Of a stretch of 54,677 nucleotides of DNA, positions 1-54,677 are shown piece after piece (the first letter of the stretch is position 1; every line of letters begins with the position of its first letter). The position numbers were made by a program, and so were the translations under genes. This stretch comes from an uncultured Candidatus Rokubacteria bacterium (GTDB lineage Bacteria > Methylomirabilota > Methylomirabilia > Rokubacteriales > DASRDR01), in NCBI GenBank assembly GCA_963708025.1, contig CAVPSB010000009.1, positions 1-54,677 of the forward strand. Reading direction: 5' to 3'. Below the pieces are notes generated by a model. That model saw only the letters and a list, made by a program, of their open reading frames with translations. It was not told the origin of the DNA and did not search any database.

Positions 1-356
1 CAGCGGCGTCGTACGGTCCCACCGGCCGGCAGACCGACGTGCAAGCCCCGGTATCCGGGCAAGGGCACGCCGCGCACCAGCCCCAGCCCCGGGTCGGGAT
101 CCCGGCCGCGGCCATCGAGCGTCGGGCGAAAGGGACGGAGGACCGACACCGCGTGGCCGCGGGCCCTCAGCCCGCTCACCAGGCGCGCGAGGGTCAGCGC
201 CACGCCGTTGACCTCGGGCGGATAGGTGTCGGTCACGATGCAGATGTGGCGTCGAAGCGTCGCAGTGGACCGAGACGTGAGACCGGAAGGCTCGCGCCGC
301 CGTGTCGCCGCCGCGTCCGGCTCAACCATCGATCGAGTGTGAACGGGGTGTTCCAT
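1..356 (-). CDS. GT4 glycosyltransferase, N-terminal part (runs off window start)
   Basis: Manual minus-strand translation gives ...HICIVTDTYPPEVNGVALTLARLVSGLRARGHAVSV...GVPLPGY, a GT4 N-terminal signature. Not in the ORF track. Start is ATG 356 or 329. Confidence 0.8.
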   Translation of the reverse strand, partial: MEHPVHTRSMVEPDAAATRRREPSGLTSRSTATLRRHICIVTDTYPPEVNGVALTLARLVSGLRARGHAVSVLRPFRPTLDGRGRDPDPGLGLVRGVPLPGYRGLHVGLPAGGTVRRR

Positions 357-549
357 CTCTCGAGAGGCCGCGCCTCGCGACCATTCTTACCAACGAGGGC
401 GGTGGACCCACCGTGAAGAATCGGCTACCGGATGATTGCTCTTTCGCGGCGGCCTCCGCTCCGTTGGCCACGCGCGGTCATGCGCCCGGTGACGGCACAT
501 CCCGCCGCCCGGTAGCCCGAGCGGCGCCGCCCTGACCGAGGACCCCGTC

Positions 550-607
550 GAGTCGTGCGTTCGTCACGGTCTTGTGATGACAACGTAACCGTCACCCCGC
601 TTACCAT
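550..607 (+). promoter_or_regulatory. Pho-box array and -10 upstream of pstS
   Basis: GTCGT 552, GTCAC 563, GTGAT 574, GTAAC 585 (11-bp period); TACCAT at 602. Confidence 0.7.
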
Positions 608-691
608 CGGGCGAGATGCCGCGCGCCGTGAGGCCGCGGTGGAGTCCCTCGTGCCAACCGTCTCGACATGCTCAGCCACGGAGGTCCCGTC

Positions 692-1726
692 GTGAAGCCT
701 CGATCGATCGCTCTGCTGGTTCTCGGTCTCGGCCTGGCGGTCATGGCCATCACCCCCGCCGCCGGGCAGGATCGCCTGCGGCTCACCGGATCGGGCGCGA
801 GCTTCCCGTTCCCTCTCTACTCGGCCTGGTTCAAGTCGTTCGGCAGCAAGCACAAGAGCGTCACCGTCGACTACCAGGCCAAGGGCAGCGGGGCGGGGAT
901 CCAGGACTTCATCAACCGGACAGTGGACTTCGCCGCCAGCGACGCGGCCATGACCGACGAGGAGATGGCCAAGGTGCCCGGCGGCGTCCAGCTCTTGCCG
1001 ATGACCGGCGGCGAGATCGTGCTCGGCTACAACCTCCCCGGGAACCCCAAAGGCTTGAAGCTGCCCCGTGACGTGTACGCCGGCATCTTCCTCGGCAAGA
1101 TCACCAAGTGGAGCGACCCGAAGCTGAAAGCGGCCAATCCCGGCCTCACGCTGCCGGACACGGACATCACCGTCGTGCGGCGGGCCGACGCCAGCGGAAC
1201 CACCTTCGTGTTCACGAACCATCTGAGCGCCATCAGCGACGAGTGGAAGAAGGGACCCGGGGTGGGGACGACCGTCAACTGGCCGAAGAGCGACAAGTTC
1301 GTGGCCTCGCCCAAGAACGACGGCGTCAGCGCCACCATCAAGCAGACCCCCGGCGCGGTCGGCTACGTCGAGTATGCCTTCGCCAAGTTCGCGAAGCTGG
1401 AGGTCGCGCTCCTGCAGAACCGGGCGGGACAGTTCGTCGCCCCCGGCGGCGAGGGGGGGGCCGAGGCCCTCGCCAACGTCAAGCTCCCGGCCGACCTGCG
1501 CGCCTGGGTGACGGACCCCGAGGGCCCCAAGTCCTACCCGATCGCCACCTACACGTGGATGCTCTTCTACAAGGACAACAAGGACCCCAAGAAGGCGGCG
1601 GCGCTGCGTGAGCTCGTGGACTACTGCCTGGCGGAAGGGCAGAAGATGAGCGAGCAGATGGGATACATCCCGCTCCCGGCGACCGTCGTCGGCGCCGTCA
1701 AGAAGGCCAGCAGCAGCATCCAGTGA
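692..1726 (+). CDS. pstS: Phosphate ABC transporter substrate-binding protein
   Basis: GSGASFP, GSGAG, DFAASD, RADASGTT motifs and a signal peptide. GTG 692 follows GGAGG (ORF track starts at 668). Confidence 0.95.
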   Translation: MKPRSIALLVLGLGLAVMAITPAAGQDRLRLTGSGASFPFPLYSAWFKSFGSKHKSVTVDYQAKGSGAGIQDFINRTVDFAASDAAMTDEEMAKVPGGVQLLPMTGGEIVLGYNLPGNPKGLKLPRDVYAGIFLGKITKWSDPKLKAANPGLTLPDTDITVVRRADASGTTFVFTNHLSAISDEWKKGPGVGTTVNWPKSDKFVASPKNDGVSATIKQTPGAVGYVEYAFAKFAKLEVALLQNRAGQFVAPGGEGGAEALANVKLPADLRAWVTDPEGPKSYPIATYTWMLFYKDNKDPKKAAALRELVDYCLAEGQKMSEQMGYIPLPATVVGAVKKASSSIQ

Positions 1727-2727
1727 TGGATGCCCCGGGCGACTCGACCGCGACCCTGAAGGATGCCGGGTTCGCGCCGGCGGGCCGGGCTGGCTCGATC
1801 TCGGGCCCGCCCTCCACGTGGGACTACGCCGCCGACCGGGCGTTCCGGGCCCTCGCCCAAGGGGGGGCCTGGCTGATCCTGCTCGTCCTGGCCGCCATCC
1901 TGTGGGAGATCGGCAGCAAGGCCTGGCCCGGCATCCGCGACTACGGCTTCGGCTTCCTCACGTCCACCACCTGGGACGCCAACAAGAACCAGTTCGGCAT
2001 CCTGCCCGAGATCTGGGGGACGCTGTACAGCTCCTTCCTCGCCTTGCTGATCGGTGGGTTCTTCGGGGTGGTCATGGCGATCTTCCTCACCCAGGACTTC
2101 CTCCCGCCCCGGATGGCCCTGGTGTTCCGGACCGTCGTCGAGCTGCTGGCGGCCATCCCCAGCGTGGTGTACGGGCTGTGGGGCCTGTACGTCGTCGTGC
2201 CCACGATGCGGCCGGTGGCCGACTGGCTGTACGGGCGGCTCGGCTGGATCCCGTTCTTCGGCACGACCCTCAGCGGGCCGGGCCTGGCCCCCGCTGCCCT
2301 GGTGCTCGCGATCATGGTGCTGCCGACGGTCGCCGCCGTCTCTCAGGACGCGCTCCGCCTGGTCCCGTACAAGGTGAAGGAGGCGGCCTACGGGCTGGGC
2401 ACCACCCGCTGGGAGGCCATCCTGAAGGTGATGCTGCCGGCGGCCTCGACCGGCATCTTCGGCGCCCTCGTGCTGGGGTTCGGCCGGGCGCTCGGCGAGA
2501 CGATGGCCCTGGCCATGCTCATCGGCAACTCGAACCAGCTCGCGCTGTCGCTCTTCTCGCCCGCCAACACGCTGGCCGCGCTGCTCGCCCTGAACTTCCC
2601 GGAGGCCGGCCCGCGACAGGTGCAGGTGCTGATGTACGCGGCGCTGGCCCTGCTCGCCATCACCCTCCTGGTCAACCTCGCCGGCGAGGCCATCATGCGG
2701 CTCTCCTCGAAAGAGGTCCGGAAGTGA
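1726..2727 (+). CDS. pstC: Phosphate ABC permease
   Basis: ELLAAIPSVVYGLWG and GRALGETMA; overlaps the pstS stop. Confidence 0.95.
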   Translation: MDAPGDSTATLKDAGFAPAGRAGSISGPPSTWDYAADRAFRALAQGGAWLILLVLAAILWEIGSKAWPGIRDYGFGFLTSTTWDANKNQFGILPEIWGTLYSSFLALLIGGFFGVVMAIFLTQDFLPPRMALVFRTVVELLAAIPSVVYGLWGLYVVVPTMRPVADWLYGRLGWIPFFGTTLSGPGLAPAALVLAIMVLPTVAAVSQDALRLVPYKVKEAAYGLGTTRWEAILKVMLPAASTGIFGALVLGFGRALGETMALAMLIGNSNQLALSLFSPANTLAALLALNFPEAGPRQVQVLMYAALALLAITLLVNLAGEAIMRLSSKEVRK

Positions 2728-3635
2728 GCGAGCGCGACGTCGCGGTGGCGCCGCCGGCGCCCGTCGCGTTCCCCAGTCTGCAGCGGTCCACGCTGGAGCG
2801 GCGCGCGCTGCGCAGCTTCCTCCTGACCGCCGGCATCTGGGCGGCGGCGATCGTGGCCGCCATCCCGCTGGTGTCGGTGCTGTACATGCTGATCGTGCGG
2901 GGCTGGTCGCGGCTCAGCTGGGAGCTCTTCACCGAGCTGCCGCCGGCGGGCTTCGAGGTGGGCGGGGGATTCGGCAACGCCATCGTGGGCACCCTGGTGA
3001 TGGTCGGGATCGCGACCCTCATCAGCATCCCGGTGGGCATTCTCGCCGCCGTGTTCCTGGCCGAGCTGGGACCGGACAGCCAGCTGGCCCGGGCGACGCG
3101 CTTCGCGGCCAAGACGCTGACCGGGCTGCCCTCCATCCTGGCCGGCGTGTTCGCCTACGCCGCGGTCGTGCTGGTGACCGGCAGCTACTCGGCGCCGGCC
3201 GGCGGCCTGGCCCTGGCCGTCCTGATGCTGCCCACCGTCATCCTGACAGCCGAGGAAGCCATGAAGACGGTGCCCCGGATCACCAAGGACGCGGCCTACG
3301 GGATGGGCTGCACCCGGAGCCAGGTGATCTGGAAGGTCGTGCTGCCCACCGCCATGCCGGGCATCCTGACCGGTGTGATGCTGGCGGTGGCCCGGGCGGC
3401 CGGCGAGACGGCGCCGCTCCTGTTCACCGCCCTCTTCAGCAGCTACTGGCTGTTCGAGGGCGGCCGCCCCCATCTGATGCAGCCCACCGCCTCGCTGGCC
3501 GTGCTGATCTTCAACTTCTCGGGCATGCCGTTCGACAACCAGATCCAGCTGGCGTGGGCCGCCTCGCTGGTCCTCGTGCTGCTCGTGCTGGTCATCAACG
3601 TACTCAGCCGGCTGATCGGCCAGCGCCGGATCTGA
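2724..3635 (+). CDS. pstA: Phosphate ABC permease
   Basis: GLPSILAG and ARAAGETAPLLFT; GTGA overlap with pstC. Confidence 0.95.
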   Translation: MSERDVAVAPPAPVAFPSLQRSTLERRALRSFLLTAGIWAAAIVAAIPLVSVLYMLIVRGWSRLSWELFTELPPAGFEVGGGFGNAIVGTLVMVGIATLISIPVGILAAVFLAELGPDSQLARATRFAAKTLTGLPSILAGVFAYAAVVLVTGSYSAPAGGLALAVLMLPTVILTAEEAMKTVPRITKDAAYGMGCTRSQVIWKVVLPTAMPGILTGVMLAVARAAGETAPLLFTALFSSYWLFEGGRPHLMQPTASLAVLIFNFSGMPFDNQIQLAWAASLVLVLLVLVINVLSRLIGQRRI

Positions 3636-3653
3636 GCAAGGAGGTCACAGGCG

Positions 3654-4487
3654 ATGAGTCCGCTGCGACCCGCGAACACCCCGGAGCCCGGACCGAACGG
3701 CGGGCCGGGACGCTCCGACGTCGTGATCGACTGCCAGCTGCGAGAGGTCTACTACGGCAGCTTCCTCGCCGTCCGGGACAGCCACGTGCAGATCGAGCGG
3801 GGGAAGATCACCGGCTTCATCGGCCCCTCGGGGTGCGGCAAGAGCACGGTCCTCCGGAGCCTCAACCGGATGAACGACCTGATCCGCGGCTTTCGCATCA
3901 AAGGCAACGTCCACTTCCACGGGCAGGACGTGTACGGCCGCGGAGTGGATCCCGTCGCCGTGCGCCGGCACATCGGCATGGTCTTCCAGCAGCCGAATCC
4001 GTTCGCGATGAGCATCTTCGACAACGTGGCCTTCGGCCTCCGGCTCAACCGGTACCGGGGGAACATGGCCGAGCGGGTGGAGCAGGCGCTGAGGAAGTCG
4101 GCGCTCTGGGACGAGGTGAAGGACAAGCTCAAGAACAACGGGCTGTCCCTCTCCGGCGGCCAGCAGCAGCGCCTGTGCATCGCCCGGGCCGTGGCCACCG
4201 AGCCGGCGGTGCTCCTCATGGACGAGCCCTGCTCGGCCCTGGACCCGATCGCGACCCGGCGCATCGAGGAGCTGATGGTCCAGCTGAAGGCCAACTACAC
4301 GATCGCGATCGTCACCCACAACATGCAGCAGGCCCAGCGGGTCGCCGACACGACCGCGTTCTTCTCGGTGGACATCTCCAAGGGGAACCGGACCGGCTAT
4401 CTCGTCGAGACCGGCCCCACCAAGCAGCTCTTCGACAGCCCGCGCGAGCAGATGACCAAGGAGTACGTCACGGGCCAGTTCAGCTGA
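3654..4487 (+). CDS. pstB: Phosphate ABC ATPase
   Basis: [39 protein letters not shown]. Confidence 0.97.
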
Positions 4488-5569
4488 TGCCGCCGGGGGA
4501 CATCGCCGTGGGTGCGGGAGCTGCGCTGGTGGCCGTCCTCGCCGCCGGGTGGCTGGCGGCGGGCCTGCCGGCGCACGGCCAGGAGGCCGGCCGGCCGGGG
4601 GCGCCCGGCGCCCCGGTCGTGGTGCACGGGGCCGGGGCGACGTTTCCGGCTCCTCTCTACGAGAAGTGGATCGCGACGTTCCGGCGGCAGAACCCGGACC
4701 TGACGATCACGTACGACGTGGTGGGAAGCGGCGAGGGCACGAAGCGCTTCCTGGCCAATGCCGTCGATTTCGGCGCCAGCGACGCGGCGCTGAGCGACGA
4801 GCAGCTGGCCAGCGTCAAGCCGGGCGCCCAGCTGGTGCCGGTCACGGCCGGGATCGTCGTGCTCGCCTACAACCTGCCGGGGCTGGGCGGAGAGCTGCAG
4901 TTCAGCCGTGACGTCTACGTGGACATCTTCGGAGGCCGGATCCGGACCTGGAACGATCCGCGGATCCGGGCGGACAACCCCGGCCTCGCGCTTCCCAACC
5001 GCAGCATCGCCACGGTGGTGCGCCAGGACGGGAGCGGAACGACCTACGCCTTGACGGCGCACCTGAGCGCGGTGAGCCCGGCGTGGCGCGACCGGGGGGC
5101 GGGCGCCGGCACGCTCGTGAGCTGGCCGGGCAGCGCCATGCGGGCGCGCGGCAACGAGGGGGTGGCCGGGCGCATCAAGGTCAGCGAGGGGTCCATCGGG
5201 TACGTGGAGTATCACTTCGCCAAGCGGCTGGGGCTGCCCATGGCCCGGATCCAGAACCGGGCCGGTCGATTCGTGGCGCCGAGCGAGAGCAGCGGGCAGG
5301 TCGCCCTGGCCGGCAACGTGAAGCAGATGCCCGCCAACCTGCGCCTCTTCCTCCCGGACCCGGAAGGTCAGGATGCTTACCCGATCGTGACGCTGAGCTG
5401 GCTCCTGCTCTACGAGCGGTATCCGGATCCGGGCAAGAGCGCGGCCCTGAAGCGGTTCGTGTCGTGGGGTCTCACCGAGGGCCAGGCGTACAGCCGCGAG
5501 CTGGGCTACATCCCCTTGCCCGACGAGGTCGCGTCTCGGTCCCTCGCGGCGCTGGATCGGATCCGGTGA
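4487..5569 (+). CDS. pstS: Second phosphate-binding protein
   Basis: GAGATFPAPLY, GSGEG, DFGASD, RQDGSGTT; TGATG overlap with pstB. Confidence 0.92.
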   Translation: MPPGDIAVGAGAALVAVLAAGWLAAGLPAHGQEAGRPGAPGAPVVVHGAGATFPAPLYEKWIATFRRQNPDLTITYDVVGSGEGTKRFLANAVDFGASDAALSDEQLASVKPGAQLVPVTAGIVVLAYNLPGLGGELQFSRDVYVDIFGGRIRTWNDPRIRADNPGLALPNRSIATVVRQDGSGTTYALTAHLSAVSPAWRDRGAGAGTLVSWPGSAMRARGNEGVAGRIKVSEGSIGYVEYHFAKRLGLPMARIQNRAGRFVAPSESSGQVALAGNVKQMPANLRLFLPDPEGQDAYPIVTLSWLLLYERYPDPGKSAALKRFVSWGLTEGQAYSRELGYIPLPDEVASRSLAALDRIR

Positions 5570-5670
5570 CCGGCCGCCCGGGGTCGCCGGGAACACGCGA
5601 GCGGGCGGGCCAGCGCTGAGACACCTCGAGACCCCCGGCCCCCCCGTGGGGGGCGCCTCCCCCCGGTAGC

Positions 5671-6357
5671 GTGGACTCTCGGGGGCGCGCGGAGGGCGGC
5701 CCGACCGCCACGCGCATAGACCTCGCCGCCGTCGAGGCCTCCCTGCGCCGGGTGCAGCGGGGATTCGAGACCATCAACGCCCGACTGAGCGCCCGCCGCG
5801 AGCCGATGAGTGACCCCGTGGTCGAGAACATGCTCGCCGGGTACGGGTTCGTCGACGGGCTGGTGGTCGCCGGGATCGACCTGTTCGCCCTGGGCAACCT
5901 GAAGTACCTGCTGGAGCTGAACACCATCGTGCTGTGCGGGACGGACCCGCTCCGGCGGGAGCGGTACGCGCGGCACATCGAGGCGACCGAGCGACACTTC
6001 TACGAGGAACGGGAAGGCGGGATCCAGGACGTCGTCGAATGGTACGCCGCCCACCAGCAGGAGTCGGCCTGGAGCCGCGCCGCCGGCGCCTACGTGCGCA
6101 TCCTCAGCAAGCCCCAGCTGTTCATCGAGGGGAATCACCGCACCGGAGCGCTGGTCATGAGCCACATCCTGCTCGAGGATGGGCAGCCCCCGTTCGTGCT
6201 CTCCGTCGAGAACGCCGACTTCTACTTCAACCCGTCACTGGCAGTCAGGGACACCGAGAAGAAGAGCCCGGCCATGCTGTTCCGCTTGCTCGGGGTCAAG
6301 ACGCGGCTGACCGGGCTGCTGCGGGAAACCTCCGATCGGCGGTACCTGCGCGCCTGA
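5671..6357 (+). CDS. Fic/Doc-like protein with degenerate motif
   Basis: QLFIEGNHRTG resembles the Fic motif HPFxxGNGR, with His replaced by Gln. Confidence 0.65.
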   Translation: MDSRGRAEGGPTATRIDLAAVEASLRRVQRGFETINARLSARREPMSDPVVENMLAGYGFVDGLVVAGIDLFALGNLKYLLELNTIVLCGTDPLRRERYARHIEATERHFYEEREGGIQDVVEWYAAHQQESAWSRAAGAYVRILSKPQLFIEGNHRTGALVMSHILLEDGQPPFVLSVENADFYFNPSLAVRDTEKKSPAMLFRLLGVKTRLTGLLRETSDRRYLRA

Positions 6358-6436
6358 GCGGTGTCCGCCGTCGACTCGAAGAGGCGCGTCGTCGGGCGGC
6401 CGCGGTGGGTTGACGGCAAGGCCGACGTGCTACCCG

Positions 6437-8101
6437 TTACGTGAAGTTGCGGGCCCGCGCCAGGTCGAAGGCGTCGTCCACGTCGAGCCAGTCGCCGACG
6501 ACGTAGACCACCCCGACCTCGTGCCCGGCCGCGATCAGCCGGGAGAAGACCTCCAGGAGACTCGCCCGCGCCCGGCTCCCGTCGGCGCCCATGGCCTCGA
6601 GCTCGGCCCGGAGGAGGGCCGAGCCCGGCGCCGAGAGCCGGGCGAGCCCGATCCACTCCCCGTGCGCCTCCGGCGGTGCGAGGTCGTTGCCGATCCGGCG
6701 GAGCGACACCGGCTCCTCGTCGTCCAGGTAGTTGCCGGTGAAGGGACGGGAACAGGCGACCAGGTCCGCGACGCGGTCGGGATCGGCGTCGCGCCGGTTC
6801 CGCCTCAGGGCATCGACCGCCACCACGATGTCGCCCTCGGTGGCGAGCAGGGCATCGAGGAGGTGGCGCCGGAAGAGGATGTCCCCGTAGCTGACCACGC
6901 AGGCCCCCTGGAGGCGGTCCAGCGCGCACGCCAGCGACGCGGCCTCCCCGGTCGTCTCGTAGGCGTCGTTGTCGACGGTGGCGATCCCCGGGACCGTGAT
7001 CGCGTCCTTCCGGTAGCCCCGCACGACCGTGACGTCCCGGACGCCGCAGTCCTTCAGCGTCGACACCAGCCGCTGGAGCAGGGGCGTGCCCCGGACGTCG
7101 ATCATGCACTTCGGGCGATCGGCCGTGAGCGGGCCCAGCGCCGCGCCCCGGGAGGCGGCGATCACCACCGCGCGGCCCGCGCCCCGGGGCGGCGCCAGGT
7201 ACCGGCGCTCCGCCTCCTCCAGCTCGCGGTGGCCCGCCAGCTCGAAGACGTCGCGCACGCCGGCGACCGTGCCCTCGACGCCGACCAGGCTCTCCTCCTG
7301 CCGGATCCGGCGGCTCACCTCTCGCATCGCGGTGATGGCCGCCCGCAGGTTGTGGTTGGCCCAGATGACCATCGAGATGCCGGCCTGGCGGAAGTGCTCG
7401 GTCGGGGTGGCGTAGTACATCGTGGGCACGATGACGAGCGGGCAGCGGTTCCCCCAGGCGGCGGCGAAGGCCAGGATCTCGTCGGCAGTCCGCAGCTTGG
7501 AGTGGATCAGGATCGCGTCGGCACCGGCCGCGTGGTACGCCTCGGCGCGGCGGAGCGCCTCGTCGAGCCCCCACCCCGAGATGAGCGCCTCGACGCGGGC
7601 CACGATGGACATGGCGTCGTCGGGGACGCTGTCCTTGCCCGCCTTGATCTTGCCGCAGAACTCGTCGACGTCGGCCAGCGGCTGGTGCTCGCCCAGGAAG
7701 GAGTTGGTCTTCGGGAAGAGCTTGTCCTCGATGCACACCCCGGCGATGCCGCGCTGGGAGAGCTTCCTGACCAGCCGCCGGACGTTGTTGAAGTTGCCGT
7801 AGCCGGTGTCCCCGTCGACCAGGATCGGGATCGACGTGGCGTCGGCCATGAACTCCAGGACCTCCAGCACCTGCGTCCAGGACGCCTCGTTGTTGTCCCG
7901 GACGCCCAGGGCCGCCGAGATCGACAGGCCCGACGCCCAGATCCCCGTGAACCCGGCCTCCTCCACGATCTTGGCGGAGAGACCGTTGTGCGCCTCCATG
8001 AGGAAGGAAAGACCGGGCGAGTCCAGCTCGGCCCGGAGCCGGGCCGCCCTGGACAGGCCCCGCTGGTCAACGGCGGTCGAGTGGGGCAGCTGGGTCCACA
8101 T
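6437..8101 (-). CDS. aepX: Phosphoenolpyruvate mutase fused to a C-terminal nucleotidyltransferase (PntC/LicC-like)
   Basis: [10 protein letters not shown] matches the Ppm EDKx5NS motif; DGDTGYG. C-terminal [26 protein letters not shown]. Start is ATG 8101 or GTG 8146. Confidence 0.9.
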
Positions 8102-8193
8102 GCCGGCGTTCGCCTCCGATGTCACCGAAGTCCGCGCCCCCGTCACGCGGCTGTCACAAGATTACACGAAAGGGGCGTGGGGCGGCCCGCCGG

Positions 8194-8249
8194 ACGTCGC
8201 CGAACCTTCACCGCGGGGTCACCGGGACGTAACAGGCCGCCGCTAGGCT
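8194..8249 (+). promoter_or_regulatory. Pho-box array and -10 for phoX
   Basis: GTCGC 8196, TTCAC 8207, GTCAC 8218, GTAAC 8229; TAGGCT at 8244, exactly 10 bp after the last repeat. Confidence 0.8.
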
Positions 8250-8297
8250 CCCGGGGGGGCATCGGCCACGGTTCACCAGAGAGAGAGGAGAGTCACG

Positions 8298-10241
8298 ATG
8301 AAGCAAGACGACTCGGTTTCGAACCCGTCCGCCAACCCGACCTTCGAGCAGGTGCTCGCGGCGGGGCTGTCGCGGCGCCACGTCCTCCGGGGCGGCCTGG
8401 CCGCGGCGGGCCTCGCCCTCTTCGGCGATGCGGTGTCGGCACTCGCCGGCCGGCCGGCCGAGGCCGCCTCCGCCCTCCTGGGCTTCGAGGCGGTGCCGGT
8501 GTCGACCGCCGACGGGGTCACGGTGCCGCCCGGCTACTCCGCCCGGGTCCTGTACGCCTGGGGCGATCCCATCTCGGACGGGCCGGGCTTCCGGCCGGAC
8601 GCGGGCAACAGCGCCGAGGAGCAGGCGCTCCAGGCCGGGATGCACCACGACGCCATCCATTACTTCCCGCTCCCCCCGGGGTCGGGCGACTCGAGTCGCG
8701 GTCTCCTCGCCCTCAACCACGAGTACACCGACGACGGGCTCCTGCACCCGGGCGGAATGGAGCCCTGGACGGCCGACAAGGTCGCCAAGTCCCAGGCCGC
8801 CCACGGCGTGTCGGTCGTCGAGATCGCCCTGGCCGGCGACCGGTGGACCGTGGTGCGGCCGTCGCCTTACGCGCGCCGGATCACCGGACGGACCCCGATC
8901 CGCCTCGACGGACCGGCGGCTGGCCACCCGCGCCTCCGCACGGCGGCCGATCCCACGGGGGCGGTCGCGCTCGGCACCGTGAACAACTGCGCCTACGGCG
9001 CCACCCCCTGGGGCACCTATCTCACCTGTGAGGAGAACTTCAACGGCTACTTCGTGAATCCCTCCGGCGACGTGACCGGCGAGGCCGACGGTGACCAGAA
9101 GCTTCGCATCCTGCAGGGCCAGAGCCGGTACGGCATCACCAAGACCGGGTTCGGGTACCGCTGGCACGAGCACGACCCGCGCTTCGACGCGTCGCTCCAT
9201 CCCAACGAGCCGCATCGCTTCGGCTGGGTCGTCGAGATCGACCCGTTCGACCCGAAGAGCCAGCCGGTCAAGCACACCGCCCTCGGCCGCTTCAAGCACG
9301 AAGGCGCCGCGGTGACGCTGGCGCGCGACCGCCGGGTCGTCGTCTACATGGGGGACGACGAGCGCAACGAGTACATCTACAAGTTCGTCAGCGAGGGCCG
9401 GTACGACCCCGCGGACCCCGCCGCCAACCGGCGCCTCCTGGAGCGCGGCACCCTCTACGTCGCCCGCTTCGACGCCGGCGGCGGCGGGGAGTGGCGCGCC
9501 CTGGTCCACGGCGCCAACGGTCTCGATCCCGCGGCGGGCTTCGCCAGCCAGGCCGACGTCCTCATCGACACCCGGGCCGCCGCCGACCGGGTCGGCGCGA
9601 CCCGGATGGACCGCCCGGAGTGGATCGCGATTCACCCGAAGACGGGCGAGGCGTACTGCACCCTGACCAACAACACCCAGCGGGGCACCGACAAGGGTCC
9701 GGCCGTCGACGCCGCCAACCCGCGGCGCAACAACGTCTACGGCCACATCATCCGGTGGCGTGACGCCGGCGGGGACGCGGGCGCCGACCGATTCGAATGG
9801 GACATCTTCGTCTTGTGCGGCGACGCGGCCAGCCCGGACCCCGGCAAGCGGGGCACCATCAAGGGTGACATGTTCGGCTCGCCCGACGGGCTCTGGATCG
9901 ACGGCCGCGGGGTCCTCTGGATCGAGACGGACGTCTCGACCAGCGTGCTGAACAAGGGCGACTACGCGAACATGGGCAACAACCAGATGCTGACCGCCGA
10001 CCTGGCGACTGGCGAGATCCGCCGCTTCCTCACCGGACCCCGCGGCTGCGAGATCACCGGGGTGATCGGCACACCCGACGGCCGGTCGCTGTTCGTCAAC
10101 ATCCAGCACCCCGGCGAGCCCGCCAGCGAGCGAAGCGACCCGACGAAGCCGACTGCCGTCAGCACCTGGCCCGACGGCGGGCGCCCGCGCTCGGCCACCG
10201 TGGTCATCCGCCGGCAGGACGGCGGCCTCATCGGGACCTAG
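8298..10241 (+). CDS. phoX: PhoX-family alkaline phosphatase, Tat-exported
   Basis: SRRHVL Tat motif, NCAYGATPWGTYLTCEENF, GRFKHEG, MDRPEW, VNIQHPGE. Confidence 0.95.
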   Translation: MKQDDSVSNPSANPTFEQVLAAGLSRRHVLRGGLAAAGLALFGDAVSALAGRPAEAASALLGFEAVPVSTADGVTVPPGYSARVLYAWGDPISDGPGFRPDAGNSAEEQALQAGMHHDAIHYFPLPPGSGDSSRGLLALNHEYTDDGLLHPGGMEPWTADKVAKSQAAHGVSVVEIALAGDRWTVVRPSPYARRITGRTPIRLDGPAAGHPRLRTAADPTGAVALGTVNNCAYGATPWGTYLTCEENFNGYFVNPSGDVTGEADGDQKLRILQGQSRYGITKTGFGYRWHEHDPRFDASLHPNEPHRFGWVVEIDPFDPKSQPVKHTALGRFKHEGAAVTLARDRRVVVYMGDDERNEYIYKFVSEGRYDPADPAANRRLLERGTLYVARFDAGGGGEWRALVHGANGLDPAAGFASQADVLIDTRAAADRVGATRMDRPEWIAIHPKTGEAYCTLTNNTQRGTDKGPAVDAANPRRNNVYGHIIRWRDAGGDAGADRFEWDIFVLCGDAASPDPGKRGTIKGDMFGSPDGLWIDGRGVLWIETDVSTSVLNKGDYANMGNNQMLTADLATGEIRRFLTGPRGCEITGVIGTPDGRSLFVNIQHPGEPASERSDPTKPTAVSTWPDGGRPRSATVVIRRQDGGLIGT

Positions 10242-10244
10242 CCA

Positions 10245-10345
10245 GATCCTCGGAGGGGGTCTCGGAAGACCCCCTCCGAGGCCTCCCCACGGGAGAAGTT
10301 ACGGCGGCCGGTTCCGCGTGGGCAGCCGCTCGGAGCGGACCCCGG
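10245..10345 (+). repeat. Family-B structured repeat (after phoX stop)
   Basis: Perfect 15-bp hairpin CCTCGGAGGGGGTCT-CGGA-AGACCCCCTCCGAGG at 10248-10281. Confidence 0.8.
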
Positions 10346-10384
10346 CCCGCTACCCCCAGAAGCTCCTAGCCTGGCCGACTCACT

Positions 10385-10675
10385 TCACGACGAAGTGTCC
10401 CGGAAGCCGCAGCGACCGCAGCGGGGTGTGGGGTCGGGCTCCCAGATCACGAGCCAGCAGCAGGGGCACTCCCACGCGGCGCGCAGCGAGGCGGGCTCAG
10501 GCGTGCGCAGCAGGCGACCCATCAGAAGGGCCAGGCGCGGATCGCCGAGCCCGGTCACCAGCGCGGCGAGTTCGTGTCGCTCCACGGCATCCTCCGGTGT
10601 CTCCAGGGCGGTCGGTGCGACCGATCCCGGAGGCGACGCTAGAGCAGGCCGGTTGCGAAGGGATGACACCACCAT
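10385..10675 (-). CDS. Small protein with C-terminal Zn-ribbon (CPCC...CGRC)
   Basis: WECPCCWLVIWEPDPTPRCGRCGF; lies downstream of a leftward Pho-type promoter; start uncertain. Confidence 0.55.
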   Translation of the reverse strand: MVVSSLRNRPALASPPGSVAPTALETPEDAVERHELAALVTGLGDPRLALLMGRLLRTPEPASLRAAWECPCCWLVIWEPDPTPRCGRCGFRDTSS

Positions 10676-10816
10676 GAAGTTCGCGCGACCGGACGGGTGC
10701 GCCGGGCCACCGACCGGGCCGGTCAGTCGGGATGCCGAGTCGGCGGCGGGCGACGACCTGGCCACAGCCCGGGCAGAAGTAGGTCACGTCCACGATCACG
10801 CGGCGAACCCCGCGAG

Positions 10817-10872
10817 ACATTAGCCGACCCCGGTTGCGGCCCGATGACGGCAGGGTGACGTTCCGACGACGC
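10817..10872 (-). promoter_or_regulatory. Leftward Pho-box array and -10
   Basis: Minus-strand GTCGT 10870, GTCAC 10859, GTCAT 10848, GCAAC 10837; TAATGT at 10822-10817, 10 bp downstream. Confidence 0.7.
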
Positions 10873-10895
10873 CCACCCCGGTCGGCCGTCTGAAA

Positions 10896-10940
10896 ACGTC
10901 ACCCGCTCGTCATCCCCCGGACATCGAGGACGGGCAGACT
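10896..10940 (+). promoter_or_regulatory. Pho-box array and -10 for phoD
   Basis: GTCAC 10898, GTCAT 10909, GACAT 10920; CAGACT at 10935, 10 bp downstream. Confidence 0.7.
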
Positions 10941-10997
10941 GCGGCGCGAGTGGACAGCGACTCGACCTCGAATCGACCGGATCGGGAAGGAGATTCC

Positions 10998-12620
10998 ATG
11001 CCCAAGCACTCGCCCCACACTCCGTGGGTAGGCCGCCGCACCTTTCTCCGCTCGGCCGTGCTCGCGTCCGGAGGCCTCGTCCTCGGCGCGCGCCCGGCCC
11101 GGCCGGTCGCCGCGCAAGGGACGGCGCCGGCCGTCGTCACCTCCGACGCGATGCGTCCCCAGATCCCGTACGGCGCGATGACCGGCGATGTCAGCGGTGA
11201 CCGGGCGGTCGTCTGGAGCCGCGCCGATCGGCCCGCGCGCCTCATCGTCGAGTACTCGACGACCGAGTCGTTCCGCGACGTCCGCCGGGTGGTCGGCCCG
11301 GCCGCTCTCGCCGACAGCGACTTCACGGCCCGGGTGGACCTCGCCGGCTTGCCGCGGGGCCAGGAGATCTTCTACCGGGTCCTGTTCGAGGACCTGGCGA
11401 GCCCCCGGACGACGAGCGCCCCGATGCCCGGCCGCTTCCGCACGCCTCCGGCCGGCCGCGGCCCCGTCCGCTTCTGCTTCTCGGGTGACGAGGCGGGCCA
11501 GGGCTGGGGCATCAACCGCGAGTGGGGCGGGATGAAGCTCTACGAGGTGATGCGCCGGACCAACCCGGACTTCTTCATCCACTCCGGCGACCAGATCTAC
11601 GCCGACGGCCCGATCAAGCCCGAGGTCCCGCTGGAGGACGGCACGGTGTGGAAGAACGTGACCACCGAGGCCAAGTCCAAGGTGGCCGAGACGCTGGCCG
11701 AGTTCCGCGGCAACTTCGCGTACAACATGCTGGACGACAACCGGCGCCGCTTCGCGGCCGAGGTGCCGTACCTGGTCCAGTGGGACGACCACGAGGCCCG
11801 GAACAACTGGTACCCGGGGCAGACGATCGGGGACGAGCGTTACCGGGTGCGGAGCGCCTCGCTGCTGGCCGCTTACGCCAAGCGGGCCATGTTCGAGTAC
11901 AACCCGTTCCGGATCGATCCCGACGACGCCGAGCGGCTGTACCGCGGGGTCGCCTATGGACCCTCGCTCGAGGTGTTCATGCTCGACGAGCGCAGCTATC
12001 GGGGACCCAACACGCCCAACCGGCAGACCGCGCTCGACGCCGAGTCCGCGTTCCTCGGCGCCGAGCAGCTCCGCTGGATCAAGCGCGCCCTGCTGGCCTC
12101 CCGGGCGACGTGGAAGGTGATCGCCGCCGACATGCCGATCAGCATCGTGGTCCCCGACCTCAACCCCGACGTCCCCAAGGGCACGTACGAGGCCTGGGCG
12201 AACGGTGATCCCGGCGCGCCGCTCGGCCGGGAGCTGGAGCTGGCGAGCCTCCTTCGCTTCATCAAGGACAACGGCGTCCGCAACGTCGTCTGGATCACCG
12301 CCGACGTCCACTACGCGTCCGCCACCTACTACAACCCGGCCCGGGCGCGGTTCACCGACTTCCAGCCGTTCTGGGAATTCGTGGCCGGCCCCATCAACGC
12401 CGGCACCTTCGGTCCCGGCGAGATCGACCCGACGTTCGGCCCGGAGGTCCGCTACCGGAGCGTCCCCGACGGCATGAAGCAGAATCGGCCGCCGACGGAG
12501 GGTCGGCAGTACTTCGGCGCGGTGACGATCGACGGGGCGACCGAGGCGATGACGGTCACGCTCCACGACCTGGCCGGCACCACGCTCCACACGGTCAACC
12601 TGGAGCCGGAAGGGGTCTGA
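10998..12620 (+). CDS. phoD: PhoD alkaline phosphatase/phosphodiesterase, Tat-exported
   Basis: GRRTFL, HSGDQIYADG, QWDDHE, LDERSYR, TADVHY; AAGGAG RBS. Confidence 0.95.
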   Translation: MPKHSPHTPWVGRRTFLRSAVLASGGLVLGARPARPVAAQGTAPAVVTSDAMRPQIPYGAMTGDVSGDRAVVWSRADRPARLIVEYSTTESFRDVRRVVGPAALADSDFTARVDLAGLPRGQEIFYRVLFEDLASPRTTSAPMPGRFRTPPAGRGPVRFCFSGDEAGQGWGINREWGGMKLYEVMRRTNPDFFIHSGDQIYADGPIKPEVPLEDGTVWKNVTTEAKSKVAETLAEFRGNFAYNMLDDNRRRFAAEVPYLVQWDDHEARNNWYPGQTIGDERYRVRSASLLAAYAKRAMFEYNPFRIDPDDAERLYRGVAYGPSLEVFMLDERSYRGPNTPNRQTALDAESAFLGAEQLRWIKRALLASRATWKVIAADMPISIVVPDLNPDVPKGTYEAWANGDPGAPLGRELELASLLRFIKDNGVRNVVWITADVHYASATYYNPARARFTDFQPFWEFVAGPINAGTFGPGEIDPTFGPEVRYRSVPDGMKQNRPPTEGRQYFGAVTIDGATEAMTVTLHDLAGTTLHTVNLEPEGV

Positions 12621-12750
12621 GATCCTCGGGGGGGTCTCGGAAGACCCCCCCGATTCCCCCCAACTCGGAGGCCGCGGCGAAGCCGCGGCTCGAAATGGAA
12701 CACCTCGGCCGCGAGGCCGCGAACCAAAGCGTCGCGAGCGTCCATGGGCG
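12621..12750 (+). repeat. Family-B structured repeat (after phoD stop)
   Basis: GATCCTCGGGGGGGTCTCGGAAGACCCCCCCGA, then GCCGCGGC-GAA-GCCGCGGC and TGGAAC. Confidence 0.85.
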
Positions 12751-12835
12751 GTGTCGGCGGTCGCCCCGTGGCCGTGGTATGGTCCTGTATGGGTGGCGGC
12801 TGACGAACGGGCGTCGATCACCAGGGAGGCACTGG

Positions 12836-13693
12836 ATGGCGGGGTCCTGGATCGGGTCCGGCGAGCACAAGGAGCTGCTCTGCCGGTTCTTCATCGCCAC
12901 GCACGTCCCCTTCCAGCCGGCTGACATCGCCTGGCCCGAGCTGGACACGGACAGCCGGCGCCGTCTGGCCGCGCTCCCGATCTGGGAGGAGGCGGTCCGC
13001 ACCGAGGCGATGACGGCCCGGGCAGTGCTGGCCATGGGCGAGGCCGAGCCCGACCCGCGCCTGGCCGAGGCCATCCGCCTCCAGGGGTACGAGGAAGCGC
13101 GGCACGCCGAGCTGCTCGACCGGATGACCCGCCACTACGGCATCGCCATACCGCCCCACGCTCCGTCCGCGCCGCCCGACCCGGCCTGGGCCTTCATGCG
13201 CATCGGATACGGCGAGTGCTTCGACTCCTTCTTCGCCTTCGGCCTCTTCGCGCTGGCCCAGGAGTCCGGCTTCTTCCCGGCCAGCCTGGTGACGCTGTTC
13301 GAGCCCGTCATGCAGGAGGAGGCACGCCACATCATCTTCCACGTGAACTGGGTCGCCTACAGCCAGGCCCACCTGCCGTACACGCACCGGCCCTCGTACG
13401 TGTTCCGCCGAGGACTCGCGATGTGGCTCCAGCTCATCAGCCGGGTCCGGACGGCGCGTCAGGTCCAGAGCGCGGCCGACGGGACCCAGGACAACTTCAC
13501 GATGACGGCCCACACGTCGTTCGGAGAGATCACGCCGCGCGGGTTCATCGAGCTGTGCTTGCGGGAGAACGAGCGACGGCTGGCCCCGTACGACGAGCGG
13601 CTCCTCCGCCCCGCCTTCGTTCCCCGCGTCGCCCGCACGCTCCTGTCCACCCTGCCGGGCCGCTCCCCGCGGCAGCAGCCGGCCGAGCGGTAA
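12836..13693 (+). CDS. Ferritin-like (diiron) domain protein
   Basis: Two EEARH (ExxH) motifs; GGAGG RBS before ATG 12836. Confidence 0.8.
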   Translation: MAGSWIGSGEHKELLCRFFIATHVPFQPADIAWPELDTDSRRRLAALPIWEEAVRTEAMTARAVLAMGEAEPDPRLAEAIRLQGYEEARHAELLDRMTRHYGIAIPPHAPSAPPDPAWAFMRIGYGECFDSFFAFGLFALAQESGFFPASLVTLFEPVMQEEARHIIFHVNWVAYSQAHLPYTHRPSYVFRRGLAMWLQLISRVRTARQVQSAADGTQDNFTMTAHTSFGEITPRGFIELCLRENERRLAPYDERLLRPAFVPRVARTLLSTLPGRSPRQQPAER

Positions 13694-13749
13694 CGGCTGG
13701 CGGACTCGGCGCGGGTCAACGGTCGGACCTTCAGTCCTCGGATTCGGGA

Positions 13750-13986
13750 AGCATTTACTTCGACCGGATCGTGCCGTGGGCGGCGCGCCGCGGCGCGGGG
13801 CGCGATGGGGCCGAGCGCCTCACGCGGTACCTCTGGGCCGGCATCGAGCAGGGCGTGCCCCCCGAGACGGTGCACGCCGTCGCCACCGCCTGCGGCTTCG
13901 AGGCCGCCCTGCGCCGGGTCTGGTTCGGCATCCTCGGCGAGTACGTGGCGGTCAAGCCCCAGGGAGCGACGCCCGCGACTCGATAG
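13750..13986 (+). pseudogene. C-terminal remnant of a class I SAM methyltransferase
   Basis: YFDRIVPW...RYLWAGIEQGVPPETV...GF...FGILGEYVAVK resembles a UbiE-like C-terminus; no start codon or SAM motif. Confidence 0.5.
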
Positions 13987-14034
13987 ACAACCGACCGGAG
14001 TTGGACGACACTGATGCCGCCAGGAGGATTTCGG

Positions 14035-15435
14035 GTGAGCGTGACGTACGACTACGACCTCGTGTCGATCGGCAGCGGCCCGGCCGGCCAGCGGGCGGCC
14101 ATCCAGGCCGCCAAGCTGGGAAAGCGCGCCGCCGTCATCGAGAAGCGCCAGTGCCTGGGCGGCGTCTGCGTGGACACCGGGACGATCCCCAGCAAGACGC
14201 TCCGCGAGGCGGTCATCGCCTACGCCGGCCCGGGTGGCCGGTTCGACCGCCGCCGCGCCGGTCGCGCGGAGGGCCGGCCCACCGCGGACGCGCTGCTGGC
14301 CCGGGTCGAAGAGGTCGTCGCCCGCGAGGCGGAGGTGGTCGAGGACCAGCTCCGCCGGAACGACGTGGCGACGCTCCGCGGCGAGGGGGCGTTCGTCGAT
14401 CCCCACACCCTGGTGATCCGCGAGGGCGAGAGCTGGCGCCAGGTCAGGACCGAGCACGTGCTGATCGCCGTCGGCACCGGCCCCGTCCCGCCGCCCGGGG
14501 TGGCGGCCGACGGCCAGGTCGTCATGACGACCGACGACGTCATCCACCTCGAGTCCGTCCCCCGGACGATGGCCGTCGTCGGCGCCGGCGTCATCGGCGT
14601 CGAGTACGCCTCGATGTTCGCGGCGCTCGGGGTCCAGGTCACGCTGATCGAGAAGCGCGAGCGGTTCCTGGAGTTCCTCGACCGGGAGATCGTGGACGAG
14701 CTGATGCACCAGATGCGGGAGCGGAAGCTGACGTTCCGCCTGGGGGAGGCCGTGGAGCGGATCGAGGTCGCCGAGGGGCCACCCCGCCGCGCCGTCATCC
14801 TCCTGGAATCGGGCAAGCGGATCGTCGCCGACCTGGCGCTGTTCTCGGCCGGCCGGCTGGCCCTCAGCGGCCCGCTGAACCTCGCCGCCGCCGGCCTCAC
14901 CGCCGACGAGCGGGGCCGGCTCAAGGTCGACGCCGCCTTCCGCACCGCCGTGCCGCACATCTTCGCGGCGGGCGACGTCATCGGCTACCCGAACCTGGCC
15001 GCCACCTCGGCCGAGCAGGGGCGCCTGGCCGCCTGCCACGCCTTCGGCGTCGACGCCGGGACGATGGAGCCGCACTTCCCGATCGGGCTCTACTCCATCC
15101 CCGAGATCTCCATGGTCGGCGCGCCCGAGCACGAGCTGACCCTGCAGAAGGTGCCCTACGAGATCGGGATCGCGCGGTACCGCGAGATCGCGCGGGGCCA
15201 GATCCTGGGCGACGACAGCGGCCTCTTCAAGATGCTCTTCCACCGGGAGACGCGCCGCCTGCTCGGGGTGCACGCGATCGGTACCGGCGCCACCGAGCTG
15301 ATCCACATCGGGCAGGCCGTGCTGGGCCTCGGCGGCGGTCTCGACTACTTCCTGCGCACCGTCTTCAACTACCCGACGCTGGCCGAGTGTTACAAGGTCG
15401 CCGCCCTCGACGCCTCGAACAAGCTCGGCCGCTGA
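14035..15435 (+). CDS. sthA: Soluble pyridine nucleotide transhydrogenase
   Basis: GSGPAG, GGVCVDTGTIPSKTLREA (single Cys), FNYPTLAECYKVAALDASNKL. Confidence 0.9.
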   Translation: MSVTYDYDLVSIGSGPAGQRAAIQAAKLGKRAAVIEKRQCLGGVCVDTGTIPSKTLREAVIAYAGPGGRFDRRRAGRAEGRPTADALLARVEEVVAREAEVVEDQLRRNDVATLRGEGAFVDPHTLVIREGESWRQVRTEHVLIAVGTGPVPPPGVAADGQVVMTTDDVIHLESVPRTMAVVGAGVIGVEYASMFAALGVQVTLIEKRERFLEFLDREIVDELMHQMRERKLTFRLGEAVERIEVAEGPPRRAVILLESGKRIVADLALFSAGRLALSGPLNLAAAGLTADERGRLKVDAAFRTAVPHIFAAGDVIGYPNLAATSAEQGRLAACHAFGVDAGTMEPHFPIGLYSIPEISMVGAPEHELTLQKVPYEIGIARYREIARGQILGDDSGLFKMLFHRETRRLLGVHAIGTGATELIHIGQAVLGLGGGLDYFLRTVFNYPTLAECYKVAALDASNKLGR

Positions 15436-15448
15436 CGGCGATCCGCCC

Positions 15449-16886
15449 GTGCAGGCTACCCTCGAGCGCGAGCTGAAGCTCTCCGTCCGCCCCGGCTTCC
15501 GGCTCCCCGCCCTGCCCGGCGATCGGCTGCCGCCCCGGGTCTTCACCTCGACGTACTACGACACGCCGGACTATCGGCTGGCCCGCGCCGGCGTCACGCT
15601 GCGGCGTCGCACCGAGGGGCGGCGGGGTGCCTGGCAGCTCAAGCTCCCGCGGGGCGCCGCCCGCCTGGAGCTGGAAGTGGCGGGCGGGCCCGGACACCCC
15701 CCCGACGAGGTGCGTGAGCTGGTGACCGCGTACGCACGGGGCCACGAGCCGGCCCCGGTGGCGACGCTCCGCTCGCGCCGCACCGGCGTCCGCGTGCGGG
15801 GCCTGGCGGGCCCGATCGCCGACGTGGTCGTCGACGCCGTGGCGTTGCTCGACGGCCGGAAGGTGCTCCGCCGTCTCCGCGAGCTCGAGGTCGAGCTGCT
15901 CGACGGGGACGAGGCCGCGCTCGGCCAGATCGAGCAGACCCTCCGCGCGGCCGGCGCCGCCGATGGGGACGGGCGGCCCAAGCTCTTCCAGGCGCTCGAT
16001 CTGTCGCCCCCGGCGGCGCCGACTCCGCCCGACGCCACCGCGCCGGCCGCCGAGCACCTCGCCGCCATGATCGGGGCGCAGCTCGCCGCGATGCTGGCCC
16101 ACGACCCCGGCACGCGGCTCGGAAGCCACCCCGAAGACCTCCACCAGATGCGCGTGGCGACGCGGCGGCTCCGGGCCCTCCTGCGCGCCGCGCGGCCGAT
16201 GCTCGCCACCGAGTGGGTCGAGCCGCTCCGCGCGGAGCTGGCGTGGCTCGGCGATCTCCTGGGCCCGGTCCGCGACCTCGACGTCTTGCTCGGGCACCTC
16301 CGGGATCAGGCCGCGCTCCTGGCGCCGGCCGAGCGCCGCGCGTTCGCGACGGCTCCTCCGCCGCCTCGACGCCGAGCGGGGCCAGGCCCGCACCGCGATG
16401 CTCGACGCGCTCCGGAGCGAGCGGTACCTGCGCCTCCTCGAGCGGCTCGAGGACGGCGGCCGTGCCCCGCAGGTCGTCGCGCCGGAGACGTCGCTGGCCT
16501 CCATCGCGGGTGTCGAGTTCCGGAAGCTGCGCAAGGCCATGGCCGCGCTCGGGGAGGAGCCGACCGACGCGGAGCTGCACGCCATCCGGATCCGGGGCAA
16601 GCGCGCCCGCTACGCCGCCGAGCTGGCCGAGGCCGCCGTCGGGAAGCCGGCGTCGCGCTTCATCCGGAAGGCGCGGCTCTTTCAGGACGTGCTGGGAGAG
16701 CACCAGGATGCCGTCGTCGCCGAGGAGCGCCTCCGGCGGCTCATCGCCGAGAGCGGGGGCCGCCAGGCGGCCTTCGCGGCCGGGCGGCTGGTCGAGCGCC
16801 AGCACGCCCGCCGCGAGGCGGCGCGGGCGGCGCTGCCGGGGATCTGGAAGAAGGTGGAAAAGCGGGGACTGGCGGCGTGGCCGTGA
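15449..16886 (+). CDS. CYTH-CHAD domain protein (+1 frameshift near 16349)
   Basis: ERELKL, YYDT, ELEVEL (CYTH). LHQMRVATRRLR, LHAIRIRGKRARY, QDVLGEHQD (CHAD). Split over two frames. Confidence 0.85.
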
Positions 16887-17290
16887 GCGAGGTGGTGCGG
16901 GCCGCGGGCGGCATCGTCTCGCGGGCGAACGAGCGCGGCCAGCTGGAGGTCCTGCTCGTCTACCGCACCGAGCAGGACGACTGGACCTTTCCCAAGGGCA
17001 AGGCGCTCCTCGGCGAGACGGACGAGGCGTGCGCGCTCCGCGAGGTCGAGGAGGAGACCGGCCTCCGGTGCGCCATCCAGGCCGAGGTCGGGGAGGCCCG
17101 CTACCGGGACGGCGCCGGCCGGCGGAAGATCGTCCGTTACTGGGCGATGCGCCCGGTCGCCGGCACCGCCACCGCGCAGAGCGAGATCGACGCGATCCGC
17201 TGGGCCGCGCTCCCCGCCGCGGCCGGGCTTCTCACGTACGAGCGCGACCGCGCCGTGCTCGCCGCCTTCGCGGGCACCCGCCGCCACTGA
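16883..17290 (+). CDS. NUDIX hydrolase
   Basis: WTFPKGKALLGETDEACALREVEEETG Nudix box; GTGA overlap. Confidence 0.9.
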   Translation: MSEVVRAAGGIVSRANERGQLEVLLVYRTEQDDWTFPKGKALLGETDEACALREVEEETGLRCAIQAEVGEARYRDGAGRRKIVRYWAMRPVAGTATAQSEIDAIRWAALPAAAGLLTYERDRAVLAAFAGTRRH

Positions 17291-17516
17291 CCAGCCCGCC
17301 CCCGACCACCGACCCGGGCAGCGGAAAACAGCCGGAAAATCCGCGCGGATAGCCGCCCCGTCCGGCTGGCGTGGCGGCCGGGGCGCAGGACGGGCTTGAC
17401 GAGACGGCCCCGGGTGGGCTACGTATCGGTCCGTCCCACCGCGTTTTCGAGGAAGGCCGCCGGGTCCGCCGGCAGGCCCGGCTGCCGACTCACGCGATAC
17501 GACAGGAGGGAGACCC

Positions 17517-18254
17517 GTGGCTCAGGCGAAGAGCTCGAAGAGCAAGCCCAAGAGCGCTCATGGCACCCGCACCCTGGCGATCGACATCGGAGGGACCGGC
17601 CTCAAGGCCTCGGTCCTCGACCAGGAGGGCAAGATGCTGGTCGACCGGGTGCGCATCGAGACCCCGGTCGGCAGTCCCCCGGAGGGAATCGTCGAGGCCC
17701 TCGCGAAGCTCGTCGAGCCCCTCCCCGCCTACGACCGCGTCTCGGTCGGCTTCCCTGGTGTGGTCCGCAACGGCAAGATCCTGACGGCGCCCAACCTGGG
17801 CAGCAAGAGCTGGGTCGGCTTCGACCTCGGCAAGGCGATGACCAAGCGCCTCGGCCGGCCCACCCGGGTCTGCAACGACGCCGACATGCAGGGGCTGGCC
17901 GCGGTCCGGGGCAAGGGGGTCGAGCTGGTCATCACCCTCGGCACCGGCTTCGGCACCGCCCTCTACCTGGACGGTCGCCTGGCCCCGCACCTGGAGCTGG
18001 CGCATCATCCGTTCCGGAAGGGCGAGAGCTACGAGGAGCAGCTCGGCAACCCGGCTCGCAAGGCCGCCGGCGCCGCGAAGTGGAACAAGCGGATCCAGCG
18101 GGCGATCGGGAACCTTCGCGCGCTGCTGCACTTCGACCACCTGTACATCGGCGGCGGCAACGCCAAGAAGATCCAGTTCACGCCGGATCCCGACGTCACG
18201 GTCATCTCCAACGAGGCAGGGATCAAGGGAGGCATCGCGCTCTGGAAGGACTAG
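17517..18254 (+). CDS. ppgK: ROK-family polyphosphate glucokinase
   Basis: DIGGTGLK, NDADMQG, TLGTGFG, HLELAH, IGGGN; lacks the ROK Cys motif. Confidence 0.8.
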   Translation: MAQAKSSKSKPKSAHGTRTLAIDIGGTGLKASVLDQEGKMLVDRVRIETPVGSPPEGIVEALAKLVEPLPAYDRVSVGFPGVVRNGKILTAPNLGSKSWVGFDLGKAMTKRLGRPTRVCNDADMQGLAAVRGKGVELVITLGTGFGTALYLDGRLAPHLELAHHPFRKGESYEEQLGNPARKAAGAAKWNKRIQRAIGNLRALLHFDHLYIGGGNAKKIQFTPDPDVTVISNEAGIKGGIALWKD

Positions 18255-18255
18255 T

Positions 18256-18400
18256 GGGCACGGCCGATGAGCGTCGCATCGCGTCGTCCTCGGTCGTCGC
18301 CGATCCTCGGCGTCCTCGGAGTACGCCTGCGGTCGGCGACTCCCTGCGTCCATTGGACGGCCTTCGGCCTGTGGGCGCTGCTCGCTCCTCGGCCCCGCCC
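18256..18400 (-). repeat. Family-A structured MITE/REP-like element
   Basis: Terminal IRs GGGCACGGCCGATGAGC...GCTCCTCGGCCCCGCCC; core shared with copies at 20285, 47027 and 54530. Confidence 0.85.
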
Positions 18401-18410
18401 CCGGGAGCTT

Positions 18411-18430
18411 GACTAGACTAGACTAGACTA
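18411..18430. repeat. (GACTA)4 tandem repeat
   Basis: GACTAGACTAGACTAGACTA, overlapping the phoR stop. Confidence 0.9.
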
Positions 18431-20230
18431 CGCCGAGGGGAGGGTGAAGCGCACCGTCGTGCCCTTGCCCAGCGTGCTCTCGATCGTGAGCGCGCCTCCC
18501 TGGGCCTGGACCAGGTGCTTGACGATGGCCAACCCGAGCCCGGTCCCGCCCAGCTCCCGTGAGCGAGCCTTGTCGACCCGGTAGAACCGCTCGGTAATCC
18601 GGGGCAGGTCGAGCGACGGGATGCCGATCCCGGTGTCGGCGACCGCGATCTCCACCATTCCGGCCGACTCCCCGGCGGCGCTCAGGGTGATGCGCCCGCC
18701 GTCGGGCGTGTACTTCACGCCGTTGTCCACCAGGTTGACGAGGATCTGCGACAGCCGGTCCGGGTCGGCCTGGACGGCGAGCGCGGCCGGCACCTCGTTG
18801 AGGACGACCAGCCCCTTCTGCGTCGCCTGGCGCTCGAACATCGTCGCGACGGCGCCGGCCAGCTCCCGGAGGTTGACCGGCTCCAGCCGGAGAGCGACCT
18901 TTCCGGTCTCCACGTTGGAGAGCTGGAGCAGGTCGTCCACGAGCCGCCCCAGTCGCTCGGCGTGGGTGTGGGCCGTCTCCAGGAAACGCCGCGCGTGGGC
19001 GGGCTCGTCCAGCGCGCCGTCGAGCAGCGTCTCCAGGTACCCCTTGATGGAGGTCAGCGGGGTGCGCAGCTCGTGGGAGACGTTGGCCACGAACTCCGCC
19101 CGGACGCGCTCCAGACGTCGCAGCTCGGTGACGTCGTGGAGAACCAGCACCACCCCCGTCCCCTGGCGCGCGAACGCGACCGGGACCGCGTGCGCCCGGA
19201 GGATCCGGTTGACGGGGGGTCCCAGCTCCACCTCTCGCTGATAGCCCTCGGGCGGCGCCCCGGCCCGACAGGCCTCGACCAGGTCGAACAGCGCTTTCTG
19301 GCGCACCACCTCCAGGAGCGGCCGGCCGGCGACGCGCTCGGCCGCGCCGTCGCGGAGATCGAAGATCGCACGGGCGCCGGGGTTCATCAGGAGGATGCGC
19401 CCCCGTTCGTCGAGCGCGATGACGCCCTCGACCATCCGCTCCAGGATGGCCGCGACCTCGGCGCGCTCGGCCTCGAGCGTCTGCACCTTGTCCCGGAGGG
19501 CGAGGGCCATCCGGTTCAGCGCGCCCCCCAGCTCGGCGACCTCGTCCCCGCCGGCGGCCGGCGCCCGCTGCTCGAAGTCGCCGGAGGCCATCCGCCGGGC
19601 GATGGCCTGCATCCGCGCGACCGGTCGGGTCACCCGGCGGCTCAGGAACAGTCCGACGCCGAGCACCACCACGATGGCCAGGGCCGCCCCGACCCCCAGG
19701 GTCCGCCGGATGGACGCCGAAGCCTTCGCCACCTCGGTGAGCGGCATCGCCAGACGGACGACGCCCCGCGGGCGGCTCGGCCCTTCGAGCGGCACCGCCA
19801 CGTAGAGCATGTCCACGCCGAGCGTGCGGCTCCGCCGCACATCGCTCCCGATGCCGCCGGCCAGGGCGGCCTGGACCTCCGGCCGGCTGGCGTGGCTCTC
19901 CATCACCTGCACCGCCGCCGACTCGCGCTCGGAGTCCCCGAGCACGGTGCCGTCGGCGGCGATCACGGTGACGCGCGTCCCCAGCGTCGCGCCGTACCGC
20001 TCCACCAGCCGCTGCATCAGCTCGGGTCCGGCGGGCTGGCCCCCGGGAAGCAGCACGAGGTCGTGGACGAGGCGGGCAGAGGTCACCAGGCCCACCTTCA
20101 GGCTGTCCACCGTGTGGCGCTCGAGCGCCCGGGCGACGTAGAGGCCCATGACCAGCATCCCCAGCGCGGTGACGCCGAGCAGGCCGAGGGTCAGGCGAAG
20201 CGACAGCCGGGACAGCAGCGGGGCGCCCAT
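18428..20230 (-). CDS. phoR: Sensor histidine kinase with HAMP and PAS domains
   Basis: FVANVSHELRTPLT, NLVDNGVKYT, ERFYRVDKARSRELGGTGLGLAIVKH; Pho context. Confidence 0.9.
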   Translation of the reverse strand: MGAPLLSRLSLRLTLGLLGVTALGMLVMGLYVARALERHTVDSLKVGLVTSARLVHDLVLLPGGQPAGPELMQRLVERYGATLGTRVTVIAADGTVLGDSERESAAVQVMESHASRPEVQAALAGGIGSDVRRSRTLGVDMLYVAVPLEGPSRPRGVVRLAMPLTEVAKASASIRRTLGVGAALAIVVVLGVGLFLSRRVTRPVARMQAIARRMASGDFEQRAPAAGGDEVAELGGALNRMALALRDKVQTLEAERAEVAAILERMVEGVIALDERGRILLMNPGARAIFDLRDGAAERVAGRPLLEVVRQKALFDLVEACRAGAPPEGYQREVELGPPVNRILRAHAVPVAFARQGTGVVLVLHDVTELRRLERVRAEFVANVSHELRTPLTSIKGYLETLLDGALDEPAHARRFLETAHTHAERLGRLVDDLLQLSNVETGKVALRLEPVNLRELAGAVATMFERQATQKGLVVLNEVPAALAVQADPDRLSQILVNLVDNGVKYTPDGGRITLSAAGESAGMVEIAVADTGIGIPSLDLPRITERFYRVDKARSRELGGTGLGLAIVKHLVQAQGGALTIESTLGKGTTVRFTLPSA

Positions 20231-20284
20231 CTGATCAGCGCCGCCCCTGAAGCGTCAGCGTCATGGCAGGCGAGTCAACGTCTC

Positions 20285-20432
20285 GGGCGGGGCCGAGGAG
20301 CGAGCAGCGCCGCTAGGACGCAGGGAGTCGCCGACCGCAGGCGTATGCCGCATACGCCGAGGATCGGCGACGACCCCAAAGGCCGAAGGCCGTCCGAAGG
20401 ACGACGCGATGCGAAGCTCATCGGCCCCGCCC
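20285..20432 (+). repeat. Family-A element between phoB and phoR
   Basis: 17-bp TIR GGGCGGGGCCGAGGAGC/GCTCATCGGCCCCGCCC (1 mismatch) and nested hairpins. Confidence 0.9.
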
Positions 20433-20436
20433 CTGC

Positions 20437-21126
20437 CTATCCCTCGAATTCGAACCGGTAGCCCACGCCCTTCACGGTGACGATCCGCCGCGCCTCCGGG
20501 CCCAGCTTCTCCCGGAGCCGCCGGACGTGGACGTCAACCGTCCGTGACTCGATCTCGGCCGCGTTGGCATAGCCCCAGACCGTGTCGAGGAGCTGCTCCC
20601 GGCTCAGCACGCGCCCGCCGGCCCGGAGGAGGGCGACGAGGAGCGCGAACTCCTTGGCCGTCAGCTCGACGGCCGTCTCTCCGACGGCGACGTGATGGCG
20701 CGCCTCGTCCACGGCCAGCTCCCCGACCCGGGTGACGCCGCCGGCGCGCGGCTCCTGGACCCGACGGAGCACCGCCCGGACCCGCGCCATCAGCTCCCGC
20801 GGACTGAACGGCTTCACCACGTAGTCGTCGGCGCCCAGCTCGAGCCCCACCACTCGGTCCACCTCCTCCGCCTTGGCGGTCAGCATGATGATCGGGAGGC
20901 GGGCGGTGGCGGGGTCCCGGCGGAGCTGGCGGCAGACCTCGAGGCCGTCGAGGCCAGGCAGCATGAGGTCGAGGATCAGGACGTCGGGATGCTGCTCCCG
21001 GGCCAGGCGGAGGGCGGTCCCCCCCTCCCGGGCGGTGAGGCACTCGAAGCCCTGCCGCTCGGCGTGATAGCGCACCAGCTCGACGATGTCCTTCTCGTCG
21101 TCAACGACCAGCACCCGGGTGGCCAT
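20437..21126 (-). CDS. phoB: OmpR-family response regulator
   Basis: LDLMLP, GADDYVVKPFSPREL, SRTVDVHVRRLREKL, TVKGVGY. Confidence 0.9.
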   Translation of the reverse strand: MATRVLVVDDEKDIVELVRYHAERQGFECLTAREGGTALRLAREQHPDVLILDLMLPGLDGLEVCRQLRRDPATARLPIIMLTAKAEEVDRVVGLELGADDYVVKPFSPRELMARVRAVLRRVQEPRAGGVTRVGELAVDEARHHVAVGETAVELTAKEFALLVALLRAGGRVLSREQLLDTVWGYANAAEIESRTVDVHVRRLREKLGPEARRIVTVKGVGYRFEFEG

Positions 21127-21134
21127 CCGGCTCG

Positions 21135-21193
21135 ATTATACGCGGGATTGCGGCCGCGTCCGGTTGACAGGCCCCGGGACCGGCGGGTACGCT
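21135..21193. promoter_or_regulatory. Divergent sigma70-type promoters
   Basis: Minus TATAAT at 21140-21135, 8 nt before the phoB ATG. Plus TTGACA 21164, 18 nt spacer, TACGCT 21188. Confidence 0.7.
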
Positions 21194-21237
21194 TTGTGAA
21201 GCCGAGCAGTCCCCGCAACACGCCGAAGGAGACGCCG

Positions 21238-23109
21238 ATGTCCGCGACGCCGCCGAAGCCGACCATCGAACCGAAGGCCGCCGACCAGGCGCTCCAGACC
21301 TACATCCGGCCGCAGACCTTCCCGGTCGCGATCCGGATGCTGCGGCCCGGGGAGCCGATTCCGGAGCGCGCCAAGCGGCCGGCCCGCGACTTCGGGAAGC
21401 TCTCGATGAACTGCCAGGTGATCGACATGTCGCGGCGGTACGGGTGGATGATCGCGCTCACCCGGGAGGACCACATCTGCTCGCTCGGCATCACCGCGCT
21501 GGGCTTCGACCGGCCGACGCACCTCTACAACTCGGGCACCCTCTGCGAGGGCATGTACACGGCGACCAAGGAAGCCGGGGCGCGCTCGGAGGCGGCGGTG
21601 GACAAGTTCGCGCCGGGCGAGTACCACTGCCTGCTGGTCGCCCCGCTCGACCGCACCTCGTTCGAGCCCGACCTCGTGGTCGTCTACGCCAACCCGGCCC
21701 AGGTGATGCGGCTGACCCAGGCGGCGCTCTGGAAGCGCGGCGGCCGGCTGGCCTCGTCGTTCCAGGGGCGCATCGTGTGCGCCGACATCATCGTGACGAC
21801 GATGCAGACCGGCGAGGCCCAGGTGATCCTCCCCTGCTCCGGCGACCGGATCTTCGGCCAGACCCAGGACCACGAGATGGCCTTCACGATCCCGTGGGCG
21901 AAGATGGGCGAGATCATCGAGGGCCTGGAGGGCACGCACCGGGGCGGGATCCGCTATCCCATCACGCAGTTCATGGAATACGAGGCCAAGCTCCCGCCGA
22001 AGTACATGGAGGTCAACCGGCTCTGGGACGTGGACAAGGGCAAGGCCGAGTACTCGCCGCGCGATCGGGTGGTCGCCGCCTACAAGCGGTCGTTCGCGGA
22101 CCGCGTCCCGGTCTACCCGATCGTCGCCTCCTATGCCGGGACGCTCGACGGCCTGTCGATCGAGGAGTTCTGCACGACGCCCGCCAAGGCCGTCACGGCC
22201 ATGCTCCACTACTACGAGCGCCACCAGCCCGACGTCGTCCTGGCTTACAACGACCTGGCCAAGGAGGCCGAGGCGACCGGCTGCAAGGTCAAGTACTCCG
22301 ACTACGTGGTCCCGTCCATCGAGACCCACGTGCTCCAGGAGGACAAGGGCAAGCTGGCGACCCTGGAGGTCCCCGACCCCCGGCGAGACGGCCGGCTGCC
22401 GGCCTTCCTCGAGGTCTGCGAGGGGCTGATGGCGGCCAAGCTCCCGACGGCGGTGGGCGCGGTGGCGGTCGGACCGTGGACCATCGCCATGCTCATGCGG
22501 AACCCGGAGGTGATGCTGCTGGACACCTTCGAGGACGCCGGCTTCATCCACGAGCTGATGCGCTTCGCCACCGAGTACTGCAAGCGCTGGGGCGACGCGA
22601 TCGCGGCGACGAAGATCGGGCTCTCGTTCTCGGAGCCGACCGCGTCGATCAGCCTCGTCTCGCCCGACAACTACCGGGAGTTCATCGCGCCCTACCACAA
22701 GCAGCTGGTCGAGTACTTCAAGGCCAAGAAGGTCGGGCTCACCACGCACATCTGCGGGACGACCTACCCGATCTACGAGGACCTGATCCAGTGCGGCTTC
22801 ACCACCGTGTCTTTCGATCTCGACCAGCAAGCCGACCCGACCCTCCAGGTGGACCAGCTCGCCCGCTTCATGGAGGTGAGCAAGGGCCGGGTGGTGGCGA
22901 TCGGCAACGTGGACGCGACGCTGTTCGAGCGGGCGACGAAGGCTGAGATCGAGGCGGAGGTCCGGCGCTGCGTGGACACCGCGGCCCGCTACTCGGGGTT
23001 CATCCTCTCCACGTCCTGCGAGATCCCGCCGCGCTCCAACCCCGAGGTCGTCCAGTGGTTCATGGACGCGGCGAAGGACTACGGCCGCTACGACCGGCTG
23101 GCGACGTAG
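21238..23109 (+). CDS. DUF169 domain fused to a UROD/MtaA-like methyltransferase domain
   Basis: N-terminal Cys-rich DUF169 pattern (NCQ, HICSLG, FEPDLVVVYANPAQ, PCSGDR). C-terminal DRVPVYP, EPTAS, HICG, GNVD, STSCEIP. Confidence 0.75.
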   Translation: MSATPPKPTIEPKAADQALQTYIRPQTFPVAIRMLRPGEPIPERAKRPARDFGKLSMNCQVIDMSRRYGWMIALTREDHICSLGITALGFDRPTHLYNSGTLCEGMYTATKEAGARSEAAVDKFAPGEYHCLLVAPLDRTSFEPDLVVVYANPAQVMRLTQAALWKRGGRLASSFQGRIVCADIIVTTMQTGEAQVILPCSGDRIFGQTQDHEMAFTIPWAKMGEIIEGLEGTHRGGIRYPITQFMEYEAKLPPKYMEVNRLWDVDKGKAEYSPRDRVVAAYKRSFADRVPVYPIVASYAGTLDGLSIEEFCTTPAKAVTAMLHYYERHQPDVVLAYNDLAKEAEATGCKVKYSDYVVPSIETHVLQEDKGKLATLEVPDPRRDGRLPAFLEVCEGLMAAKLPTAVGAVAVGPWTIAMLMRNPEVMLLDTFEDAGFIHELMRFATEYCKRWGDAIAATKIGLSFSEPTASISLVSPDNYREFIAPYHKQLVEYFKAKKVGLTTHICGTTYPIYEDLIQCGFTTVSFDLDQQADPTLQVDQLARFMEVSKGRVVAIGNVDATLFERATKAEIEAEVRRCVDTAARYSGFILSTSCEIPPRSNPEVVQWFMDAAKDYGRYDRLAT

Positions 23110-23127
23110 CCCGCCGGTCTGTTCGTC

Positions 23128-23208
23128 ACCTCCCGCCCACCCCCCCAGCCCCCCTCCCCCACCCACTGGGGGGAGGGGGGAGGCGGAAACCCACTCCTTC
23201 ACACGTTC
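23128..23208 (+). repeat. Family-C C/G-tract hairpin repeat
   Basis: Near-identical to 26733-26814; CCCCCTCCCCC-ACCCACTG-GGGGGAGGGGG. Confidence 0.85.
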
Positions 23209-23235
23209 ACAGCCCTCGCTCGTCCGCTGGCCCCG

Positions 23236-23275
23236 AAAACAGAACGGCGCAGGAGCCGGAGCCCCTGCGCCGTTT
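23236..23275 (-). terminator. Intrinsic terminator of the RRM gene
   Basis: Stem AACGGCGCAGG/CCTGCGCCGTT followed by CTGTTTT on the minus strand. Confidence 0.75.
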
Positions 23276-23305
23276 GCGGTACGAGCTGACTGGCCGGCTG
23301 GTTGG

Positions 23306-23674
23306 TTACCAGCGGGGCGTGCGGCGCTGGCCGCCGCCGCCCCCGCCGAACCCGCCGCCGCCGCCACCCGGACGGTAGCCACCACCGCCACTCCGGCCAC
23401 CGCCCCCGCCGCCCCCGGACCGCTGGCCCGAGGAGTTGGCAGGCGCCACGGTGATCCGCCGGCCCTCGAAGGGCTGGTCGTTCAGCTTCTGGATCGCCGT
23501 CTGGGCCTCCGCGTCCGTGGCCATCTCCACGAAGCCGAAGCCCCGCGACTGGCCCGAGAAGCGGTCGGTGATGACCGTGGCGGACTCGACGTTGCCGCAC
23601 TGCGCGAAGTACTCGCGCATGCTCTCGGAGGTGGTGGAATAGGAAAGACCGCCGACATACAACTTGGCAGGCAT
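23306..23674 (-). CDS. RRM RNA-binding protein with Gly-rich tail
   Basis: KLYVGGL (RNP2), RGFGFVEM (RNP1); GAGGAGG RBS. Confidence 0.95.
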   Translation of the reverse strand: MPAKLYVGGLSYSTTSESMREYFAQCGNVESATVITDRFSGQSRGFGFVEMATDAEAQTAIQKLNDQPFEGRRITVAPANSSGQRSGGGGGGGRSGGGGYRPGGGGGGFGGGGGGQRRTPRW

Positions 23675-23812
23675 GAGATGCCTCCTCGACCCCATCGTTC
23701 GGGGTCGGATACTTCCGCACCCATCATTCACGCCCCGGAGACGCGGAAGAGGCCGTCGGAGGCGAGGCCAGGTCAAGGCGCCACGGTGGCGCAGATCCGG
23801 CAGACCAACGGA

Positions 23813-23841
23813 AGTATACCCGAAGGCTTGCCCAATGTCAG
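23813..23841 (-). promoter_or_regulatory. Promoter of the RRM gene
   Basis: CTGACA-17 nt-TATACT. Confidence 0.65.
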
Positions 23842-23988
23842 TAGTCCAGCTTCCCTGGAGTCCACCCGGGCGAGGATCGAGGGGGGCGGCAGGTGTCAAG
23901 TCCGGGCTGGGCCCCCCTCGACCCCCGCCCGAAACGGAAGCATGTCGGAGCCGTGAGGTCTGCGCCAGCCGTGCTCGGCGGGGAGCAG

Positions 23989-24060
23989 CGTTCCGCGCGC
24001 CGGCTTCGCCGGCGCAACCGAAGAGGGGGTATCGGGGGGGTCTTCCGAGACCCCCCGAAG
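23989..24060 (-). repeat. Family-B structured repeat
   Basis: GGGGGGTCTCGGAAGACCCCCCCGA and GCGCCGGC-GAA-GCCGGCGC, just after the stop at 24065. Confidence 0.8.
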
Positions 24061-24064
24061 GGAC

Positions 24065-24526
24065 CTAAAGCCCGAGGCCCCGGAAGAAGCTGCGGACGGC
24101 GCCCACGCCCTCGTTGACGGCGCGGGCCGCCTGGCCAATCGGGGACGAGCCGCCGACCCGGTGCCCGAGCTGGAACCGGACCTCGGCCGTCTGGCCGGCC
24201 ACCACTTGGATCTGGCGACTCTCGGCACCGAAGCCGGGGTGGCTCACCCGGAGCCGGTACGGTCCCTCCTTCAACGGCTGGCGGATCTGTCCCCGGTTCG
24301 CCGACGTCAGCGTGGTGACCAGCGCGTCCTGGGGCGTGAAGATCTCGATCGTCGCGTCGGTGACGGGCTTCTCGGTCTTCGCTTCCCGCACCACCGCGAC
24401 CACTTCCCCGTACTGCGGCGCCGGCTTGAAGAGCTGGACGGCCGAATAGGTCGCCCCCAGGATGGAGATCAGCCCGGCAGCCAGACCCACCAGCGACTGG
24501 ACACTCGAGAGGCTGGGCTTCGTCAC
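24065..24526 (-). CDS. Membrane-anchored carboxypeptidase-regulatory-like (beta-sandwich) domain protein
   Basis: N-terminal TM helix; KPVTDATIEI, GPYRLRVSHPGF. Confidence 0.7.
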   Translation of the reverse strand: MTKPSLSSVQSLVGLAAGLISILGATYSAVQLFKPAPQYGEVVAVVREAKTEKPVTDATIEIFTPQDALVTTLTSANRGQIRQPLKEGPYRLRVSHPGFGAESRQIQVVAGQTAEVRFQLGHRVGGSSPIGQAARAVNEGVGAVRSFFRGLGL

Positions 24527-24646
24527 CGCCTTCCTTATATAGCGCAGGCCCCGGTGGGGCGGCAAGGAATGTGGCGCTCTCATCCGGGACCCCCCAACCG
24601 CCCCCGGAGGCAGGCCGGGCCGCCGCCCGCCCGCCCTCGAACCGGG

Positions 24647-24832
24647 TCAGTCGTCGAGGAGGAAGAACCCGGGCTCCGTGTCCATGGGGAGCGGGGCGGC
24701 GGCGACCCGGGCCAGGTCGGCGGCCAATGCCTCCAGCTCGGGTCGCAGCGCCTCGGCTCGCGCTTCGCCGAACCGCCGGCGAGCTTCGGCCAGGAGGGAC
24801 TCGCGATAGGCGTCGGGACCGGTGTCGGCCAT
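24647..24832 (-). CDS. Small helical protein (GatC/AtzG-like C-terminus)
   Basis: 61 aa ending LPMDTEPGFF; GAGGTG RBS. Confidence 0.5.
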   Translation of the reverse strand: MADTGPDAYRESLLAEARRRFGEARAEALRPELEALAADLARVAAAPLPMDTEPGFFLLDD

Positions 24833-24929
24833 CGGTGCACCTCGAGGTGTGCCCCTGGGTACCATCGCCGCCGGGCCGAAGTCAAGTTGGGGGGTGGGCG
24901 AGATGTCTCGAACTGAGAAGGTGCGAGCA

Positions 24930-25150
24930 AGCGGTTCTTCCGGCACCCCCCTCCCTCCCGGTGGCCGCCGGAGGGCGGGACGTCGCCCACAGGCCGAAGG
25001 CCGTCCGATCGGCCGTAGGCCCGAGCCGTCCCCCCCAGGCTGAAGGCCGTCCGATCGATCCGGTCAAACGGAGGGGGCCAAAGGCCGAAGGCCGTCGGAG
25101 AGATCGGGTGGGCGGGAGGTCCGAAGAACCACCGCGGATTTGAGAACCGC
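24930..25150 (+). repeat. Structured intergenic element related to family A
   Basis: Three AGGC(C/T)GAAGGCCGTC units; ends GCGGTTCT...AGAACCGC. Confidence 0.55.
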
Positions 25151-25189
25151 CCGGCCGTGGAGTACCATGCCCCGCGGAGGGGCGGCCCC

Positions 25190-26048
25190 ATGCCACAGCA
25201 GTACGACGCCATCATCGTCGGCGGCGGCCACAACGGCCTCGTCGCCGCCACCTATCTGGCCCGCGGCGGCCTCCGTGTCCTCGTCCTCGAGCGCCGCAAC
25301 CTCCTGGGCGGCGCCTGCATCACGGAGGAGCTGACGTGTCCAACGCCGACCCCAAGCGGACCTTCCTCCGGCTGGTCCCCCGGACTCGGTGCCGGCAGAG
25401 TTCCGGGAGCAGGTCGGCCGGCTCTCGACGCGAGCCGCTTACCTCAAGTTCCACGCCGCCCTCCGGGAGCTGCCAGACTTCTCCGCCTATCTCGGCCCCG
25501 GCTTCGACCCGCGCTACCTGGCCCAGTCAAGATCTGCCCGTCGGTCAACGCCTTCCTCGGCTCCTGGCAGGACGCGCAGGCCGGGCGGCCCCTCACGGAC
25601 CCCGCTGATGGAGGTCCAGATCCCGTCGGTCTACGACCCGACGCTGGCCCCGGCCGGTCACCACGTCGTCTCGGTGTGGGCGCTCTGGGCGCCGGTGCGA
25701 CCAGCCGAGGGGTCCTGGGAGACGCGCCGACGCGAGGTGGGCGAGCACCTCATCGACACGCTGACCGCGTACGCCCCGAACTTCCGGCGGGCGCTCGTGG
25801 ACTGGCTCCTTTTCACGCCCGCGGACCTCGAGGCCCGGGTGGGGCTGACCGACGGGAACATCCGCCATCTCGACATCGTGCCGGCCCAGATGTTCGGCCG
25901 CCGACCACTGCCGGGGTGGGCGGCCTATCGAACCCCCCTCCCCGGGCTCTACCTCTGCGGCGCCGGCACCCACCCCGGCGGCGAGGTGACCGGGGCGCCG
26001 GGGCACAACGCCGCCCAGGCGATTCTCCAGGGCCTGGCCGGAGCCTGA
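25190..26048 (+). pseudogene. Phytoene-desaturase-family FAD oxidoreductase, internally deleted and frameshifted
   Basis: [11 protein letters not shown]-terminus joins after TEEL directly to [11 protein letters not shown]-terminal [20 protein letters not shown]; several frame changes. Confidence 0.8.
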
Positions 26049-26074
26049 CCGGGCGGCCGGCCGTCGGGCTCGCC

Positions 26075-26818
26075 ATGCTCTCGCGGATCGTGGCCCGCGC
26101 TCGCGGGTTCGCTCGCCGAGGTCTCCGCCGCCTCTTCGCGAGACGGCCGCTCGGGATCGCGCTCGCCCTCGGGACCCTGGCGCTCGGCGCCGCCTGCGAG
26201 CGGACCCGGCTGGGCCGGGCCCCGGAGGAGCGACCGTGCCCCCCCGGGACGGCGCGGGCGATCGCCGAGAGCCCGAGCGGACGCGAGCAGTGGTGCCGGC
26301 GCGGCGGGACGGGGCCGCGCCACGGCCCGTACCTCGCGTGGCACGACAACGACCGGATCAAGGCCGAGGGCGGCTTCGCCGACGGCCGGCCGGATGGCCG
26401 CTGGCGCTTCTTCTATGCCAACGGCCGGAGGCTCCTCGACGGTGAGTACCGGGACGGGATGAAGCAGGGCCCGTGGACCTTCTGGTACGCCAACGGCGTC
26501 AAGAAGGAGGCGGGCGCCTTCCGCGATGGCCGGGAGCAGGGCCGGTGGACCCGCTGGTTCGAGAGCGGCCAGCCCCAGAGCGACGGCGAGTACCGGGACG
26601 GCGTCCCCGACGGCCGCTGGACTTACTGGTACGACCGCGGCCCGGTGCGCGAGACCGGCGAGTACCGGAACGGCGAGCGGACGGGGCCGTGGCGCCGCGC
26701 CAGCGTCACCGGGCAGCCCTGCGATTATCGGGACCTCCCGCCCACCCCCCCCAGCCCCCCTCCCCCACCCACTGGGGGGAGGGGGAGCCGGAAGCCCGAT
26801 TCCTTCACACGCTCCTGA
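26075..26818 (+). CDS. MORN-variant (YwqK-like) repeat protein, possible lipoprotein
   Basis: Repeated G.W..(W/F)Y.NG....G.Y.DG units; LALGAAC lipobox-like. Confidence 0.75.
26733..26814 (+). repeat. Family-C repeat inside the 3' end of a CDS
   Basis: Matches 23128-23208. Confidence 0.85.
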
Positions 26819-29131
26819 GACTATCGGGACGATCAGGCGCCTGAGCCCGGTAGCGGGCGTAGAGGAACGAGGCCAGCACGAGCACGGCGCCGAGGACGAT
26901 GAACGAGAGGATCCGGTAGATCGCGTCCAGCTCCCTGAGGTCCACCAGGAACAGCTTCCCGACCGTCACCCCGAAGAGCGCGAAGGCCCCGACCCGTAGC
27001 GCGGTCACCTGCCGCCGCATCCCGAGGGCCATCATCGCGAAGGCGTAGAGCGTCCAGAGGATCGAGAGCGTCATGTTGCGCACCTTGGCGGCCTCGGCGG
27101 CGGGCAGCCCGGTCAATGGGAGCAGCCTGACCTCGGTGCTGGCGTGCCACAGCAGGAACAGCAGGGCGGCTGCCACCCCGAGCGTGCGGAGGCGGCGGCG
27201 ATTCGCCTCCACCCGCACCGGCCACGTCGGCGCCATCCAGCCGTACAGCGCGTACAGCCCCGCGATCAGGAGCCCCGAGACGAATCTCAGGTTGAGCACC
27301 GGCATCCGCAGCGTGGCCGGGAGCCGCTGCCACGCTTCCGCGTCCACCGTCGTCGCGTGGACGCCGAGCCCGGCCAGGAGCGCGGTGGTGGCGACGAACA
27401 GGAGCCGCGTCCGATCGCCGGGGACGAGGGCGAGCAGGGGGACGACGGCCGCGGTCCACACGAGCGTCTGCAAGACCTCCTGGTAGGCCTGGGCGATGCG
27501 GAGCGGCGGGAACTCGGCCAGCTCGATCGTCACGAAGAACGCCAGGCTGCCGATGGTGGCCAGCACGAGGAGGGGCCGCGCCGCCCGCTCCCAGCCGACG
27601 GTCTCCCCCTCCCGGCGCGCGTACAGGAGAGCGGCGAGCCCGGTCGAGGCGGCGAAGACCAGCGTCGGCAGGAGCAGCGGGCTCCCGACGAGGAAGGCGT
27701 CACCGGAGCCGGGCTGGTCCATCACGAGCCCGAGCCAGCGGTAGCCGGCCAGACCCAGCACGGCGAGGCCGGCACCGCGCAGCTTCCGGGAATCGAGCCG
27801 GACACCACCCGCCAGCACGACCAGCGCCTCGATGCTCCATACCACCGGCACCACGGGCCGCCGAAGCGCACGGCGCCGGTCGCGGTCAGGAGCGCCAGCG
27901 CGACGGCGAGGTGCGTGAGGGCGAGGGCCGACGCCGCGGCCACGTGCCGGCAGGCCCACCAGCCGGCGCCCGCGTAGGCCACGGCGAGCACCAGCCAGAG
28001 CAGTGCGAGCCCGTCGCGGTGCTCCGGCATCAGGATCGCCCGCGTCGCCAGGACGTAGGCCAGCGGCACGACCAGGACGAGGACGAGGGTCGGGACCCGC
28101 GGAAGTCCCGGTGGACGCCCGCGCCGCTCGCCGCCGATCGCCTCGACCAGCGGCACCAGCGCGAACAGGGCGAGGAAGACGCTGGCCGCGCCGAGCGCGA
28201 TCCCGAGCTTCGACGGCCGGTACCAGGTGGTGTACCAGCCGCCGTAGAGCGCCTGGGTGCACAGGAAGCTGACGACGGCCAGCTCGGTCCAGCGGCGCCA
28301 GTAGGCGGCGGCGAGGATCCCCGCGTCGAGGATGGCCAGGTAGACGAACAGCGGGACCGCGACGTCCCGGCCCGTGCTCAGGATGACGGGCGCCAGGAAA
28401 CCGCCGAGGCTGGCCAGCAGGGCGATGGCGCGGGCGTCCTGGTCGAGCGCGAGCACCACTCCGAGCGTGGTCACCAGCGCCAGGAAGCCGAAGGCCACCA
28501 CCGGCGGCGCCAGACCGTAGACGGCGTGGGCCGCGTAGCCGCTGAGGTAGAGCGTGCCGAGGCCGAGGGCGACCAGGCCCTGGGCCGGGCCACGGTAGTC
28601 ACCGCGGTGGAGCCGGCGGCCGAGAAGCAGGAGACCGAGGCCGAGCACGAGCCCGATGACCACGCGACCGGTCGGGCCGATCCAGGCGTTCTCGAACGCG
28701 TACCTCAGGAAGAAGGCGATCCCCACGATCAGGATGAGGACGCCGATCCGATTGAGCCCCCGCGCGCCGAATGAACTTTCCAGCTCCCCGACTCGCGAGC
28801 CGCCGGTCATCCGGGCGGCGGGGGTCGCCTCGGCGGCGACGACGGGCTCCAGCTCGACGGGAGACGGGGCGGCGGCCGCCGGTGCGGGCGCCACCGCCTC
28901 CGGCATCTCGCCGGGCAACCACGTCGCCGGCGCAGCGGCGGTCACCGGCTCGACGGGCGCCGCCGGCTCGACGGCAGCCCTCGGCTCGCCGCCCGGCCGG
29001 CGCTCGAGCGCCTCGACTCGCGCCTCCAGGGTCCGGATCCGCTGGCGGAGCCGGAGGTGGACGACCAGCATCGCCACCGGGACCAGCAGGACCACGATGG
29101 GCGCCAACAGCGCGAGGAAGAACATCTCCAT
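26805..29131 (-). CDS. DUF2339 multi-pass membrane protein (frameshift near 27855)
   Basis: [17 protein letters not shown]...WIGPTGR; C-terminal [21 protein letters not shown]; two frames. Confidence 0.85.
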
Positions 29132-29285
29132 CGGTGAACCGCGATGATAGCACGGCGGCGTGATCGGCCCGCGCCCTTGACAGCCGCGCGCCGTTTCTGA
29201 TACGAGAAGCTGGTCAGCGCTCCCCCGGATCGGCGAGCCTCCGAGAGGTCCGCCGCGCCCAACCATCGGACCCGAGGAGGCCCGC

Positions 29286-30101
29286 GTGCGAGCCCGAGAG
29301 ATCACCGAGTACAACAAGCTCACCTGGCCCGAGATGAACGACGCCATCGAGCTGGGCAAGGTCGTCATCCTGCCCACCGGCTCGACCGAGCAGCACGGCG
29401 CCCACCTGCCGCTCGACACCGATCTCTTCCTGGTGGAGTCGGTCTGCCGGGAGCTGGCGCGGCGGGCCCCGGACAAGGTCCTGGTGCTGCCCGGCATCCC
29501 CTACGGCCTGAACATGCACCACTTCGACTTCCCCGGCACCATCCACGTCGAGCCCCAGCACTTCATCGACTTCTGCGTGGACGTGACCAAGTCCGTCGCC
29601 TACCACGGCTTCAAGCGCATCGCCGTCGTCAACGGCCACGGCTCCAATATGCCGATGGCCGACCTCATCGCCCGCCGCACCGTGCTGGAGACGCCCGCGA
29701 TCTGCTGCGCCTTCGGCTACTACAACATGGGCCGCGAGGAGACGCTCGGGTTCATGGAGACCGGGGTGTACGCCCACGCCGACGAGTGGGAGACCTCGCT
29801 CTACCTGCACTTCGCCCGGGAGCGGGTGCAGATGGACAAGGCCGTCGCCGACAACGATCGCGTCGGCCAGACCATGACCTCCGACAGTACGACGTCCGTC
29901 CGCTTCAACGACTTCTGGGGCCGGTGGACGAAGACGGGCGTCCACGGGAACCCGACCAAGGCGTCCGCCGAGAAGGGCCAGCGGATCCTGGAGATCATCA
30001 TGAAGCACGCGCTGGTCTGGCTCGACGAGTTCCGCAGCTGGCCGATCGAGGCCCGGCAGAGCCAGCATCGACTGCCGGTCCAGCGCGACATCCGCTGGTA
30101 G
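29286..30101 (+). CDS. Creatininase-family amidohydrolase
   Basis: GSTEQHGAHLPLDTD, NGHGSN, HADEWETS. Confidence 0.92.
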   Translation: MRAREITEYNKLTWPEMNDAIELGKVVILPTGSTEQHGAHLPLDTDLFLVESVCRELARRAPDKVLVLPGIPYGLNMHHFDFPGTIHVEPQHFIDFCVDVTKSVAYHGFKRIAVVNGHGSNMPMADLIARRTVLETPAICCAFGYYNMGREETLGFMETGVYAHADEWETSLYLHFARERVQMDKAVADNDRVGQTMTSDSTTSVRFNDFWGRWTKTGVHGNPTKASAEKGQRILEIIMKHALVWLDEFRSWPIEARQSQHRLPVQRDIRW

Positions 30102-30104
30102 ACC

Positions 30105-30183
30105 ATCGGGAGGGGGGCTACGCCCCCCTCCCGGATCTCCCCGCGGGGGGATGCGGCGGCCAAGCCGCCGCTCGGAGTGGAAC
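30105..30183 (+). repeat. Family-B variant
   Basis: CGGGAGGGGGGC-TAC-GCCCCCCTCCCG (one bulge), then GCGGCGGC-CAA-GCCGCCGC and TGGAAC, just after the stop. Confidence 0.6.
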
Positions 30184-30293
30184 GTCATGACCGCGAGGCC
30201 AGCAACAAGCGGGTTTGGAGTAGCCCGGCCCGACCGGACGGAGAACATCGAAGCTTCGGTATTCACTCACAGGTCGTGAGAAAGGGGGACCCC

Positions 30294-31853
30294 ATGCAGC
30301 TCACGCGCAGAGAGATCCTGGCCCTCGGGGGCGCCGCCGGCGCCACCGCCCTCCTCGGCGTCCCGGCCCGCGCCCAGAAGAAGGGTGGCGACGTGATCGT
30401 CGGCACCGTCTCGGCGCCGCCGCTGACCGACGCCCAGGCCTCGACCGCCGAGGTCTCGCGCAACGTCAGCCTCCACTGGATCGAGACGCTCTGGGCGCGC
30501 GACGAGAACGGGAACGCGATCCCCGACCTGGCCGCGAAGACGGACATCGCGCCCGACGGGAAGACCTACACGTTCACGCTGCGCCAGGGCGTGATGTTCC
30601 ACAACGGCCAGGAGATGACGGCGCCGGACGTCAAGGCCTCGCTCGAGCGCTACGGCCGGGTCGGCGGCAGCGCCGCCATGATGAAGCCGGTCGAGTCGAT
30701 CCAGGCCGTCAGCAAGTACGTGGTGCGCGTCGCGCTCAAGCAGCCGTCGCCGGGCTTCATCGACCAGCTCAGCTCGCCGCGGGCGCCGGTCGGCATCATG
30801 CCGGCCAGCGAGGGCGACAAGGAGCGGGGGAAGATCAGCCACATCGGGACCGGCCCCTACCAGTTCGTCGAGTTCCGCCCGGACAGCCACGTCAAGCTGA
30901 AGCGGTTCGACGGTTACGTCGCCAACTCGAGCTTCCCGAAGCGCGACGGCTTCGGCGGCCGCAAGACCGCCTACTTCGAGACGGTCACCTTCCGCCACAT
31001 CCCGGAGGGCGGGGCCCGCTCGGCCGCGCTCGAGACCGGCGAGGTCCACGCCGTCGACATGCTGCCGCCGGCGGCGGCCGATCGGCTGAAGGGGAACAAG
31101 AGCGTCAAGATCTACGCGGCCATGCCGTGGGCGTTCCAGACCATCATCATGAACGCCTCCCAGGGCGTGACCGCCAACATGAAGGTCCGGCAGGCGGTCC
31201 AGGCCACCCTCGACTGCGAGGAGATCATGGCGATCGCCGGCGAGGGTCTCTACCGCCTGACCCACGGCTGGCAGCACCCGGGCACGACCTACTTCGCGGG
31301 CGACGTCGGCAAGGAGTTCTACAACCAGAAGAACGCCGCCCGGGCCAAGCAGCTCCTGCAGGAGGCGGGCTACAAGGGCGAGGAGATCGTCTTCCTGACC
31401 GACTCGACGTACAAGTACCACCAGGACACTGCGGTGGTGGCCAGCGAGCAGATGAAGAAGGCCGGCTTCAACGTCAAGCTCAACGTGGTGGACTGGCCGA
31501 CCGCCTTCGAGATCCGGCGGAAGCCCGAGGGCTGGAACCTCTGGTCGCTCGCCTTCGGCATCGAGCCGTACGAGGGGCCCTACAACGTGGCCGGCTTCTT
31601 CGTCGGCGAGAACGGTGGCAAGGGCGCCCAGTGGGCGCCGGACGCCGAGCTGAACCGGGCCGATGCCGCCCTCAACACGTCGCTGAAGGTCGAGGACCGG
31701 AAGAAGGCCTTCGCCGACTTCCAGCGCCGCTTCTTCGAGTACGTCCCGGGGATCAAGGTCGGCGACCTCGGCCGCTACCAGGCGACCCGCGCCAACGTGG
31801 TCGGCTACGCGACCGCCCGCATCCCGCGCATGTGGGACGTGTCGTTCGACTGA
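30294..31853 (+). CDS. Peptide/nickel-family ABC substrate-binding protein (Tat)
   Basis: TRREIL Tat signal, LRQGVMFHNG, IGTGPYQF. Confidence 0.9.
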   Translation: MQLTRREILALGGAAGATALLGVPARAQKKGGDVIVGTVSAPPLTDAQASTAEVSRNVSLHWIETLWARDENGNAIPDLAAKTDIAPDGKTYTFTLRQGVMFHNGQEMTAPDVKASLERYGRVGGSAAMMKPVESIQAVSKYVVRVALKQPSPGFIDQLSSPRAPVGIMPASEGDKERGKISHIGTGPYQFVEFRPDSHVKLKRFDGYVANSSFPKRDGFGGRKTAYFETVTFRHIPEGGARSAALETGEVHAVDMLPPAAADRLKGNKSVKIYAAMPWAFQTIIMNASQGVTANMKVRQAVQATLDCEEIMAIAGEGLYRLTHGWQHPGTTYFAGDVGKEFYNQKNAARAKQLLQEAGYKGEEIVFLTDSTYKYHQDTAVVASEQMKKAGFNVKLNVVDWPTAFEIRRKPEGWNLWSLAFGIEPYEGPYNVAGFFVGENGGKGAQWAPDAELNRADAALNTSLKVEDRKKAFADFQRRFFEYVPGIKVGDLGRYQATRANVVGYATARIPRMWDVSFD

Positions 31854-31946
31854 TCCGGGCCCGTGCCGCTCCGCCTCCGGCCGCCCCCCTCCCCCGCGCA
31901 CCGGGGGAGGGGTTGGAGCCGGAGGCGGGATCCGTCACGCTCGACC

Positions 31947-32893
31947 ATGACCCGGTACCTGGTCTACCGGCTGCTGAGCGCCATCCCCGTCCTGGCCGTC
32001 GTCTCGCTCGCCTCGTTCCTCCTCATCTTCCTGGTCCCCGGCGACCCGGCGGCGGAGATCGCCGGCCCCGGCGCGACGTCGGAAGAGGTGGCGCGCATCC
32101 GCAGCCAGCTCGGCCTCGACGCGCCGGTCCACGTCCAGATGGCGAGCTACTACGGGCGGCTCTTCCGCGGCGACCTCGGCCACTCGATCATGCTGAACCG
32201 GAGCGTCACCCGGGCCATCATCGAGCGGGCGCCGGTCACCCTGTCGCTGACCGGCGCTGGCGCTCGGCATCTCGCTCGTCGTCGCCGTCGTCCTCGGCGT
32301 GGTGGCGGCCGTGAAGCGCAACACCTGGGTCGACCAGTCCGCGATGACCGTCGCCCTGCTCGGGCTGTCGGTGCCGGACTTCTGGGTCGGCCTGGTCATG
32401 ATCTACACCTTCGCGGTGCATGCTCGGCTGGTTCCCGACCGGCGGCTACGTCGAGCTCGGCCAGGGGGTGATCCCCTGGCTCCGCAGCCTGGCGATGCCG
32501 GCCGTCGCGCTCGGCATCACCCAGCTCGGCCTCCTCGCCCGCATCACCCGGGCGGCGATGCTGGAGGTCCTCAACCAGGACTACGTGCGCACGGCGCGCG
32601 CCAAGGGCCTGCCCGAGCGGGTGGTGGTCGACAAGCACGCCCTGGCCAACGCCATGATCCCGGTGGTGACGGTGATCGGCCTGATCGTCGGCATCCTCCT
32701 GGGGGGCGCCGTGGTGGTCGAGCAGGTCTTCTCGCTGCCCGGGGCCGGCCGCCTGATCATCGGGGCGATCCTCCGCCGCGACTACCCGGTGATCCAGGGC
32801 GGCCTGCTGCTGGTCGCCGTGATCTTCGTCTTCGTGAACCTGGCGGTGGACGTCCTGTACGCCTCCCTCGACCCGCGTGTCCGCTATGACTGA
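31947..32893 (+). CDS. DppB-like permease (frameshifts near 32253 and 32419)
   Basis: PGDPA, DYVRTARAKG, RDYPVIQG, LDPRVR across three frames. Confidence 0.85.
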
Positions 32894-33748
32894 TCGTCGC
32901 CGGCCGGCTGCGCCGCTCGAAGGCGGTCCGGCGGCTGCTCCACCACCGGCTGTTCATGACCGGGCTGGTGCTGTTCGCCCTGATCGTCGCGATGGCGGCG
33001 TCGGCCGCGCGTCCTCGCCCCCCACCCGCCGAACCAGAACAACTTCCGCTACCGCCTCGGCGCCCCGACCCGGGTCTTCCTGCTCGGCACCGACGGCTTC
33101 GGGCGCGACGTCCTCAGCCGCGTGATCCACGGGGCCCGGGTGTCGCTCCGCATCGGCCTGATGGTCGTGGTGATGAACGCCATCCTCGGCACCCTGATCG
33201 GCGCCGGCGCCGGCTCGGTCCGCTCGCTCGACAACGTGGTGATGCGCGTCATGGACGGCCTGATGGCCTTCCCGGCCATCCTGCTCGCCATCGCCCTGGC
33301 CGCCACGCTGGGCGCCTCGGAGCTGAACGTGGTCCTGGCCCTCACCATCGCCTACACGCCCCGCACCGCCCGCATCGTGCGGGCCTCGGTGCTGGTGGTG
33401 CGCGAGCTGGAGTACGTGCAGGCGGCGCTGGCGGCCGGGGCGGGGTACCTCCGCATCCTGTTCCGCCACATCCTGGCCAACAGCATGGCCCCGCTCATCG
33501 TCCAGCTCACCTTCATCTTCGCGGTGTCGGTGCTGGCCGAGGCCGTGCTGAGCTTCATCGGCGTGGGGCCGCCGCCGCCCACCCCCACCTGGGGCAACGT
33601 CATCGCCGAGGGCCGCAACTACATCCGGGAGGCGCCCTGGATCTCGCTGTTCCCGGGGATCGCCATCGGGATCACCGTGCTGGGGCTCAACCTCCTCGGC
33701 GACGGCCTCCGCGACGTCCTCGACCCCCGCATCAAGGTCGAGCGCTGA
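32886..33748 (+). CDS. DppC-like permease (frameshifts near 32895-32920 and 33010)
   Basis: LGTDGFGRDVLSRVIHGAR, NLLGDGLRDVLDPR. Confidence 0.85.
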
Positions 33749-33792
33749 GCAGTACAATGACCGGCGAGCCCAACTCCGTCCCGGAGGGACAC

Positions 33793-34671
33793 ATGGACAG
33801 TCGCGCCTCCCGAGAGTACCGCTACGAGAAGCTGACCTGGCCGGAGATCGACGACGCGGTCGGGCTGGGGAAGGTGTGCATCGTGCCGTGCGGCTCCGTC
33901 GAGCAGCACGCCCCGCACCTGCCGCTGGACACCGACATCGTCTGCCCGACCGAGATCGCCCGCGAGGCCGGGCGCCGGGCCCCGGGGAAGATCCTGGTGC
34001 TGCCGGCGGTCGCCTACGGCTACACCGGGCACGTCATGGACTTCCCGGGCACCATCAACACCCACTTCGAGCACTTCATCCACCAGGTGCTCGACATCAC
34101 GAAGTCGCTCGCCTACCACGGCTTCAAGAAGATCGTCCTGCTCAACGGGCATGGCTCGAACATGCCGAACCTCGACCTGGTGGCGCGGCGGACGAACCTG
34201 GAGACCGACGCCGAGTGCATCCTGATCGCCTGGTGGAACCTCCTCACCGTGGACAAGGAATTCCTGCCCCGCTGGCGGGAGAGCCCCTTCCCGGGCGGCT
34301 GCGCCCACGCCTGCGAGCTGGAGACGTCGCTCTACCTCTACCTCGACGGGGAGAACGTCCGGACGGACCGGATCAAGAGCGGGAACACCAGCATCAACGA
34401 GGAGAAGAGCCCGTTCAACTGGATCGACCTCTTCGGCGCCGGGCCGGCCACCCTGGTCTCCTGGACGTCCACCTACACGGAGAGCGGGGTGGCGGGGGCC
34501 GCCGAGCTGGCGACGCCCGAGAAGGGGCGGCAGGCGTACGAGGAGGCGGTGACCCAGCTCCTCCGCTTCGTGGACTACTTCAAGGACCGGCCGGTGGACG
34601 TGCGGCACGACCGCCACCGGAAGCCGCCCACGATGCCGATCCCCTGGGGGCAGCGGCCGGTCAACCCCTGA
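33793..34671 (+). CDS. Second creatininase-family amidohydrolase
   Basis: GSVEQHAPHLPLDTD, NGHGSN, HACELETS; GGAGG RBS. Confidence 0.92.
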   Translation: MDSRASREYRYEKLTWPEIDDAVGLGKVCIVPCGSVEQHAPHLPLDTDIVCPTEIAREAGRRAPGKILVLPAVAYGYTGHVMDFPGTINTHFEHFIHQVLDITKSLAYHGFKKIVLLNGHGSNMPNLDLVARRTNLETDAECILIAWWNLLTVDKEFLPRWRESPFPGGCAHACELETSLYLYLDGENVRTDRIKSGNTSINEEKSPFNWIDLFGAGPATLVSWTSTYTESGVAGAAELATPEKGRQAYEEAVTQLLRFVDYFKDRPVDVRHDRHRKPPTMPIPWGQRPVNP

Positions 34672-34693
34672 CGGGCCTCGCGGCCCGCGCGCC

Positions 34694-36082
34694 TCACCAG
34701 GACTCCACCGGGAACGTGTAGTTCTCGCCGATCTTGACGCGGGCCACGCGGCCGGCCGCGTCCAGCTCGAAGACGACCGGCTCGCCCAGCGAAGCGAAGC
34801 CGTCCTTCGACTCGAGCCGGAAGGTGTGCTCGCCGGCCGGGACCAGCCTGGCCGGCGCCAGCATGGGATCGGGGAGCGCCGGGCCGATCGCGACCAGCTC
34901 GCCCTTGAGAACGAGGACCTGGAGGTCGCCCCAGGGATTGCGATAGCGACCGACGTAGCGCGACCAGCCGGGGTCGGGCGCCGCCGGCGACGGCCGTGGG
35001 GCGGCCGCCTTCCGGATGGCGGGGGCGACCCACTCGAACGCCTTCTCGGCGAACTTGACCGGCTCGCCATCGTCGGCGTTGGTGAGCACGATGACCGCGA
35101 TCCGGTCCGCCGGACAGATCCGCAGCTCGGTGCGGTAGCCACGCAGGGCGCCGCCGTGGCCGACGAAAGTCTGGCCGGACTGCCGCACGATCCGGAAGCC
35201 CAGCCCCCAGCCGGCCTCCCAGTCGGGCTCGAGCCAGTGGACGCGCTGCATCTCGCGGAGCGTCGCGCCCTTCAGGATCTGCGCTCCGCCGGCGGGCCCG
35301 TCGCGGAGCTGGAGCATCGCGAAGCGGGCGAGGTCGGCGACGCTCGTGGTCATGCTCCCGGCGGGGGTGATGCCCTTGAGGTCGCTGGTAGGCGCCGTCG
35401 TCCGCTCGCCCGGCGGCAGCCGGCGGCCGTAGCCGGTCGCCAGCCGCGGGTGATCGGCCGGGGGGGTCTCGACGTGGGTGTCCCGCATCCCGAGCGGGTC
35501 GAGGATCCGCTGCTGGACGTACTCGGCGTACGGCTGGCCGGACGCGGCGGCCACCACCTCGCCGGCGAGCGTGAGCGCCAGGTTCGAGTACTTCCACCGC
35601 GTCTCGATCGCTAGCACGCTCTCCTGCTCGGGCAGTCGCGCCTTCAGCTCGTCCCGCGTCGGGAACCGGCCGTCGACCCAGTAGGGGAAGGCCGCCTCGC
35701 GCGGGAGGCCGGAGGTGTGGGTCAGGAGGTGCCGGATCGTGATCGCCGGCGCATCGGGGTCCGGGCTCTTCAGGGCGAACCACGGGAGGTGCGCCGACAG
35801 CGGGTCATCGAGGGCGAGCTTCCGGGCGTCGCGGAGCTGGAGGATGGCGGTGGCGGTGAACAGCTTGGTGATGGAGGCGATGCGGTAGAGCGTCTCGGGC
35901 GTCGCCGGCACCTTGCGCTCGACGTTCGCCCAGCCGAAGCCGCGCGCCCACACCAGGCCCTGGTCGTGCACCACGCCGATCGAGAGCCCCGGGAGGCCGC
36001 TGTAGGCCATCTGGCCCTCGATCCACGCGGAGAGCAGGTCGAGCGCGGACCGGACGTCGTGGTCGTCCAGGAGAGTCGTCAT
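34694..36082 (-). CDS. Serine hydrolase (beta-lactamase/class C-like) with C-terminal extension
   Basis: ASITK (SxxK), LLTHTSG, YSN, HGG. Confidence 0.9.
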   Translation of the reverse strand: MTTLLDDHDVRSALDLLSAWIEGQMAYSGLPGLSIGVVHDQGLVWARGFGWANVERKVPATPETLYRIASITKLFTATAILQLRDARKLALDDPLSAHLPWFALKSPDPDAPAITIRHLLTHTSGLPREAAFPYWVDGRFPTRDELKARLPEQESVLAIETRWKYSNLALTLAGEVVAAASGQPYAEYVQQRILDPLGMRDTHVETPPADHPRLATGYGRRLPPGERTTAPTSDLKGITPAGSMTTSVADLARFAMLQLRDGPAGGAQILKGATLREMQRVHWLEPDWEAGWGLGFRIVRQSGQTFVGHGGALRGYRTELRICPADRIAVIVLTNADDGEPVKFAEKAFEWVAPAIRKAAAPRPSPAAPDPGWSRYVGRYRNPWGDLQVLVLKGELVAIGPALPDPMLAPARLVPAGEHTFRLESKDGFASLGEPVVFELDAAGRVARVKIGENYTFPVESW

Positions 36083-36188
36083 GCCACGCACGGTAGACCA
36101 AGACGGGGAGGGTCGCAAGCCGGGCCTTGCGCATTCCGCCGGGGTCTTGCACACTCGGGGCACCCACGACGTCAGAAAGGAGATCGCG

Positions 36189-37745
36189 ATGCAAAGCCGG
36201 ATCTGCAGGGCGCTCGGTCTCGTGCTAGGTCTCGTGCTGCTCGGGGGGCTGATCGCCGGGCCGGCCTGGGCCCAGCGCGGTCAGCTCAAGGTCGGGCTGG
36301 ACGGCGACCTCTCCGACGTCGACCTGCACATGACGACCCACTACATCAGCCGGGTCGCGCTGCTCAACGTGTACGAGATGCTGGTCACGCTCGGCGAGGA
36401 TCTCTCGATCAAGCCGATGCTGGTGGACCGGTGGACGATCAGCCCGGACGCCACCGTGTACACCTTCACGCTCCGGAAAGGCGTCAAGTTCCACGGCGGC
36501 AAGCCGATGGACTCGAAGGACGTCGTCTACACGCTCAAGAAGATGCAGGCCAAGGGCTGCCGGTCGGCCGAGTTCAAGCGGCTCATGAAGGAGATCGAGG
36601 CCCCCGACGCCCAGACCGTGAAGATCACGCTGACCGGTCCGTCGGGCGCGTTCCTGGCGACACTGGCCAACCTGATCTGCCCGGCGGTCGTGTACCCCGA
36701 CGGCGAGGCCGAGCGGCAGGGTGGGACGATCACGAAGCCGGTCGGCACCGGTCCCTTCGAGTTCGTCGAGTGGAAGAAGGACAGCTACCTCCGGGTCAAG
36801 CGCTTCAAGGACTACGCGGTGGACCCGCGGCCGGCGTCGGGCATGGCCGGGAAGAAAGAGGCGCTGGTCGAGACCGTCAACTTCATCCCGATCGTGGACC
36901 CCTCGGTGCGGGCGGCGGCGATCGAGCGCGGTGACGTCGACATCGCCATCGGCCTGCTGGTCGAGGACGTGACCCGCCTCAAGGGCAAGCCGGGGGTCGT
37001 GGTGGAGGCCAAGCCGAGCGTCAACTTCCAGGACCTCCGCTTCGGCTTCAAGAGGGGGCCGTTCAAGGACAACGTGAAGCTCCGGCAGGCGGTCGGCTAC
37101 GCGCTGGACAAGGACGAGATCGCCAAGGCCATCACCGTCGGCTTCGGAAAGCCGGCGCCGGCCGGGATCCCCCCCGGCACCCCGTTCTTCACCCCGGTCC
37201 ACGCCCAGGATCCGTTCGGCAAGCCGAACGTCGCCCGGGCCAAGCAGCTCCTGGCCGAGGCCGGGTACAAGGGCGAGGAGATCACGCTCTCTGCCCACCT
37301 GGTGCCGGACCAGATCGCCCAGGCCGCCGTCGTCATGCAGTCCCAGATGCAGGCGGCCGGGATGAACGTGAAGGTGAAGACGCTGGAGTCGGCGGCCCTC
37401 CAGCAGGTGTGGAACAACGGCGACTTCGACTTCTTCCTCTCGGGCCTGACGCCGCGCCCGGACGCCGACATCTACTACTGCCAGTTCTGGGAGTCGAGCG
37501 GCAGCCAGGCCGGCTACAAGAACCCCGAGTACGACCGGCTGTGCGACGCCGGCCGCAAGGCCGTCAAGCAGGAGGACCGGGCGAAGATCTACACCCAGCT
37601 CGAGCAGCTCCTGCGCGCCGACGTCCCGTGGATCCCGACGATCTTCACGCCGAGCGTCGCCGCCTCCCGCGAGGGCGTGAAGGGCTGGAACCACTGGTCG
37701 GCAGGCTACGCCAGAGTCTGGGGCGTCTCGGCGCCGGGCCGATAA
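36189..37745 (+). CDS. Peptide-family ABC substrate-binding protein
   Basis: Signal peptide, LRKGVKFHGG, VGTGPFEF. Confidence 0.9.
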   Translation: MQSRICRALGLVLGLVLLGGLIAGPAWAQRGQLKVGLDGDLSDVDLHMTTHYISRVALLNVYEMLVTLGEDLSIKPMLVDRWTISPDATVYTFTLRKGVKFHGGKPMDSKDVVYTLKKMQAKGCRSAEFKRLMKEIEAPDAQTVKITLTGPSGAFLATLANLICPAVVYPDGEAERQGGTITKPVGTGPFEFVEWKKDSYLRVKRFKDYAVDPRPASGMAGKKEALVETVNFIPIVDPSVRAAAIERGDVDIAIGLLVEDVTRLKGKPGVVVEAKPSVNFQDLRFGFKRGPFKDNVKLRQAVGYALDKDEIAKAITVGFGKPAPAGIPPGTPFFTPVHAQDPFGKPNVARAKQLLAEAGYKGEEITLSAHLVPDQIAQAAVVMQSQMQAAGMNVKVKTLESAALQQVWNNGDFDFFLSGLTPRPDADIYYCQFWESSGSQAGYKNPEYDRLCDAGRKAVKQEDRAKIYTQLEQLLRADVPWIPTIFTPSVAASREGVKGWNHWSAGYARVWGVSAPGR

Positions 37746-37810
37746 CCTTCGAATTGTTCGGCTCGGCCGTGGCGCCTCGCGCCTGCGGCGCTCGGGCCCG
37801 CCCGGCCTAT

Positions 37811-37930
37811 GGGGCGTCCTCAGCCCGCGCCCACTATCCTCGGACTACCAGGGCGTACGCCTCCGGTGGGCGCGGGCCTGCGTCGATTGAACGGCCTTCG
37901 GCCTGGGAGGGCTCCTCGGTTCTCGCCCCG
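37811..37930 (-). repeat. Divergent family-A copy
   Basis: Retains ATCCTCGG, GTACGCCT, CCTGCGTC, ACGGCCTTCGGCCTG and GCTCCTCGG, with a replaced stem GCCCGCGCCCAC/GTGGGCGCGGGC. Confidence 0.6.
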
Positions 37931-37968
37931 GCGCCGGGTGTGATCGCCGTTCCCGAGTTCGCGCTTCC

Positions 37969-38922
37969 ATGCATCCGCTGCTGAAGCTGATCCTGGCCCG
38001 GCTGGCGGCCATGGTGCCGATGCTGCTGGGGCTGAGCATGGCGTCGTTCGCCCTGGTCCACGTGGTCCCCGGCGATCCCGCGCTCGTCATGCTGGGGGGC
38101 GAGAGCAGCAAGGAAGCCGTCGCCGAGCTGCGGACCCAGCTCGGACTCGACAAGCCGCTGCCGGTCCGCTACTGGGAGTGGCTCCGGCAGGTCGTGCGCG
38201 GCGACCTCGGCCAGTCCCTCTACAACAAGACGCGCGTGGCCGAGGAGCTGGCGTGGCGACTCCCGACCACGCTGACGCTGGTCGGCCTGGCCCTCGCCTT
38301 CTCCATCGGGATCGGCATCCCGGCCGGGCTGCTCTCCGCCGCCTACCGGAACACGTGGATCGACCACGCCGCCCGGCTCCTCACGCTGGTGAGCCTCTCC
38401 ATCCCGAGCTTCTGGCTCGGCCTGATGCTGATCATCCTCTTCTCGCTCAAGCTCGACCTGCTGCCGATCGTCGGCTACCAGCCGATCACCGCCAGCGCCT
38501 GGGGCGGCCTCCGGTTCCTGATCCTGCCCAGCGCCGCGCTCGGCACCCAGCTGGCCGCGCTCCTCACGCGCCTGACGCGCTCGAGCATGCTGGAGGTGCT
38601 CGGCCAGGAGTACGTCCGGACCGCGCGGGCCAAGGGACTCCGCGACCGGGTCGTGCTCGTGCGCCACGCGCTCCGGAACGCGCTCATCCCCATCGTGACC
38701 GTGATCGGCATCAGCCTCGGCATCCTGCTGGGTGGGAGCGCCGTGATCGAGACGGTCTTCGTGCTGCCGGGCGTCGGTCAGCTCGTCGTCCGGTCGCTGT
38801 ACAACCGCGACCTCCCCGTCATCCAGGGGCTGATCCTCTACGTCGCGGTGATCTACGTGGTCGTGAACCTCGTCGTCAACGTCCTCTACACCGTCCTCGA
38901 CCCGAGGCTCCGCCCGGCCTGA
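37969..38922 (+). CDS. DppB-like permease
   Basis: PGDPA, EYVRTARAKG, RDLPVIQG. Confidence 0.92.
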   Translation: MHPLLKLILARLAAMVPMLLGLSMASFALVHVVPGDPALVMLGGESSKEAVAELRTQLGLDKPLPVRYWEWLRQVVRGDLGQSLYNKTRVAEELAWRLPTTLTLVGLALAFSIGIGIPAGLLSAAYRNTWIDHAARLLTLVSLSIPSFWLGLMLIILFSLKLDLLPIVGYQPITASAWGGLRFLILPSAALGTQLAALLTRLTRSSMLEVLGQEYVRTARAKGLRDRVVLVRHALRNALIPIVTVIGISLGILLGGSAVIETVFVLPGVGQLVVRSLYNRDLPVIQGLILYVAVIYVVVNLVVNVLYTVLDPRLRPA

Positions 38923-39812
38923 TGGCGACCGCGGCCGACATTCCCCGCGGGCTCCTCGTGACCCGCACGCGCTCCGACGGCTGGGGCGAGACGCTCCGGC
39001 GCCTGGGCGCCAACCGTCTCTCGGTGGCCGGTGGCGTCATCGTCCTGGCCCTGGTGGCTGCGGCCGTGCTGGCGCCGCACCTCGGGCTCGCGGATCCGGT
39101 CAAGCTGAACGTCGCCCGGCGCTTCACGCCGCCGGGGGCCGACCACTGGTTCGGGACCGACCACCTGGGGCGGGACGTGCTGAGCCGGATCCTCCACGGC
39201 GCGCGCTTCAGCCTGTTCATCGGCAGCCTCACCATCCTGGTGGCCGGACTGCCCGGCGTGCTGGTGGGCATCCTCGGCGCGGCGGCGCCCCCGCGGATCG
39301 GCGCCGCCATCATGCGGGCGATGGACCTCCTGATGGCCTTCCCGCCCCTGCTCCTGGCCATCGCCGTCGCGGCCGCGCTGGGGACCGGCGGCCGGAGCAT
39401 CGTGATCGCGCTGAGCGTCGTGTTCTTCCCCCGGATCGCCCGCGTGACCCGGGGCATCGCGCTGTCCGTGCTCACCCAGGAGTACGTGGTCGCGACCCGG
39501 GCGCTCGGCGCCTCGTTCGGCCGGCTCCTCCGGCGCACGGTGCTGCCCAACTGCCTGTCGGTGGTGATCGTGCAGTGCAGCCTCTACTTCGCCGAGGTGC
39601 TGCTGGCCGAGGCCGCGCTCTCCTTCCTGGGGCTCGGCGAGTCGCCCCCGCGCCCGACGTGGGGGAACATGCTCTACGAGGCGCAGAAGAACATGCGGAA
39701 CGCGCCGTGGGTCGCCATCTTCCCAGGCACCGCCATCGCGATCTCGGTGCTCGGCCTCAACCTCTTCGGCGACGCCGTCCGCGACGCGATGGACCCCCGC
39801 CTCCGCACCTGA
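38922..39812 (+). CDS. DppC-like permease
   Basis: FGTDHLGRDVLSR, NLFGDAVRDAMDPR. Confidence 0.92.
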   Translation: MATAADIPRGLLVTRTRSDGWGETLRRLGANRLSVAGGVIVLALVAAAVLAPHLGLADPVKLNVARRFTPPGADHWFGTDHLGRDVLSRILHGARFSLFIGSLTILVAGLPGVLVGILGAAAPPRIGAAIMRAMDLLMAFPPLLLAIAVAAALGTGGRSIVIALSVVFFPRIARVTRGIALSVLTQEYVVATRALGASFGRLLRRTVLPNCLSVVIVQCSLYFAEVLLAEAALSFLGLGESPPRPTWGNMLYEAQKNMRNAPWVAIFPGTAIAISVLGLNLFGDAVRDAMDPRLRT

Positions 39813-40007
39813 CCAGGGACGCCTCGCTCAGGCCCCGACCGTCCCAGGAGTAGGTCGGCTGGGGAACCGTCGCGGGCAATTCAGCTACGTCTGCCCCGCG
39901 TCCGAGGATCCGCCCAGCAGCGTGGTGCCGGCTCCCTGGCCGGCCGCTGCGACGTTGACCCGCTCCCGTCCCGGCTGTAGCATCCTGGCCATCGGGAGGT
40001 TCCCGCT

Positions 40008-40988
40008 ATGATGCGGTTGGCCGTCGCCCTGCTCGCCCTCACCCTCTTTGCCGCGCCGCTCGCCGCCGGGGCGCAGCAGCCAACGAAAATCCCCCGCATA
40101 GGATTCCTCACCGCTGTCCCCTTGTCCGCCATCCCGGCCCGCACCGAGGCATTCCGGCAGGGTCTGCGCGAGCTTGGGTACGTGGAGGGGAAGAACATTG
40201 TCATCGAGTGGCGATCGGCGGAGGGAACACTCGATCGCCTCCCCTCGCTGGCGGCCGAACTCGTCCGTATCAAGGTCAACGTCATCGTCACGGCGGGTCC
40301 GTCAGCAACCTTTCCGGCCAAGGCAGCCACCGTGACGATTCCCATTGTCATGACAAATGATAGCGATCCGGTGGCCAATGGGTTCGTCGCCAGTCTGGCA
40401 CGACCTGGCGGGAACATTACTGGCTTGTCAACTCTTTCCCCAGAGATATACGGAAAGCAACTAGAGCTTCTCAAGGAGATCGTTCCTCCACTCTCGCGCC
40501 TGGCTGTTTTCGGGACTTCGTCCGACCCGGGCAACGCTCAAGCGTTACGAGAGACGGAACGCGCCGCCCGGGCGCTCAACGTGCAGCTTCAATATCTGGA
40601 CGTACGCGGTCCCAGCGATATTGCGACGGCATTCCGAGCCGCAAGCACGGGACGTGCTGCCGCCGTCCTCACGCTGGCGAGCGCCGCCCTCTTTTCTCAC
40701 CGAAAACAGGTCGTAGACCTCGCGGTAAAGAGCCGGCTCCCGGTGATGTATCCCTACCTAGGATTTGTGCCAGACGGGGGGCTCATGAGCTACGGCGCGA
40801 GCAGTACCGATATCGACCGGCGCGCCGCGACGTATGTGGACAGGATCCTGAAAGGCGCCAAGCCCGCTGATCTCCCTGTCGAGCAGCCCACGAAGTTCGA
40901 GCTCATCATCAATCTGAAGACGGCGAAAGCGCTCGGGTTGACGATCCCACCCTCCGTGCTGGCGCGGGCGGATCAGGTGATTCAGTAG
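40008..40988 (+). CDS. ABC_sub_bind (PF04392-like) substrate-binding protein
   Basis: LRELGYVEGKN, SLARPGGNITG, GAKPADLPVEQPTKFELIINLKTAKALG. Confidence 0.92.
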   Translation: MMRLAVALLALTLFAAPLAAGAQQPTKIPRIGFLTAVPLSAIPARTEAFRQGLRELGYVEGKNIVIEWRSAEGTLDRLPSLAAELVRIKVNVIVTAGPSATFPAKAATVTIPIVMTNDSDPVANGFVASLARPGGNITGLSTLSPEIYGKQLELLKEIVPPLSRLAVFGTSSDPGNAQALRETERAARALNVQLQYLDVRGPSDIATAFRAASTGRAAAVLTLASAALFSHRKQVVDLAVKSRLPVMYPYLGFVPDGGLMSYGASSTDIDRRAATYVDRILKGAKPADLPVEQPTKFELIINLKTAKALGLTIPPSVLARADQVIQ

Positions 40989-41106
40989 GGTCGCGAGCTG
41001 GAGCCCCGCCGCCGCGTTCTCTTCACGCGGCTCCAGCCTGAGCAGATTCGGCAGATCGCGGAGCGAGTGCTTCACCGCGGGGAGCGGTAAGAGTCCTCTC
41101 CCCGTT

Positions 41107-41766
41107 TCAGTGACGGCGGGACGTCTGCCCGGCCCACTCGAGTCCGGCCTCGGCCCGCCGACGCCGCTGGCGCGCGATGACCCGCCGCGCCGAGTCCCAG
41201 AGCCGGATGCCCAGCACCAGCGCCAGCCAGCCCGCGTAGTAGTAGGGCTCCTGCCGGCCGACCTTGGCGAGCCAGAGAAAGTGGAGCACGGCCAGGAGTC
41301 CGGCCACGTAGGCGAGCCGGTGGAGGCGACGCCAGGCGGTGGCGCCCAGCCGCTTGATCATGCCGGTGGTGGAGGTCGCGGCCAGCGGGATCATGACGAG
41401 CACCGCCGCCATGCCGGCCGTCATGAAGAGTCGCTTCACGATGTCCTCGGCCATCGTCGGCCAGTCGAAGAAGTGGTCGAGGACGACCCAGACCCCGAAA
41501 TGCAGCGCGGCGTAGAAGAAGGCGAAGAGGCCGAGGAGCCGGCGCAGGGTGATCGGCCACGACAGCCCGAACAGGATCCGGAGCGGCGTCATCGTGAGGC
41601 TGGTGAGGAGCAGTCGCAGCGTCCAGATCCCGAGCCAGCGGGTCACGAAGTCGATGGGGTTGGCGCCCAGGTCGCCGCCCCAGGCCCGGTGCGACAGAAG
41701 CGCGAGCGGCGTGAGGGCGGCGGCCCACACGCCGCTCTTGAGAACCAGGCGGGCTCTTCGGGTCAC
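41107..41766 (-). CDS. msrQ: Heme-binding membrane subunit of methionine sulfoxide reductase
   Basis: LGANP, RRLLGLFAFFY, LAATS, WRRLHRLAY. Confidence 0.92.
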   Translation of the reverse strand: MTRRARLVLKSGVWAAALTPLALLSHRAWGGDLGANPIDFVTRWLGIWTLRLLLTSLTMTPLRILFGLSWPITLRRLLGLFAFFYAALHFGVWVVLDHFFDWPTMAEDIVKRLFMTAGMAAVLVMIPLAATSTTGMIKRLGATAWRRLHRLAYVAGLLAVLHFLWLAKVGRQEPYYYAGWLALVLGIRLWDSARRVIARQRRRRAEAGLEWAGQTSRRH

Positions 41767-41773
41767 CGGATCT

Positions 41774-42739
41774 TTAGTAGAACTTGTTGAGATCCATCCC
41801 CGAGTAGAGGCTCGCCACCTGGTCGTACCCGTTGAACATGAGCGTCTTCCGCCGGCGGAACTCGCCGATCCGCCGCTCCGTCGCCTGGCTCCACCGCGGG
41901 TGGTCCTTGCTGGGGTTCACGTTCGAGTAGAAGCCGTACTCGTTGGCCGCCGCCTTGTTCCAGGTGGTCTTCGGCTCGTCGGCGACCAGCCGGATCCGGA
42001 CGAGCGACTTCGCGCTCTTGAAGCCGTACTTCCACGGCATGACCACGCGGACCGGCGCGCCGTTCTGGTTCGGCAGGACCTGGCCGTAGAGGCCGAAGGT
42101 CAGGAGCGTCAGAGGGTGCTGGGCCTCGTCGAGCCGCAGTCCCTCGACATACGGCCAGTCCAGGCTGGAGAAGTTGAAGAGCCCGGGCTTCTGGCCGGGG
42201 AACTGCTCGGGGTCCACCAGCGTGACGAACTCCACGTACTTCGCCTGGCTCGTCGGCTCGACCTTCTTCAGGAGCGCGCTCAGCGGGTAGCCGATCCACG
42301 GGATCACCATCGACCATCCCTCGACGCACCGGAGCGAGTAGATGCGCTCCTCGAGGGGCGCCAGCCCGATCAGCTCGTCGATGTCGAAGCGGTGGGGCTT
42401 GGCCACCAGCCCGCCGACCTCCACCGACCACGGCCGGGGCCGGAGGGTATGGGCCAGCCGGGCGGGGTCGTCCTTGTTCACCCCGAACTCGTAGAAGTTG
42501 TTGTAGCTGGTGATGTCCTGGAGCTTGGTCGGCGGATCGGGCTGGGTGTAGGCCGGATTGCGGGTCGCCTTGAGCGGGGCTCCCGCGGGTGGCGCCGCGG
42601 GTGCGGCGTCAACGCGATCAGCCGCTGCCAGCGCGGTGGTGGCGGCGGCAAGCATGAACGCCCGGCGGTTCAGGTAGAGCGTGTGGTCGGTGACGTCCGA
42701 CCAGCGGAACCTCGGCTGGGACGCGCGACGGATGAGCAT
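41774..42739 (-). CDS. msrP: Periplasmic Mo-dependent methionine sulfoxide reductase
   Basis: NRRAFM Tat motif, [23 protein letters not shown]. Confidence 0.95.
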
Positions 42740-42933
42740 CGGAGCCTCCCTGGCTTCGCGTCTCGGTCTCGATTCGGGGTCTCCCCCTCCCCCACCTACC
42801 GGAGGGAGCGGAGTGCCGGCGGAAACCGATCGCTTCGACTCTGAGGCCAGTGTACGCTCGGGCGCCCCCTCGATGTCACCAGCGTGTCAAATCCCGGCGG
42901 CCCCCGGTGGGCGGACCAGGGGCGCCGGCCGGG

Positions 42934-43194
42934 TTACCGCGGGGCCGGGCGCTCGTGGCCGGGGACGAAGATGAACCCGGGGGCCGCCAGGAAATCAGCC
43001 GGGGAGCCCCGCCGATCCGTGTGCCGGCGTTCCGTCTCGGGGCCCGGTGACGCCGCCCGGCGCTCGCTTCGCCGGCGATCCCAGATGATCTCGACGTCCG
43101 GGGAGTCTCCGAAGCGACGCTCCAGGAACCGGAAGACGGCCAGCTGGTGCCGGTCCACGACATAGAGGTCCTTCGACTCAGGTACGTCGCTCAT
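42934..43194 (-). CDS. Small hypothetical protein with DRR/ERR repeats
   Basis: VEIIWDRRRSERR...ERRHTDRR. Confidence 0.6.
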   Translation of the reverse strand: MSDVPESKDLYVVDRHQLAVFRFLERRFGDSPDVEIIWDRRRSERRAASPGPETERRHTDRRGSPADFLAAPGFIFVPGHERPAPR

Positions 43195-43319
43195 CGTCGG
43201 GCCCACCCGCTCCGGATGTCCATCTCCGCCGAGTCGGTAGGAGTCGAGGAGTTGCCGGACCCCGGAGCCACCCCAACGGTACTGCGACCCGGGGCCCGGC
43301 GGCAAGCCTCTCGCTCTCG

Positions 43320-43500
43320 CCGCCCATTGGCTTCTCGCGACGCTTCGCGCCGCGCCCCCGGTTCCATTCCCGACGCCGTTCGGCTTCTCGCGACCTCTGG
43401 CTCTGGCCACACGGCCGCGGCGTTCCGCTTCGAGCCACGGCTTCGTCGCGGCCTCCGGGGGGGGGCCTCGGGGGGGGTCTTCCGAGACCCCCCCGAAGAT
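43320..43500 (-). repeat. Family-B structured repeat (after yitJ stop)
   Basis: Reverse complement aligns with 12621-12750. Confidence 0.85.
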
Positions 43501-45356
43501 CAATGAAGGGCTTCGAGGACCTCCGCGACGACCTCGAAGCGCCCGAAGGAGGGCATCAGGTAGGCTCCCGCGTACCGGCGGCGTACTTCCGCCAGGATCG
43601 TCTGCGCCGTCTCGATGCCGACCCGCAGCGCATGGTCCCCGGCCTCCCGCAGGCGGGCCCGGATCCCCTCGGGAATCGTGATCCCGGGCACCTCGTTGTG
43701 GAGGAACTCGGCGTGGCGGCCGGAGTGGAGCGGCAGGATCCCCACCACGATCGGCACCGGCGAGCGCCCGAGCCGGTCGAAGAAGCGCTCGAGCTGCTCC
43801 AGGTCGTAGACCGGCTGGGTCTGACCCCACAGCGCGCCAGCCTCGACCTTGGCCAGGAACCGCTCCACCTCGCGCCCGGGGTCGGGCGCGGAGGGGTCGA
43901 GGGCCACCCCGACAGCGAACGCCGTCGGCTCCCCGATCGAATTGCCGGTCGCGTCCACGCCCCGGTTCATCCCCTGGAGGATGCGGACCAGCCCGATGGC
44001 GTCCACGTCGAACACGGCGGTCGCGTTCACGTAGTCGCCCGTGCGCGGCGGATCACCGGTCATGGCCAGGATGTTCCGGATGCCCAGGGCGTGGGCCCCG
44101 AGCAGGTCGGCCTGGATTCCCATCAGATTCCGGTCGCGGCAGGTGAAGTGCATGTTGATGTCGAGCCCGGTCGCCTCCCGCACGAGGATCGCCGTCGGCA
44201 GCACGGCCATCCGCACGCGCCCGAGCGAGCCGTCGTTGATGTCGACGACCTCCACGCCCCGCTCGACGAGGACCTTGGCGCCCTGGACCAGCTTCTCGAT
44301 GTTGTGGCCGCGCGGGGGATCCAGCTCGACGGTGACCAGGAACTCGCCGCCTCGGAGCCGTCCCTCGAGTCGGGTGGGCTCGGCGGTGGGCCCGAGCGGC
44401 GAGGCTTCCGCCGGCCCGAACGCGGGGGGGGCGATGAAGACCGCGCGCCGCGCCCGAGCCGCGTCGGGAACGTGGCGGTCCACGGTCTCGCGCATGGCCC
44501 GGATGTGAGCCGGGGTGGTGCCGCAGCAGCCGCCGACCATCCGGGCGCCGGAGTCGAGCATCCGCCCAGCGTACTCCGCCATGTAGGCCGGAGAGGACAG
44601 GTAGATGAGCCGCTCGCCCAGCCGGCTCGGCAGGCCGGCGTTGGGCTGGATCGCCACGGGAAGCTCGGGCGCGGTCTGGTGGAGGAGCACGAGCACGTCG
44701 TAGAGCACGCTCGAGCCGACCGAGCAGTTGGCGCCGATCACCTGGACCGCCAGCCCGGACAGCTCGCGGGCCGCCTCGGCCGGCGCGTGCCCGGCGAACG
44801 TCACGCGATCTTCCGTGAACGCCATCTGGGCGATGACCGGCAGGTCGGCCGAGACCGCCCGGATCGCCTGGACGGCGAGCCGCATCTCGCGAAGATCGGA
44901 GATGGTCTCGACGACCAGGCCGTCGACGCCGCCCTCCAGCAGTCCTTCCGTCTGCTCCCGGAAGGCGGCGAGCGCTTCGTCCGCGGTCACGGTGCCCAGC
45001 GGGGCCAGGTACTTGCCCAGCGGCCCGATCGAGCCCAGGACGAGGACGTCGCGTCCCATCGTCTCCCGCACGTCGCGGGCCAGCCGCGCCCCCTCGCGAT
45101 TGATCTCGCGGACCCGGCCCTCGAGGCCGTGGAGCCCGAGCTTGAACCGGTTGGCGCCGAAGGTGTTGGTCTCGAGGCAGTCGGCGCCGGCGGCGAGGTA
45201 CTCGGCGTGGATCCCCTGGACGGTCTTGCGGTCCTGGAGGTTCAGGACGTCGAAGCAGGCGTCCAACGGGACGCCGCGGGCGTAGAGCATGGTGCCCATC
45301 GCGCCGTCGGCGAGCAGCGGCCGTTCGGCCAGGCGCTCCAGGAAGGGCTGGCTCAC
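43500..45356 (-). CDS. yitJ: Bifunctional homocysteine S-methyltransferase / methylenetetrahydrofolate reductase
   Basis: DGAMGTML, TNTFGAN, GANC, GGCCGTTP, VELDPPRG, HFTCRDRN, TGDPP. Confidence 0.92.
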   Translation of the reverse strand: MSQPFLERLAERPLLADGAMGTMLYARGVPLDACFDVLNLQDRKTVQGIHAEYLAAGADCLETNTFGANRFKLGLHGLEGRVREINREGARLARDVRETMGRDVLVLGSIGPLGKYLAPLGTVTADEALAAFREQTEGLLEGGVDGLVVETISDLREMRLAVQAIRAVSADLPVIAQMAFTEDRVTFAGHAPAEAARELSGLAVQVIGANCSVGSSVLYDVLVLLHQTAPELPVAIQPNAGLPSRLGERLIYLSSPAYMAEYAGRMLDSGARMVGGCCGTTPAHIRAMRETVDRHVPDAARARRAVFIAPPAFGPAEASPLGPTAEPTRLEGRLRGGEFLVTVELDPPRGHNIEKLVQGAKVLVERGVEVVDINDGSLGRVRMAVLPTAILVREATGLDINMHFTCRDRNLMGIQADLLGAHALGIRNILAMTGDPPRTGDYVNATAVFDVDAIGLVRILQGMNRGVDATGNSIGEPTAFAVGVALDPSAPDPGREVERFLAKVEAGALWGQTQPVYDLEQLERFFDRLGRSPVPIVVGILPLHSGRHAEFLHNEVPGITIPEGIRARLREAGDHALRVGIETAQTILAEVRRRYAGAYLMPSFGRFEVVAEVLEALH

Positions 45357-45925
45357 GGCGCCCCACCGCCGATCGCGCCGGAGGCCGCGGGCTTGATACG
45401 CTCGCGCTCGCGCAGGTACCGGAGGACCCGCGTCACCGCGGCATCGACGCCGAGGTAGCTGACATCCACCGAGACGTGGGCCTGACTGTAGTGCGCCCGG
45501 CGCGCCTCGTAGAGCGCCGCGATCTCCTCGTGACTCCGATCGGCCAGCATCGGCCGGCCGCCGAGCCGGGTCGCCCGCTGGTAGAGCGTGTCGAGGTCGC
45601 CGCCGAGCCACACCACCGTCCCCAGCGTCTTGAGCCGATCCATCACCCCGGGGCGGCAGGGGAAGCCGCCGCCCGTCGCGATGACGTGCCCCTGCTTGTC
45701 GCCCAGGGCGTCGAGAACGGCGGCCTCCAGAGTCCGGAAATAGGGCTCGCCGCTCGCGCTGAAGATCTCGGGAATCGACCGGCCCTCCCGCGCGGTGATC
45801 ATGTCGTCGGTCTCGACGAAGCAGAGGCCCAGGCGCCGGGCCAGCAGGCGTCCCACCGTGGACTTGCCAGCGCCCATGAAGCCGACGAGGATGACATTTC
45901 GCAGGGTGTCGTGTTCCCGGGCCAT
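45353..45925 (-). CDS. aroK: Shikimate kinase
   Basis: LVGFMGAGKSTVG, GEPYFR, IATGGG, RPML. Confidence 0.92.
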   Translation of the reverse strand: MAREHDTLRNVILVGFMGAGKSTVGRLLARRLGLCFVETDDMITAREGRSIPEIFSASGEPYFRTLEAAVLDALGDKQGHVIATGGGFPCRPGVMDRLKTLGTVVWLGGDLDTLYQRATRLGGRPMLADRSHEEIAALYEARRAHYSQAHVSVDVSYLGVDAAVTRVLRYLRERERIKPAASGAIGGGAP

Positions 45926-46025
45926 GATCGGCGTCACCAAGTCGATGATAGCACGCGCCACCCATCGGACCGGCTCACCGCGGTTGGCCGACGACGACCG
46001 TCAACCAGGGCTGGTCGGATGGTTT

Positions 46026-46916
46026 TCAGGCGCTCCGGAGGCGGGGATCGAGGGCGTCGCGGAGGCCGTCGCCGAGGAGGTTGAAGCCGAGGACGGCCAG
46101 CATGATGGCGAGGCCGGGGATCGTCGCGATGTGGGGTGCCACCAGCAGGAAGTCGCGCCCGGTCGCGACCATGAGACCCCAGGACGGCGTCGGCGGCTGG
46201 ACCCCGAGCCCGAGGAAGGACAGCGCCGCCTCGACCAGGATGGCGTTGGCCATGAACAGGCTGCCATAGACGATCACCGTGGGCAGCACGTTCGGCAGGA
46301 TGTGGCGGACGACCAGCATGAGGCTCGGCGCCCCCAGGGCCCGGGCCGCGCCCACGTACTCCGTCTCCTTCAGCGAGAGGACCGACCCGCGCACGATCCG
46401 CGTGACCGGGGGCGCGCCCCAGATGCCGACCGCGATGGTCGTGTTCAGGGCCCCGGAGCCGAGCGCCGAGACGACCGCGATGGCCAGCAAGAGGTACGGA
46501 AAGGCCAGTAGCACCTCGATCGCCCGCATGACGGCGGCGTCCACCCACCCGCCGACGAATCCGGCCAGGCAGCCGAGCAGGAGGCCGATGGCCAGGGCGA
46601 TCGTGACCGAGACGGTGCCGACGAGCAGCGCGACCCGGGTGCCGTAGATCACCCGCGAGAGGACGTCGCGCCCGAACTCGTCGGCCCCCAGCAGGAACTT
46701 GCCGCCCGGCTTCGTCCGCTTCTCGATCAGGCTTTGCTTGCCCGGATCCCGCGGCGCCAGCCACGGGGCGAAGACCGCCGAGACGACCAGGACGGCCACG
46801 ATGGCGAGGCCGAGCAGCGCCAGACGGTTGCGGCAGAAGCGCCGCCAGGCATCGCCAACGAGGGTCTGGCTCCGCAGCCGGGCCAGCGGCAGCGTAGCGA
46901 CGGCAACATCAGCCAC
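46026..46916 (-). CDS. DppC-like permease
   Basis: LGADEFGRDVLSR, NLLGDGLRDALDPR. Confidence 0.92.
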   Translation of the reverse strand: MADVAVATLPLARLRSQTLVGDAWRRFCRNRLALLGLAIVAVLVVSAVFAPWLAPRDPGKQSLIEKRTKPGGKFLLGADEFGRDVLSRVIYGTRVALLVGTVSVTIALAIGLLLGCLAGFVGGWVDAAVMRAIEVLLAFPYLLLAIAVVSALGSGALNTTIAVGIWGAPPVTRIVRGSVLSLKETEYVGAARALGAPSLMLVVRHILPNVLPTVIVYGSLFMANAILVEAALSFLGLGVQPPTPSWGLMVATGRDFLLVAPHIATIPGLAIMLAVLGFNLLGDGLRDALDPRLRSA

Positions 46917-47026
46917 CGCCGGTCAGCCTTGCCTCATCTTCAGACCGGAACCCAAGTAGTCCGATCGGCACGGCACCAGGTCCCCTGAAAGGCCAACGTC
47001 ATGCATGGCTGATACGGCAAGCACGC

Positions 47027-47229
47027 GGGGGCGAGGCCGAGGAGCGAGCAGCGCCCTCAGGCCGAAGGCCGTCCGAAGGACGCAGGGAGTCGCCGACCGC
47101 AGGCGTACTCCGAGTACGCCGAGGATCGGCGACGACCGAGGACGACCAAAGGTCGGGACGGACGCGAGGCCGCAGGCCGAGCGCGTCCCGACCGAGATGG
47201 ACGTTGCGAAGCTCATCGGCCTCGCCCCC
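47027..47229 (+). repeat. Family-A element (extended copy)
   Basis: TIR GGGGGCGAGGCCGAGGAGC/GCTCATCGGCCTCGCCCCC; extra GGTCGGGACG/CGTCCCGACC arm. Confidence 0.9.
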
Positions 47230-48006
47230 CTACCCCAGCATCCAGTGGCCGCCATCCACGCTGATCGTCTGGCCGGTCACGTAGGCGGCGTCGTCCGAGG
47301 CGAAGAACAGGACGGCCCGGGCGATGTCCTCGGGCTGGCCGAGGCGCCGCAGCGCGATGCCGTCCAGCAAGCGCCGCTGGCCCTCCGGGCCCATCGCCTG
47401 CCACTGGGCCTCGGAGGCCGGGTTCGAGCGGACGAAGCCCGGCGCCACGCAGTTGACGCGAATCCCGTGGGGACCCAGCTCCCGAGCGGTCTGCCGGGTC
47501 AGCCCGATCAGCCCGGCCTTGGCGCTGGCGTACGCCTGGATGCCGGTCAGGCTGTACGAGCGCCCGGCCCCCGACGAGATGTTCACGATGCTGCCCCGGC
47601 CCCGCGTCTTCATCGCCGTCGCCACCGCCCGCGTGAAGTGGAAGGCGCCGTCGAGGTTGATGGCGAAGATCCGGCGCCAGTCGTCGTCCGACACCGACTC
47701 GATCGGCCGCATCGTCTGCCCGGCCACCCCGCCCGCCGTGTTGACGAGGACGTCGACACGACCCGCGGTGTGGGCGACCATCTCCACGAAGCTCGTCACG
47801 CTCTGGGGGACCGAGACGTCGACGGGCGCCGTCCGGCAGGCGCCGCCCGCCCGCTCCACGGCCGCCTGCGTCCCGGTCAGCTCCGCGTCGAGGACGTCGC
47901 AGGCCCACACCGAGGCGCCCTCCCGGGCCAGCTCGACGCAGATCGCCCGGCCGATCCCGCGGGCCGCCCCCGTCACGATCGCCACCTGCCCGTCGAGACG
48001 TCCCAT
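47230..48006 (-). CDS. SDR oxidoreductase
   Basis: TGAARGIG, YASAK, VAPG, TGQTISVDGG. Confidence 0.95.
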   Translation of the reverse strand: MGRLDGQVAIVTGAARGIGRAICVELAREGASVWACDVLDAELTGTQAAVERAGGACRTAPVDVSVPQSVTSFVEMVAHTAGRVDVLVNTAGGVAGQTMRPIESVSDDDWRRIFAINLDGAFHFTRAVATAMKTRGRGSIVNISSGAGRSYSLTGIQAYASAKAGLIGLTRQTARELGPHGIRVNCVAPGFVRSNPASEAQWQAMGPEGQRRLLDGIALRRLGQPEDIARAVLFFASDDAAYVTGQTISVDGGHWMLG

Positions 48007-48007
48007 G

Positions 48008-48928
48008 TCATCCCTGTCTCGAGATGCGCGGATCCAGCATCCCGTACGAGAGGTCCACGATCAGGTTCACGACGACGAAGGCGAGGGCGAAGACGAGGAC
48101 GGCGCCCTGGAGCAGGATGTAGTCCCTCGCGAAGATGGCCTTCACCATGAGCCGCCCGAGGCCGGGCCAGGCGAACACGGTCTCGGTCAGGACCGCCCCG
48201 CCCATGAGCTGGCCGGCCTGGAGCCCGACCAGGGTGAGGATCGGAATGAAGGCGTTGCGGAGGGCGTGCTTGACCACCACCCACTGCTCGCGGACCCCCT
48301 TGGCCCGCGCCGTCCGGACGTAGTCCTCCCGCAGCACCTCTAGCACGCTGGACCGGGTCATCCGCGCGATCATCGCGATGGACGGCAAGGCCAGGGTCAC
48401 CGCCGGCAGGACGAGGTGGGAGAGCGAGCCGGTCCCGCCGACGGGAAACCACGGCAGCCACAGCGAGAAGACGACGATCAGGACCAGCCCGATCCAGAAG
48501 ACAGGCATCGAGAGCCCGAAGAGGGAGCCGAGCCGGGCCACCGCGTCGAAGCCGGAGTTGGGCCACACGGCCGACACGATCCCCGCTGGCACGCCGACCG
48601 CCGCGGCCAGGAGCAGGGCGGCCAGCGTCAGCTCGACCGTCGCCGGCCAGGCGTCGGCCAGCTCGTCCACGACCGGGCGGTTCTGCTGGATCGAGCGCCC
48701 GAGGTCCCCGGTCAGGAGCTTGCCGAGGTACTGGACGTAGCGGACCATCAGCGGCTTGTCCAGACCGAGGTAGTCGCGGAGCTTGGCGACCGCATCCTTG
48801 GTGGCATGCTCGCCGAGCATGAGGGCCACCGCGTCGCCGGGAATCAGCTCGATCGTCAGCATGACGACGAAGAGCACCCCGAGCAGGACGGGGATAGCGA
48901 GCAGCAAGCGACGCAGGACGAAGGTCAA
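48008..48928 (-). CDS. DppB/NikB-like permease
   Basis: DYVRTARAKG, ETVFAWPGLGR; TTG start. Confidence 0.9.
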   Translation of the reverse strand: MTFVLRRLLLAIPVLLGVLFVVMLTIELIPGDAVALMLGEHATKDAVAKLRDYLGLDKPLMVRYVQYLGKLLTGDLGRSIQQNRPVVDELADAWPATVELTLAALLLAAAVGVPAGIVSAVWPNSGFDAVARLGSLFGLSMPVFWIGLVLIVVFSLWLPWFPVGGTGSLSHLVLPAVTLALPSIAMIARMTRSSVLEVLREDYVRTARAKGVREQWVVVKHALRNAFIPILTLVGLQAGQLMGGAVLTETVFAWPGLGRLMVKAIFARDYILLQGAVLVFALAFVVVNLIVDLSYGMLDPRISRQG

Positions 48929-48930
48929 GG

Positions 48931-49006
48931 GGTCAGGCCTTTCAATCCTATCAATCCACGCTCACGGCGGCTCCCACGCCAGATTGCAAGATTGAAAGGC
49001 CTGACC
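48931..49006. repeat. Long inverted repeat between SBP and permease
   Basis: Perfect 17-bp IR GGTCAGGCCTTTCAATC/GATTGAAAGGCCTGACC plus inner CAATC/GATTG. Confidence 0.85.
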
Positions 49007-49009
49007 TCC

Positions 49010-50596
49010 TTACTTGTCGATCCAGGTCTTCCAGAGGCCCAGGTTGTACTCCACCGGGTGCACCTGGAAGCCCTTCACCGACGCGCGGGTGACGACGATC
49101 TCCTTCGTGTTGTAGACCGGGATCCAGACCATCTCCTTGACCAGGATATCCTGGACGTCGGCGTACATCTTCTCGCGCTCGGCCTGGTTCAGGCTCCGCC
49201 GCGACTGCTCCAGGAGCGGGTCCACCCGCGGGTTGGCGTAGCGCGAGGTGTTCCAGCCGGTCGGCGGGGTCTGCTTCGAGTGGAAGAGGGTGTAGAGCGA
49301 GTAGTCGGCGTCGGCGTTGGTGGTGACCCAGCCGAGCGTGAACAGGTGGCGGCCCAGGGTCTCGCCGCGGACCTCCTTGAAGACGGCGGCCCAGTCGAGG
49401 AACTGCACCTTCGCCTCGACCCCGACGTCCTTCAGCATCGCCTGGACCGCCTCGGTGATCTCGCCGTCCTTCGGATAGCGGCCGCGGGCGGCGATCCAGT
49501 TCAGGGACAGCCGCTGGCCACCCTTGGTCATGATGCCGTCGGAGCCGGGCGCCCAGCCCGCCTGGGTCAGGAGGGCCTTCGCCTTGGTCCGGTCGAAGGG
49601 GTAGACCTGGTCGAGCCCGAGGTCCTTGAAGCCGAAGACCCCCGGCGCCAGCACACCCCGGGCGGGCACCGCGGAGCCTTCCATGATGTTCTCGAGGATC
49701 GCCTTGCGGTCCACCGCGTAGAGCAGCGCGGTCCGGACCCGGACGTCGTCGAGGGGCGGCAGCCCGGCGTGCATCCCGATGAAGACCACCCGGCCGCCCA
49801 CGACCTCGTGCACGGCGAACTTCGGATCGCGCTTGAGCGCGGGGAGCTGGGGCGGCGACGGCAGGAGGACCATGTCGGCGTCGCCGGTCTGGAGCGCGAT
49901 CATCCGGGCGCCCTCCTCGGGCACCACCTTGAAGACGACCCGGTCCAGGAGGGCCTTGTCGCCCCAGTAGTCCGGGTTGCGCTCGATGATCACGTGGGTG
50001 TTGGTCTTCCACTCCACGAACTTGAACGGCCCGGTGCCGACCGGGGCCCGGCTGAAGTTGTCGGCCCCCATCTTCTGCACGGCGGTCGGCGAGACGATCG
50101 AGCAGTAGACCATGGCCAGCGTCCGGAGGATCGGGCCATAGGGCTCCTTGGTGACGACGTCGACCGTGAGGTCGTCGACGACCTCGGCCCCGGCCAGGGA
50201 GCCGGCCAGGCTGGCCCACCGGGCCGGCGGCGTCCCGTTGAGCGCGCGGTCGAAGCTGAACTTCACCGCCGCCGCGTTGAGCGGGGTGCCGTCGTGGAAC
50301 TTCACGCCGGAGCGCAGCTTGAAGCGGACCTTGGTGGGCGAGAGCACCTCGTAGGCGGACGCCAGCTTGAGCTGGATCTGCATCTTCTCGTCGAGCGAGA
50401 GGAGGGGCTCCAGGATGTTGTAGTAGACCCAGGCGCCGGGGGCGGTGGTCTCGAGCTGGGGGTCGAGCGACACCGGGTCGGTGGGCCGCACGATGGTCAG
50501 GGTGCCTCCGCGCTTCTGGGCCATCGCCGGCGTGACGGACAGCGCGAGGGCGAGCGCGGCGACGAGGCCGCCTCGGAGCCACCAGGGAAGAGTCAT
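49010..50596 (-). CDS. Peptide/glutathione-family ABC substrate-binding protein
   Basis: LRSGVKFHDG, PVGTGPFKF. Confidence 0.92.
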   Translation of the reverse strand: MTLPWWLRGGLVAALALALSVTPAMAQKRGGTLTIVRPTDPVSLDPQLETTAPGAWVYYNILEPLLSLDEKMQIQLKLASAYEVLSPTKVRFKLRSGVKFHDGTPLNAAAVKFSFDRALNGTPPARWASLAGSLAGAEVVDDLTVDVVTKEPYGPILRTLAMVYCSIVSPTAVQKMGADNFSRAPVGTGPFKFVEWKTNTHVIIERNPDYWGDKALLDRVVFKVVPEEGARMIALQTGDADMVLLPSPPQLPALKRDPKFAVHEVVGGRVVFIGMHAGLPPLDDVRVRTALLYAVDRKAILENIMEGSAVPARGVLAPGVFGFKDLGLDQVYPFDRTKAKALLTQAGWAPGSDGIMTKGGQRLSLNWIAARGRYPKDGEITEAVQAMLKDVGVEAKVQFLDWAAVFKEVRGETLGRHLFTLGWVTTNADADYSLYTLFHSKQTPPTGWNTSRYANPRVDPLLEQSRRSLNQAEREKMYADVQDILVKEMVWIPVYNTKEIVVTRASVKGFQVHPVEYNLGLWKTWIDK

Positions 50597-52351
50597 GGCC
50601 GGGTCTCCTTTCGGGTCAGCAGGTCATCGATGACGTCGGCTGCCTCGTTCAGCGCATCGAGGACGCGGTTTCGCTCGCGGACGAGGGCGGCGGCGGTGAA
50701 CTTGAAGACATCGGAGGCCGGATCGAGCCCGGCCAGCTCCCGCGCCGGCTGGAGCCCGGCCAGGGACGGCACCGGGAGCGCGAGGTCGTGCCGGAACCGG
50801 TCGCCGGTGGTGTAGGCGAGCGGCACCAGGATGCGCGAGAGCCTCATGAGCGTCCGGTTGGCCGACTCGACGGCGTCGGCGCGCCCGTCGGGGGCCGCCA
50901 GCCGGTCGAGCGCCGTCGCCAGTCGGTCGGCCCCGGCCACGAGTCGCCCGGCCGCCGCCGCGACCGACCCGAGGTCGAAGCGCCCGCGCGCCGCCGTCTG
51001 CAGCTCCTCGACCGTCCCGGCCAGGGCCCGGGCCACCCGCCCGTAGTCCAGCGGCAGGACCGGCGCGTTGAGGAGGCGGAGGGCCGCCGCCACGTACACC
51101 TTGGTGTCGAGGACGAGCACGTCGCGGTCGATCTTGTCGACGGTGTCCTCGCGGGTGTGCCACCACCACGGGAAGCCGGCGGTGCCGAAGAGCCGCTCCA
51201 TCGCCCGCGACAGCTCGGTGTCCTGCTTCGGGATGCCCGACAGCGACATGAACGCCGACGGCACGCCGGCGCCCCAGAACGACTGGTCTCCGGCCCGCGA
51301 GAAGCGGCGGGCCCGGCCGGCCTGGCCGGTCACATCGCGGACCACCGCCTCCGCAAACGCCTGGGCCTCCTCGGTGGCGTGGAAGACCGAGTAGTCCGTC
51401 GCGCCGCGGGCGCCGGTCGAGTCCACGTTGAGGTGGAGCGCGCACCGGCGGGAAAGGTCGGGCCAGGCGTGATCCGCGTACCAGGCCGAGCCGGCGTAGC
51501 GGCCGTGGGAGTGCCCCGACCAGAAAGCGAAGCGCATCCCGCGGCGGAGCGCGTCCCGCCGCCGGCCGAGCAGGCGCGCCACCTCGAGCATGGTAGCGTT
51601 GGCGGTGCCGTTGTCCATCGCCCCGTAGTGCCAGGAGTCCACGTGGCCCGAGAAGAGGACGAAGCGGTCCTCCTGGCAGCCCTCCAGGTGCCCCACCAAG
51701 TGCGGGATCGGGATCCAGCCGGTCCGCACACGGGTGACGAGCCGCACGCGGGTCGGACCACGATGCATCAGCGCGCGGAGACGGCGGGCATCCTCGTCGC
51801 GGATCGACAGACACGGCGTCCGCGGGATGCGCCAGGCGGTTTCGGGCGCCGGGGTCCCCCAGACCGTCGTCACGATCATGTTGTGGAGGTGGTCCAGGTT
51901 GACGAAGATCTGGCCGAGCGTGCCGGCCTGCTGGGCGGTCCAGGCGCGCCCCGGCGTCGCCAGGCTCGAGACGAGGGCGATCTTCCCCGCGGCGTGCCCG
52001 GACGCGTAGTCCTCGGGGCCCCCGTCCCCCACCTCCACGACCTCGGCGTCGAGTCCCTCCGTGGACGGCGAGAAGGCGTGGGTGAGCCCTTCGATCGCGG
52101 TGCCGTCGGGCAGGACGATCCGCCCCTCCTGGGGCAGGCTGATGTACGCCTCGATCTCCCGGCGCTCGACCTCCAGTCCGTACTGCTTGAGCATCCGCTC
52201 GATGTAGTCGAAGGCCTGGGCCTCGCCCGGGCTGCCTGACTCGCGCTCCCAGGCGCCGATCGTCCGGACGTGCCCCATGAGCAGGTCGCCCGAGACGAGG
52301 TCCTGGAAGCCCGGCTCCAGCGGATCCTGATAGTGCCAGTACGGTCGTCAT
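50593..52351 (-). CDS. M28-family peptidase with PA domain (probable frameshift near 52348)
   Basis: SGHVDSWHYGAMDN, FWSGHSHGRY, WWWHTREDT; frame stays open upstream of 52278 to just after ATG 52351. Confidence 0.8.
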
Positions 52352-52358
52352 CCGGCCC

Positions 52359-53381
52359 TCAGATCGGGCTCAGCGCGACCAGCTCGTCGAGGTTCTCCCA
52401 CGCCATCTGCCGGCGACCGATCTCCAGCTCGCCGATCAGCTCGCCGAGCCGGCGCGTCAGCGGCATCGGGAGCCCCAGGCGGTCGGCCTTCGCCAGGGTC
52501 GCCCCGAAGTGGGCCGCGACCTCGGTCTTCCGCTTCCGGACCGCCAGGTCCCGCCAGATGCCCGTCTTCGTCTTGGTGTGGGCCCGGTAGTGCCGGGCGA
52601 TCGCCGTCATGCACCGGGCGACCGCGTCGTCGTCGCCGGCCACCCCCTCCCAGTACCAGGTCGGGTCGAACTCGTCGAACGCCTCCAGGCGCACGTTCAG
52701 TCCGTCGGCCACCGACATCCCCTCGGCGACGAGGGCGACCAGCATCCGCTGGATGGCCGGCGAGCGCTCCACCACCTCGAAGACGTGCGCGTCGACCACG
52801 GCGGTGGCGACCAGCAAGGCGGCGTAGACGTGCTTGGCCCACTTGTAACCCAGGATGTTGTCGGTGACCCGGGTGTCGGTCACCGCCTCCAGCAGGGCCG
52901 CCAGGTCCTTCACCCGGGGGCTCGACGCGCCGTCCAGCTCGCCCACGACGAAGGCGCCGGTGCCGCCGTGCTGGATGCGGCCCGGCGCCGTCCAGTCGGC
53001 GGCCCAGTTCACGAGGCAGCCGACCGTCCGCTCGACGCCGACCCGATCGGCGATCAGCTCCTCGTTGAGTCCGTTTTGGAGGGAGACGATGGCGGCGTCC
53101 CGGGCGAGCCGGGGCGCCAGCGTGTCGAGCGCCTCGGCGGTGTGCTGGGACTTGACGGCCAGCAGGACCAGGCCCAGCCCGCGGCCGAGCCGGTCGGGCG
53201 TCACCGCCCGGACCCGGGCGGCCCATCCGCCGCCGGGCGAGTCGATCGTGAGGCCGCCTGCATTCATGGCCGCGACGTGGTCGGCGGCCGCGTCGACGAG
53301 CAGGACGTCGTGGCCCGCCCGGGCCAGGGCGGCGCCCGTGACGCCGCCGATCGCTCCCGCCCCGTAGATGGTCACGGCCAT
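52359..53381 (-). CDS. Ketopantoate-reductase (PanE/ApbA) family oxidoreductase
   Basis: GAGAIGG, LAVKS, SLQNG, KWAK, RKTE. Confidence 0.85.
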   Translation of the reverse strand: MAVTIYGAGAIGGVTGAALARAGHDVLLVDAAADHVAAMNAGGLTIDSPGGGWAARVRAVTPDRLGRGLGLVLLAVKSQHTAEALDTLAPRLARDAAIVSLQNGLNEELIADRVGVERTVGCLVNWAADWTAPGRIQHGGTGAFVVGELDGASSPRVKDLAALLEAVTDTRVTDNILGYKWAKHVYAALLVATAVVDAHVFEVVERSPAIQRMLVALVAEGMSVADGLNVRLEAFDEFDPTWYWEGVAGDDDAVARCMTAIARHYRAHTKTKTGIWRDLAVRKRKTEVAAHFGATLAKADRLGLPMPLTRRLGELIGELEIGRRQMAWENLDELVALSPI

Positions 53382-53388
53382 GTCGCGT

Positions 53389-53460
53389 ATGGTCCCCTGA
53401 CGCCTGGCGGCTGTCAAGGCGGCTCGGCCCGCTTGACACGTTCGGACGGCCGCTCATAAT
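53389..53460. promoter_or_regulatory. Back-to-back sigma70 promoters
   Basis: Minus TTGACA(53417-53412)-17-GACCAT, 7 nt before the ATG. Plus TTGACA(53433)-16-CATAAT(53455). Confidence 0.75.
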
Positions 53461-53514
53461 GGACCCGCATCGTCGGTTCGACGCGTTGGAAACCCCCACC
53501 TCGAGGAGACGCGC

Positions 53515-54444
53515 ATGAAGCTCGTCCGCTACTCCCCTGATGGCCACACGATCGCGCTCGGCAACCTGGTCGGCGACCAGGTCCGCTGCCTGTCCGGCTC
53601 GTACCAGCGTTACCTGGGCGCGCGCGGCGTCCCCCGGCGCGAGCAGCTGGCCCAGGCGCTGTTCCCGCCCAGCACGCGGCTGTTCCTGGAAAACGGGGCG
53701 GCCGCCGAGGACGCCATCAAGGCGATGGAGGACGCGGCGCGCGGCGGCCGGCTCGAGTGGGTCCAGTTCCCGCTCTCGTCGGTGAAGCTCCTGGCCCCGC
53801 TCCACGATCCCGAGAAGTTCATCTGCATCGGGCTCAACTACATCGACCACGCGGAGGAGACGAACAGCCCGATCCCCAAGGAGCCGCCGGTGTTCGCCAA
53901 GTTCCCGACGGCCATCGTGGACTCCACCGCGCCGATCGTGCGGCCGAAGGGCTGCCAGCAGCTCGACTACGAGGTCGAGCTGGCCTTCGTGGTAGGGCGT
54001 GTGGCCAAGGACGTTCCTCAGGACAAGGCCCTCGACTACATCTTCGGCTACACGATCGTCAACGACGTGAGCGCCCGCGACTTCCAGTTCATGACGACCC
54101 AGTGGATGGCGGGGAAGATCTGCGACTCGTTCGCCCCGATGGGGCCCTGGATCGCCGACCGCTCGGAGGTTCCCGACCCGCACGTGCTGGAGCTCTCGAC
54201 CTGGGTGAACGGCACCCGGCTCCAGCACGGGAGCTCCAAGAACCTGATCTACAACATCAACGTGCTGGTCGCCTACCTCTCGGCGCACCTGACCTTGATG
54301 CCAGGGGACATCGTCGCCACGGGCACGCCCGCCGGCGTCGGCTTCTCGCGGAAGCCGCCGATCCTGCTCAAGGGCGGCGACGTGGTTCGCATGGAGATCT
54401 CCGGGCTCGGGCACATCGAGAACCCGGTCGTAGAAGCCGGCTAG
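53515..54444 (+). CDS. Fumarylacetoacetate-hydrolase family protein
   Basis: CIGLNYIDH, LDYEVEL, NDVSARD, TGTPAGVG. Confidence 0.95.
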   Translation: MKLVRYSPDGHTIALGNLVGDQVRCLSGSYQRYLGARGVPRREQLAQALFPPSTRLFLENGAAAEDAIKAMEDAARGGRLEWVQFPLSSVKLLAPLHDPEKFICIGLNYIDHAEETNSPIPKEPPVFAKFPTAIVDSTAPIVRPKGCQQLDYEVELAFVVGRVAKDVPQDKALDYIFGYTIVNDVSARDFQFMTTQWMAGKICDSFAPMGPWIADRSEVPDPHVLELSTWVNGTRLQHGSSKNLIYNINVLVAYLSAHLTLMPGDIVATGTPAGVGFSRKPPILLKGGDVVRMEISGLGHIENPVVEAG

Positions 54445-54446
54445 CG

Positions 54447-54486
54447 CCCCTCACCCCGACCCTCTCCCCGCTTCGCGGGGAGAGGG
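54447..54486. repeat. REP-like hairpin
   Basis: CCCTCTCCCCGC-TTC-GCGGGGAGAGGG preceded by CCCCTCACCCCGA. Confidence 0.75.
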
Positions 54487-54529
54487 AACCGGCTCTCCTG
54501 TCCGGCCCTCGCGCCAGTCAGGCCAACGT

Positions 54530-54677
54530 GCGGGGCCGAGGAGCGAGCAGCGCGCTCAGGCCGAAGGCCGTCCAACGGACGCAGGGAGTCGCCCACCGCA
54601 GGCGTACTCCGAGTACGCCGAGGATGGGCGACGACCCCAGAGGCCGAAGGCCGTCCGAAGGACGACGCGATGCGACG
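54530..54677 (+). repeat. Family-A element (truncated by window end)
   Basis: Same core as the 20285 and 47027 copies. Confidence 0.9.

Follow-up and report, generated by a model that had tools for sequence, protein, structure and literature searches.

Organization of the locus

The window analysed here, a stretch of 54,677 nucleotides from an uncultured Candidatus Rokubacteria bacterium, carries a phosphate transport (pst) operon on its forward strand. The first gene, pstS (668..1726), matched PBP_like_2 and was recognized in homolog loci. It is followed by pstC (1723..2727) and pstA (2724..3635), both assigned from homolog loci and from a homologous plasmid locus in which pstC is annotated as such, by pstB (3654..4487), whose subtype was assigned by sequence identity and which has a C-terminal VDIS..RTG insertion, and by a second pstS gene, pstS2 (4487..5569). 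Directly downstream of pstS2 lies the gene under study (5671..6357, forward strand), an exact open reading frame with a GTG start encoding a 228-residue protein that contains KPQLFIEGNHRTGA and has a His-less Fic fold, hereafter Gln-Fido. The protein is predicted to be cytoplasmic, and 124 of 124 members lacked a signal-like N-terminus. The gene is single-copy in the Rokubacteria source genome, and its codon-position GC content (0.69/0.44/0.93) is like that of the neighbouring genes. As the initial annotation stated, it follows pstS2 on the same strand, at a distance of 101 bp, and 79 bp separate its end from that of the convergent gene for a PEP mutase-nucleotidyltransferase fusion (pepM; 6437..8146, reverse strand). 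In the window, these two flanks are too close for an antitoxin gene to fit in, in agreement with the earlier statement that none is adjacent.

The region from 1 to 21126 of the window forms a phosphorus island, comprising the pst operon, the pepM fusion, phoX, phoD, CYTH-CHAD, NUDIX and ROK kinase genes and a PhoR/PhoB-like pair. The CYTH-CHAD gene (15449-17290) looks frameshifted, which may be an assembly error: the C-terminal half of CHAD lies in another frame (16398-16883), and the first frame continues into a NUDIX domain. A Pho-box-like tandem with one mismatch was seen at 8140-8157, between pepM and phoX, which are transcribed divergently, although such matches in the window are overall at chance level. 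Further pstS2-like genes lie away from pstCAB in the same genome (G000:C48:47217-48362 and C18:543827-544716), the C18 copy being frameshifted.

Overall structure of Gln-Fido

The Pfam Fic profile matched Gln-Fido with an E-value of 0.001 and 20.4 bits, which is below the cut-off of 24. The NCBIfam search of Gln-Fido returned no match, TIGR01550 matched weakly in 2 of 124 members, and no PhoU (PF01895) match was found in the protein. The best PDB sequence matches were to FICD, with an E-value of 1.6e-5 for the single sequence and 7e-10 for the family profile. A family-profile match to CpcN at 1e-14 proved to be the sum of five weak repeats, each with an E-value of 0.7 or worse, and was ignored.

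An AlphaFold2 model built on 124 sequences was all-helical, with a pLDDT of 93.9 and a pTM of 0.91. Foldseek ranked FICD first (E-value 5e-4, TM 0.46), and in a wide structural search of 48,161 chains, ranks 1 to 23 were all occupied by Fido proteins with Z-scores of 12.3 to 6.4, whereas the next unrelated chain scored 3.9. The Z-scores were 12.3 for FICD (rmsd of 3.8 over 172 residues), 10.2 for AvrB, 8.8 for Doc and 8.8 for AnkX. In the region of the flap β-hairpin, the predicted structure contained no strand of at least three residues. Judged by this model, Gln-Fido has the Fido fold with the conserved helical Fic core; the structure prediction and structural search proposed in the initial annotation, together with the FICD profile match, thus bear out its description of the protein as Fic-like.

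Conservation of the Fic-like motif

The motif (PQLFIEGNHRTG) reads K-P-Q-L-F-I-E-G-N-H-R-T-G-A and is encoded at 6109-6150 in the frame that starts at 5671. Its core, PQLFIEGNHR (P148-R157; 6112..6141, forward strand), has Gln at the position of the catalytic His and keeps E153, G154, N155 and R157. Q149 lies opposite the catalytic His in an ungapped alignment to canonical Fic (L232); in one profile alignment a gap shifts the register, and the residue then facing the His is variable (K, Q, R or E). The GN(x)R anion-nest loop at the helix N-terminus is present and aligns to the Fic motif.

A homolog search yielded 1,317 proteins at an E-value of 0.001 or better among 2,375 candidates, a representative library yielded 386, and the motif was tallied in 377 unique fetched sequences that match the motif pattern. 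At the His position, 373 of the 377 carry Gln, 4 carry Glu and none carries His; E153 is kept in 122 of 124 aligned sequences, and G154, N155 and R157 each in 123. What the initial annotation had read from a single sequence, a Gln in place of the catalytic His and an anion nest that looks kept, therefore holds across the family. Two further departures from the motif went beyond that description. At motif position 8, 235 of the 377 sequences have His, 121 have Asn, 12 have Gln and 6 have Arg, and neither Gly nor Lys ever occurs there; the second Arg (RxxR, for the gamma-phosphate) is absent from all 377. The loss of canonical AMPylation residues, namely the His and the second Arg, also supports the earlier view that the protein is non-AMPylating. 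At position 197 of the 124-row alignment, 120 residues were tallied, and 118 of them are K or R.

Migration of the catalytic His was rejected, since no invariant His was found among the 124 aligned or 377 motif-bearing sequences: H102 occurs in 91 and H128 in 82 of 124, and H156 is replaced by Asn in 121 of 377. Seven of the 377 have a His two residues before the catalytic position, at a position that is variable. The inhibitory motif (S/T)xxxE(G/N) was not conserved, with at most 4 of 124 sequences matching at any single column; the alignment that maps the N-terminal helix of Gln-Fido onto the inhibitory helix was unreliable. Gln-Fido is a large family under purifying selection, with a dN/dS of 0.063 in Pseudomonas (26 of 30 loci, 320 pairs). 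Together with the family-wide Gln or Glu, this value indicates that loss of the His is an old, selected trait and not decay. We also observed the whole domain inside four giant proteins of 1,785-6,777 residues (P0215, P0240, P0261 and P0265); the three of them that were scanned contain methyltransferase, peptidase M50 or HTH domains, and the motif is degraded in P0265.

These features bear on two alternatives. Gln-Fido might be an active Doc/AnkX-like phosphotransferase that holds its nucleotide inverted and modifies PstB, Ppk1 or another protein, with a downstream HAD-like eraser in some lineages. The bulky position 8, the missing second Arg and the absence from the model of a flap strand of at least three residues are Doc-like traits, and E153 is nearly invariant. 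According to the accessible text of one report, a bulky residue at position 8 inverts ATP in Doc (PMC4177925), and the accessible part of another, by Khater and Mohanty, argues that Doc proteins with Gln for His may retain activity (PMC4454073). However, Doc and AnkX keep their catalytic His, and the Gln-Fido family has no invariant His to take that part, so that we regard such an enzyme as unlikely. The other alternative, a toxin of the Doc type that phosphate starvation would activate to arrest growth, is highly improbable. Doc is a structural relative at a Z-score of 8.8, and 'prophage maintenance system killer protein' appears among the database labels, but there is no antitoxin gene, no inhibitory motif and no catalytic His, the phage collections searched gave no match, and PADLOC matches were weak (E-value about 1e-3). 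In addition, the likely ortholog was readily detected in Pi-deplete cultures according to the accessible data of PMC5082522.

Genomic neighbourhood of the homologs

Genome loci were represented by the best 80 of 286 confirmed loci, a choice biased towards close relatives, and their neighbour genes were identified by tblastn; metagenome loci were represented by 80 of 575 confirmed, which came from a distant-clade seed and yet were mostly main-clade members. Among the best 80 of 286 genome loci, pstS was found in 77, pstB in 76, pstA in 74 and pstC in 72, and Gln-Fido lay directly after pstS2 in 51 and directly after pstB in 24, that is, in 75 of 80. As for the other five, two were 0.6 and 3.2 kb off, two were at a contig edge, and in L055 the member (6935-7693) sits right behind ppk1. 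The pst-linked genome loci come from Rokubacteria and from Alpha-, Beta- and Gammaproteobacteria, and their proteins share 47-74% identity with the query; pstS2 is absent from the Pseudomonas loci. The 80 of 575 metagenome loci comprised 64 that are pst-linked, 9 unlinked and 7 uninformative (64 of 73 informative). In rearranged metagenome loci, Gln-Fido stands before pstS in five and is divergent in one, so the link survives rearrangement, and the gene is kept beside pst down to 35% pairwise identity. phoU was found in 0 of the best 80 of 286 genome loci and in 0 of the 80 of 575 metagenome loci.

The neighbourhood analysis suggested in the initial annotation thus revealed recurrent linkage to pst but none to ppm: PEP mutase and nucleotidyltransferase genes occurred in 0 of 160 homolog loci (best 80 of 286 genome and 80 of 575 metagenome loci). 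The same annotation had raised a phosphoryl or phosphonyl transferase working with the convergent Ppm-nucleotidyltransferase. A phosphonyl transferase of this kind could draw on the adjacency in the window and on AnkX, which moves phosphocholine from CDP-choline and shares the fold (Z-score 8.8). Given the 0 of 160 loci, the convergent orientation of the two genes and the reliance of AnkX on its His, we rejected the partnership and consider the probability of this role close to negligible. The pepM gene is a neighbour in this window only and lies outside the conserved unit; its position here probably reflects local clustering in the phosphorus island.

A HAD-like gene was found in 37 and ppk1 in 20 of the best 80 of 286 genome loci, and ppx and phosphatase genes were also among the neighbours. 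The HAD-like gene comes next after Gln-Fido in 30 of 30 Pseudomonas loci and also occurs in Competibacteraceae; its product (L051:7693-8286; L020:10026-10616) carries SFD[IL]DDT and has no Pfam match, and an atlas suggests a HAD hydrolase. For the phosphotransferase described above, these neighbours would provide an eraser and a possible substrate, although the HAD-like gene was not found in 43 of the same 80 loci, nor in the window. They would also suit a phosphate-salvage enzyme acting on small molecules, such as a nucleotide, pyrophosphate or polyphosphate hydrolase co-induced with the importer, in which Gln could, by analogy, orient a water molecule. The anion nest and the metal-binding acid are kept, and the likely ortholog appears Pho-regulated in the accessible published data. 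Nevertheless, a salvage enzyme would have no need to track one transporter subtype, as this gene does in Pseudomonas (see below), and we consider it rather improbable.

Several observations concern individual loci. The unlinked member L182:5983-6642 lies in a PHA/acetate cluster, and L140:5977-6660 follows a cation/proton antiporter gene, with a PhoH-like gene and pst genes of another type nearby. A homolog of the pyridine nucleotide-disulphide oxidoreductase of the window (14014-15435) often adjoins Gln-Fido (L008, L053, L086, L087, L108, L115, L174 and L176). A search for PstS-Fic fusions, in which 8,000 candidates were scored, revealed P0468 and P0469; both were dismissed as frameshift artefacts with a truncated PstS and an off-frame linker, and pstS2 and Fic were fused in 0 of 95 pairs.

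Co-occurrence with a PstB subtype

The linked PstB is a distinct subtype, with 68-90% identity within the subtype and approximately 54-57% to the phoU-linked PstB of this genome. We searched in the reverse direction for both genes in samples that each include one known carrier as centre and in which related genomes are not independent. Among 201 Pseudomonas genomes, the same 53 carry the PstB subtype and Gln-Fido, adjacent to each other, while 148 lack both and none has only one; Gln-Fido is intact in 53 of 53 carriers. In 151 genomes of the source phylum, the subtype was found in three, with a full-length Gln-Fido beside it in the same three, and two other genomes contain Gln-Fido fragments only. 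Each gene occurs in 8 of 400 Gammaproteobacteria, of which 6 are shared with the genes adjacent; G362 has the subtype operon with no Gln-Fido match, contig ends truncate the loci of G425 and G505, and the Gln-Fido copy of G174 is broken and stands alone. Among 221 Alphaproteobacteria, two carry both genes (2/2), and one more has a distant stand-alone member. One of 72,556 plasmids has each gene, and it is the same plasmid. Gln-Fido is a constant component of a single subtype of pstSCAB operon, which has no phoU.

It could be argued that Gln-Fido is a passenger with an unrelated role on a horizontally moved pst cassette, as its distribution is patchy, with a plasmid copy and stand-alone distant members, and the distance matrices of Gln-Fido and the linked pst gene correlate only modestly (Spearman 0.35). 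We judge this very unlikely, because the gene is kept beside pst to 35% pairwise identity and through gene-order changes and is intact under purifying selection in the Pseudomonas carriers.

On contig C30, the source genome has a separate canonical pstSCAB-phoU operon together with a phoB-like gene, and the PhoU matches of this genome lie on C30 and C22; PhoU is also present in 5 of 5 other Gln-Fido carriers tested. Gln-Fido thus occupies the place of phoU in the operon of a second importer and is not a cell-wide replacement. The earlier suggestion that it stands in for PhoU could hold for this transporter, in view of the phoU slot and the recurrent pst link, but not beyond it, since PhoU is found elsewhere in the same cells. 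The VDIS..RTG insertion of the PstB subtype (region 4311-4340 of the window) is absent from the phoU-linked copy. We rejected it as a dedicated docking site for Gln-Fido, because a similar insertion is present in cyanobacterial and actinobacterial PstB (the Nostoc and Cellulosimicrobium plasmid PstBs) with no Gln-Fido gene nearby.

Expression of the operon

Lidbury et al. (2016; PMC5082522), as far as the accessible text and supplement go, describe a 26-kDa conserved hypothetical protein, PPUBIRD1_3016 (accession ADR60627), encoded beside pstB1 in P. putida BIRD-1. On Pi depletion it was up 4.96 (log2 by the heading of the supplement), with 0 spectra in six Pi-replete and 7-11 in six Pi-deplete samples, and it was undetected in a phoBR mutant. 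The computed masses for the subtype operon are 31.2 kDa for PstA, 30.2-30.3 kDa for PstB and 26.0-26.3 kDa for Gln-Fido, compared with 31, 30 and 26 kDa for the BIRD-1 proteins, and genomes with putida-like Gln-Fido copies have exactly two pstB genes in 5 of 5 cases. PPUBIRD1_3016 is therefore probably the Gln-Fido ortholog, matched by position, mass and pstB count and not by sequence. Through this ortholog, we infer that Gln-Fido is made together with the transporter under PhoB control. In P. fluorescens SBW25, the accessible text of Zhang et al. (2007; PMC2225411) describes six co-oriented genes that begin with pstS and have a Pho box; six such genes fit pstSCAB-Fic-HAD, as the HAD-like gene is next in 30 of 30 Pseudomonas loci. 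The Gln-Fido operon is very likely the Pseudomonas pst1 operon.

In 45 of 65 loci, a Pho-box-like site with at most three mismatches precedes pstS, compared with 2 of 65 shuffled sequences; none of the 65 has such a site ahead of Gln-Fido itself. No sigma-70 promoter or terminator was found at 5400-6600 of the window, and an own promoter for Gln-Fido was rejected on both grounds. The pstS of the window has a 4-mismatch site only, in a sequence whose Pho-box matches are at chance level. Among the RNA runs, only contigs with small shares were found.

Proposed role

We regard Gln-Fido as a likely, previously unrecognised regulator of phosphate import. In its specific form, a cytoplasmic accessory regulator of the phoU-less pstSCAB subtype whose retained anion nest binds a nucleotide or phosphate ligand, the proposal is tentative, standing a little short of an even chance. 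Gln-Fido would be co-produced with the importer under PhoB control, and its E-G-N-x-R nest would bind a nucleotide, pyrophosphate or phosphate without canonical AMP transfer, K/R197 possibly taking the place of the lost second Arg. In its ligand-bound form, Gln-Fido would restrain PstB or signal the state of PstB, which is the job of PhoU at the canonical Pst system. Canonical AMP transfer is unlikely, as Gln-Fido has neither the catalytic base nor the Arg for the gamma-phosphate, and the flap is absent from its model. In the accessible text of PMC8097203, His-to-Ala Fic enzymes lose transfer and keep ATP binding, so that a retained nest can serve as a binding site. Pi importers tend to carry a cognate accessory regulator, according to the accessible part of PMC13170248. 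This principle, the phoU slot and the one-to-one pairing with the PstB subtype make a transporter-coupled regulator the best reading.

Some evidence weighs against the regulator. The near-invariant E153, N155, R157 and Q149 would suit catalysis equally, the PstB insertion also occurs outside the linked operons, the G362 operon lacks Gln-Fido, and distant members are unlinked (nine metagenome loci, G898, the broken copy in G174 and the giant-protein domains). Moreover, the accessory regulators in the accessible part of PMC13170248 are all PhoU-related, and PhoU encoded elsewhere in carriers could serve both transporters. A broader formulation, which we consider somewhat less likely than not, is a Fido-fold nucleotide or phosphate switch that serves a widespread Pst subtype as an accessory regulator unrelated to PhoU, working post-translationally through ligand-gated binding or through a His-independent transfer erased by the HAD neighbour.

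A regulator of this kind, if it exists, would bring the Fic fold into the Pho regulon for the first time and would found a new class of importer regulators, with one more point at which phosphate uptake is controlled and a further function for Fic proteins. Those Fic proteins that have been characterised mostly act as toxins, effectors or modifiers of chaperones and depend on their histidine. The carriers come from soil, rhizosphere and wastewater and include Pseudomonas, Competibacter, Defluviicoccus and Rokubacteria. The proposal lends itself to direct tests, since this operon appears to be pst1 of the laboratory pseudomonads P. putida and P. fluorescens SBW25.

Comparison with known systems

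We compared Gln-Fido with canonical Fic AMPylases (FICD/HYPE, NmFic and VbhT; PF02661) and found a common Fido helical core and F-x-E-G-N-x-R nest. In contrast to these enzymes, Gln-Fido has Gln for His, GNH or GNN for GNG and no second Arg, its model lacks the flap strands, and it has no inhibitory motif, no adjacent FicA-type antitoxin gene, a Pfam score below the cut-off and a sequence that departs from HxFx[DE]GN[GK]R. Doc resembles Gln-Fido in its non-Gly position 8 and in lacking the second Arg and the β-hairpin. However, Gln-Fido has approximately 230 residues, compared with 123 in Doc, is closer to FICD-type proteins, is tied to pst and has no Phd antitoxin; the His and position-8 Lys of the Doc kinase (D1) are both found in 0 of 377 family members. 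The Doc clade D2, defined in silico from 45 sequences with the motif Qx[FY]x[DE][GV]NKR in the accessible text of Khater and Mohanty (2015; PMC4454073), likewise carries Gln at the His position, and Gln-Fido matches its Q-x-F/Y-x-E-G-N part. The position-8 Lys of D2 occurs in 0 of 377 Gln-Fido sequences, a separation made by motif description and not by a tree.

PhoU, PitR and the NptA PhoU domain, as described in the accessible part of PMC13170248, are likewise cytoplasmic, encoded at the end of an importer operon, Pho-regulated and dedicated to one importer type. Gln-Fido is encoded with its importer and appears Pho-regulated through the probable ortholog, although its predicted fold is unrelated (Fido, not PhoU). 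In AvrB and BepC, the Fido fold has been repurposed without the canonical motif or catalysis, and BepC acts by protein binding; those proteins are secreted effectors, whereas Gln-Fido is predicted to be cytoplasmic and is encoded in a housekeeping operon.

The Pseudomonas pst1 operon has been described as six co-oriented genes in SBW25 and as pstSCAB1 followed by the 26-kDa hypothetical gene in BIRD-1, with no fold or role assigned to the fifth gene in the accessible text of either report (PMC2225411, PMC5082522). His-to-Gln Fido proteins had already been noted as Doc clade D2. The pst linkage appears unreported: no description of a Fic protein linked to pst was found in the literature searched, which mostly excluded subscription papers. 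The Gln-Fido family is a real, widespread Fido variant tied to a Pst subtype, with a mechanism that we infer, and its members are labelled hypothetical or 'Fido domain-containing' in databases.
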